Positions 1-64,000 of a stretch of DNA of 64,000 bases are shown here, in pieces. A program made the position numbers and the translations under genes. The stretch comes from Octopus vulgaris (Eukaryota). The notes under the pieces are model-generated. The model searched no databases, was not told the DNA's origin, and saw nothing but the letters and a program-made list of their open reading frames with translations. The stretch lies in the NCBI GenBank assembly GCA_951406725.2, contig OX597817.1, positions 84,754,001-84,818,000 on the forward strand. Reading direction: 5' to 3'. Each line of letters starts with the position of its first letter. The stretch's first letter is position 1.

Positions 1-270
1 GCCGTTTCTAATGCCAACCACACAAAGAGCATAGTGGGTGCTTTTACAGGTGCCATTTGCGTGAAACCAAGAGTGCCAATTTGCTTGACATCAGTATCTG
101 CCACGACTGCAATTTTGCTCAGCTTGATGGGCCTTCTCAAGCGTGACATAATGTCAGAAGTCTTGGTCATTGCCTTCATAAAGCCCAACACTCGAAAGGA
201 ACTCAGTCACTATGCCTCCCTGAGGCCCAATGCCTGAAAGGAACTCAGCCACTTGGCCACTGTCAGGCCC
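1..270 (-). mobile_element. RTE-family LINE 3' tail fragment
   Basis: Reverse complement resembles the 3' end of the RTE copy near 10990-11230. Confidence 0.55.
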
Positions 271-288
271 ATATATATATATATTATG

Positions 289-341
<53 letters not shown>

Positions 342-343
<2 letters not shown>

Positions 344-448
344 GAATCCACTCATGGGATTCATCACGCTAGAAAAAACAGCTAGGCTTTTGTGGTTTTG
401 GAACTTAGCTGTTCTTTCTAGCATGTTGAATCCCACGAGTGGATTCCT
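342..448. repeat. Short fold-back element / MITE
   Basis: About 44-bp arms AGGAATCCACTCATGGGATTCA...TGAATCCCACGAGTGGATTCCT. Confidence 0.75.
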
Positions 449-769
449 TATGTGTTTAAATGTACACTGTATTTTGTAATACAAAGTCTATGGACTAAAT
501 TTTTACACACTAGGCCACTGGAAGTGAAAATTTCTATTAATTTCCATTTCCCTTTGATATGATGTTATATATATATATATACATATATATTTAAAAATAT
601 AAATTAAAAAATTTTAAATTTTAATTATTAAAATTTTATATTTTATATATATATTATATTAATTATATTTATTTTTTGTTTTTTATGTTTTGGTTTATGT
701 CTATCACTGTTTGAGTTGCCTAATAGTGGTTTTATCTCTAAATTAATTTATATATATATATGTATAAGA

Positions 770-1077
770 GCACTCGGTTATGACTGGGGGTGCCAGCTGA
801 TATAATCAATGAGACAACTTGCTTGTGAAATTAACATGCAAGTGGTTGAGCACTCCATGGACATGTGTATCCTTAATGCAGTTTTCAGGGAGATTCAGTG
901 TGTCACTGTGTAACAAGGCTGGCTCTTTGAAATACAGACACTACTTATTTTTGCGAGCTGAGTGGACTGGAGCAACGTGAAAATAAATTGTCTTGCTCAA
1001 GGACACAATGCATTGCCAGAAATCAAACTCATGACTTTATAATCGTGAACCAAATATCCCAATAACTAAGCCATGCT

Positions 1078-1078
<1 letters not shown>
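770..1078 (-). mobile_element. tRNA-derived SINE (same head and core as 36117-36439)
   Basis: Shared core gctgagtggactggagcaacgtgaaa...ttgctcaaggacacaa and tRNA-like head on minus; another copy at about 58500-58675. Confidence 0.7.
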
Positions 1079-1158
<80 letters not shown>

Positions 1159-1170
1159 CATACACATACG

Positions 1171-1212
<42 letters not shown>

Positions 1213-1268
1213 ATATACGTAAGTCATCTAAGACTGTTAGGTAACAATCCAATTATATTGTCTATCTA

Positions 1269-1348
1269 ACTCTAATGAGCATAAGGTTATATAATTGATT
1301 GTTACCTAACGTACCATTGTATCCCTTACACAAAACCAATTGGTAAGA
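1269..1348 (+). ncRNA. Degenerate hammerhead ribozyme (family of 21857 and 38760)
   Basis: CUAAUGA-G-CAUAAGG...CCUUACAC-AAAAC-CAAUUG-GUA-AGA; G5A and G12A core changes; preceded by a short inverted duplication at 1236-1258. Confidence 0.55.
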
Positions 1349-1420
1349 TCAGCCATGATGGATATATAATACTATACATTTTGGACAATATTTATATATA
1401 TATATGCACACACATGCATT

Positions 1421-1451
<31 letters not shown>

Positions 1452-1609
1452 TAAGTGAGATTCAGGTAAAACCCTTGTAGAATGCTGTACAAAGCTTGTC
1501 CGTAGTTATTGGCCACCCGATGTAATCATACAGTAGAAATGCACATGGTACTGGATATACTTCAGGAATTTCATAGTATTTGTAGAGTTTATATAAAGTG
1601 GCTATGTGA

Positions 1610-1628
1610 TAAGAAGCCTGCTGTATAC

Positions 1629-1660
<32 letters not shown>

Positions 1661-1870
1661 GTATGTATTTGTGTATCTGTGTTTGTTCCCCCACCATTGC
1701 TTGACAACCAATGTTGGTGTGTTTATGTTCCCATAACTTAGTGGTTTGACAAAAAAGACTAATAGAATAAGTACTAAGCTTACAAAGAATTAGTCCTGGG
1801 GTCAATTTGTTCAACTAAAGGTGATGCTCCAGCATGGCTGCAGTCAAATTGCTGAAACAAATAAAAGAAA
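1610..1870 (+). mobile_element. SINE 3' portion (family of 35425-35805)
   Basis: Similar to the reverse complement of 35425-35640 and to 59300-59525. Confidence 0.75.
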
Positions 1871-1912
1871 AACAACAGAAAATGGAATTAAGATTCTTTA
1901 TTCAAAATATTA

Positions 1913-1955
<43 letters not shown>

Positions 1956-2320
1956 GTATTATTATTACTGTTGTTATTATTATTATACATGAATGCAGCA
2001 AGCCTGGCAGAATCATTAGCATGTCAGAAAACATACTTAGCCGCATTTCTTAAAGCTCTTGCTTTCTGAGTTCAAGTTCTGTCAAGGTTGAATTAGCTAT
2101 CATTCTTTCAGTGTCGATAAAATAATGTAAGCTCATTAATTCCACTTTCTCTTCTTTATCTATCTGTCTTTCTGCCTGACTGTCTATATATATATGTGTG
2201 TGTGTGTGTGTATTTATATTTATATTTATATGAGAAAGAGAGAGAGATAGTAACCATCAACAAAGAAATAAACATGTTATGTCACTTAGGTTAGATTTTA
2301 TCATATGACTCAGTTAAAAA

Positions 2321-2340
2321 AACCTTAACCTAATATTCAG
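2321..2340 (+). promoter_or_regulatory. Candidate U12-type (minor spliceosome) branch point and 3' splice site
   Basis: CCTTAAC at 2323-2329, about 10 nt before the AG, with no polypyrimidine tract. Confidence 0.6.
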
Positions 2341-2515
2341 TATGTGTATAAGAGAGAGCTACGTATTATTGACTGGAAAGGAGCCAAAGTATATGTGATC
2401 ATTGCTCAAAGTGTTGATGATTCAATCAGTTTCCCTGAGAAATGGATGACAGTCAGAGTAGATGATTACTACCAAAGTTTGGTAATTAGTAAACAACCAG
2501 AAGGAGGTACAAAAG
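2341..2515 (+). CDS. PCTP: Phosphatidylcholine transfer protein (START domain), internal coding exon; upstream exons lie outside the window
   Basis: ttcAG|TATGTG acceptor and AAAG|GTAAT donor; translates YVYKRELRIIDWKGAKVYVIIAQSVDDSISFPEKWMTVRVDDYYQSLVISKQPEGGTK, resembling the PCTP segment YVYLRQRRDLDMEGRKIHVILARS...VIRVKQYKQSLAIESDGKKGSK; 175 nt, phase-1 end fits the next exon. Confidence 0.9.
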
Positions 2516-2799
2516 GTAATTCATTTTCTTATTTTCTTTTTCTATTTATCAAATAACATGGAATAATTGTTTTGCAGCTATAAATATAGGAAATTATAAT
2601 TTATTGATAAGATACATTACAAGTCATAGAATAAGATGGTAGTTTATGTCACAAATTGTCATCCATATTTTAACATGTGATAGATTGTGGTATGTACTTT
2701 TTAAATTCAATGTATTCAACATTGGAAATAACCATACTAATCACAGTATGAATAAATAGGGTGATTAAGAAAATATATGCAGTGCTAACAACTTGAAGT

Positions 2800-3910
2800 C
2801 ATTGGTGGACCCTGCCACCAGTTCCAGCCCCACCCTGACTCATCCTATTTCTGCAATTCCAATATTGCCTCTGCATTTGCATTCTCTATTATCAATTGTT
2901 TCAGCACTCTGGTCAAGGATGAGATTGATAACTGGGAGGTCTTCAAATTGAGCATCAACGAGTTTGCATGTGATGTCTCAGTAAACTCAAGACCTCTTCC
3001 CAAGTGATCCTGGATTTCACTACAGATGCTGGAGATAATCAACTGTCATAACAAGGCTTGCCTGCACTGCGACTTGAGTACTGTTGGCTCAATGGAATAT
3101 GCAACAAGGCCATTACAGATGACTGAGAGAAGTTCTGGGTGGAAGAAGCTGAGCACCTGGAAGCAATGACAAAGAGAAATAACCTCAGCCAAGTGTTCAA
3201 CATACTGCACAGAGCCCATGCCAGTCCTTAGTTCAAGACAGCTCTGGTGAAGGATACCAATGGCAACATCATCACTACAGAAACCGCCCACCTTAAACTC
3301 TGGAAGGAGCACTTCAGCCTTTTTCTTCTTCACCCACCTGTTCCAATTGATCCCAGCCTTATCATCACTGCACACTCAGCTGCAACGAACAACACTTGCA
3401 GACTTGATCCTGTCACCCCCAATGAAGACTGCTGCCCTGAAGAAGCTCAATGATTGCAAAGCCCCTGGAACCTGCACTTTTTCTGTGGTGATGTTGAAGG
3501 TGGACAGAGATAACATGGTCTAGTGGCTCACTTGCATCATTAACTGTGTATGGGTGTCAGAGCAGCTCCCAAATGACTGTACCTAGGGTATTAGCTTCCT
3601 CTTCTGGAAACAGAATGGCAATAAACTCAGCAGCAACCACAGGGGTATCACCCTCTTCTCCATCCCAGGCAAGCTCTTCACTAGGATCCTCCTCAACCAT
3701 GCTCTTTCCACCATCAGAAGCAGTTGCTGCCCACAACAAGCCAAATTATTGCCAAATCAATCTACCACCAACCATATTTTTGCCCTTCATCTCATTATTG
3801 AAAGATCTTGGGAGTTCCACAAAGATCAATACCTTTACATCACCTTTGTCAACCTCAAGGTGGCATCTGACACAGTCAACCCTGCATACCTCTGGAAAAT
3901 TCAGAGGTTT
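2800..3910 (+). mobile_element. Degenerate RTE-clade LINE ORF fragment
   Basis: Frameshifted motifs KDTNGNIIT..LKLWKEHFS, KKLNDCKAPG, NHRGITLFSIPGKLFTRIL, STTNHIFALHLIIERSWEF..LYITFVNLKVASDTV. Confidence 0.85.
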
Positions 3911-4686
3911 CTCCCTCTCTCCTTTTCACCTGTCTCAGAGGCCTCATAAAGATTCATGGACACAGGCTTCCCTTCTGACAAAAAGATAAAAAAGAAAAAT
4001 GGTAATTCCAACTCTTACAAACTAAAACACATTTGGAATATTGCTTATTCTATGTGTGTCAGCTGTCAGCTTGATGATTATTTTATGACAGATAAATGAT
4101 CCATAAATTGATTCCTGACATACTAAAAGTGTTCTCATGTTTCACAAATTCTGGTGAAAACTGTCAAATTACAGTTCTATCATCATTTCAGTTGATTATT
4201 GGTTATTGTACACTACCTTCTGTCAGTAGAATGACAGCAGTATTCAAATATAGTAATTTGTTGGTTTCATTATAAATGTGTGTAATACTAGAAATTTAAT
4301 ACAAAACATCACAATCAAAATTGGGTACTAGCATTACACTCAAGATTTTTAAAAAGTATGGATAAAAGGGGATAGACTATTTTACTGAGTTTTAGATACA
4401 CTTAGCTGTGGCAGGATGCATTACATTTGAGATAACATATGATTTTTGTAAATACTATGATATTCCATATAAGTGGATACAGCTGAGACAGTGGTGTCTC
4501 AGACTAAAAGCTTTAAAGTATTTAGTTTTTATACTTATATCCAATTGTGCAATCTTGAGCATGTCTCTTCTATTATAGCCCTGGGCCAAACAGAGTCTTG
4601 TGAATGGATTTTGTAGATAGAAACTACACAGAAGCCTGTTATGTTTTCTGTATGTGTGTGTGTGTGTAGTGTATATATAAATATAA

Positions 4687-4718
<32 letters not shown>

Positions 4719-4719
4719 T

Positions 4720-4761
<42 letters not shown>

Positions 4762-4763
<2 letters not shown>

Positions 4764-5650
4764 ATATTTCAGAATGGTCATATTGCCAGTTTAGCCAATA
4801 AAAACACACGCACTATATATTTGGTGTTATATTGCTTCAGTGATATTTATTTTTTACATTAATCTTAATCTTATTTCGGCCAGAGTTCTTTCGTCACACT
4901 CCTGTGACCGCATCAGTGGTCCTTTGTTTTCTTCTCACTTATTTGTGTCTCTCCTTACTAACCGTCAGCCATTTTGTATTTCTATTGTATGTCTTCATTT
5001 GCGCATGCTTATATCTCTATGTGCGTCTATGTTTATTTAGTGTGTGGGGGGGGATGCCTGTAATATTTGTATCTTCTGTTTATATACATTCATGTAATTT
5101 GTATTTTGTTTTTGTTGTTGCTTTTGTTCTAATTTTGTTCATGTGTTTACATCCACCCATTATTATCATTACATATGCTTGTATGTATGTATAACAACAT
5201 TATTATTATTAATATTGTTGTTATACATACATACAAGCATATGTAATGATAATAATGGGTGGATGTAAACACATGAACAAAATTAGAACAAAAGCAACAA
5301 AAACAAAATACAAATTACATGAATGTATATAAACAGAAGATACAAATATTACAGGCATCCCCCCACACACACACTAAATAAACATAGACGCACATAGATA
5401 TAAGCATGTGCAAATGAAGACATACAATAGAAATACAAAATGGCTGACGGTTAGTAAGGAGAGACACAAATAAGTGAGAAGAAAACAAAGGACCACTGAT
5501 GCGGTCACAGGAGTGTGACGAAAGAACTCTGGCCGAAATAAGATTAAGATTAATGTAAAAAATAAATATCACTGAAGCAATATAACACCAAATATATAGT
5601 GCGTGTGTTTTTATTGGCTAAACTGGCAATATGACCATTCTGAAATATAA
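4762..5650. repeat. 889-bp near-perfect palindrome (about 438-bp arms, about 16-nt spacer) in a PCTP intron; Penelope-type terminal repeat with a hammerhead-like motif in each arm
   Basis: 4762-5199 is the reverse complement of about 5216-5650 with few differences; near-identical ORFs appear on both strands; related single copy at 36618-36770. Confidence 0.95.
5490..5534 (+). ncRNA. Minimal type-I hammerhead-like motif (A9C variant); mirror copy 4878-4922 on minus
   Basis: GGACCA-CUGAUGC-G-GUCAC-aggagu-GUGAC-GAAA-G-aa-CUC-UGGCC. Confidence 0.6.
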
Positions 5651-5722
5651 TAATATCTGTTTCAACACACAACTTCACATAAAAAATCTTGCACAACAAA
5701 TATTTAAACGTATATATATATA

Positions 5723-5780
<58 letters not shown>

Positions 5781-5784
5781 TATA

Positions 5785-5829
<45 letters not shown>

Positions 5830-6455
5830 TTATGTATGTATATATATATATATACACACACATATATATACAGGGTGCGATGGGTAAATTGTCACCTTTA
5901 TATGTATATATATATATGATGTTGAGGAGGAGGGTTGGAGGATGGTAGTGCTTGTGGTGATGCTGACAACAAAGGTGATGACAACAATACTGTCACTAGG
6001 TTCAAATCTCCAGTAATCTTTGAATTTAAAACCTTTAAATAGTTTCTAAATCTTTTAATTATTATAACAAAGGGACATTTTTTTATTGTACTTAACCCTA
6101 TTGCTTTTACTCTTTTATTTATTTATTTTGTTTTGGTACTAATTGGTAAGATTTGGACAAAATATTAAAAAAATTTTTTCGTAATATTTGAAACTTTCAT
6201 TTGTTGATGGGAAAACATTATAACCTCAACAAAATCTTCAAGTCTCAGTTTTGGTAAATTTTGAATTTGAGTTCATAGATGAAATCAGTCATTAACAGAA
6301 TGGATAGAGGCCAGAGGATTTAGGATTATTGATTGAAAAGCACAATAAAGTCCTTCTCTCTCTCTTTCCCGCTTTCTCCCTCCTCACTGTCTCACACAGA
6401 TACACACATATACATAAATGCAATACTGTATTATAATATCTCTCTTCTATTTTAG

Positions 6456-6523
6456 TTTTCATGCAATATTATGATGATCCGAAAGGCATGATCCCAACTT
6501 GGTTAATCAACTGGGCTGCAAAG
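6456..6523 (+). CDS. PCTP: PCTP penultimate coding exon
   Basis: Pyrimidine tract then tttAG acceptor, AAG|GT donor; with the carried G it reads VFMQYYDDPKGMIPTWLINWAAK (PCTP VFMYYFDNPGGQIPSWLINWAAK); not in the ORF track. Confidence 0.93.
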
Positions 6524-7651
6524 GTTTGTATCCATTCTAAAAACAAATTTATTTTCAAAATAAAAAGTAAAATTACAGCAAATTGGGTTACACTTTTTAT
6601 TAGAATGTTAATCTAGAAGCAACCAAAGACTTTGACATAATTCATAACATTTCCAACTCACACATTTTTTGAAAATGTTTCATTAAAATAAAATACTTTT
6701 TCTTTTAATCTATGTTCTTTTCAATATCCATTGTTTTTGAAGGAAATTTATATTAGTCATGGTTTATAAGTAGAGTGTGGCACTGGAAATTTGATTTTAT
6801 ATCTTATTGCTCATTTCCTTGCAGATTTGCTTTATTATTTGATTTGTTAAAACTTCTACAGTTTAGTCTTAGTAACAGGGACAATGCTTACAGTTCTTAA
6901 GGGCCTTCTTAGAATTGTGAGAAGGATTGAGTTGGTGTTCCTATTAACTTTCTGCAGATTAATGATTAGAAGGGAAATATGGACAGGAAGATAGTTGAAA
7001 AGGAAGATTGTTAAAAGTGATTAATAAAGTGTTAGTGGGGTGAAACACTGTAGGGATGGTAAAAGTAGGAAAGGCAGGTATATTGAGTAGGAATGGTATG
7101 CAGTTAGTATAGCATTTTGGTGAGAAAAGGCTTGGCTTTATAGATGTATACCACTAACTCTAATAATTCACTACAGTACATAGCCAAAAGATTGAAGAAA
7201 TTAAAAGAAATGGTGGTATTCATCTTGAAAAGGTGGTTAGCATGCAGTGATAGTCAATAGCTGCAGATGATGTGCAAACAAGTGGAACTCATATGAACTA
7301 GCAGTTCCACCACTGGTGCTGAATGTTTTTCAGACTTTTTAGCACTACATCTCTATATGAGGTGCTTTCTCAATATGAATGTCACTGTGTTTTAGAATTC
7401 TTATTATTCTCATACCGCTTTTTTTAATGTCCTCCTTCAAAATAAATTCCTTTAGCCTCAATAGTTTCTTTAACATTTTGTCTCACATCTTTCGATCTAT
7501 ACATACACTTTATATAATCTGTATATACATATACCACATATAAATATTCTATGTATTATATGATATATATATATACTTTACATAGAGTGCATTCTATTAT
7601 ATTATATAATATATATATACATACATATATATATATATTTTTATATATATA

Positions 7652-7694
<43 letters not shown>

Positions 7695-8508
7695 TACACT
7701 TTATATACAGTACATACACACATATTTCATATGTGGATTTTGTTCAGAGAGAAACCTGTTGTTACTATATGTAACATTTCACTGAATTTCTAAATTATTA
7801 ATACTTGTGTCACTATTTCTATTTCATTTGAACTGTCTTGTTAATGTCACTGAGGTGATCAAATAAATTTGCCATATCCTACAGGCTATATTCTTCATTA
7901 CATACTAAGATCTAATGCCAGATATTCCAGTTTCATCAGCTGCATTTAAAAACCTGGTTCAGGAATGATTCCTTGATGGCTTTCCAGAAATCTCCAAGGA
8001 CCTTTTTGTGAATACATCATTTGCAGTGACTACATAGAATTGTGTATTTGCTTAGTCTCATCTTACTTATTAAGATTCCACTGGATAGTTCTCTAAAACT
8101 AGCTATAACTTCTGTGTTTGTTGTGACCACTTTTGAGCCTTTTGACTGTGATCTGTTATTTTGATTTTTCCAACAATTCTTTGATAGAGTCTGAAATGTA
8201 AAACAAATCATCAATGCTTAACCCGTGTGTTGTCATATTTCTGTTCAAATTTAGTTTTTGTTTCGACTAATTTTGGAAAACTTGAAGAATTTATCAAAAT
8301 AATTTTGCCATTATTAAGCTTCTTGTTATTCTTAATAAAGAACATCTCAGGCAAATTAGATATGTAAAATGTATAAATTAGGTTAATTAGACAAAGGATG
8401 AATTAAATAAACAAGGTAAATTCTTAAATTGCTATAAAATTGCATTTTTTTTTTTGCTCTAGTAGATGTTTGTTATTTAGATTTATTTTCTTTCATTCTT
8501 TTTTTCAG

Positions 8509-8595
8509 ACGGCTGTCCCAGCATTCTTGACACAAATGAGCACAGCTTGCAAAAATTATCCAAAATATCTTAAATCAAAAGCTGACAAAAATTGA
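8509..8595 (+). CDS. PCTP: PCTP last coding exon
   Basis: Long pyrimidine tract tttttcAG; TAVPAFLTQMSTACKNYPKYLKSKADKN* matches the START C-terminal helix (GVPNFLKDMARACQNY); phase 0 is consistent; AATAAA at 8785 and 9764 downstream. Confidence 0.92.
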   Translation, partial: TAVPAFLTQMSTACKNYPKYLKSKADKN

Positions 8596-9169
8596 CAAAA
8601 TTTTGCATTTATAAGTTTATATTGAAAGTTTACTTTTTAAATTTCAGTTATTTCTGTACCTTTCTATACTGTTAATAGTTTCACTAGTGAAAAGGAAAGC
8701 ATTGCTGCTTTCCTTCATCAGAATACAGAAATAATATTGTGTGAGTTCAGTTTTCCAACACTTTTAGGAAGTTCACTTTTTCAAAATAAATGTATAACTT
8801 CATTTTGATATTTTAAAAAATTAACACATTCCTGTATTTACAACAGGCACATTTCTGTCTGTACTAAGTATGGCCAAAGATTTTCAAATGTGCTATTTAC
8901 AACAAAAGGTTATGGGTTCACTCTACCACTTGTTGCATGTATATGTATATATATATATGTGTGTGTAAAATATGTCACTCCAGAATAGCTAAATAATGCA
9001 CCATGGAAAATGTGTAAATAATTACAAATCAAAACAGTCACCAGTCAAAGAAACTTGTATACATTTTAAATTTATGTTCCTTTGCTGGTTTTAATCATTG
9101 AGCTGTGACCATCTTAGTGTACAGTTTTCAAGGGTTTTAGTAAATTATATCAATCAATATAATATATAT

Positions 9170-9320
9170 ATGTGTATATATATATATGCAATGATATATA
9201 TATATATATGCAATGATATATATATATATATGCAATGATATATATATATGTAATGATATATATATATATATATATATATGTAATGATATATATATATATA
9301 TATATATATGCAATGATATA
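9170..9320. repeat. Compound microsatellite (TA)n punctuated by G(C/T)AATG
   Basis: About six GCAATGATATA/GTAATGATATA units, inside a SINE remnant. Confidence 0.8.
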
Positions 9321-10119
9321 GATATCCATTGAGCTTCTACACAGTTTCCATCTATCAAATTTCACTTATAAAGCTGTAGTAGGAGACACTTTCCCAAAGT
9401 TCTGTACAGTGTGATTGAACCCTGAATGCAGCAATTGAAAAACAAACTTCTTAACCACATGGTCATAAACTCTCTCTTTTGTTTATATTCTTCTTTGTAT
9501 TTACATTATTTTCTGCGCACAACACCAAATAGGAAATGAACAGTTCACAGATATTTGGTAATTAAAGGTGGATTACTTAAAATTCATTTATCTTCAACTT
9601 AATTCATTACAGATTATAGAAAAATCATTCCATATAGTGGCTGTGAAATAATAAAAACAAATTGTTTTTTATTATTGGTTTATAGTCTGCCTAAGACAAA
9701 TGTAGTACCAGTGATAGTAATTTTTTATACTTATCTAGTACTACCAACTTACTATTGTTATTTAATAAAATTAAACAAAAAAAATTTTGATATTTTTTCT
9801 TTCTTTTAGTGTCATGTTTTTATGTCTATAGAAAATAATATGGAAAACCATGCAAATACACAACAGTACATGGTAATTATATATATATATGTGTGTGTGT
9901 GTGTGTTTGCATTTGTGCATGTGTGTGTTTGTCTTTGTGTATGTGAATGTATATATGTATGTCTATATGTATGTGTGGGTTTAGCAGAACAAGCGGGATA
10001 AATAGAACTCAGTACATGAGTATAAATATTATTTTTTCTTTAATCAGCAGAAATTACAAAGCAACTCAAGAGTTGAGAGTTTCATGCATGGTACTTGTCA
10101 GGTGATTAAAACAAAATCA

Positions 10120-10153
<34 letters not shown>

Positions 10154-10577
10154 TTTGTTTTTGGATTTGGCTTGCAAGATTCTTTATGTGAGTTCGTCTG
10201 TTGAAGCATATTCTATTGTGTCTGGAGAGAGTCATTCTTTTTTAGTGCTTTATAATTTAACACGCTCACTGGTAAAATTTCCACTCATTTAACTATTTAT
10301 TTTTCTAAAATTTTCATTGCGTTTTGCAACCTTTCCAATAGTTATTGACTCTGTCCGTTATTCAAGCTGCATTCTTTTTGTTTGTTTGTGCATATGTGTA
10401 TGAGTCAGTGTGCGTGCACATACACGTGTGTATGTATGTATGTATGCATGTATGAATGTGTGTGCGTGCACATGTATATATGTATGTGTGTACATTTCTA
10501 TGTATGTATTCTGCATATTCATGTGTTTGTGTGATCGTGTTTGTGTTTTCATGTGTGTTTTTATGTGTTTGAATAAA

Positions 10578-11240
10578 AATAGCCTGGGCAAAGTTCAGAG
10601 AGCTCCTAACACTGCTGGTGACAAAGGGCCTCTCACTCAGAGTAAAAGGTAGACTATATGACGCATATGTACGTACAGCCATGCTAAATAGCAGTGAAAC
10701 ATGGGCCGTGACTGCTGAGGACATGCATAAGCTTGCAAGGAATGAAACAAGTATGCACCTCTGGATGTGTAATGTCAGTGTGCATACCCGACAGAGTGTA
10801 AGCGCCCTGAGAGAAAATTTGGATTTAAGAAGCATCAGATATGGTGTGCAAAACAGTTGACTGCGTTGATATGGTCATATGTAGTGAATGAGTGAGGAAA
10901 CTGTGAAAAAGTGTCACACCCTAGCAGTTGAGGGAACCTGTGGAAAAGGTAGACCCAGGAAGACCTGGATGAGGTGATGATGCACAACCTTCGAACATTG
11001 GGCCTTACTGAAGCAATGACTAGTGACCAACACCTTTGGAGATATGCTGTGCTAGTGAAGACCCAACAAGCCAAGTGAGACTATAGCCCGTGGTCTATGC
11101 CAGTGGGTGTAACCAGCCTATTTATGAATGTCCCTCATTCACTGGACAATAAACTTTGCTTGTGAAGACCTATTGGGCAAGGGAAATCAAAATCAAAATC
11201 ACTGACGTGGCCAATGACAGTACCGCTTGATTGGCACTTG
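10578..11240 (+). mobile_element. RTE-clade LINE 3' fragment
   Basis: AWAKFRELL..KGLSLRVKGRLYDAYVRTAMLNSSETWAVTAEDMHKLARNETSM..LR*YGH. Confidence 0.85.
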
Positions 11241-11249
11241 TGCCAGTGG

Positions 11250-11520
11250 AACGTTGAAAGCAATTCCAAGCATGGGGTGTAGCAGCATCACCATCAAAAT
11301 ACTGGACCAGATATAGCAACAGCTTGGGCTTCAAGAGCCCACAGCTCTTTAATATCCTTCTAAAATGCTTGATAGATCTGAATGGTGTGGATGTAAGTGT
11401 CTTTAAAACAAAATTGATATGGGTTCTAGACAAGCCTACCTCCCGTAAACACAGATAAGGGCAGCAGCATCAAACTCCCTCATTTACCAAATTCCACATA
11501 TCAGAGGAGGTTCCAAATAA
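11250..11520 (+). mobile_element. CR1-type LINE 3' end fragment
   Basis: RYSNSLGFKSPQLFNIL...VFKTKL...AASNSLIYQ, similar to the C-terminus of the 11890 ORF. Confidence 0.6.
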
Positions 11521-11811
11521 TGGCTTAGATTAGTCCACATATATATATATATAGTGTAATAAATAAAATATATGCATACATACAAACATATGTATGTACC
11601 TACATCTACATGCATATATAAATATATACGTAAGTACAGGACACCACAACTAGACGTAGAACTCAACGAGAAATGAAAACGGAAAAACAAGCATGGAACA
11701 AACCATTTTTTTACAACAGAAAAACAGAGTATATAAATATATGTATTTATACATATATATATACACATACATATATATTATATTATACATATATATTGTT
11801 ATATATATATT

Positions 11812-11846
<35 letters not shown>

Positions 11847-11847
11847 T

Positions 11848-13515
11848 ATAACCTTTGGCGCTCCTGATGTCTTAGCAGCAATAAAGGAAGTGAAGCACAA
11901 TTCAGCAGTAGGTCCCGATAGGTTCCCTGCTTGTGTTTTGAAGATGTGTCAACACCAACTTGCACCCCCTCTAGCCAATCTGTGGCGGAACTCACTGGAT
12001 GCTGGATATATACCAGAAGACCTTCTATCCCAGTCTGTTGTCCCAGTTTTCAAAAAAGGAAACAAATCGCTTGCCGTGAATTACTGTCCAATCTCACTCA
12101 CCTCACATATCATTAAGGTATTTGAGAGAGTGCTGAGATCGCGTATGATTCACTTCCTCGAGAGTCTTAATATGCTGAACTCCAACCAGCATGGATTCCG
12201 TAATGGAAGAGATTGCCTGACGCAGCTACTGCATCATTTTGATGACATTTTGAGAGCCTTGGGAGAGGGTTCCAACACTGATGTCATCTACCTTGATTTC
12301 AGCAAGGCCTTTGACAGGGTTGATCATAAGATCCTTTTGAGAAAGCTGTCCAATATTGGTGTCACTGGAAAGCTGCTGCAGTGGATCAAGTGCTTCCTGT
12401 CTAACAGAACCCAACATGTTGTAGTCGAAGGAGTCAAATCCAGCCCAGCCAAAGTCAGCAGTGGTGTCCCACAAGGCACTGTGTTAGGCCCACTTCTCTT
12501 CATCATCTACATTAATGATATTACTGACACCATCAAACACAGTAACATCAGAACCTTTGCTGATGATTCCAAGCTCCAGAAGGTCATCAATGGCGTGGAT
12601 GACCGAAAAAGCCTTCAGTCAGACTTACTGGCTGTTGTCCAATGGGCGGAAAAGAACAACATGTTGCTAAACGAAGACAAATTCAAACTGATCCACTTTG
12701 GAAGGGAGGATGCTCTGAAACTCCCATACTCCTTTCCTTCTGGAGAAATTCTCATGGCGTCTAACAACATCAGAGACTTGGGAGTAACAGTGGACAACAA
12801 CATAAGCTGGGCTACACATATAAGCAGCAAAGTTGATATGGCCCGCAGAATGTGTTCCTGGATTCTCAGAACCTTCCAGTCGAGAGATTCCCACACCATT
12901 ATCTCCACTTTTGCCCGACCCCACCTTGAATACTGCTGTCCACTGTGGTCTCCCTACACAAAACAAAATATTATGAGAATTGAAGCTCCCCAAATGTCAA
13001 TCACAAAAAAGATAGATGGCATGTCAGACCTCGACTACTGGGGTAGACTAGAGAAACTGAAACTGTATTCACTCCAACGACGCCGTGAACACTACATTAT
13101 CTGTATGATGTGGAAAATATTCCATCAGCACTGTCCGAATGATGTTGGCATCACCTTCAAAAAACATCCAAGGCTTGGACCACGTGCCATCCGTCCGCAA
13201 CAAAAATCTAAATCGCATCACATAACGACAATACGGCACAATTATTTCACCTCAATTGGACCCGCTCTCTTCAATATTACACCAGGACACGTCAAAACAA
13301 AAACTGACCACACAAAATTCAAGAAGTCTTTGGACAAATTCCTTCAAACAGTCCCGGACAAACCACCCACACCCAGATGTCTCCGCAAACAATAACTCTC
13401 TGCTCGAATGGGCCTCGGTGCCCAAATCCTGAATTGAAAGACTTCGCCAGGTGGTGCTATTAAGTTAGACATGGCCTGGGCCAATAATGGCCAAAACCTT
13501 TCTAAGTTATTTCTA
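11848..13515 (+). mobile_element. 5'-truncated CR1-group LINE with an open reverse transcriptase ORF (11890-13395)
   Basis: 501-aa ORF with NYCPISLTS, QHGFRNGRDCLTQL, YLDFSKAFDRV, GVPQGTVLGPLLF, FADD, DLGVTVD, RPHLEYCCPLWSP; CpG-rich; flanked by (TA)n; no endonuclease domain. Confidence 0.95.
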
Positions 13516-13746
13516 GATATTTATGTGTGTGTATATATATATAGTATATATATGTGTATATATATATGCATATATATATTATATTTATATATATATTTAT
13601 GTATATATATACATATATATATAATATATATATATATGTAGATATATATATATTTATGTATATATATTATATATATATAATATATATATATATATAATAT
13701 ATATAAATATATAATATAATTATATTATATATATATATTTATAATG

Positions 13747-13783
<37 letters not shown>

Positions 13784-14026
13784 AATATATAAAATATATA
13801 ATATATATATATATTTATATATATATATATAGAGATGTTATGAGAGGTAATGGTGTCAGTAAGACCCAAGGGTGCCAGGTAATGCTGAGTAAGTGCTATG
13901 GATAGACCATAGTTAAGCTCCAGGTTCGGTGATTATGCGAATAAGGAGTGCAACATAGATCATATATCAGCATGGGTATATATAAAAAAATTTTTTTTTC
14001 CAAAATGTGATAAAAAACCAAATCTT

Positions 14027-14212
14027 TGAGGAATTTAGAACATTTATAAACAGGTCTTACAGCTGTTTCCAGGATATTTATTATATCCCTTCATCGGAGA
14101 CAGTGTGAGAAAATGGTTAAATATTTCTCACACTGTCCCCAATGAAGGGATGTAATAAATATCCTGGAAACAGTTGTAAGACCTTCTATTTATAAATGTT
14201 CTAAAATCTTCA
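14027..14212. repeat. Fold-back element with a hammerhead-like motif in each arm
   Basis: About 85-bp inverted arms; minus arm GUCU-CCGAUGA-AGGGAUAU..AUAUCCUG-GAAAC-AGCU-GUA-AGAC (14054-14101); more degraded plus copy at 14135-14182. Confidence 0.8.
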
Positions 14213-14259
14213 CACTCTTGGTTTTTTACTTCATTCTGAAAATTTTTTTATATATAATA

Positions 14260-14305
<46 letters not shown>

Positions 14306-14599
14306 ATAGTTCTTCAAGTAATATAAAACAACTCATATCTCCAGTGAATGCAGTGTGCAAGCCATGGTTGCACAAGGGACCTAGTGGGATGATAGGCTAA
14401 CAGTGAATAAACACTTTTTATGTGGCAGATATACATGAGTAGTTTGCAGTCAGAGCAGTAGTAAAATAAATTCCTTTGAATCCTTGAAAGGCTCCAATAG
14501 AAGCAGGTGATAGCTTCTCTTATCTAGGCATCTTAATTAGCTATGGAGAAGAATGCCTTGAAAGCCTAGTAGCTGAAATAGGGACATTAGAATAAGTTC

Positions 14600-15080
14600 A
14601 ATGAGTTTTTGTTTCTGTTGGCAACAATTGCATTCTTTCTTCAAACAAAGTTTAATTTTTATGTTACTGGTGTACAAAGTGCAAAGATGTATGGTAGTGA
14701 GACATGAGAATGAACGCAGAGAATGCCTAAGTGTTGGAGAGAAACAAAATGAGCAATCTTCTCTGGATGTGCAATGTTAGTATGTATGAATGATGTGGTA
14801 AAGATGAGCTGAGATAAACTGGGTATAAGAGGAATCTGTTGTAGTGTTCAAGAGAGATGACTATATTGATACAGAGATGTAATTCATGTGGATGATAACA
14901 TATGGGTAAAGAAGTGCCTGGAAGTCCTAGTAGAAGAGGAAGAGAAGGACAGAAATTATTAAAGCTGATCCCAGGATGTCAAACCTCACAAATGGATGAC
15001 AAAGGAGTACAACAAATAGTGAGACACTGTTGGAAAGAACCTATCCAACCCATGCAATCATGAAAAAGTGAAAGCAAAAC
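14600..15080 (+). mobile_element. Old RTE LINE 3' fragment
   Basis: Degenerate homolog of 10578-11050 (GSETW, ctctggatgtgcaatgttagt) ending in a tccaacccatgc tail; a minus copy lies at about 15900-16250. Confidence 0.55.
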
Positions 15081-17549
15081 TGGTACTATTGCTGCTACAG
15101 TTGATATATGTATGCATGCATATCTAATATAAATGCAAAATCTAATTTCTGTGTGTCACACTTTGACCCTCATCTCTCACTGTTCAATGACACTTCTACT
15201 ATTGCTCATGCTGGGATGAGAGTAATAGTAGACATAGAGATGGTGAGGGTAGTGGTGAAGATAGACAGTGAAAGAGGGAAAGAAAAAGAGAGGGAGAGAG
15301 AGACAAAGAAATTCAGAGTATCAATGTCATCCATGTTTTATTAAAAGTAGTAGTGTTATGATGGCAGTGGAAGTAATAACAAGAGAGAAAGAGTTGGTAT
15401 GTAAGAGAAAGAGGGACCGAACCAACATACTGAACACTGATGGTAATGGGGTGATAGTAATAGTATGAGCTGTAGCTGTAATAGAAGTGGAGGTGGTGAT
15501 GATGTTGGCAGTGGTGGTGGTAGCCAAGGTGGTTGGGGATGACAGTGAGAGTAAGCAATGTGAAAGAGTGGTGATGGTGGTGGAGGGCAAGGTGGCGAAG
15601 TCAAAGGTATTGATGGTGGTGGCGTCAGAAGTCTGAATGGTGTCTGTATGGTAGATGTGGTGGCGATGCTAGTGGTATTGTTGTTTATCATGCAGCTTTG
15701 CAATAAGTTCCAAGTTGACAAATTATATCATTGTTTTGATGAAAATTGTTCATTGCTTGAAAAATATTGTTCAAGTTTAATAAAATTTAATATGTACTCA
15801 ATGCATGAAGTGTCATTGTTGGGCCCAAGGCCTAATGAAGAGCCCTCCACAGGAGCTAGCTTAAAAGCCACCTAATTGGGCAGCTTTTAAGCAAGTATGT
15901 ATATATGCGTGTTCCTGAGATCAGCACGAGCTACTTCTGGCCATCCTCTTCTGCAGACTCTTACATCATTTAACACTTTTTAATCCAATTATCATCACTT
16001 TTCAGACTTCTCACATAGTTAATACTAGCATAATCTTTTCTTTTGTACACTACGAAAGATATCTCTGGTGCTCTGTTTATCTTTCAAAATCTCCATTCTC
16101 CATCGTTCACACAAGTCGGCATTACACACCTGGCAGAATATGCTTGCTTCATTATCCTTGTTCTCCAATGTTCAGACAAGATGACATTACACAACCATTT
16201 AAGCATGCTTGCTAAATTCCTTTCCAGCCTTTACATGTCCACATCCTTTTTTACACTAAAAGGACATGGAACTAAGTCTTTGTAATCTACCATTTCTGTT
16301 TCTCATATATGTTGTTTAACCCTAAATCAGCCTGATCTAGTACACCTATTATGATCAAAAGTATTCAAGCTATAACTAACCATTACAACTTATTTTCAGA
16401 AGCAGTATATTCCTTAGACAATATTATCGCACTTCTTCATCTCCCGCTAACCCTCTCCTGTGATAAATGCCTCAGCTCTTCTATACTGCCTTGGCCTGAA
16501 CATTCACCTCAGGCACCAACACCTTTCACACCCATCAGGATGAAGAGGCTCAGTCACTTGCTACAGATTAGCTACTCATTACAAGTTAATACCAATGACG
16601 ATTATCCAATGTATCTTTTGTTTTTGAAGACAGAAAGATGTGGTTTGAAGGAGATTTGGTAAATATTTCTAGGAGAGTAATGAACCATGTATTGGCTCTC
16701 TCATTGATTTATTTATATTTGATTTTATTCATTGTTGTACATCAAGGCCACAGTGGAGTTCCAATCCTCCCTGTTGAAGTGATTTACATTGCATATTTAG
16801 ACTGTAAAAATTTAGGAACATTATGGCAGATACAATACATCTTTAATTTCTTCCACTTTGAAAATTACAAAGTTTAAAATGCCTATGTACAAAGAAAGCA
16901 ATATCAAATGTCATAGAACATTTTGTCACATAATCCAGATCATCATCATCACTATTTTACTGTCCACTTTCCCATACTTGATGGAGTTTATAGAATGCAG
17001 ATTTCCTATGGCCAAATGCTCTGCCTAATGTCAACCTTTACATGTTTTGAAATAAAGTAATATTTCCTCATATTTTGCAGAATATGGGAACTGGATGACA
17101 TTGATACTCATTTATAACTATTACATGTCAAGACAAGGTGACACAAATGTGCATAAACTAACACACACACACATGCATACAAAGACTTTTTATAGTTTCC
17201 TCTCTTAAATCCACTCACCAGGCTTTTGTTGGCTTGGGGCTACAATTGAAGAAACTTATTGAAATTGCTGCACAGTGGGACTGAACTAGTAACCATGTGG
17301 TTGAGAAGTTAATTTCTTAACAAATCATAATTTTGTTTTCAAAATTGTAGTGGGGTCAGGGGTTTCCATCTAGGCTATTCCTTAGAACCATGACTCTTAA
17401 TCAAGGATTTTACTTATGAATATACTATACTACAATTTTCAAAATCCTAAAAATTTTAAATTCTGAAACATGCTTCATCCCAAGGATTTGGGATACCTGT
17501 ACCATTATGCATTTTCCAGTTGTTCATTGGTTTTGTTATTAACTATATT

Positions 17550-18620
17550 CATGATTTCTGATTTAGACACAAGGCCAGTAATTTTGAGAGGAGTGGTATC
17601 AACAAACCCATTATTTGACTGGTACTATATCTTATTGATCCTGGAGAGATGAAAGGGAATGTTGATTGAAGCAGGATTTGAACTCAGAATACAATGAACA
17701 GGAAGAAATATTCCAAAGCAATTTTTCTGATGTTCAAGCTATTCTGCTACTTTGCTACATTAACTACACTTATAATAATGACTTGCTGAGGCAGAAGAGC
17801 AGAAAATTTGGAGGAGGTGGTTGGTTGTATTTACAGCAAAAGTTGACTGGTACTTTTTTTATATCAATCCTGAAAAGAAGAATAGCAAAAACAAACTTGA
17901 CAGAATTCAAACTCAGATTGCAAAAATAAGAATTCTTAATATTGATTTAAAATTTTGTCACAAGGTAAGGGGAGTGGTAAGTCAATTGCATCAACCCAAG
18001 TGTTCAACTGGTACTTATTTTATTGACCCTGAAAGAATGAAAGACAAAGTAGATCTTGGTGGAATTTGAACTCAGAACATGAAGATGGAGAAAATGCCAC
18101 TAAGCACCTTGCTCTGTGTGCTAACAATTCTGTCAGCTTTCCACTTTATAATAATCCTTCATATTGAGTATCAATAACTAATATTATAACTATTAATTAA
18201 GGCTGTGAATTGGATAAAATGCTTAGCAGTATTTCATCAGCCTTCATGTTCTATGTTCAAATTACACCAAGGTTGACTTAACTCTTCATCATTTCAGGGT
18301 CAATAGAGTAAGTACCAGTCAAGCACTGGACTTGCTTCTTCCTCCAAAATGGCTGGTATTGGACTTTTACTATTAATTTTATAGTATAAATAATATTTTA
18401 TTATTATAAATAATATTTTTATTATTGATTAAGGTAGCAAACTGGCAGAATTATTAGAGTTGGACAAGTGGATTTTTTTTTTTTGACTCATTGTGTTCTG
18501 AGTTCAAATTCTGCTGAGGTTAACTTTGTTTTTATCCTTTTGGGATTGATAAAATAAGTACCAGTTAAACACCAGGGTCAATGTTATCAACTTAGCCTTG
18601 TTCTAAAATTTGAAATCATT
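17550..18620. mobile_element. Cluster of about 5 tRNA-derived SINEs with a Meta-like central domain (3 minus, then 2 plus)
   Basis: Repeated ctggcagaat..ttagc..gagttcaaatt..ggtcgactttgcctttcatcctttc..gataaa..aagtaccag; further copies near 1995, 25680, 27550, 32560, 32710, 34068, 46545, 53473, 54790, 54920, 57343. Confidence 0.85.
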
Positions 18621-19886
18621 ATGGCACAATGATACATAACTCGATGAAAGATGTATCAAGAAATTGAAAAAAGAAAGAATTATATCATTTTTAGTTCATT
18701 TTTCATTTTTGCTATTTTTTTCATTCTTTTTTTTTGTGTTTGTTATCTCTTTTTTCTTTTTGTTTATTCATTTTATCTTTCTCTTTTTTATTTGTTTTGT
18801 TTTGATCTTTTTTTTTTTTTACCTGTTTACTGAATTACATTTCAGAAGTTCATAATTCATATTTTTTTTCAACATTCAGTGACATTCAATAAAAGAAACA
18901 TTTATACTTTAGACATGCATGCATTCAAGGGGGGAAAAAATTAAATAATAATAATAATAATGATAATAATAATAATAATAACAACAACAACATACATACA
19001 AATAAAATAATGAACAAATTTATCAAAGAAATTTTGCAAATCATAATTAGCTAAATTATAATTATTTTTCTAAGAAAACTACTATGTTTAATGGACTTTT
19101 TTCGTTTTTGAAAAATAAATATGAATTAGAGAAAAAAATATAAACTAGAAAAAATAAAAATTGGAACAAAAAGGAATCCTGGGATAATCTCCCTTAAAAA
19201 TACAAAAGAAAAATGGTCGTATTTTTTGTTTTTATATATATATATTTATATATATTTATAAAATATGATATGAGATGTACTTTTTTAAAAGAAATTTTGT
19301 TAAACATCATCATCGAAATGAATAATTGATGACAACATAAGTTTGTTTTTTATTGTTTTTCTTTTAAGGAATGAATTTTTTTGATTTGTTTTTGTGCTAA
19401 TTTTTTCCAATTTTTTTTTTCTTTTATACATCATCCATTTTCTGGTTCTGCTTTATTCATACAAATACTCACTGACTCACATATACGAGCAAAAGGAAAA
19501 TTTAAATTTTCATTCTAAATTTTTCATTCAAGATTCAGCTTTAAATTATCTGTTAATGGTTACACACCCACACATATACATGCACATAAATGAAAAATTT
19601 AAATAAATGTAACTAGAAAAATTTAAATAAACATAACTAGAATATCATCCAACTGATGATTAAATATATAAAATTAACAATAATAATAAAAAATATATAA
19701 AAAATAAATAATATATAATCAAAGAAAATGGAGAAAGGTGAACATGTTCTAGTATATTTCCTTTCCCTTTTTTTTTCAAAATTTAAAACAAAATGTACTA
19801 AAAAAAATGTTACAAAAACATTTTAATGATTAATGAAGTCGTATTAAAATACATTTTTAAAAATATACATTCATACACACACAAAC

Positions 19887-19965
<79 letters not shown>

Positions 19966-20142
19966 TATGTATATATCTGTGTTTTATTATTTTCATTTTG
20001 AACTGAAGTTTTAAACATGAATATTATCTAAATCAGTAAATATAGCAACCTAAGTATCCCTCACCAAAAAGTAATAAAAAGGTTAAAAAACAAAAACAAA
20101 TAGTAAATGCTTACTTAAGTCATCATATACATACATATATAC

Positions 20143-20193
<51 letters not shown>

Positions 20194-20652
20194 CATACAT
20201 ATATATATATATACATATATATATATATGTGTGTGTGTATATATATACACACATATATGTATGAAGATATATGTATATATATGTTTATAAATTTATATGT
20301 ATGTGTGTGTGCGCGTATTATCATTGTTGTCATTTTAATGTCTACTTTTCCATGCTTGCATGGGCCACGTGAGACTTCGTTGAGGCAGAATTGTCTATGT
20401 CTGGACTCTCTTCTTGATGGCAACCCTCACTTATTTCCAAGCAAGGTAATAAATCCTCCAGCCTATCAAACTTTAAACAGCCTGGTCATGTTTATATGGA
20501 GGGTTGCAAACAAATGATATCATTGGGACTGTTTACAATCAGTATGCACTTGTCAAGACAAGGAGAATATGATGATGATCATATATACATACATATATAT
20601 ATATACATATATACACATACATATATATATACATACATATATACATATACAT

Positions 20653-20691
<39 letters not shown>

Positions 20692-21675
20692 TATACATAC
20701 ATATATATATATATACTTATATATATTTATATATATATCATTATATTTATATATATACTAAATACATACATATATATATACATACATATATACATACATG
20801 TATATATATATATATAAAAGTGTTGCATAGTTAAGATAACTGTTAGTGTTGAGATGTTTATGCCATAGTAATTTTCATTTAATGACAGAAATATTACTAA
20901 TTTACACCAACGTGTACAGACAAATACATACACACACACACACACACACATATATGCACACACCAAGAAGGGAGTATTTATGTAGTTGTTTGACCTGCTG
21001 GAAACAGTAGCTAAATCTCCTTGAAATCAACACTACAATCTTAAAAAAGGAAGGACACATTCGACAATGTAATCCAAGACATATTATGACAGGAGCTGTC
21101 GAAAGTGAAACAGCTTAGATGATTGATCTATTCAATCAGAGCTGATTCAGGGTCAGACAATTATAACAACAACAACAACACAAACTCACAAATACTTGGC
21201 ACAAAGATTCATGTGTTAGTATGCTTAAAACTATACTAGTACCTTTTACATTAAAATTATTATAATATTGAAAAGAAGAACCTTTTAGAAAATTTGTAAT
21301 AACTTAAAAAAACGAGAAAAAAATCTAGATAATTTTTTTTTGTTTATTTGATTTTTCTGGCTTTTTAGATATTATTTTTATTAATTTTTTTTAATTTTCT
21401 TTCTTTCATATGTATGTGTGTGTGTTCATGTGTGTGCATGCGTGCTTGCATGCATTTGCAATAAATAACAGTAGAATATTTTCAAACACCAACAGGAAGA
21501 AATTAGTTATAACTTGCAATTTGATTTTTTTACTCAAGCACTATTTTCTCTTCCCTTATATATATATATATATGTATATATAAGGATATTCCAAGTGATC
21601 CAGAGTAGATCAATAGCAAACACTTTATTACATTAAGTTACAGAGAACTAATGTATCTTCTTAATACAATGAAGT

Positions 21676-21768
21676 GTTCCCTGATGATCTGTTCTGGTTA
21701 AGCATCCACATGCACTTGAAACATTCAATGCAAGTTTCCAAGCAACCTGAATGGTGAAATGTTGGAAC
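21676..21768 (+). ncRNA. Type-I hammerhead ribozyme motif with extended stem II
   Basis: GUUCC-CUGAUGA-U-CUGUUCUGGUU...AACCUGAAUGG-U-GAAAU-GUU-GGAAC; perfect 5-bp stem I. Confidence 0.65.
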
Positions 21769-21856
21769 CAATAATATAAAGTAATATTTATCCTAATTTA
21801 TATATAGATATATATATTATCCAAAGCGTACAGTATTATATATCCATTACAGCTCA

Positions 21857-21937
21857 TCTTACCAATCGGTTTTGTGCTAGGGATTCAATGGAGTGTTAAG
21901 TAACAATCCGATTATGTAACCCTTCACTCATCAGAGG
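21857..21937 (-). ncRNA. Hammerhead motif (G12A), family of 38760
   Basis: CU-CUGAUGA-GUGAAGGG...CCCUAGCAC-AAAAC-CGAUUG-GUA-AG. Confidence 0.6.
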
Positions 21938-21992
21938 TAACCATTATTTCCTGGCTTATGGACTTTTAGACAACTTACATACATATGCACAT

Positions 21993-22047
<55 letters not shown>

Positions 22048-22348
22048 TATTTACACATGTGTGTGTGTATGTATATATACATATATAGTTTGTGAAGAAA
22101 TGAAAATAAAAAAATTAACAGTCAAAATGGGCTCTTATTTATATTTACTGCTGTCTTCTGTTAAAAGATTTTTTTGGGCTCCTTATCTTATACCAGGAAG
22201 TGTCAATATTCAAAGAATTACATACATTTATTCTAATTATGAAATTTTTCATATCAGAAATGTGTGTTATTTTAAACATGCATGTAAACACATGAATTAA
22301 AATAAGTACACATCTAGGAGTTATAGTAGTAGTAGTTGTAGTAGAAGT

Positions 22349-22390
<42 letters not shown>

Positions 22391-23024
22391 GATAAAGAAA
22401 AAGATTCTAAGAAGATACTGTTATTTAAGCTGTTTGAAGTTTACAGTTGGGTTATTCAAATTAAAATGATGTCTGTTAAAGAATGTTAATAATTACTTAT
22501 TAAAACATTTTTTTGTTTGTTTTTGTTTTAGTTATTCCATGAATAATATTTCTATATTTGTTTAAAACATTATAATAAAGTAATTACAAAACTAAGATAA
22601 TATATAATATATTACTGATGAACTCAGAAATCAAACAGAATAAGTATTTTTCTTTAATTTTTTTTTCTTTTAAATAATTTTATTTTTCTTATCTAAAACT
22701 TTATCTAAATTGTTCTCTATATAATGATTAATTCTCTTGATTAAGATTCTAGAAAAAAAGTGTCAGGAACTATGCAGTTGTACCTTCTGTTACAGTGCAG
22801 TATAGATATAAAAATAAAATTAAAAAAAGTCACAGAATCAATCAATGAATTTATATTTAAAAACTAAATAATGCTATCTTATCTGTCTCTCACAAAGTGA
22901 GACTACATCACGGTACAAACATTACCTCCTCTAAATTAATAAAGACATTATTTTTGTTTATCTAGTTCTCAAAAATTCAATCGTACATTTCAACTGACAG
23001 AATTATTAAAAAAAATATTCATGT

Positions 23025-23866
23025 TTAGAAAGCTCTCCTTTGTCCAATTCTACCATTCATACGACCACTTGGGCACTGGTAGCGAGCACGATGACGTTGC
23101 CTTTTGCCAAGGTGGCTATATTCAACCAACTTATTGTTTCTATTTAAGTACTTTTTATTGTAATGATGGCTCTGTTCATATGATTGTTTTTGTAACATCA
23201 AACGGTATGTTTTTAATTTGGTTAGAAGTGGCTGAGCATTGGTAAGGTTTTGATGACAACGACCGGTTTGGTTGTTGTGTACAGGCTGAGATCTGGTTAA
23301 CGGCAGTGAAATATTTCTAAAAGATGATACTGGATGAAGATTAACAGCAGTGATATGCTCAACATTATCATTATCAGCCACAACCCTTCCTTCTTCTTCG
23401 TCATTATCATCATCTTCATCATCACCATCATCATCGTCTCCATCACTGTTGATGCTTCGAGAATATGAGTCATATACTGACATACTAGGATGCTCTATCA
23501 ACAGATTTTCCATTGTTGTTTGTAAAACTGAAGATTCTTCAGAGCCTCTCTGACTGGCAGTGAAGCAAGCTGGTGGATCTACAATCCAGCTCTCACTTGG
23601 ACAGACCGAGAATATACAAATATAATCTGAGTGCCGTACAAGTGAGTGTTCTGCAGGTAGGGCAGTGTCCCTTGTACAGGTTTTTGTTATTGGGACTAAA
23701 TCTAGATGTGGATGAACCACAGTAATGTCCTCCAGCTCATCACATTTACTGTTGTTACTACAGTCTTGCTTAGAACTGGCAGTATCTAAATGAATATCTT
23801 CAGTTGTTGCAGCAGTATTATCAGCAGTTTCTAAGGTCACAGATGGTAGCGATTCATCGACTGCAT
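23025..23866 (-). CDS. TP53INP2: TP53INP/DOR family protein, second (terminal) coding exon
   Basis: Acceptor atttcAG at 23867-23868, phase 1 matches; hallmark DOR motifs ESWIVDPPACFTA and MENLLIEHPSMSVY; basic C-terminus; TAA stop; 323 aa in total. Confidence 0.9.
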
Positions 23867-24883
23867 CTGAAATATAAATCAACAATAGAATTAAATATGT
23901 AGGTAATAAATAACTAGAAAATAAATTTCAAAGATAAAATTTTAAATTTACAAATGACATATGTCTTTTTGTTACAGTGGTAGTCTCTATTCACTTACTA
24001 ATTAATGATTTTGGCCAGAATTTCCAACCATGAGTTGGTCAATCAACTAAATTACCAGACTCATTGAATCAGCATATAAATGAATGAGTATTCCTCAGAC
24101 ACATCTACCCTGTGAATTATATCAGTAATTAAGGTATAAATGTCTGTGAAATACATAGGTAGAATGAGCAGTGAGGCTGAACCTTTGAATTATTGACACA
24201 TTCCATCCAATAGGCTTGTACACAGTTTTCCTCAACCCAATTTCACTCAAAAGGTCTTGGTTAGCCTGAGAGTATACAAAAAACATTTTCCGAAGATGCC
24301 AGGGTAGTGGAACTGAATCTGGGGCTCATCATTGCAAAATGAACCTCTCAACTATTCTGCAATTTACCTATCTGTGTATGTCTGAGCTCGAATGATGGAA
24401 TGGATTGCTGCTGTATCTCATTCTCCCTCCAATGATAGAACAGAATGCTGCTATATGAACAGCACCATCTGTGCATCATTTCTTCAAACAGCATAAAGAG
24501 ACTTTCTACACGCCTTATCACTTCCTTTCTTCTTATGATCTATACTTATGTGATGACTCAACCATCATGTTTAAAGATATAAATATCCTAATCTAACTGA
24601 TATCAGTTGTTTTGCCAGTTCATGCTGTTATCCTATTACACATACATGCATACACACACATACATACATACATACATATGCAAACACACATACATACACA
24701 CACACATACATATACACACATATTTATGTGTGCACATATACATATTGATATACACACATACATATAAATACATATATACATATTTATATAAATACTCCCA
24801 CACTATAATCATAATTTCTATTGCTTGCATTTCCTTTCAATAAATTAGAATGAATTAAATGAGAGCTTGGAAAACTAGAGTAC

Positions 24884-25013
24884 CTTGAGTTTGTGTTTCA
24901 ACAAAAATCCAGTCTTCTTCAGTCACATGAGTTTTTATATTGAGTTCTTCACATTGCTGTTCTGAATCTGCTGAGCCAGTTCCAAAGAAAAAATCAGCCA
25001 CTCCTTTCAGCAT
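24884..25013 (-). CDS. TP53INP2: TP53INP/DOR family protein, first coding exon (contains LIR motif)
   Basis: Acceptor ctttctatctAG at 25018-25019, ATG 4 nt later; MLKGVADFFFGTGSADSEQQCEELNIKTHVTEEDWIFVETQTQ+G, donor CAAG|GTAC; acidic + W-x-x-V LIR as in TP53INP1/2; the vertebrate paralog cannot be assigned. Confidence 0.88.
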
Positions 25014-25139
25014 TGTTCTAGATAGAAAGAAAGAAAGAGGCCAAAATTATTAAGGGATATATATATATCTATATATATAAAATAGTAATAAAAAAAAAAT
25101 GAAATCCTTCAACTTTTTGCTCCTCTCATATTAAGTTTA

Positions 25140-25460
25140 AGCCTGCCAAATACATAGAGTTATTTAATATATACAAGGATGCTATGAATGGCCCTGGATG
25201 CAAAATGGTTAAAAATGGCCAACAAGATCAGAGAATATCATCTCTGCATATCAGGTCATTGCTTGCAGCACCAGAAAGAAGAAGAGGTAAAACTTGTGCT
25301 CTGGGAACTACAGCATGGTGAGGGAGATGTTGTCTGATATTTATTGGCTATCTGAAAAAGGACACAAGATTGGATTCTATTCACAAACTGAAGGTGGTGA
25401 TGGTAGATCAAGATGCTTGGCAAAATGACTTTGTCTTCATGGGCCAGGTGGAAGCACAGC
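25140..25460 (+). mobile_element. Degenerate RTE-like LINE 3' fragment
   Basis: GHCLQHQKEEEVKLVLWELQHG...VMVDQDAW. Confidence 0.5.
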
Positions 25461-25589
25461 CAAAGTAAAGTAAAGCATTTATTATAGGTGTATACAATCA
25501 TATTTAGCATGTTTGTGTACATGGCAAGCCATACACTGCAGAAATTATCTAGTGTGCTTCTAATTATTTAATTCCAACATAACAAAACT

Positions 25590-25665
25590 TTGCACACATT
25601 AGTGAATGCACCGTTGCACACATCAGTGAATGCACCATTGCATACATCAGCAAATGCACCATTGC
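25590..25665. repeat. Tandem repeat, about 22-bp unit, about 3 copies
   Basis: ttgcacacatcagtgaatgcacc repeated with variation. Confidence 0.75.
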
Positions 25666-28561
25666 TTGTTATAATATAGATTTCAAATTTTAGCACAAGG
25701 CCAGCAAGTTCAAGGGAGGGGCTAAGTCAATTCAACTTGTACTTATTTTGTCAACCCCAAAAGGATGAAAGACAAAGTTGACCTCACTGGAATTTGAACT
25801 CAGAACAAAGATGGACAAAGTGCTGATAGGCATTTTGCCTGGCATGCTAATAATTCTGCCAGCTTGTTGCCTTTTTGCTTAAGGCTATGAATAATAACTC
25901 AGTATTTGTAGCTGATAATGTGCAATGAAGCAGGAAGACATATATTTTATGGTCCATTGACATTATCCATAGTCCAATGGATGTCTAACATGCATATTAT
26001 TTATAAGGAGAATTTTTTTCTTGAAACAATGTCTGTAGTGTATTTATTTCCATATCTGTGCATACACGAACATATTAAATATGATTGTACATACCTATAT
26101 TTCATTCAATGTTACTTAGTGCACCTCTAGTTAATTAATTCCAGTTTGACAAAGCTGGACACATCAGCAAATGTACTATTGCTGTTATGATATAAGAACA
26201 AGAAGTTCTTAGTGGATATGCATGAAAACTCGGTACTCATAGCAGACAAATGTGTAAAGGAGGCAGAAACACATGTCCTACAGTCTGATGACATCATGCA
26301 TAACACAATGGTGTATTTTGCACATATATAGTCAATAAGGAGAATTTTTTCCTCTTGAGTCAGTTTCTGCACTGTATATATTTCCATGTCCAAGTGTATG
26401 TGAACATGTTCAAAATGATTGCTCTCATTCAACACTGCTTAGTGCACCTCTAATTAGATATTAAATATTATAAAGTCTCACTGTGGGTTAAATATAAAAT
26501 ATAGATACATTCTTTCTATACAACTGATGCACAGAAAAAAAAAGAAAGAACATATCTCCTGAAATTATTCCATAAGTTAGTGACCACTCCTCAGAGCATG
26601 TACTAAATAATATACCATAGACCAACTATTATATAAAGAAATCTAAAATTTTGCTAGCATACAAGTGGTTAGACTAATTTGCATATTTTTGCTTTTGACA
26701 GTTTGTTATTGATCAAGAAATATTATTTTTATGCACAACACAGCATAAACCAGAAGAACCAGTTCTTGTAATTTAAGGTGTGTTGTGTATAAAGTAGATA
26801 TTATTTAAATAGAGTTACTTTCTGAAATTAGTGTAAAAGACTGGCAATGGCAGTGCATAGATAGAATTGGAAGCACATAAGACAAAATCATCATCATCGC
26901 CACCACCACCATGATCATTGTTTTACTTTCCACTTTCCCATGTTTGCATGGGTCAGACAGAGTTCATCAAGGCAGATTTTCTGCAGTCAAGTGGCAGGTT
27001 TTCAACAGCCCTTTCTAGTGCCAACCTTCACCTGTTTTGCTATGATTTCAGGGCGTAAATAGAGGGAGATTTGGCTATTATTTGTCATAAATTGAGAAGC
27101 CCTTATGCAAAGGGTATTTCATTAGTTTTTGCTTCAACTTGCTGATTGCTGTCGTCAGACAATTTACACTAGAATTAATGAATATTTCACTGGCTGGTAG
27201 TACTAAGTTCTATTCTTCTTACTTTTATGTTATCCAGGTAGAAACATTGTTTCTCATTTTCTTTAAGGCTATAAACTTTAGAAATAATCCCTTTGGATCA
27301 AGGTAGAGTCTCTATCAATCAGTGTTGGTCATGTATTTTTACACCTATATGTGCACGTCTAGGCAAGGTTTCACTTTCTGTAGGAGACAAGTAGATACCC
27401 ATGTATGCAAGTCTCCTCTTTCATCCAAGGTAAGTGTTTGACAAGTGATGTGACAGTCATTGCTGTCAGAACACTAAGAATCAGAAGAGATACTACAAAG
27501 CATCTTGTCTCATTCCTCTAACATTGCTGGTAATTCAATTTTCAAATAGGTATTTTTTTTTTTATCAACCTTGAAAGGATAAAAGGCAAAGTTGACTTTG
27601 GTCGGATTTAAGCTTAGAACATAGAAAGTCAGAACAAATACTGCTAGGCATACTATTCAATGTCCTAACAAATTTGCCAATTTTCCATCTTTGTGTATCA
27701 AGCATCAACTAATGAAAAGACAAAGCCCATCATACAGGAGCCTTAAATGTTGAATGTTAGAAAAATAACTTAGAAAGTACTTGCTAACATTAAAAGAAAG
27801 CATTAGCCATAAAGAAAGATTATGAATTAAAATAGAACAAAAAATACAAAAAAATTGGCAAAGGAATTTTTGTGCCGATTACCTAAATTGCAAAGTTATT
27901 GGAACAAAGGAAACTTTCCTTACACCAGAATATTAACTTACCCTTCTGAGCCAAGAAACAAAATAGAAATTAGGAAAGCTGCCAAGCCATTAGGTAGGTA
28001 AGTCAGCAGGTATGAAATGAGATAGTTCTGTTCCAGAATTTAAAGGATAAATTGCATACATTCATGTGTGTATGTGCACGTGCTCTATGAGTGTAGAAGC
28101 ATATATGAAACATGTATATAAATATGTAGCAAATGCAACAGGTAAGTCTGTTCACCATTTTAATGTTGAGCTGTTCCTATTCTTGAACAGTATATATAAA
28201 AGAAATATATTATAATCTCAGTGTCAAGAAGTAGGTTCTTTTATTTTTATCTTAAATCATCATCAATGTCATCATCAATGTCATCACCACTGCCATCATT
28301 GTCATCATCATGATCATCTTTTGGATATCCATTTTTCCATGTTTGCATGGATCAGACAAAATTCAGTGGAGTAGATATTTTTAAAGGCCAAACGCTCTTC
28401 CTGTCACCAACTCTCACCTCTTTCAAAGCAAGGTAATATTTCATCATGGCTAAGTGTGCTCTTCATGGAAGATTGGAAATGAAGGACACTGCTTGTATGA
28501 TGGTGATGCTTGCTTACAACAATCATGTGATATCAAGACAAAGCGAAACAAACACAGACAT

Positions 28562-28627
<66 letters not shown>

Positions 28628-29016
28628 GGGCTTCCTTTTTGTTTACCAAATTCACACACAAGGTGTTGTCAGGCTGGTGCTAAAGGAGAAGATAATTGTC
28701 CACATTGAGAGGTATATCAACAAAGACGTATAAACAGATCACAGAGTAAGAGTATAGTGATAAACATAAATCAAACCAAAACACACTCAGAGAAATAAAC
28801 AGATGAACAAATACACAAAATCAAAACAAAAGGAATTTAACATTAATTGCTATTAAATCATACAAGTTAAAATATCCATTAACAAGAAAAGTAGAATAGT
28901 TTTCTTTGGAAAATATGTTTCTACAGAAACATTATTAAGCTTCATTTTTGTATCTGGTTTGCAAGATTTTTTATGTGAATTCATGTTTTGAAACAAATTT
29001 TGTTGTTTCAATACAT

Positions 29017-29287
29017 GAGTCATTATACCAATATAATTAAATCAACACACACACTGGTTCAATTCCACTCCTATTCTTTATTATTAGTGAATTGGTTAAA
29101 ATATCCAGCTAATTTGTTTTGTTTTTGTTTGTCAAAGCTCTTCAGTTGTTACTAGCAACCTCTTCAATGACTATTGACTTCAAGAGAAAAACAAATTAGT
29201 TAGTTGGATATTTAAGCAATTGACTAATAATAAAGAAAAGGAGTGCAATTGAACCAGTGTGTGTTAATTATATTGGTATAATGACTC
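29017..29287. repeat. Fold-back element, about 100-bp arms, related to 10150-10350
   Basis: gagtcattataccaatataattaa...atatccagctaatttgtttt is mirrored; the spacer holds a degraded (C)UGAAGA-GGUUGC hammerhead-like remnant on minus. Confidence 0.8.
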
Positions 29288-29676
29288 TCCCTCGACACAA
29301 CAAACATTATTAAGGTTTTCAAGAAGTAGATGTTTTTGTTTGATTCTCACCATTGTTTATAACTGAGACAATATTGTAACTTGGCTTATTAGGAATGGTA
29401 ACTGAATCTCCATGGAATTATACCCAACTGATTTTTAAAAAAAAGGAAAAAAAACATAGAAGGATGTATTTTATGAAGTAGTGATCAAAGATATTGTCCA
29501 AAAGGATGGGGTGGTCATAACTTGAATGATTGTGATCATAGATTTGCTTGGTCAGAATTGACCTGGGGCTAGATAACAATCAGTGGCAGAGCTCCTATGT
29601 AGCTTCTGGATCTATTACAAATTCCAGTGAAATCTCCTTCAAATATGCACACACACACACACATTTATATATACAT

Positions 29677-29890
29677 GTGGGGAGAAGCTGAAATGTTCCT
29701 GGCTTTGGGTAAAAGAAAATGCAGGAGAATCAATTAATTACGATTTTACATATTCCCCTCTCAGATTCACAGGCTTATTGCGGTGGTCCCTTAGTTTTTC
29801 TAAGCCCTGTAAAAGAACTCGGAAGTTTGGGCCTCCAACCAGGCCTTTCGGGATGCCCTTAAAGCCAGCAACTTTTCAGCACCCTTTGTG
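29677..29890. mobile_element. Tc1/mariner-type MITE
   Basis: Degenerate TIRs gctgaaatgttcctggcttt / aaagccagcaacttttcagc. Confidence 0.6.
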
Positions 29891-30145
29891 TATATACACA
29901 GACACACACACATAAATATAGATAGATAGATCAATATAAATACACACAACACATACAGATGTATATTTATATAAAATAAATATCTGGCATATGCAGGTGC
30001 TTACACTTATCAAGTATTCACCCTAAATTTACAGTACCTACTTGATGTATATTTATATATAGACATTTATATAAACATATATTCACATGTATGTATATAC
30101 ATGCACACACATACATATATATATATGTGTATTTATACATATATA

Positions 30146-30201
<56 letters not shown>

Positions 30202-30207
<6 letters not shown>

Positions 30208-30772
30208 GTTCGTTATAGGCATGTATAAGATAAAATCTGATATAAAACACTACTAACAATTATAAAGATGGAGAAGAGATGTTAAACATCCAAATTATAA
30301 TTTAATTTCCACATATGACCATTTCAAATGGCAATACAAACATGTAAAAAAAAAACATTAATTATAATAATAATAATTAAAATAGTTATGCATTACCATT
30401 CTCGTCAGTGTAAAAAATTAAAGGGAAACATCAAAAAAAGTATTACCAAAAATAATTTAGAAGAAAAAACAAAGATGTTTTCCTTCAATTTTTTACACTG
30501 ATGAGAATGGTAATACAAACTGGTAATATAATTTTTTACACTGAGAATTATAACACAATTTTTTACACTGATGAGAATGGTAATACAAACTATTTAAATT
30601 ATAATTATTATAATTAATGTTTTTTCTTACATGTTTGTATTGCTATTTGAAACGGTTGTATGTGGAAATTAAATTCTAATTTGAACTTTTAACATCTCTT
30701 CTCCATTTTTATAATTGTTAGTAGTGTTTTATATAAGATTTTATCCTATACATGCCTATAACGAACTTTTTA
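30202..30772. repeat. About 570-bp fold-back element with hammerheads in both arms
   Basis: About 230-bp arms; the right arm has tandem re-duplications of ttttacactgatgagaatggtaatacaaac. Confidence 0.9.
30564..30664 (+). ncRNA. Intact-core minimal type-I hammerhead ribozyme with 16-bp stem II; mirror copy 30310-30412 on minus
   Basis: UACA-CUGAUGA-GAAUGGUAAUACAAAC-(AU loop)-GUUUGUAUUGCUAUUU-GAAAC-GGUU-GUA-UGUG. Confidence 0.8.
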
Positions 30773-30898
30773 CTTGTTATTTTCATATTTTAATTGCTTG
30801 CTTTAGCAGGCTATCATTTTGATATGATGAATATTTATTAGAAATATTTCTTTCTGGACTCCCCCAGAAGTTTCAATTGTTCTACTTGAACTTATTCT

Positions 30899-30935
<37 letters not shown>

Positions 30936-32999
30936 ATATATATACACACACACACACACACATGTATATATACAGTCAGACAGACTGACATATATAGACA
31001 CAAACATAATACACCCATGCCACACACACTTATAAAGAGAGGAAATAGGAAGTTGCTATGTTCATGATCATCACAATTTTATTAGTGCCATTATTATGTC
31101 ACTTGAAATTTCTACTGAGAATTCTTCTTTACATGGCATTTCAGTGACGAAAGCTATATTCATTGAAATGCTATGTGAAGAATTCTTGGTCAGTACCAGT
31201 TTTTAATTAATGGTTGCATAGATATAAACATTAAATTTCAAGAATATGAGTTAAGGAGAGAGTTCTTAATAGCATCACTTTAACTGCTAGAAATAGCAAT
31301 CAAATATGTCTTAGATCACACTGTAGCATCTTAAAAAAACATAAAGGATACATTGAAGAATATTGTTCATGTCAGAGCATAAGAAAAAAAGTGAGCGAGT
31401 GACATGTCTTTGGGTGTAAGTCTAGTGAGTGGGTTAAACCATTCATATATATATATATTGGCACTTATCAAAATAGTCACTCTGTTAATTCTCTTAAATA
31501 TCACTAAAAATATAAACATACACATATCTACACACCCCACACACACATGCAGATATATACTATATATATATGATGGTTTCCTTCAGATTTCGACTATCAG
31601 ATCCACTCACAAAGCTTTGGTCTTCATGCATGCATGTATGTATGTATGTATGTACGTACGTACGTATGTATGTATGTATGCATGCACATACGTACGTATG
31701 TATGTATGTATAAGTATATGGGCACACATATATAAGCACACTACTGTGCATAATTATTGCGTCTACAAAAATAATTGGTATTATATTAAAATACTCAAAG
31801 ATATATATAAGTATTCATATGATGACTTGGTGTTTTAAAACTTTGCAAAAAGACATTATGGAATGTGTGGAAATATATAAGATTTCTATATTTTACATTT
31901 AATTTTAGTTTGCAAAACTATGGTAAAATTTTGGGATATTTCTGTAAAAAAATTGGGTGGTGCTGTATGAAGAAGGAGGAAAATGAAGAGTAAGGGTAGG
32001 AGGGGAAAAGGAGAATGGAAAGGAGAAAGGAAAGGAGAAAGGAGAGGAGGAGGAGGAGGAGGAGAAGAAGAAGAAGAAGAAGAAGAAGAAGCATTGAATC
32101 AGTTACCAAGGTAATATGAAGTTGATACAAGTTGTAAGAATCCATGGAAAAAATTAACAAAAAAGGAAAAAAAAATAACAAACAAAAACAATAACTATGT
32201 AATGTGTAGTGTCACAAAATGGGATACATCAGGTAGAAAGTATTTGAAGAATGCAAGACAAGAAAGAATTCAGTTACAAAACTTTCAAATGCATTCTTGA
32301 CTTGTAGCTTAACATACTTAAAGAAGAATCTGGAATTGTCGTAATTATAACACAATTATTAGTCATCACTTGGTTGAAATGGAACTAGGCAATTAAACTG
32401 CAAGAAGGTAAAAAATAAAAAAAATAAAATAAAATAAAGCAAATGGATTATTTTTGCCATTAATAATTGGATGAACTTTCAGAACAGCTGTCATAATTAA
32501 AATGAAATCGTGACAGCTATTAAAAAAGTCCACAAATAATTGTCTCTTGTTTATGTATAAGATCAACAGTTTTGAGGGAAGGATTGAGCAGGGGTTAATC
32601 TTGACTGATACCTTATTTCATTGACTCTGAAAGGGGTGAAAGGTAAATCTCACCTTGGCAGAATTTGAGCTCAGAACATAAAGAGCTGGTCTTCCTGTCG
32701 TTAATAATTGTTTCAAATTTTGGCATAAAAGCCAGAAATTTTAGAGGGAGATGGGACTAGTTGATCACATCAACCTGACTGCTACATTCTTTTATTGACC
32801 ATAAAAGGATGAAAACCAACGTTGACCTCAGCAGGATTTGAATTTAGAATATAAAGAAAGAGCCAGTAAAAATGCTGGCAAGCATCTTACTTGATATACT
32901 AGCAATTCAACCAGCTTTCCACCCTACTAATACCACTTTCTTTATTTACCGCCAAAAAAAACATTGAGGACAATACAGTACAATGTGGGATTACATAGA

Positions 33000-33730
33000 G
33001 AGGTGTGTAAACAGTGAAAATTATAAAATAAATTTTAAAAATGAAAAATTCCCCAAAAAATGGGAGACTTCCTAGGGCTGCTTGTGAAGACACCACAAAA
33101 CCACAGTTGCTCTGATCATTAGAACAAGCACCCTCTCCACATTGTCTGCCTTCAACCTACAGGTATATGCTTAGAGTAGGTCTGCTTACACAGACCATTC
33201 TTGCCACATTCACCTACCTTTCAATAAAATTGCTGGGAGGCAGCACTTCCCTCTTTATCTTCACCTTCCTTTTCAAGTGAAACTTGGAAAAGTTGATGTG
33301 ACTTGGCCAAAAAGGAAAGTATCTATCTTTCAATCTGGTCCACCACACAACCTCTTTCACTAAGGCCACCAGACAAATAGACACTGCCTGCCCTTCCCAG
33401 CCAAAGGAAGGCATTGGAATGATCTTCATAATGGACTCAACTGATAGCCAGATCTGTCCTAAATTTGACAGCAGGTGTTCAACATAAACTGGTAAGTCAG
33501 CAAAGCTCAAGCACTCTACATGCATCTTTGCCCAACCTTTCAGAGACAACTTTCTCTCAGGCCATTTCTGAGATTGGCCACCCTGCCCATTAGCTTGTCC
33601 CAGTACTTCTCCACTTGGAGATCAGTACCAAACCAGACCTGAGCAATTTAACAGATCCTTTCGCCTACTGTCCCATATACATTAGAAGTGGCTCTCTGTC
33701 ATTCCATGATGATGAGTCACTTGCCCGATA
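33000..33730 (-). mobile_element. L1/Tx1-like LINE ORF2 fragment
   Basis: Same family as 55700-56370 (ggtttggtactgatctccaagtggagaagtactggga; ERKLSLKGWAK). Confidence 0.7.
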
Positions 33731-34579
33731 ACTGATTACCTGTTTCTGAATTAATATGTAAATAGTTGAGTACTCCACAGTTACATGTACCCTTAACATA
33801 ATTCTCAAACAGGATCAACCACTCACAGTGTGTAACAAGGCTGTACCTTTGAAATATTGGTATAATCCATCTGACAGACTTTCACACAGTTTCTGTCAGC
33901 CTAATTTCACACACAGGATATGAGACAATCTGAGATAATCAGAAATGACATTTGCTCAATTGTCCATGTAGTAGAATCAGTTTCTGGAGCCCACAGTTGC
34001 AAAGCAAACTCTTAACCATTTAGCCAAACAGTGTTTACATATCTAAGTTAAATGTGTATGTGAGGAAAGATGGCAAATTGGCAGAATCATTAGCATGCGA
34101 AGCAAAATGCTTAGTGACATTTCATCCATCTTTATGATCTGAATTCAAATTCCGCCAAGGTCAACTTTACTTTTCTTCCTTTTGAAGTTGATAAAAAAAA
34201 TGTACCAGTTGAGAACTAGGGTGGATGTAATTGACTTACCCACCTCATCCAAAATTGCTGGCCTTGTGCCAAAATTTGAAACCTATATGTGTGGGTGAGA
34301 AGTAGTTCTGAAGAGTAATATGGAAAGATGAAGAAAACAATGCATAACAAAAACAAAAAAAAATCAAAGGGATACAAAATCGATTAAAGAAATAGTATTG
34401 AAGAGTTCCAGTCAATCATATCAAAACTATATATTTTATTTTATGTCTGAGCACTGCAAAGTCTCTGAACCTAAACACAGACAATATGTTCCATTTTCAA
34501 AAAGCAATGTTCTAACCATGTTAACTTTGAAACTATTGCACTCATTTCCAATAATAATCATTAACAATGATGGTTGCCA

Positions 34580-35090
34580 ACAACTTGGATCTGTCTCTTT
34601 TGCCCTTCACATCCATCATTATGGTTTTGGTAAAGCCAGATCCACTAGTGACCTACTGTCCTGCATCATCTACCAGTGGGCTCTCACCTTTGAGACATTT
34701 GGTGAAAATAACGTAGATGCCCTTGACATCAGCAAAGTTTTTGACCCATCTGGCATGCAGTATACAGGCTCCTTCTGTTCCTCTATGTCCAGCATTCGCT
34801 TTCATCATCCACTCTCTTCTATATGTTAATGATTTACCTGCTACCACTTCCAACAACACTCACTCTCATGCCATCTGTACAATGATACTACCCTTCATAC
34901 TTCCCAAGCATTTCCCAACCAGGCATCATCCACTAGCAGTAGACACCACCCACCAAACTTGCACTGACTCCATGAACAGAAACTCTTAAAATATCCTTCA
35001 ATAGTGATTTGATAATCATGTCACTTTCAGCAGTAAGGAAACATAAATGTTACTCATATGAAAACATCATTGTACCCCACTACACACACT
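34580..35090 (+). mobile_element. Old Jockey/CR1-group LINE RT fragment
   Basis: HYGFGKARSTSDLL...ALDISKVFD...LLYVNDL. Confidence 0.7.
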
Positions 35091-35424
35091 TAAACATAGA
35101 AATTGGTTGAAACAGTTCCAACTAATCTTCTTCCCTGATGAAGTAACTGTAACAGTTGTTGTAGTTATTACACAAGCCATCTCCAGTTGTACTGTTATAA
35201 GGAAGATATACCTAATTCTAGCTATTTTAAGTGCTGAATTCAGCTATATGTTACTTCTACATACATAGCTGAATAGTAGATCACTCAGTACAGATACACT
35301 CACAATAAAATTTGCACCTTTTCTGAGCAAAGAACACAGATGTTTCACAAAAATTTTAGTAGCATTGTAAGCTAGTCATTCATTGCTTGTTTGGTTCTTA
35401 TTGCAAGGGGAAAATAACACTTAT

Positions 35425-35805
35425 TCTTTTACTTGTTTCAGTCATTTGACTGCGGCCATACTGGAGCACTGCCTTCAGTTGAACAAATCGACCCCAGGAC
35501 TTATTCTTTGTAAGCCTAGTACTTATTCTATCGGTCTTTTTTGCCAAACTGCTAAGTTACAGGGATGTAAACACACCAACAACAGTTGTCAAGCGATGGT
35601 GTGGGGACAAACTCAGACACACACAAATATATACATATATATACACAATGAGCTTCTTCCTGTTTCTGTCTACCAAATCCACTCACAAGGCTTTGGTCAG
35701 CCCGAGGCTATTGTAGAAGACACTTGCCCAAGGTGCCACACAGTGGTACTGAACCTGGAACCATGTAGTTGTAAAGTAAGCTTCTTACCACACAGCCATG
35801 CCTGC
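35425..35805 (-). mobile_element. tRNA-derived SINE, near full length
   Basis: Head gcaggcatggctgtgtggtaagaagct..ggttccaggttcagt; internal microsatellite; other copies at 48200-48362(-), 59160-59525(+), 17180-17320(-). Confidence 0.8.
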
Positions 35806-36116
35806 ACCAAGAATTAATTTCACTTTTCTCTTAGTGAAATGAATTAAATAAATAAATAAATAAATAAATTTATTAATCCAATTTACATCGAATATGTAAA
35901 TATTACAAAAGATTTTTGTTCAGAAATTGCATAAAAAAATTGCATATAAACTTTATATATTTAAGTAATTTCATTTTTCTTCCTAGAATAAAGTCTTTAG
36001 CATTCATAGGTAGAAGACACTATTTCAGTTTTCTTCAAGACCATATATAATACATATATATGTGTATATACGTATGTATGTATGTATAAATATATATATA
36101 TATATATATAAAAGAC

Positions 36117-36439
36117 CCCCTTCGGTCATGAATGACCATGGGATTGCACCTAGAAAGTTACCCTCCTAGACACAAGTCCGGGCAAGGTTGTTTATGGAAG
36201 ACCAGCAGTCGCCCATGCATACCAGCCTCTCCTCTCCACACCACCAGTGTTATCCAAGGGAAAGACAAAGGTCGATACAGCTTGGCACCAGTGACGTCGC
36301 AACTCATTTCTACAGCTGAGTGAACTGGAGCAACGTGAAATAAAGTGCCTTGCTCAAGAACACAACACGCAGCCCGGTCCGGGATTCGAGCTCACAACCT
36401 CACGATCGTAAGCTCGACGCTCTAACCACTGAGCCATGC
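36117..36439 (-). mobile_element. Young tRNA-derived SINE
   Basis: A box TGGCTCAGTGG, B-box-like GAGCTCGAATCC, CpG-rich, CORE-like ttcttgagcaaggcacttt. Confidence 0.85.
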
Positions 36440-36528
36440 AGGGAAAGTTTACGAAAATAAACAAAAGATAAACAAAAGGTGTACAAACAAACAGATGTAT
36501 TAGTATAGCGCTCAGGAATAGAAAAAGC

Positions 36529-36564
36529 CTTTTATGTTTCGAGCCTACGCTCTTCTACAGAAAG
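36529..36564 (-). ncRNA. Minimal hammerhead-like motif (A6U variant)
   Basis: CUUU-CUGUAGA-A-GAGC-GUAG-GCUC-GAAAC-AUA-AAAG. Confidence 0.55.
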
Positions 36565-36617
36565 ATACACAGAAAAAAACAAGGAGAGGAAAAAATGTGT
36601 GTAGTAGCTTATATATA

Positions 36618-37450
36618 TATTGTTATATTTTGGGATGGTCTTTTTTTTTTTCCAAATAAACACATGCACTATATACTAGTTCATCACTTCAGATTTATTA
36701 TTGTTCTTATTTCAGTGTCCTTTATTTTAAATCTTTTGTCACATGTCCTGTGACCTCTCCAGTGACTCTCCATCCCATATATCTCCTCCTGTCCTGTCTA
36801 GTCCATTCTGGCTTTCTATGGTGTGTATCCTTATCTGCACATGTGTTTTCATCTTTCATCTGTATCTGTGTGTGTGCATGTCTACATATATTGTATGTGT
36901 GCTTTGTGTGTGTGTATATGGATCTGCTTACTATACTGTTTGTACCCATGTCCTTTATTTACTTTATTTTTATTCATTTATTTACTGATTATTTCTCTAT
37001 TTTTTTTTTCTCATTCCATCATAATTATGTGTATGTGAGTCTTGGTGTGTATCTGGGTTTATGTATCATACTGTTCGTATCTGTGTCTTTTTCCCCCATT
37101 GCTTTTAGTTGTCATGTTCCATAGTGTAGTGGAGAGGTATTATTGTTCTATTTATGTTTTCTGTCGAAGCTTGGTTTGACTACTACTATGTGTGAGGCCT
37201 TTGTAATCTGTTCTATGTTATTAACGAAGCCCCCATGTTCTAATTGAGCATGTTGTTAAAGCATTGATGAGCTTTTCACTTCTTTGCGCTCCTGTCAGTG
37301 TTCACCTATCTGCTTCCCTATGCTATGTGCTGTCTCCACAATGTATGTTGTTGTTTTATTTCTGCACCATCCCTCAGTACACTGTATGTCATAGACTATA
37401 TTCCTATCTTACAGTTAACCTGTGGGTTTATCCTACATACCATACAGTTG
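36618..37450 (-). mobile_element. Penelope-like 3' remnant, family of the 4762 palindrome
   Basis: Shares the ttatattt..gatggtc..aataaacacatgcactatata terminus and CUGGAGA-G-GUCAC...GUGAC-AAAA (36733-36766). Confidence 0.5.
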
Positions 37451-37479
37451 TTATTCATACATGGGGGCCTTTTAACAAC

Positions 37480-38130
37480 TATTTAATACCTCTCAACATC
37501 ACTTCTCTACTACAGCCCATGGATCAAGTGATACCAAATTTCAAAAGAAGGAATATATGCTGCAGGACCTGTTTTAAACAACTTTTTCTGGTGGAATGAT
37601 GTTGAAAGAGTTATGGAGGAAACATTTTGCCACTGTAGATTTGGTACGTATAATACTGAAATCATGGAGGGAACTTTGTTCTAAATGCCTGATCCCCTGT
37701 TGGAAAGTATGTGTGGCCTGGTGTGTGTGAGAGCTTGTAGTCAAGGAAATTGTATTTTTCGACAAATCTATGTGAAGAAGTCATATATAACTTGGTTGGG
37801 GAGCATAAAAGAGAAGTGTCTATCAATGACTTGAAAGAGTTCAGTGAGGAGAAGATAGAATCCATGTAATGACTATTGAACTATGAGGATCAAACAATAA
37901 AATTAAATGAAAAAAATAACAAAAAAGCAACAACATATCAGGAGAGGTGAAGAAGGATTTTGACTTTGGCATGAGCTCAAAGAATTATAGGAATGCATCA
38001 CTTTATCTTAAAGTAAAGTTCAGTTAGATATGGACTGCTTTTCTTGGATAAAATATTACTATACTTTTTGATTGTCCAAAAGATTAGGCTGTAGCAATCT
38101 ACTCTGGTAATTTTCTTTATGAAAAGTTTT
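37480..38130 (+). mobile_element. pogo/Tigger DDE transposase remnant
   Basis: IPLNITSLLQPMDQVIPNFK resembles the pogo-family LPPNTTSLIQPMDQGVI..FK motif. Confidence 0.65.
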
Positions 38131-38554
38131 ACCCAAGAACCTTCAGTAACATGAGATCCAGATGATTCTCCTGTGAAATATAGTAGTTCTCTTAAGAAAT
38201 TTGGAAGCTATGAATTCTCATCTCAGCACACACACATGCACGTATTGTATATACAGCAAGAAAGAGAGGTAGGAAGAAGGAAACACATGAGTAACACCGA
38301 AGACCATGACTGTGAGTGTTTGTGCATATATCATAAACACATATACATAGGCACTTTTCTTTGAGTTCACAAAGAGACAACAAAATGCAGTCAATAAATT
38401 GTGTAAAGTACATATCGTCTTTACAATGATAAATGTTATACACAAATCTTGAGATCTCTGAGCAAATAGTTGACAAAAGTTACAAAATGACTCAAGTGCT
38501 GTGCAGGAAACTCGGATCTTGAGTCACTTTGTAACTTCTATTAATTAAAAATAA

Positions 38555-38588
<34 letters not shown>

Positions 38589-38589
38589 A

Positions 38590-38627
38590 ATGAAGTCTGT
38601 GCACCCACAGGTGAAACTCAGAGTAGC
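38590..38627 (+). ncRNA. 5'-truncated hammerhead motif
   Basis: (..AUGA)-A-GUCUGUG-CACC-CACAGGU-GAAAC-UCAGA-GUA; the same GAAACUCAGAGUA occurs at about 49784. Confidence 0.45.
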
Positions 38628-38759
38628 AAGAAACTGATTCGACTAAAATAAAATATTATTTTTTACTATGGTATCGAATCTTCTTTTCTCTGACTGTTAC
38701 TACTTTATACACACATATATTATCTGAAATGTATAGTATTAAATATCCATCACGGCTGG

Positions 38760-38838
38760 TCTTACCAATCGGTTTCATGTAAAGAATGCAATGGAGTGTT
38801 AGATAACACTAGTTAAATAATTTTACGCTCATCAGAGT
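38760..38838 (-). ncRNA. Intact-core hammerhead motif 3' of the Penelope-like RT
   Basis: CU-CUGAUGA-GCGUAAA...UUUACAU-GAAAC-CGAUUG-GUA-AG. Confidence 0.7.
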
Positions 38839-38904
38839 TAGCTGATATGGAAAGGAATATGGCGACTGCTCTCTATTGTCAGAGATGGATTAGCACCTTT
38901 TTTT

Positions 38905-39488
38905 TTTGTTCATGGTGCCTGAGAGGTCTTTTCTGAGCCTATCTAGCATGTAGCCATTAGCCCCTCTTGATACTGCCAGCACGTCGTCCCTGTAGAGGCC
39001 AAAGCTTATTGAAGGTTATTTCTTTTTTAGTATATCTAGGATGAAGAGACCGACTAGGTCACATTTGTTCACACTATCACATCACCCAATCCCACATTGA
39101 AGGAGCCCTCTGGGTCAGTGTGTTTGGTCCAAGCAAACCCCTTACTGAAGAGTAGGGTTCTTCTGGCGTGCATGATAATGCGTATGTCCTTGTTGTTGAC
39201 TTCAGTATGGGCCCTAGCGAAGTTCAGTGCTTTTAACAGGAGCTCCCTTGATATAGACGGTTAGAAGTCCATTATATCAAATTGATTAAACCTAGCTCTA
39301 CTCCTATCACTGTTGGCCGTAAACCAGGCAATGACTTCATTGGTGTTGCACCATAGAACGAGGTCAGAGGCATTTCTAATGCCATTACTGATCTTCCTGA
39401 TGAGCCATTTCCTCACCTGTCTGATCTCAGACTTTGCTGGGTTTATCAGCCTGCATTTGGGGTTAGAGGCAAAGTTAGGCTTATGATA
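38905..39488 (-). mobile_element. Penelope-like element reverse transcriptase pseudogene (possibly Naiad-type)
   Basis: Manual minus translation HKPNFASNPKCRLINPAKSEI...WCNTNEVIAWF...QFDIMDF*PSISRELLLKALNFA...IIMHARRTLLF...DLVGLFIL...GLYRDD (38983-39000); stops and a frameshift; absent from the ORF track. Confidence 0.88.
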
Positions 39489-39489
39489 C

Positions 39490-39677
39490 GAGTGAATCCT
39501 TTCCCTGACTTATGGTCTCTTAGACAACTCAGGCATATATTTATTTTTTTTTCTCTCTTTTTATGATCCCTTTTGATCGAAAACCTACCCCCTTTTTATT
39601 TTTATTCTCCCCAAAAAGAAAAGCTCTACTTTGTAATTTGTCCCCTCTGTGTTCAGTCCTGTGTGGCTAATAAAGAA

Positions 39678-39678
<1 letters not shown>
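39490..39678 (+). mobile_element. LINE 3' UTR/tail fragment
   Basis: Pyrimidine-rich tail ending gtggctAATAAAgaaa followed by a microsatellite. Confidence 0.45.
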
Positions 39679-39738
<60 letters not shown>

Positions 39739-39888
39739 TATCGTCAATGTATCACATATCGAAAGAAGAAGCACATTCTAAAGCATAGAGCAGTAATGTA
39801 TTTAACTGCATATGTAGCGGACTGGAAGTAATGTGCCATATCAATTCGATATGATGTAGCCCGCTACTAAATGTAGCGTACAGATGTA

Positions 39889-40484
39889 TGTAACACTTCA
39901 AGATTCTTTGTGTAGGAGTAACCAGTGAACATCAGAGAATCAAAACCAAGAATGAAAAAATATTATTTACATATGTTTATTCGTTTGCTCAACAGGTAGT
40001 TAAAGAGACAGTAGCAATTCTAGTGATAGAGACAACAAGGATGGCTCACTGGTCAGTAGTTGATAGTCTAGTAAAAGGTTGTCTGTCAATAGGGAGTGAA
40101 AGGGTAAGGAATGCATGGTGCTGACCAGAAAAGAAAGGATAAAGGCGGCATCGCCCTTCTTGCAGCCGAAAGGCTCTCTTCGCATGTCGAGTAAAGGGTG
40201 AAGGGAAGTGCTGCCCTTGGTAAAGGCTGACGCAAAAGCTGGTGTTGCTCCTTGGTCATAGTTTACACCTCCAAGGAAGAGATAAAAAATTCCCTGTTAT
40301 ATAGACTATGGTCAGTAATGTAGGTCAAACTTTAAACATAGGACTGACCTTTCCTTGACCAGTACATGTCCTAGGGGGTGGAGTATTTCCTCATCAATCA
40401 TCTAGTGTGGAGGATTACCCACTCGTTTTGACAAGCAAAAAGCCGGTGGATTTGGTTTCAAATCACAGGCAGGGTCAAGCTACA
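39889..40484 (-). mobile_element. Possible solo LTR
   Basis: GC-richer block of about 596 bp bounded by TGTA...TACA, minus-strand AATAAA near 39977; no TSD found. Confidence 0.3.
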
Positions 40485-40505
40485 CACACACACACGGTGT
40501 ATGTA

Positions 40506-40637
40506 CGAGGGGTGTATGAAAAGTCTTGAGCCTAAAAAAAACCCCAAAAAACAAAGCATGATACAAAAGGAAGTCTTGCCAAGACTCCTGATGAAGGTAC
40601 AAGATTCCAAGGCTCAAAACTTTTCATACACCCCTCG
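40506..40637. mobile_element. Mariner-type MITE with TA TSD
   Basis: TA|CGAGGGGTGTATGAAAAGTCTTGAGCCT ... AGGCTCAAAACTTTTCATACACCCCTCG|TA. Confidence 0.9.
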
Positions 40638-41329
40638 TATCTATGCAGACACATACACACCATGAAAAATGTCCATATGTAAGATTCTTTGATTCATTTA
40701 CATAGCTGCGCGTGCGCTTTTGTTGTTTAACGGTACCACTGTACCTGCAATGCCGAAAGGAATTATAATTGCTCGCACCACCTTACTCGCACTTATTTGA
40801 CACGGTTAAGAAAATAAATAATGAAATAAATAAACACGATCGCCTGAGAATAAAATAAATAAATAAAAGTCAGCGTATGTCTAAAAATAAAGATGATTTC
40901 ATAAGCTGCAAGTGTTTCCTTTACTCAACAGTTTCAGATTTTGCTCGGACGAGAAAATGAAGACTAAAGTCTGAGCACATTCAAAAGGCTATTGTGTTTA
41001 TACCACAGAATTGTCAACGGGAAATAAACCAAAAATTGATTACAAACGTAAACAATTAAGAACAGTTAGAAAACATCAAATATTTGAACTGGATTTTGTT
41101 TTGTTTTAGATATTAACGATATTTAAGCAGGTATTTTAGAAATGTTCTGAGCGAGAAAATAACAGCTCCTGTAACGGTTACATTAAATAAAAGGTTAGAA
41201 TAAGGCCTTCCATTTCTTTACAGTTGTTTATGATTCACACTTAGAATTTCGTGTGCGAGTAGGTCATTGCAATTAATCGCCACTTAACCGTGTTTATCTG
41301 AGTTTGACATTGGCCAACAGGAGTTGTTT

Positions 41330-41950
41330 CCCTTAGAATCGTTAGCACACCAGACAAAATGTTAGGAGGCATTTCCTTCGGGCTTCAAATGCTGTCGAGG
41401 TCGACTTTGCTTCTCATCTTTTGGGAACCGATAAAATAAGTACCAGTTGAGCACTGGGTTCAATGTAATCAACTAACCTTCCTCCCCTAAAATTTCTGGC
41501 CTTGTGTCAAAATTTGAACGCATTAAGAGCGGCGGTGACTGGCAGAATTGACTCACAAAACAATGCCTTGTGGTATTTCTTATGGTTCTTTACTTTCTGA
41601 GTTCAAATCCCGTCAAGGTCAACTTTTGTTTTTCATCTTTTCAGAGTCGATAAAATAAAGAACCAATTGAGCACTAGGATTGATGTGACTCGTTTCCTTC
41701 CCCTAAAATGGCAGGCTTTTTGCCAAAATTTGAAATCCTTCTTAAAGACAGCGCACGAGCAGAATCATTAGAACACCAGGAAAAAAAGAAAAAAAAAAGG
41801 TCGTAACATTTGTTCCAGCTCTTAATTTTCTGAGTTCAAATCCCATTGAGATGAATTTTACTTTTTATCCTTCGGGAGTCGATGAAATAAAGTACCATCC
41901 AAGAACTGGGGTCGCTATAATCAACTAATCACCACCAGCCCTCAAAACTG
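41330..41950 (+). mobile_element. Three head-to-tail Meta-domain-like SINEs
   Basis: Three successive units of about 200 bp, agaatc..ttagc..gagttcaaat..gataaaataagtacc. Confidence 0.8.
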
Positions 41951-42284
41951 TTAGCTCAAATTCAAACCTTCCATCAAAATTTCGTGTTAATTTATATTCC
42001 AAACACCACCTTAATGATGACAAAGTTATCTTAATTCTTCATTTACTTACAAAATTTATCGTAACAAATGCAGTGTAGTCAATCAGAAATATGGCAATGA
42101 AAAGGCTAACAAAGATAGGGTTTCCCCACTCAATGCAAGAAAATTTAATTTTCTTTTCAATATCTTGAAATCATACCCTCAACTCTGCTTTCTTTGTAAG
42201 CTAAGAATTACCACAAGATGACTGAAGGCAAATTTCAATTAATTAAAGATGCTTAGCAGATATCATTCAATGATGTCAGCTCAG

Positions 42285-42440
42285 AATATTTAACTAAGAA
42301 CATCTAATTTTACCTCAATTGATTGAAATATTTAACTTAGCACAACTAATTTTACATCATTTAATTAATTGGACTATTTAACTAGGTACATCTAGTTTTA
42401 CCTGGCTTAGTTAATTGGAATATTTAACTTGGTATATCTG
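42285..42440. repeat. Minisatellite, about 45-bp unit, about 3.5 copies; related units at 42845-42935
   Basis: aatatttaactaagaacatctaattttacctca repeated with variation. Confidence 0.7.
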
Positions 42441-43388
42441 ATAGTTAGCATGCAAGATTAGTGTCCTAAAAATGGAAAAAGCATATTGCGTGAAATCCCA
42501 TAATTTTATTATACTTACCGAACATGAAAACTATGCATAAAAGGTACGTTTAGTTTATTCATGGTCTCTGAATCTATTTTGCCACATATGCTCACAATAG
42601 AGCATATGTAGCAACTATCATTCTGCACTGTCATCCTCGTTTTTACCTGGGCAATTGTTTTCGAAAGTATGTACATGAATGCTCTCATCAGCTAACTTTA
42701 ATCATGGTTCACAACTTTGCAACCATATATATGCTGTCTAAACCAACATAGAAAACCTACTTGTCTACTATCGAACGCATTCCCGGCAATATACATCCAG
42801 CGCAATTTAAACTTTTTTTACGACAATAAACTGCATGTTAACCTTTTTAATTTTACCTCACCTAATCAGTTATAGTATTTGATTACGCACATCTAACTTT
42901 ACCTCATCTAATTAATTAGGCAGATCTAATTTGATCTTGACACTAATTCAGATGACGTTTTCATATTTGTTTCAAGAAAATCGTTTCCGTAACGAAGATA
43001 CAAAAGTAGGTGAGCAAATAACGGAAATAAACTCTTGTGCTAAAATTGACTTTTGTTGTCATTGTCCTTAATTACTTGGGACTGTAAACACAAATAATGG
43101 TAAATACGGTAATTCAAAATAAAATTGGCTAAAACAAGAGTGTTAATTGTTGCTCTCTACTTAATTGATATTGTCCAGAGTTCAATGCATATTATGTTTA
43201 CGTATTTTCTTTCTTGTGTGGTGGTACTTAAATTGATGCACATCATGTACCGTTGTTGTTGTATAAAAATATTTTACATGAATATATTACTGCGATGCCG
43301 ATGCCAGAAGACAAACAGCTGATATACTGTGTTCCTCCACTGAATTGCAGAACTGAAAGTGAAAGAATAATGACGTTCTTGGAGTGAC

Positions 43389-43520
43389 TGTTGATGTTTG
43401 ATTAATATGGAGTCTATATTATAGACAAACATCAGAAGATGTTGCTTGTTGATGTTTGATTAATATAGAATCTATATTAATCTATATTATAGACAAACAT
43501 CAAAAGATGTTGCTTGTTGT
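43389..43520. repeat. Local tandem duplication of about 60 bp
   Basis: tgttgatgtttgattaatat..tctatattatagacaaacatca.aagatgttgcttgtt twice. Confidence 0.8.
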
Positions 43521-44426
43521 TGTTTAGCCGAAGGTTAGCACTGAATGAGCAGGCTTATATTCAAGACAGTATGTTATACAATAGTCTTGGATATCATTTT
43601 TAAGGCCGTTGTGTATGATCTAAAGGCAATTTAACTGCTATTTTTAGCAGGCTAGGCGATCACCTTGGCTGGCAGAAACAGTAGAGTATTGGACTAAATG
43701 TCGAGCAATACTTAGTTACATTACTTTATATTCTGAGATCAATTCACCCCAGTGCTTATGTCTCTCGGTCAACAATCAATATCTTCAGACATCACGTCAC
43801 TGCAAACTGCTCTTACTTGTATATATTCTCTTTTGGTTTTTCGAATCAATTCTAACTGTAAATGTCTTTGGACAAACCTCAGAGGAACTGGCTGCTTGAC
43901 TGGTGGAACGGATATTCTGATATCTTTCCTCAATCTGAGAACTGCTCAAAGACAGATATGGGATTCTCAGTAACAGAACGTTATAAAATGATATACCAGA
44001 GTTTACGGCACGAAACAAAAAAAATTTCAAAACAAATACTGGTCACTCTGCTTTTTTTTCTTTCTGTCTTTTCTTTTTTTTTGTTTTTTGTTTTTGGTTT
44101 ATGAGCAAAGTGATTTCAATCCACTTGTAGTTCTTCAACCGTTCCTAGCATGTACTACTTAAGGAATAAATATTTTTCCAAATTAGTACCGCCAACAGCT
44201 TTCCAACTGCGACTAACCCTGACCGATAATAACATCGTGCACTTTAGCGAGTGCACAAGTACCCAAATGTATCGGACCATCAAATATTTGTCAGAAAATT
44301 TTGTTTCATATCATCATTATTAACAGGAAAATCTTTTGAACCTTTAGGGTGTTATTAACGAGACTCGTGCCTAGCTAGAAGCATTTGTAAATCTATAAAA
44401 TTGTAAGTTGTGTGCGCGTATATATA

Positions 44427-44529
<103 letters not shown>

Positions 44530-44698
44530 AAGTTAAGCAAGCAGAAACTTCGAAGTTACTGTCATCTCCTTTCTTGTTAAAGAATAATAAATGTCCTCTA
44601 CAAAAATTATTGAGTGATCCTTCAGTATAATGTAATACCGTTTTTATTATACATAGCTCGACATAAAAACAAACAATAATACACACACACATACATAC

Positions 44699-44733
<35 letters not shown>

Positions 44734-45360
44734 TGTATGTATGTATGCATCTGTAAAAATAATATGTGACAATTATTCGGTAGCCAATTGTCACATATTA
44801 TTTTTACAGATAAATTCCTCTATTTACATAATATCGGTCTCTTTCATTCTTTTGTTGTCTTGCCATTTCTATCAATATATATATATATATATATATATAG
44901 TGAGAGAGAGAGAGAGAGAAAATGTAAGTGAATCTGCACTTTCCAGCTTGTGACCTCTACATTTATGCAATATTAAACTCTTACCATAATATCCCAGCAG
45001 TAAGATCACTTCCCCCTTGCAAAACACTAATTATTTTGAAAATAACATAACGTTCAGCTATCTTCTTTGTATCAAGGCTATCGACCAAATTACCAGTTAT
45101 GAAACACATACTACTAGACTTATGATTGACAAATAAATAGAATGAAATGAAATAAAATAACAATAATGATAATAAAGGAGGAAAAGAGGTAACTCCGACA
45201 GAGGTTGGTTAGGATGTTGGCCAGGCTTTATTTTAGATTGTTCAGAAAAGCTAATAATTCGGTAACAAGATCTATCACTGACAGGTGGATTACATCAGCA
45301 GGCACACACACACACATGTATATATGTATAATATGCGTCTGTATACGCAGACACACATAC

Positions 45361-45399
<39 letters not shown>

Positions 45400-45875
45400 G
45401 AGAGAGAGAGAGAGATGGATAGATACTTGTATACACACACAAAATATATACCTACAATTAGATCATTGTCATTATATACTACTGGGTTTCGATTCTCAGT
45501 AAAAGCTTTATTACTAATGTACTTTATCATGGTTGTTCTTACTGTATCCGATATAGCGTTTTCCTAGAATTCTGGGGTGGTTCAACGTCTACTCCAAAGA
45601 AAACAGAAATATATGCCAGTATGTGCGTCAGTGTTTGGAACACTATTCCTCAAAATCCCATATCACATGAGAAAAGAAAATGATTGTTTTTTTTGCGTAT
45701 ATTTTTACTGCATTTTAACATTTTTATATACTTTTCCCGTGTTTCATAAAACGGAAATAACGATTGTGAAAAATGTTAGCCCCCTAAAATTTTAAGCATT
45801 TTCGATACATTTTTATCCTCCACTTCCGCCACCTTTTTCTTTTCCCATGAAGTGTGGGACTTCTAGATGGACATA

Positions 45876-46077
45876 TACAATAATCCCACGGGTGTTACGT
45901 TCCAAAAGCTCCCGTGATAGGTGAAAATCCGCGAAGTAGAAACAGTACTGTACTGTATATTTCTATAATTTGTGTATATTTATTTTATCATAACTGCAAA
46001 ACAACACAATAGATGAACTGACGTAAGCTTAAAGAATAAACCGCAATAGGTGAACCGCGATATGGCGAGGGATTACT
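45876..46077. mobile_element. Tigger/pogo-like MITE
   Basis: tacaataatccc...ccgcgatatggcgagggattac; internal repeats of gataggtgaa..ccgcga. Confidence 0.6.
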
Positions 46078-47196
46078 TCCGCCTATCGCGGAAGTACCAC
46101 ACACAGAAACATTTATTTAAGAAGCAATTAAAAAATTCTAGGCACTTATAGACGCGAAAGTAGTACAGAAAACTACTAAGATGCTGTGGTTTATTAATAC
46201 TTTTATATTTTACTATGTTAGGCTTATACCCCACCTATATATATATATATACATTAATAAAGAAAATAAAACATATGCATATATATAAACATATATGTAC
46301 GTACCTACCTCTACATGTACATATACACGCATATATGAGTACAGGACACCAAAAAGGACGTCGAACACAATGAGAAACGAAAACATAGACACAAACCAAA
46401 GGAACTGGACATTTATTTAAAAACAGCAAAAAAATAGAGTACAGGACAATTAACACAAAGAAAAAACCCCGTCTTCAGTCGCTAAAGGTTTCATCTACTC
46501 TACGTTACACACAAACGGACAATACATAGAAGAGTTGTTTTCAGATGTAGGCACAAGCCCAGCAATTTTACTGAGAGAGGGTTAGTCGATACCATTAAAC
46601 CCAATACTTGGCTGGTACTTAATATTATCGACCTGAAAGAATAAAAGGCAAAGTCGATCTCGGCAGTATTTGAACTCTGAATGTAAGAAACCAGAAGAAA
46701 TGCTAAGCATTTTAACCGATGCGCTAATGATTCTGTCATTTCGCAGTCCTTAGAATATATAAAAAAATAATAACAATGCTAATAATGTGTATTTGTGCGT
46801 GCATGTTTCGTCAAAGGGTAGTAAACAAACGTTACACTTGGAAAGACACTTTCATATATATATATGTATGTGTGTGTGTGTATGAAGAAAAAGTTGTGTT
46901 CATCATTCTCCCAAGCGTATTAGAGACTCCCAAAAATGGAAATCCCATCGAATTTAAAGATGACGATTCCGTAAAATTGAAGAGAATCTGTCACTGAGGA
47001 ATACGATTATACTTAGGATTTTCTCTTTCTTTCTTCGCACTTCTCCGACTTTTATATGTGTCCGGAGAGAGAATCATACATATATGATTAAATTTCTAAT
47101 AACAATGCAATGTAGTCTGAAAGCACAAGTTAAATTTTAATAATTATCCATCCAAGACAGCCACATCCACTAAATAAATCTTATAACAGCTACTGA

Positions 47197-47269
<73 letters not shown>

Positions 47270-47415
47270 TATACATACATATACATACATACATATATAC
47301 ATATATATACATACATATATATATACATACATATATATATACATACATATATATATACATATATATATATACATACATATATATATACATACATATATAT
47401 ATATATACATACAAA

Positions 47416-47483
<68 letters not shown>

Positions 47484-47704
47484 CATATATATACATATAT
47501 ATATATATACATACATATATATATATACATACATATATATATACATATATATATATACATACATATATATATATACATATATATATACATACATATATAT
47601 ATACATACATACATACATATATACATACATATATATATACATACATACATATATACATACATATATATATACATACATATATATATACATATATATATAC
47701 ATAT

Positions 47705-47741
<37 letters not shown>
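47197..47741. repeat. Long compound (TA)n/(TACA)n microsatellite
   Basis: About 545 bp; source of the spurious YI-rich ORFs. Confidence 0.95.
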
Positions 47742-47776
47742 CTGTTGTGTCTGGGGAGAGTCGTTTTCTTTTTGTG

Positions 47777-47844
<68 letters not shown>

Positions 47845-48134
47845 CTCATTGATTTACCTAGGTTATCTATCATCCATTCGTTTGCCCATCAGCAATCGTT
47901 TGCAAATTGCACCAGGCCAACCACTTATATTCATTTACGTGTCTCTTCACCTTTCATTGACACTGTGCAATCGCTATTCGGAAATGGGCGAGGGAGAAAC
48001 GTTGCTCAGTTTATTTATTTATTTCGTCAGAAAACTCGTTCTTAGCATTATAATTAGATTAGATCTCATAATAGTTGAAGATAGGGAAGTAAAAAGGTTT
48101 GAGAATACAGCAAATAATTATACAGCACAATGTG

Positions 48135-48201
<67 letters not shown>

Positions 48202-48383
48202 TGACAGGCTTCTTTCAGTTTTCGTTTACCAAATCCACTCACAAGGCCTTGGTCGGCGTGAAGGTAAAGTAGAAGACATTTGCTTAAGGTACCACGCAGT
48301 GGAACTGAACCCGGAGCCGTGTGATTGGGAAGCAAGCTCTTACCACACAGCCACTCCTGCGCCTCTCCCTCTCTGTATGTATG

Positions 48384-48416
<33 letters not shown>

Positions 48417-48476
48417 GTGTGAGTGTATATTATTTTGTAGATGTATAACTATATTCTTTATGTATATAGAAAGAAA

Positions 48477-48518
<42 letters not shown>

Positions 48519-50148
48519 ATACTACAATTGGGTGTGTGAGTGTATATATAAATACACACACATATATATAACACATGTATATATATGTATGTTTTAGACA
48601 GGCTGTTTGAATGGTTAAATTTTTTAAAGCAAAAATATTTAAGCCATTTTTTTTTGTTCGTCTTTATTATTAAGAAGTTATTGAAAAGTCAAATAGTGTT
48701 TGTCAGCTTTGGTCTAACTGACTCACACCAGTTGTTTATATTTTGACAATTCGAACAAACTGCGAGTTTATCAGCTGAGTACCCGACAAAGTTGAGTCAT
48801 TTTTTATCGTTATTAAACTTGATTAAAAGTAAATATTTTTTAAACTGAGAATTTAAAATTTAAGCTTCAAAGCCAAGCAGTGTTAACGATAAAAAAAAAC
48901 AACTTTCTATTCCATTTATGAACAAAAAAAAAATCAATAATTACAAAAAATAAATATCTTAGAACGTAATTGTGAATTTGAAATGGTTGTTGGATGGGAA
49001 AAATATTCAATAATTCAGTTATTTATATGATCCAATTTGTTGAAGTTATCTTTTGCTGTGTACCTTCCTCACAACGAAACACTTAGCAGGTAGTTGGTGT
49101 CTATCAGCTGGAGAAATCAGCTGATAGACCACCAACTAGCAACTTCAATATTAACCTCTAGAAAGGAAAAAAAGAAAAAAAAAGACGTACTGCTCTTAAA
49201 ATTGTTTTATAATAATTTAATTTTTGAATATTTTATTTTTTCTATCTCATCACACTCACCCTTCTAATTACTGAGCAATTTGAAAAATATATAGTTATAT
49301 GCTAATTAAATTGGTACCTTCCACCCGACCTCTTAATTCTGGTTGTCAAATGTATACGCTTGCGCGCGCGCGTTTGTGTGTGCGATTGTGTGTATGTGTG
49401 CGTGCGTATTTATGTGTGTGTGTACATATATACATACATATACACAAATTTCTCACCGTCTTTATATATACATGTATATACAGTTTACAAACAAAAGAAA
49501 AAGGAAGATACTTATTACTCAGCGTTTGTACTCGGAGATTCGCATTGCTTGAACAGTTAGTTATTAACGCAAAACTGATGCTAATTTTGTGTATACAAAC
49601 ATACATACATACTTACATACATATATGTGTGTGTGTATAATAGTAGTAAAATATATTAATAATGCATTTTACATAGTGTAAACGTTGTTTGGTATAGAAC
49701 TCTATACGCTGAGTAGAGTGGATAAAAATGTATTTATTTTATCGAAGTTGAGTCTTCTCTGAATTTCAAGCTGAGCTAAGGATGAAACTCAGAGTAGATT
49801 GTCAACTTTGATACAACACACACACACAGAAAGAAAAAAAAAAGGTAATTGGACGCACTTCTCTGACCTTGGGTTGTCTGAATGTAAATGAAACAAAAAT
49901 GGGAAAATTTTCCTAAGTATTTCACGTATATACAATTTATAAGAAAACCCACATAATCAGACACTAATTGGAATTACATTTATAAGGAGGCTAGCATAAA
50001 AGAAGCAGCGAGCTGGCGAACGGGCACCATTATGGAATACAAACAAAAAAAAGCATCAACAATCGACGCAGAATATATATATACATATATACGTATATAT
50101 TTTCTGGAAAAACACTGACTGGAAAGAAAATAAATTATTTTGATTTAC

Positions 50149-50400
50149 CTTAAAGAAAGTTGAGATCACAAACGAATATTTTATATAAATTAGATTTAAG
50201 AAGAGCGATCAGAGGGTTTGCGTTTGTTTTGTTTTCTGGGCAGACTGCACACAACTGGCACACAACCCAAGACGATGATGGCCACCACAACAACAACAAT
50301 AACAAACACTTATTTGTTTACCTTTACAATGGAGCCTTCTCATTGGTTAATGCTAACAACACGTCTCCTTATACGGCCGTACCTATTAATATTAAAATTA
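50149..50400 (-). promoter_or_regulatory. Candidate promoter and non-coding first exon of the DOR gene
   Basis: CpG-retaining unique sequence; minus-strand donor AAG|GTAAAT at 50149; Inr-like CCAGTT/GCAGTC near 50240-50260; forkhead site TTGTTTAC 50314-50321; CCAAT (attgg) 50342-50346; no transcript evidence. Confidence 0.3.
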
Positions 50401-50609
50401 GCTCTGCTCTATATATGGGCATTATCCTATGTGAGAAACGAAGGAAGAGGGGTGCTTCAGAAACGCAACCAAAACAAAAACAACCTCGGGTGATCGTGGC
50501 GATAATGGTGTAGTTGGGGAGGAAGAGCAGATTGATGTTATAGTGTTGAACATTGCATCATATTTATTTAAATACGGGAATACCCATTTTATACACACAC
50601 ACAACGGCC

Positions 50610-50704
<95 letters not shown>

Positions 50705-50709
50705 GTATG

Positions 50710-50740
<31 letters not shown>

Positions 50741-50788
50741 GTGATACCTAAATTTATAGTAAAACAGTTACAACTGAATGTGTGTTCA

Positions 50789-50835
<47 letters not shown>

Positions 50836-52031
50836 AATGCAAGATATTTGAATTTAAATATCACACGCACACAGACTTCTGTGTGTGCGCGCATGCAAAT
50901 AGCTGCAGCTGTTCTGTAGAATGGCAGATGCTTTGTAAAGTTTCTGTTATTGTTCTTACCAACAGACGATTCAATTATATTTTAGCGTCCTTCGTTCGCC
51001 TATGTATGAAATTAATATACATATAGTCCAAGTGTGTAATTGTGTGCGCTTGTATGCAAATTGCCCCCTTCTATGTGTAAACTGTCCCCTAAATATGCAA
51101 ATTACTCCTCCCCTATTTGTATGTTTCTTCCTGTTTTGGATTGATAAGTTCGTTGGTTGACGTTTATTGATTCTTATATTCACTGGTTGACAATATTTAT
51201 TTACGTCAGATTCTGTTTTCTTTTTTTTTCTTTTGAACGGCAGTTGATAAACTGTTGGACCGATAAAAAAAAATAATCGACAGAAAAGGGGGAAAAAAGT
51301 GAATACAATGAAATTCTTTGTTGTTCTCCCCTCCGATTTAAATCTAATTTATAAAGCAAGTTGTCAAGTTGTTGAATTAAAAAATTAAATACCCATGGAA
51401 TCTTGCAGTAATTTTTTTTATCAAATGTTTTTAATGCATATTTGAGTATATATTTCATATTTAGTGTGTGTGTTATATAATCGTTTTATTGCTTAGATAC
51501 ATTCATACATGTTTATCAGCATACACACAGATATACATGTCAATATATGTCTACGTATATGCTTGTATGTATGTCTCTAAAAGACTTATATGTGTATTTA
51601 TGCGTTAAACAAAAATGTGTATGTATAGGCACACACTCATATACATGAGTGTATGAGGTGGACGAAGAGTTATATTTCTTAAGATACAAACAATAAAAAT
51701 GTTCTAATAATTTATATTAATAGTAAAAAATTAATTACCATTTTTTAATGTACTTTTGACGATATATCTCTGGATGTATAAGTATTGAATTAATTACATA
51801 AATACACCACAGTGAAATTAGGACACATAGTATTGGCTGCTTTATCAATATTGGGCTTGTGCTAATGTTAAGACTCGTTATTATCGACTTTACAGTTCAT
51901 ACTACTGTGGTCGATAAAATACAAGTACCAGTGAAATACTAGGATCGATAAAGTCATCTCTAGTCCACCTCCACCTCCACCCCCAATAAAACATGAGGCC
52001 TTGTGTCAAAGTGGAAAAAAAGTAGATAAAT

Positions 52032-53446
52032 TTTGATCCTTTCACCCGCACGATTTTCACTAAGAAAAAAAAAACAAACTCGGATTTTTTGCGAGGAATC
52101 AAGTGCCCTGACCCCCTAATATGCTGCAAACCCCTTATTTTTGTTCGTAAATTCCAGGAATCATTGGAATTTTTTTTTTTTTAATGAATTCTGGTGACCT
52201 CCTAATATGCTACAAAACCCTTTTTCGGGTCCGGAAAACGGGGTGGGTGCGGTGGAAGCCTCGAAAATTTCACCCTCCACCCCCATTGATCTTTACACTC
52301 GGACGATTTTCACTAAGAAAAAAAAAACGAACTCGGATTTTTTGCATGGAATCAAGTACCCTGACCTCTTAATAGGCTGCAAACCCTTTATTTTTGTTTG
52401 GAAAAAAGGTGGGGGAAAACCGGACCCCACCTCCATATCTCAGAATCATTGGAAATTTTTTTTTTTATTGAATGAATTCTGGTGACCTAATATTTTACAA
52501 AACCCTTTTGGGGTTCGGAAAACGGGGTGGGGTGAGGTGGAACCCTCGGAAATTTCACCCCTATCCCCATTTTCAAATATTTTTTGCTATATATTTCTTT
52601 AGCCATAATCTTAGATAAACATTTTGCAGAAATACGTTTTCAAGAGAGTGCGGATTACATTAGACTGAAAATTCAAAGGTTTTAAGAGTGTGTGGATTAC
52701 ATAAGATTGAAAATTCAAAGAAGTTTGAAATAAGTTAGTGAAAATGCAGAGGTCATAGAAGTTAGTGGTAACGAAGTCTGTGGAGAGATAAAGAATGATA
52801 AATTCATCTAAAAAAAAACACGTTTTTGCATGGATGTGTGAAACGAAGTAAAAGTATAATATTAAAACAAAATACCTCTGCATTTTCACTAACTTATTTC
52901 AAATTTCTTTGAATGTTCAATCTAATGTAATCCACACACTCTTAAAAACGTACTTCTACAAAATGTTATCTAAAATTATAGGTAAAAAGAAAAATAGTAA
53001 AAAAATTTGAAAATGTGGGTGAGGGTGAGATTTCCGAGGTTTCCACCTCACCTCACCCCACTTTCTGGACCCCAAAAAGGGTTTTGTAGTATATTAGGAG
53101 GTCACCAGAATTCATTCAATAAAAAAAGAATTTCCAATGATTCTGGGATGGAGGTGCTGGCTTCCCACCTACCCCTTTTTTCCAAACAAAAACAAGGGGT
53201 TTGCAGTATATTAGGAAGTCAGGGTACTAGATTTCATACAAAAAATCTGTGTTTCTTTCGTTTTTCTTAGTGAAAATTGTGTGATTGAATAGAACAATCG
53301 AGTGGAAGGGGGTGAAATTTGCAGAGCCAAAAAAGGGTTTTGTAGCATATCAGGAGGTCACTGGAATTCATTCAACGGAAAAAAAATTGTCCAATGTTTC
53401 CAGGATATGGAATCCTTGGAAAATCGTGTGGGTGCAAGGATCAAAT
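52032..53446. mobile_element. About 1.4-kb fold-back DNA element with modular, internally repeated arms
   Basis: Termini ttgatcctttcacccgcacgattttc / gaaaatcgtgtgggtgcaaggatcaa; about 255-bp subunit duplicated in the left arm; arms converge on a spacer near 52755-52870; partial copies at 61790-61990 and 62880-63060. Confidence 0.8.
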
Positions 53447-53689
53447 AATACCAAAAAATGTTATTATTATTAAGGCTGCAAGCTGGCAGAATCGTTAGCA
53501 TGCCAGTCAAAATGCTTAGCTACATTTTGTCTGTCTTCACACAAATTCCGCCAAGGTCGACTTTGCCTTTCATCCTTTCAGGGTCGATAAATTAAGTACC
53601 AGTGAAACACTGGAGTTGATGTAATCAACTCGTCCCCTTCTCCAAAATTTCAGGCCTTGTGCCTATAGTAGAAAGGATTATTATTATTA

Positions 53690-54250
53690 GTAGCTGAATG
53701 ACCCAGCATTGCCCAGGTTACTGCTGTACTTATTCAGATTAGCAAACAATAAAAATGAAGATATATTTTTTTCTCATAATTATTTTAAAATATCTATATT
53801 TTATTTTTAAAAAATCCAAATTGTAATGCTAATAGAATTTAGAACTGAAGATCTGTCAATCTTGAAGCACCTCAGGGTAAACAATATTCATTGTGTAATT
53901 TTTTGTTGGTGTCCAAATAAATAAATTGTTGCTACTTCCAACTCATGAGCAAGCAGCATAGAGTTGGCCATGGGAGAAGTATGTAGTAGAGAGATCAAGT
54001 CCAACTACCCTGAGGGATTGACCCTGAGATTTGTTGACTGAAGCCTCTTAAATTCCAAATGGAACATTTGTATGTATGAGAGGAATTTTTAGAATAAGAA
54101 CATTTTCTCCTTTGTGACTACCTGTTATGATTGTTGCCTCTAGGATATGGGTCTTCATGGAGGTAACAATAAAGCAAGTTCCATTACACAGGTGAGATGG
54201 GTCAAGATTCCTAAGCAACATAATGGGAGCACCCAGCTTTAGTGTAGATG
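53690..54250 (-). mobile_element. Helitron 3' fragment (PIF1-like helicase C-terminus and 3' hairpin)
   Basis: Minus translation LKLGAPIMLLRNLDPSHLCNGT...ILEATIITGSHKGENVLILKIPLI...NKSQGQSL...HGQLYAACS; end cctgggcaatgctgggtcattcagcta. Confidence 0.85.
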
Positions 54251-54350
54251 TGTGTATTTAATAATATACCTAACAAACACACAAACATACACACACTCAT
54301 GGACACACATACACATTGATATACAAAATGTGACAACAGTCACATACATA

Positions 54351-54781
54351 CAGTTCTATATTTAAGAGATGAGGAATTATGTACATTATTTATATTATTT
54401 ACATTCGACAGATATTTGTCCTCATCTTGTTTGTTGTTAACACAATGTTTCGGCTGATATACTCTCTAGCCTTCTTCGGGTGTCTTGGGGAAATTTTGAA
54501 CTTGGGTTCTCATTCCTAAGGTATTTTTCGATGTTGTTGTTATTATTATTATTATTATTATTACTATTGTTCAGGTCACTGCTTGGAATTGAACTTAGAA
54601 TCTTGGGGTTAATAGCCCTTGCTCTTAACCCCAAGATTCTAAGTTCGATTCCAAGCAGTGACCTGAACAATAGGAATAATAATAATAATTATAATAATAA
54701 TAATGGTAATAATAATATAATAATAACATTGAAAAATACCTTAGGAATGAGAACCCAGGTTCAAAATTTCCCCAAGACACC
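54351..54781 (-). mobile_element. tRNA-head/hammerhead SINE-like element, copy 2, with inverted 5' duplication (palindrome 54479-54781)
   Basis: Same 3' end (cagttctatatttaagagatgagg on plus) and body as 60994-61259; hammerhead core mutated to CCGAAGA. Confidence 0.85.
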
Positions 54782-55149
54782 TTATCTACGTTCTGAGTTA
54801 AAATGCCTCTGGGGTCGACTTTGCCTTTCATCCTTTCAGGATCTATAAATTAAGTAACAGCTGACCACCTCATCTGAAATTTCAGGTCTTGTGCCTATAG
54901 TAGAAAGGATTACTATTATTATAGCAGTGAGCTAGCAGGATCATTAGCACCCCAGACAAAATGCTTAACAGCATTTCGTTCTGAGTTCAGATTCTGCTGA
55001 GATAGATTTTGCCTTTCATCCTCTTGAGGTCAATAAATTTTGTACTTGTAGAGCACTGGAGTCTATTATTTAGTAGTCTTACTTTTATCACAGGCTTTCA
55101 CTATCCTACCAAGCAGTGAAAGCCTGTGTGCTTCGGTTTATTTTGGTAG

Positions 55150-55640
55150 TGTTATTTTCACTATGTTGAAAGTGCTTTACGTAGGATGTGTGCAATACCT
55201 AGCAGTGCTATTTTCTGTATGTTATATATTTTCTTAAGACCTGGTGTTTTGGTTATGCATTTATCTGTATGTTTTCTAGCCACACCTAATGTACCTATTA
55301 TTATAGGGATTGTTTCTGTTTTTAGACTTAGTTTTCAGGCTCCATATTCTGTTAATCTCTATTTCTAAATCTTTGCATTTCAAGAGATTCTCTGATTGTT
55401 TTAGAAATACATTGTCATCTTTTGGGATTGATACATCGATTAGAAAGCATATTTTTCTTAGTGATCCCTGTTAATAATATCTGGTATATTAGCTTTCATC
55501 TCTCTCTCTTTCTGTATTGGCATATTCTGGAGTATGCGCTATCATTTTCTGAGACCTTTTGTAGAATATGCCTATATGATCTTTTTGTTTTGATGTTATC
55601 AGTAGTGTAACTGGGGATGCACAAACCTGTGAGATACCTA
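55150..55640 (-). mobile_element. R4/Dong-like non-LTR element, restriction-like endonuclease C-terminus
   Basis: Minus translation CFLIDVSIPKDDNV..KCKDLEIEINRIWSL..TETIPIIIGTLG...IQKIALLGIAHILRKALST*. Confidence 0.8.
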
Positions 55641-55649
55641 GTAGGTTTA

Positions 55650-56370
55650 TCCATGTCAACCTCCACCTCATGCAATACATTATAGTACGGGTTGGAAATA
55701 GATCTGGCATTGGAGGGGTACTGATCAATTTGGACCTGTTCAAAGCATTTGACAGAATGGCCCATCTCTATCGGTGGCTGTCCTAAAAGCTGTTGGGTTC
55801 AGTCCAGTCTTCAGAGAATGGATCACCACAATGTATAGTGGCATCTGCTCAGTTGTCAAATTAAATGGCCACCTCTCAAAACCTTTCAGTATTGAATCCC
55901 CTCTCACCACTTTTATATGTTTTGGCATTAAAATCTTTTCTGCAAAAATTGAAGAATTTGAAGTATATTCTGCTGGAAGTAGGCCACAAGAAACTTGTAC
56001 CTGCATATGTGGACAATATCACTGTCGTGGTGTCAGAGTCTACTGATATAGGAATGATTGACACTGTACTGAAAGAATATCAGACATGTATCAGAGCACC
56101 CATAAACCAGAACAAATCAGTGGGTTTGCAACTAGCCTCTTGAAGAGACAAGTCCATGTTAACTAGTGGCTATTTCTGTCACTGGTTGGAGGGTCCAGTG
56201 AAAGTACTCAGAGTCTGGTTAGGACCAGATCTTCAGGTAGATAGAAACTGGGAAGAGGTCATGGTCAGATTGACCAAACTCACTCAGAAATGGGCAGAAA
56301 GGAAGCTATTACTGAAAGGCTGGGTGGAAGTAGCAAATGCATTCATTGCCTTGGTAGTGCACTAATGCCT
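55650..56370 (+). mobile_element. L1/Tx1-like LINE RT fragment
   Basis: LINLDLFKAFDR, LKAVGFSPVFREWI, LNGHLSKPF, PLSPLLYVLAL, AYVDNIT, INQNKS. Confidence 0.85.
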
Positions 56371-57230
56371 ATCCATCTTAGCATGTTCCAACAGAACTGT
56401 GACCAGATTGGAGCACTTGCTTTTTCAATTCTTACAGTGTCAGTCTGAAAACTAAAGTAAGTGTAGACAAATCTTGTATTTTGAGCACACTTTTGTATGG
56501 GGCAGAAGCATGGATGTCCCACTATAGACATAAAGAAACTCAAAACCTTTCACATGTGCTGTCTGTGCAATATCTGCATCATAAAATGGCAAAATAGATA
56601 TCAAATGTCAAAATCTTAGAAAAATGTAATATCTCCAGCACTAGCATAGCTAGAGTGTGTTCTGCCTGGGGCAGCCCTTCTGTTTGCCACCCCTGGACCC
56701 CACAAAAAATACATATTGCCTACAGCGGACTCAAAAGTGCTGCCCCTTTAAATGTGCCACCCGGGGTGGACTACCCCTACCATCAACCCAGCTCTGCTAG
56801 AAATTTCCAGTATCAAAAGCATGTTGCTGAGAATTCAGTGCAGATGGGTAGGACATGTTCAAATAAAAGATGACAACATTCCAAAAATTCTTTTGAATGG
56901 CCAACAAGTAGAGGAATACCACAATAAAGGAAGACCGATCCTTAGGTATAAGGATAATTTGAAGTAATTACTAAAGTCTCTACTGCTTAACTTGACATCT
57001 TGGGCAGTCATTGCCAAGATCAATTTGCATGGCATAAAATGTGCCATGATGCATCAAAACAATCTGAGTTGAAGAAACAGAACGATAAAAAAATTATATC
57101 TTGCCACCAACAGACACATTTGCCCAATCCCAAGCAAAATCAAAATCATCAGTGTCCCCAGTGTGACTTCATAGCAAAATCCATACCTGGACTCAAACTA
57201 CATTCCATTGCAAACAGATGCTGCTTCTTT
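56370..57230 (+). mobile_element. RTE (BovB-like) LINE 3' fragment interrupted by a roughly 160-bp MITE (56641-56800)
   Basis: LYGAEAW; RWVGHV..DDNIPKILL..GRPILRYKDNLK; terminal C2H2-like CPQCDFIAKSIPGLKLH; MITE ends ctagcatagc/gctctgctag. Confidence 0.75.
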
Positions 57231-57682
57231 TATTTTTAAAGCTTTTTTTTGTCTCACATTTTCTCTTTTCCTCAATTTCTTTGCTGTAAATCCTCTCCTT
57301 CAAACACTCATACATCAAAATCAATGGGAGTGATCATTATTAAGGTGGTAAGCTAACAGAATCATTAGCATGCTGGGCAAAATGCTTGGTAGCATTTTGT
57401 CCATCTTAATGTTTTGAGTTCAAATTCTGCTAAAGTTGACTTTGCCTTTCATCTTTTCAGGATTGATAAATTAAATACAAGTTGAGCACTAGGGTTGATG
57501 TTTTCAACTACCCACCCCCACCAACTTTCAGGCTTTGTACCTAGAGTAGAAAGGATTATTATTATTAACTAATGGGACTTGTGAATATTAGATTGCTTGG
57601 AAACAGGTAAGGGTTGCTGAAAGGAAGGCATCTGGTTGTAGAAAATCTGCCTCAACAAAATTTAATTTGACTTATGCGGACA

Positions 57683-57910
57683 TTAACCCTCTAGCATTTA
57701 AACTAGCCACATCCAGTCAAAATATTCTGCTTGTTTTAAGTTCAAACTGACTAGATCCAGCTTCTCACATCTACCCAACAATGTCAGTCCAAAAATAAAC
57801 AATCCCATCTTCGAAATCTCAAAGCTATGAGATAATGCATGATTAACTCAAAGCAATCTGAATAAATAAGCATTATGTTTAACAAAATAATCTGAATGTT
57901 AATGAGTTAA
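57683..57910. mobile_element. piggyBac-like MITE flanked by TTAA
   Basis: TTAA|CCCTCTAGCATTTAAA ... TCTGAATGTTAATGAG|TTAA. Confidence 0.6.
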
Positions 57911-60109
57911 ATGATGGAATTGATGATAATGCTTGTATCTTATGTCAAATACTTAAGAAAATCACTACTGTCAAAATATTGGTTATAAACTTTGTTTTAA
58001 TCTGCTGTTAGAAAAATCTTCTGTAAAATATTACAATATCTTTTTTTTGTTTTTTTTCTAAGACAAATACAACTTTTCTCCAATGCTATATACTTAACCT
58101 TTGACTGTTAACAGTATTCTAATAAGATGATGTAACTGCTTTTCTTGGTTGGTCAGTCTGCCTGCCTGTATTCTAGTAAGATGATGTAATCTGACTGATT
58201 TTCTTGGTTGGTCAGTCTGCCTGCTTGCCTGTCTTGGTCAGTCAGTCTGTCAATCTGTCTCAGTTTATCTGCCTGTCTGTCTCAGTTGGTTGGCTTCTCT
58301 GCCTGCCTGCCTGTCTCAGTAAGTCAGTTTCTCTGCCTGCTTGTCTCAATCAGTTGGTCAGCTTCCGTGTGTGTGTGTGTGTGTTTATGCACACACATAT
58401 CTATATACACTTATTATTTTATATATCACTGTATCAACCAGTCTCTCAGATGTTATACACCACTAGTCAAAACCTGCTTCCTCACATTGTGGTAGCTTTC
58501 AAATGATACCACTCCCACTGGCTAGGATAGCAGGTCAACATTCTCTTTGAGTGGAGTGCCATATTCATATACAGCTGAGTAGGCTGGAGCAATGTGATGA
58601 AATAAAGCATGGCCCAGAAATTGAAATCACAATCTTGTGGTTGTGAGTGCAACACCCTAACCACTCAGCCATGCACTGTCATATATATGTATGTGTGTGT
58701 GTGTAACTACAGTGATATCGATAGTTGATCAAAGCTCTATGCAAACAAACAGCAACACCATTAAAAACACAACTGATATATACTAAAAATGCTTTAAAAC
58801 ATTAATGTTGCAGTAAACAATAGATTATCAACAGCTGAATAACAACAATGGGACAACTAAACAATATGATATTGACTGATTAAGTCCAGTTTTAATAAAT
58901 GAGGTAATGCTATGTAGGTTTTTCAACTGAAAGAAATAACTGGATTTCAATAATAGCTTTCAATCAACTTTATCAGATATTGTTCTAACAGCCATTGATC
59001 TAAATATATATATGTATCACTATCATTTAAAAAGAGAGATACAGACTAGACATCTTGTTTTATTGACATTTCTAAGTCTTGTTAATTTCTAAAAGAGAAA
59101 ATCTGAAACACAAACCCGAAAATCCCTGAATCATGGAATTTTAAAATCTGTAATAAATGCAGGCATGGCTATGTAGGTAAGAGGCTTGCTTACGAACCAT
59201 GTGGTCTAGGGTTCATTCTCACTTTTGCCAAGTGTTTTCCACTATAGTTCCAGGCCAATCAAAGGCCTGTGAGTGCAGTTGGTTGACAGAAACTGAAAGA
59301 AGCTTGTTGTGTGGATGTGTGTGTGTCTGTCTATGTCTGTGTGTCTTTGTGTTGTGTTTGTCCCCCACCACACTTAACAAGCAGTGTTAGTCTACTTGCA
59401 CCCTCATAACTTAATGGTTTGGTAAAATGATCAATAGGATAAATACTGGGGTTGATTTGTTCAACTATGCCCTCCAAGGTACTGCCCTAGCATGGCTGCA
59501 GTTCAGTGACTGAAACAAGTAAAATTATAAATATATGATTAGATTTCACATGTAATTCAATAAAACATTCTGAGTTCTTCATATCGTTTAAAAAAAAAAA
59601 TTTAAGCAGCATTCAAAGTATGAGTTCATTGTATTGGGACACACTTATTAAATACGTTCTGGAATAAAAAAATTTATGTACTGTCATTGAAAAATTTTAA
59701 CTGGAAAAATGCAGAATTATTAGAGTTATGGGCATTGAAAGTGTACATGCGTCAAGAAAGTGCAATAATAAAGTTTGGCAGTTGAAAACTGTGAGTAGTG
59801 AAATGCAGAATTAGGTCCGCTGATCGTGAGAATCAAATATTGATTGCTTCGCTAAAAACTAACAACTGTAAGTGCAGGTGGTATGGATTATTTCCCTTGG
59901 GTGTTTAAAAAAATTAGTTATATGAGGTAGATATAAAGATCCCTCCAAGGGGCCATATTATTGATTTTTTCAACAATCTAAGTATGTCTTGAGGTTTCAG
60001 ACATGAGTTCTACTCACATGACAAGTTTCACCAAAATCAATAAAATGATGTAGGAGGAGTTAGCTAACATCGCCACAAACAAACACACACCGATTTTCCA
60101 CATATGTAG

Positions 60110-60153
<44 letters not shown>

Positions 60154-60993
60154 ATCATCAACATCATATGTGTATATATATATATGTATATGTATACCCA
60201 GGAACAGAGTTTCATTTCATGGTTTTTTTTTTCTTTTCCTGGTTATTTTGCATGCTTTCAACAAATGTGACATCAAAATCATGCGTAAACGGCTCCTTTC
60301 CCCGGAAAAGGAAAGATTTGGCTGCTATTTCTTGAACACCCTGTTACTATGTAACAGGTATTTCTGGTCCTTTATCGCAAATAGCAGTTACAGGGTAGCA
60401 GGTCATACTAGAAACTGCAGCCAAATCATTGGAGCTGAGATATATTGAATGCACTTGAAAAAATTTTGTAATGGTTTTCCTTTGGGGCGATCTTTCACTT
60501 TGGCTCTCAGAACTGACATCCAGTTCAGCTTGTTTTGTTCGTTAATTTCCGTAAAAAGTTTTTATTTATTTACTTTTGTTTAAAGTGAAAGATAAAATGA
60601 ACATGCGTGTGTGTGTAAGAGAGAGAGAGAGTGTCACTTACACATACATGGTCTCTCTCTCTCTCACACACATGCACATGTACATACAAAAAAGATGTAT
60701 GCATATGTATTGATGTATGTATGTATGCATGACAACACACCCCTTCACTCACTCTCGCTCTCTCTTCTTCTTTCTTTCTCTCTCTCTTTCATACACACAT
60801 GTCCATTTCATATACATACATCTTTGACTTTCTCTTCTCATTCATTTTAAAACAAAAGTAAATAAAGAATAAAAAGTTTTGAATGGTACAACGATGCACT
60901 ATAATACAAAAAATTTGACTATATACTTGTAATTTAGTTATCCATAAATAAATAAAAGTTTTTTTTATGAAAATTAACGACTTGAAAATAATT

Positions 60994-61273
60994 CAGTTCT
61001 ATATTTAAGAGATGAGGAATTATGTACATTATTTACAATTGATGGATATTTGTCCTCATCTTGTTTGTTGTTAACACAATGTTTCAGCTGATATACCCTC
61101 CAGCCTTCATCAGGTGTCTTGGGGAAATTTTGAACCTGGGTTCTCATTCCTAAAGTATTTTTTGATGCTGTTTATTATTATTATTATTATTCATGTCGCT
61201 GCCTGGAATCGAACTCGGAATCTTGGGGTTAGTAGCCCGTGCTCTTAACCACTATGCCAGCATAGTGGTTAAG
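60994..61273 (-). mobile_element. tRNA-head/hammerhead SINE-like element, copy 1
   Basis: Minus strand: A box TGGCATAGTGG (61259-61249), B box GAGTTCGATTCC (61216-61205), (AAT)n, hammerhead 61118-61073, tail; 14-bp inverted copy of the 5' end at 61260-61273. Confidence 0.85.
61073..61118 (-). ncRNA. Minimal type-I hammerhead ribozyme motif
   Basis: GACAC-CUGAUGA-A-GGCUG-gaggguauau-CAGCU-GAAAC-AUU-GUGUU; stem I GACAC/GUGUU. Confidence 0.75.
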
Positions 61274-61314
61274 TCCGATAGATCTATCATTTTAATGAAT
61301 TTTAATTACCTTTC

Positions 61315-61513
61315 GTCTGGCACCTGTGTCGGTGGCACATAATATCACCCACTACACTCTCGGAGTGGTTGGCGTTAGGAAGGGCATCCAGCTGTAGAAA
61401 CACTGCCAGATCTGACTGGCCTGGTGCAGCCTTCGGGCTCCCCAGACCCCAATTGAACCGTCCAACCCATGCTAGCATGGAAAGCGGACGTTAAATGATG
61501 ATGATGATGATGA
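61315..61513 (+). mobile_element. RTE-tail SINE 3' part ending in (GAT)n
   Basis: ggttggcgttaggaagggcatccagc...ccaacccatgctagcatggaaagcggacgttaaa(tga)n; older minus copies near 16940, 20325, 26885, 28255. Confidence 0.8.
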
Positions 61514-62122
61514 TATCTGAAAAGAAACAACAACTTTAGCAAAACATATTAAGCAACACTAATAATAAATCAAAAAAATATTAAAATAAACAAGCTTTTG
61601 ATGGTTTTATAGATATTTCAAAATATGATGCTATGATGCTTGGTGTTTCCATTATTTTGTCCAAACCCTGTATATATGCATACACACACACATTTCATAG
61701 TCAACGACTTCAGAAAAATATTTTTGGCATAAAATACACACAATATAAATGTTAACACATTAATTCATAGAGTACCAACTAGTAAATATTTATTTAATAA
61801 GAAACCATGTAATCCACACTTCTCGAAAACGTATTTCTGTAAAATGTGTGTGTGTGGGGGGAGGGGGTATTTCCAAGGGTTCCCACCCACCCAACCCCCG
61901 TTTTCCGGACAAAAAATAGTGTTTTGTGGCATATTAGGGGGTCATTGTAATTCATTCAATGAAAAAAAAAAAAAAATTGAAAAAATGATTAATATTGACA
62001 TTATTATCCGGAAACGAAATTGGAAAAGAAAAAATACTGCAATGGGTGTAAAAAAAAAAGGTGTAGGAAACAAGTATGAAAACAAAAATCCCCGGAAAGC
62101 AATGCACGGTGGGAAGAGGCCT

Positions 62123-62536
62123 GGATCTTTTCGGTTTGAACGGCCGTTTTTAACATAATTTCTATGTAACTAAAAAATTTTAAACTTCATATACTGCTAG
62201 AATGTGTTTGTTTATAAAACATCTTTTTCTCTTGACTTTATTGAGAAAATTCTATAGTTTGTAAGATATTTGTTGTTTTTTTTTCTTTCTGCAATTTCTG
62301 CAATTTCAACCAATCAGTGACGTCTATTGAGTTAAAAAGCATTCTGTGCCGTATGAATATGTCCCTCGTTTAAGAAACAGATTGGGTTTATTTACACTTG
62401 TGAAGAAAAAATTTACCCTTTCCCCTAACCCTAAAAGAGATTGAAATGCAATAGATCGATTCTAGGGTCATAATTATGGGTGACAATTTCATATGACATC
62501 GCTAGAAAAAAACTGCCGTTCAAACCGAAAAGATCC
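62123..62536. mobile_element. Merlin-like MITE with 8-bp TSD
   Basis: TIR GGATCTTTTCGGTTTGAACGGC / GCCGTTCAAACCGAAAAGATCC; exact TSD AGAGGCCT at 62115-62122 and 62537-62544. Confidence 0.85.
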
Positions 62537-64000
62537 AGAGGCCTTCGGAAAATTCACAAGATCCGATGTTTTTCTCTCTTTTCGGAAAATGTTTTATTTT
62601 TCCAAATGAAATTTTATATAAATATCTTTGAAACGGTATAGATTACGATTATAAAGAAATTTGTAGGGAAAAACTTTTCCGAGAGGGTGGGGGAGAGGAC
62701 TTCGAAAAATTCACAAGATCCGAGTTTTTCCCTCGAAATTTTGAGGAAAATTTAATGCTTTTAAAATCACAAATTAGGCTTTTCCTCAGGAACTTAGATG
62801 CTAAACATCCCTTTGACGGGTTCGAATCCTTACGGCATCAACTTTTAGACATTATTTATTAAAAAAAACAAAAACAATTATAACAATATACAATGATTCC
62901 AGGATGGGGGGAGGGGTCGACCCCATCTTATTTCGAACAAAAACAAGGGGTTTGCGGCACATTAGGAAGTCAAGGTACTTGATTCCACGCAAAAATCCGA
63001 GGTTATTATTTTTTTTCTTAGTGAAACGGGTGGGGGTGTACTTCCCAAAATTTACCAAAGATTTATTTCTATGGTTAAATAATTAATAGATGTCAACACA
63101 AGTAATATTGGAGGAACATTTATATCAACAAGCTCTGACGTAAGTTGAATGAGATCGAAAACAAAAAATCGTTATACTACTGTGAACAAGGCCGGATTAA
63201 ACCTTACTTTGTCTTGAAAACAAAGAGGGCACCAAGAAAAGAGGGTGTCACAGAACTTACGCAATCCGAAAGATTGCCTAAGATAATAATTTATATTACA
63301 GGTATTTAGTGTTAAATAATTACATTAAATAAAAATTTAAATAAAAGCACGTTAAACTGGTGTGAAAGAAAACTAAAGTTTTAATCTCTTATTTCACAAC
63401 CAGTACTTATGTCTTGTCAGGCAAAGGACGGTCGAAGGGGACACCATTGTTATAGTCTGCTCAAGGACAACGTTTCTGCTAAGGTTTAAAAGGGAGAGTG
63501 GCTGTGAGAATTGAAAAAGAGGGGTTGACAAATTGCTGTGTTTAATAAATTTAAGGTGGTTTTAAAACTTGTACTGCACCAAGGTTAAGAAGAAAAAATT
63601 ATTATATGAATAAAAACGTTATTTAATTAATAAGGTGCACACAAAACAGCGAGAATCAATAAACTAACAATAACGTATCTATTCATTCTTGATACATTCT
63701 GGCAGATTCGAACCTCAATGTACTGATCGCTGTTGTATTTCTTCTTCGGAGAATATTTCTCTTTACATGTGTGTTCATAAACCGTGATTCGTGCTCTCTT
63801 AATAAAAAGGAACCTGATAGCAGAGGCCAGCTGAAAACAACGGCCACTCGTGCAGTTGTCCAGTCTGTCGTTTGTATTTCAGATCTTCCAGATTACAAGG
63901 AGTAAGGGAGATGAGAATATAATGAAATGAAAATTTTAAAATATGAGTATCTTTAGAGTGGAGTAAAGTTTATTTTAACTATTGCATAGATAAGCGTATC

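Follow-up and report, generated by a model that had tools for sequence, protein, structure and literature searches.

A tRNA-headed hammerhead repeat of Octopus vulgaris as the probable solo pseudo-LTR of a Penelope-like retrotransposon with a putative Pol III promoter

The 280-bp hammerhead-bearing repeat that is present twice in the analysed window of Octopus vulgaris (a stretch of 64,000 nucleotides of contig OX597817.1) is very probably a solo pseudo-LTR (pLTR) of an abundant, decayed, putatively endonuclease-bearing Penelope-like retrotransposon. Its unusual feature is the tRNA-derived front end, where most short copies begin. Our preferred reading, with a probability of about 0.55, is that this head acts as a polymerase III (Pol III) promoter and that the reverse transcriptase (RT) of the element copies its own terminal repeat as a SINE-like by-product. 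A preliminary description of the window had proposed a chimeric SINE. A separate non-autonomous family is not supported by our data, since the whole unit, including the head, corresponds to the pLTR of an autonomous element and short and ORF-linked copies exhibit no diagnostic differences. To our knowledge, the promoters and RNA ends of Penelope elements have barely been mapped. In the octopus family the RNA start is readable from insertions that number tens of thousands, and A and B boxes are situated at this start. Three problems thereby become accessible to testing: the possible use of a Pol III RNA as the template of a retrotransposon, the formation of head-to-head arms and the origin of a SINE with an enzyme other than that of a LINE. 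Moreover, repeats that are annotated as SINEs in genomes of this kind may be the ends of Penelope elements. Should the head be a passive relic, the family would be an ordinary one among the Penelopes, odd in its terminal repeat.

The organization of the two window copies is presented in Table 1. In copy 1 the first 7 nt of the head are missing, and the sequence that follows the 14-bp inverted arm sets in with the A box (head +8). The tRNA-like head on the minus strand with its A box, anticodon-arm-like part and B box, which had been recognized initially, is present in this copy, and the proposed order of (AAT)n, hammerhead and a tail of about 80 nt was borne out, with 84 nt between the predicted cut and the 3' end at 60994. 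Copy 2 is 84% identical to copy 1 and ends at the same terminal 3' base, as had been noted, and both copies carry the reported inverted duplications of their 5' part (14 bp and about 150 bp, respectively). The intact hammerhead core claimed for the repeat is found in copy 1 (CUGAUGA/GAAA), but copy 2 has the mutated core CCGAAGA. Neither window copy shows a target site duplication (TSD) or poly(A), in accordance with the preliminary description; the lack of poly(A) extends to all 102 long ends surveyed in the family, whereas TSDs are common in it.

Table 1. Positions of the repeat features within the window
Feature	Position	Strand	Basis
14-bp inverted arm, reverse complement of head +10 to +23, forming the 5' junction of copy 1	61260..61273	-	sequence
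tRNA-derived head from +8, first part of the pLTR	61192..61259	-	host tRNA alignment of family copy L092
A box	61259-61249	-	copy 1 head
Anticodon-arm-like part	61238-61226	-	copy 1 head
B box	61216-61205	-	copy 1 head
(AAT)n linker, length highly variable between copies	61174..61191	-	sequence
First 51 ORF codons, duplicated in the terminal repeat (ATG 61147-61145)	60994..61147	-	ORF-5'-selected loci, majority frame
Minimal type I hammerhead	61073..61118	-	sequence; fits the min-HHR description in PMC4209133 (available part)
Hammerhead CUGAUGA	61113-61107	-	
Hammerhead GAAA	from 61085	-	
Predicted hammerhead cut	between 61078 and 61077	-	
Optional Penelope 'tail' of 25-30 nt between the two 3' ends of the family	60994..61024	-	
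Copy 2, begins at head +17, without A box, hammerhead core mutated	54351..54630	-	
Inverted arm of copy 2, cut off in hammerhead stem I by an adjoining copy of another repeat family	54631..54781	+	

The assignment to a pLTR is based on the sequences that flank the repeat elsewhere in the genome. Several tail-selected loci share sequence upstream of the head that translates as an RT followed by a GIY-YIG-like domain. Conversely, the head follows the ORF in 28 of the 30 loci that were selected with ORF sequence alone (one of them being the locus of the query), and the stop codon ends 30 nt before the head. At the opposite end of the element the tail lies directly upstream of the ORF in 14 of 24 ORF-5'-selected loci, while the remainder are truncated before the tail. 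The complete succession of head, (AAT)n, hammerhead, tail, ORF and second head is retained in the near-complete copy L080, which starts at head -2 against unique flank. The majority-rule frame is open for 835 codons from an ATG inside the repeat, hence hammerhead and tail represent the ORF's own start, as in Poseidon. They comprise its first 51 codons, with the predicted cut 70 nt and the long 3' end 154 nt after the ATG. The tail, for which the preliminary description had recommended a comparison with autonomous Penelope elements, is the beginning of a Penelope-like ORF and not a LINE 3' end.

The 835-aa majority protein contains the motifs DKG, YGLPK and YVDD, followed by VYSIPC/YKGET, and a natural ORF fragment matches the RT domain PF00078 (E 2.8e-8). 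From its motifs we take the VYSIPC...YKGET region, with a CxC and two His motifs downstream of the RT, to be a putative GIY-YIG-like C-terminal domain. A 99-aa fragment of it had no match in Pfam or PDB; its Atlas neighbours lie at 0.96, and 14 of 30 matches belong to clusters with PF01541 on 20% of the members. The domain order and an RT-EN linker without a cysteine cluster point to the Penelope/Poseidon clade, as far as motifs can tell. Short (78) and ORF-linked (34) arms share the same majority base in 250 of 250 columns, no column passes the Bonferroni correction, and the divergence amounts to 5.1% and 5.7%, respectively. Judged by these alignments, both kinds of copies are one family of one age without a separate SINE lineage in the sample. 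The ORF-bearing copies are a minority, as 4 of 19 position-sampled insertions extend beyond the head in the upstream direction. Internal deletions in L271, L273, L279 and L283 link the beginning of the ORF body (420-460 nt) to a tail at similar positions, and this type is possibly a non-autonomous subfamily.

Position sampling of 140 stretches of 10 kb retrieved the family in 19 of them (one being a divergent fragment) and yielded an estimate of about 38,000 insertions in the 2.8-Gb genome, with a Poisson range of about 23,000-59,000. The tail was reached from the head in 28 of 30 head-selected loci, in some of them across later insertions, and 27 of 30 tail-selected loci contain at least part of the head or continue past it on the upstream side; both sets are biased to intact copies because such searches return the best-scoring ones. 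The initial view that head and hammerhead tail constitute one unit rather than separate sequences is therefore corroborated. The (AAT)n linker has repeatedly been hit by other repeats, which split the head from the tail in L098, L100, L109, L111, L141, L018 and L019.

The insertion signature was surveyed in 128 loci with a tail arm, after nine duplicate loci had been dropped. Head-to-head pairs are found in 51 of them, in agreement with the frequent 5' inversions that had been anticipated, and 47 of these 51 insertions exhibit unequal 3' ends with one long arm and the other ending 25-30 nt earlier. Flanking duplications of at least 8 bp are present in 33 of the 51 head-to-head insertions (mismatched-flank control 6%), and those of at least 10 bp with at most one mismatch in 27 (control 0.8%). 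The absence of TSDs is accordingly not a family trait, as had been assumed from the two window copies, and their presence here supports a Penelope origin rather than speaking against it. An A-rich stretch following the long 3' end was found in none of 102 cases. The single fixed 3' end of the preliminary description was replaced by two family ends about 25-30 nt apart (11 short, 10 long and 4 other position-sampled arms). The ends of the copies fall 55-85 nt beyond the predicted hammerhead cut, which rules out as template an RNA ending at this cut; a transcript of this kind was among those that the preliminary description had suggested to look for. The arrangement of inverted arms, unequal ends and TSD has been described for endonuclease-bearing Penelope elements, as far as the available parts of the sources go (PMC8557442, PMC3846280). 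According to the accessible text of PMC11167929, the RT of Anolis Poseidon has two internal start sites, which match the two 3' ends of the octopus family, and uncleaved RNA is its main substrate. Penelope-type copying of the family is well supported, and mobilisation by a Penelope RT rather than a LINE, as originally suggested, is favoured by the tail asymmetry, the inverted arms, the minimal hammerhead, the missing poly(A) and the sequence shared with a Penelope-like ORF.

The predicted ribozyme consists of stem I (GACAC/GUGUU), CUGAUGA with an extra A, stem II, GAAA and a palindromic stem III. Stem III of copy 1 reads GAAACAUU, which shows that its palindrome is decayed. Among 169 aligned arms the commonest form is GAAACGUU (46 arms), exactly the consensus that had been predicted from the window, and most of the remaining ones are CpG-decay forms. 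The majority sequence of the 169 arms combines CUGAUGA with GAAACGUU, and both are intact in 36 of them. Covariation is not expected in the hammerhead because the copies descend from near-identical masters. Rfam searches (gathering cut-off on the window; E-value mode on L092) detected neither head nor hammerhead, ARAGORN did not detect the head as a tRNA, and folding of monomers yielded neither hammerhead nor cloverleaf (z -1.9, -1.3 and +1.5). Minimal type I hammerheads of metazoan Penelope-like elements (PLEs) are characterized by a 5-bp stem I, an unpaired nucleotide 5' of stem II and a palindromic minimal stem III, and they occur in many solo copies and in opposite-strand pairs 100-700 bp apart (PMC4209133). 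All these traits are common to the octopus repeat, and the predicted ribozyme itself shows no difference from the available part of this description. One locus, L119, is a head-to-tail dimer of the repeat whose units both start at the same base, and its adjacent hammerheads could form a dimeric ribozyme.

The head of family copy L092 aligns over 70 columns with the host tRNA-Arg(TCG) (z 7.5 compared with shuffles), and other host tRNAs align nearly as well; the assignment of the parent is tentative because the 20 tRNA loci compared are only a sample. A pattern search for a tRNA-Thr-like parent found none. Several tRNA-Cys genes and variants are clustered within 3 kb in L290. The majority sequence retains A and B boxes in tRNA register, and the head no longer folds as a tRNA according to folding, ARAGORN and Rfam. 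The 5' ends of the insertions are concentrated at its start. Of the insertions that extend as far as the head start, 6 of 9 in the position-sampled set and 19 of 24 in the tail-selected set go no further than +10 or a position before it (together 25 of 33, one ORF-only fragment left out), and the other truncations are scattered from -42 to beyond -1370. Excluding ORF-3'-selected loci, 90 head-bearing insertions comprise 16 that read through, 31 with a palindromic junction and 43 without a palindrome. The non-palindromic junctions are located at -4..+5 in 34 and at -2..+1 in 21 cases, with one beyond -7. This classification misfiles a few loci (among others L035, L105 and L162 as palindromic; L020, L021, L052 and L109 as non-palindromic). 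Like L080, L284 begins at the head start, and two ORF-5'-selected loci reach an upstream head, one of which (L271) reads through as a partial tandem.

A further property that bears on the promoter is the distribution of T runs. The sense strand of the majority sequence contains no T4 in 2,561 nt (mean of synonymous shuffles 2.8, P 0.034), with P ranging from 0.013 to 0.05 depending on the null, and G4 is likewise absent. Single copies are free of T4 over 1.28 kb in 22 of 30 cases. Other long ORFs of the sample served as the control, since a tblastn search for further Penelope families had yielded no more than short, remote fragments. These ORFs contain 74 T4 runs compared with 85 expected, and none of the nine with 550 aa or more is T4-free. 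One sequence used as T-run control, a stop-free frame of 552 codons at window positions 11737-13395 (+), was read by eye as a LINE-type RT. The absence of T4 gives a weak hint of a Pol III template. RNA-seq data were available from a related organism holding the family (one contig run and, from a single study, three runs of raw reads). Their depth is equal in both directions and rises at the head start as copy number predicts; the reads have no start or end in common, and no Pol III-like RNA was seen. With both directions equal and no shared ends, these data neither show nor exclude a Pol III RNA. Taken together, the 5' pile-up and the absence of T4 tip the balance somewhat towards a head that functions as a Pol III promoter of the internal type. 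Since RNAs made by Pol III lack a cap and are poorly suited as mRNA, the protein may come from other transcripts.

Under our preferred reading the RNA would start at about -2 of the head, driven by the A and B boxes, and the RT would begin within the RNA, at either of two sites that lie about 125 and 154 nt from the start of the ORF. Its template would be RNA that is not cut by the hammerhead, by analogy with Anolis Poseidon (PMC11167929, available part). Use of the upstream site on full-length RNA, or of a short transcript from any terminal repeat, would result in head-to-tail (SINE-like) copies, whereas a start at the downstream site would generate 5'-truncated ORF copies. Two cDNAs joined head to head would give rise to inverted arms inside one TSD. 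In L267 the 5' part of the ORF is fused directly to the head start, as expected from a template jump off a finished short cDNA. A more far-reaching scenario, which we put forward tentatively, is that a Penelope element became self-contained by capturing a tRNA-derived Pol III promoter in its terminal repeat, and that Pol III makes a terminator-free template of 2.9 kb from the 5' repeat, thereby combining the autonomous element and its SINE in one sequence. As a Penelope RT starts inside the RNA and does not depend on a particular 3' end, any solo repeat whose boxes are intact would then be a ready-made SINE. If true, the family would provide a snapshot of how Penelope-dependent SINEs are born.

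The position of the 5' pile-up may also be explained by RNA structure. In read-through RNA the upstream spacer pairs with head +1..+10 in a 9-bp hairpin (-9.5 kcal/mol) that has the head start at its apex and is the most stable 30-nt window in the natural copy L074, and stalling of the RT or snap-back of the cDNA at this hairpin could give the same pile-up. The repeat would then be an ordinary Penelope pLTR with a passive tRNA or SINE relic, whose 5' ends result from stalling or fold-back or from a chance Pol II start. We regard this alternative as possible, though less likely than a promoter. It agrees with the strong local hairpin, with the palindromic junction in 31 of 90 head-bearing insertions and with the RNA-seq data, in which no Pol III-like RNA was seen, and it has parallels in the palindromes at the pLTR 5' ends of Adineta Penelopes (PMC3846280) and in the internal TATA-less promoter of the Drosophila virilis Penelope (PMC2377424), both as given in the available text. 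However, the 43 junctions without a palindrome fall mostly into the hairpin loop (-2..+1) rather than at the base of the stem (near +10) or past its 5' arm, and a stall would not be expected in the loop. In addition, the spacer represents a decayed copy of the head start in inverted orientation (a score matched by 4 of 2000 shuffles), and the hairpin may thus be a fossil junction and an effect instead of a cause, as if a head-to-head junction had been fixed once in a master copy. On both grounds we gave the hairpin less weight. The tRNA register of the A and B boxes in the majority sequence and the absence of T4 on the sense strand likewise argue against a passive head.

The great excess of short copies over ORF-bearing ones (see above) and the sharp 5' end at the tRNA start are also compatible with an independent tRNA-headed SINE family with its own masters, which was trans-mobilised by a Penelope RT and one copy of which was later captured by the autonomous element. 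Trans-mobilisation through pLTRs has indeed been described (PMC3846280, available part). This scenario is improbable, given that no diagnostic column was found, that short and ORF-linked arms are of equal age, that the autonomous element carries the head in both of its terminal repeats and that the tail is the ORF's own start. By far the least credible explanation is a LINE-driven SINE, or a unit of the retrozyme or Sm-alpha type that is freed by hammerhead cleavage and copied from monomers or circles. The presence of TSDs and the single head-to-tail dimer L119 would conform to it, but head-to-head pairs with unequal ends dominate. Against it stand also the missing poly(A) at all 102 long ends, ends that fall 55-85 nt past the cut and a tail that belongs to a Penelope-like ORF; a LINE partner, a retrozyme and a cleavage-defined template were accordingly rejected.

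The closest known systems are Penelope/Poseidon elements, represented by Anolis Poseidon PAc (PMC11167929) and Adineta Pen2a (PMC3846280). The available parts of these papers describe a set of traits that is shared with the octopus family, namely a single ORF of about 840 aa with an RT followed by a GIY-YIG-like domain, which is putative in the octopus family, a 200-300 bp pLTR comprising the ORF start and the hammerhead, two 3' ends that differ by an optional tail, inverted arms on the 5' side, TSDs of about 8-15 bp and a palindrome at the 5' end of the pLTR. The octopus pLTR differs by the tRNA-derived head at its front, which contains A and B boxes and at whose start the short copies begin. 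The promoters described so far in the accessible text are TATA/Inr-like and predicted in Adineta (PMC3846280) and TATA-less and internal in D. virilis (PMC2377424). A Pol III-type promoter, putative in the octopus repeat, and a hammerhead are also combined in the short SINE-like Sm-alpha/Sj-alpha repeats of schistosomes, which the available part of PMC6765202 depicts as tandem units that are set free by cleavage in such a way that the promoter remains at the 3' end. The octopus copies, in contrast, are dispersed, do not end at the cut site and belong to a unit within an autonomous element. Short non-coding derivatives of PLE ends that are moved by PLE enzymes are likewise known from non-LTR retrozymes derived from pLTRs (bioRxiv 10.64898/2026.07.22.740005) and from non-autonomous Chlamys elements such as MRC1 (PMC8557442). 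The octopus family differs from the available descriptions of both by the lack of tandem arrays as a rule, the lack of a separate lineage and the presence of a tRNA head, which these descriptions do not contain. One head-to-tail dimer (L119) was noticed among 30 head-selected loci, without a systematic count of tandems.

The octopus repeats OR1 and OR2, which are named as CORE-SINEs in the accessible text of PMC4824008 and PMC4758252, and other tRNA-derived SINEs share the tRNA head with A and B boxes, the fixed 5' end and the tens of thousands of short copies. Unlike them, the repeat investigated here has no LINE-derived tail or poly(A) and is not independent of its partner, the comparison with OR1/OR2 being one of descriptions only. 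A literature search, whose scope excluded most subscription journals, Repbase, Dfam and SINEBase, retrieved no tRNA-headed pLTR and no Penelope-dependent tRNA SINE, and the supplement of PMC13282606 contains neither 'hammerhead' nor 'pLTR'.

The window harbors several other repeats. A second, commoner short repeat family, often in inverted pairs, is located at 17939-18594, 25674-25873, 32695-32932 and 34066-34288, with more copies at 41335-41897, 46237-46752, 53460-53694, 54790-55062 and 57321-57567; one of its copies adjoins the inverted arm of copy 2. Two further fold-back pairs at 13977-14256 and 4672-5755 (arm identity 81% and 91%, respectively) contain hammerhead-like motifs by eye and are probably the ends of other Penelope families without a tRNA head. 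Yet another repeat forms a complex cluster, with copies in direct as well as inverted orientation, at 52027-53405 together with 61853-61971 and 62882-63054.
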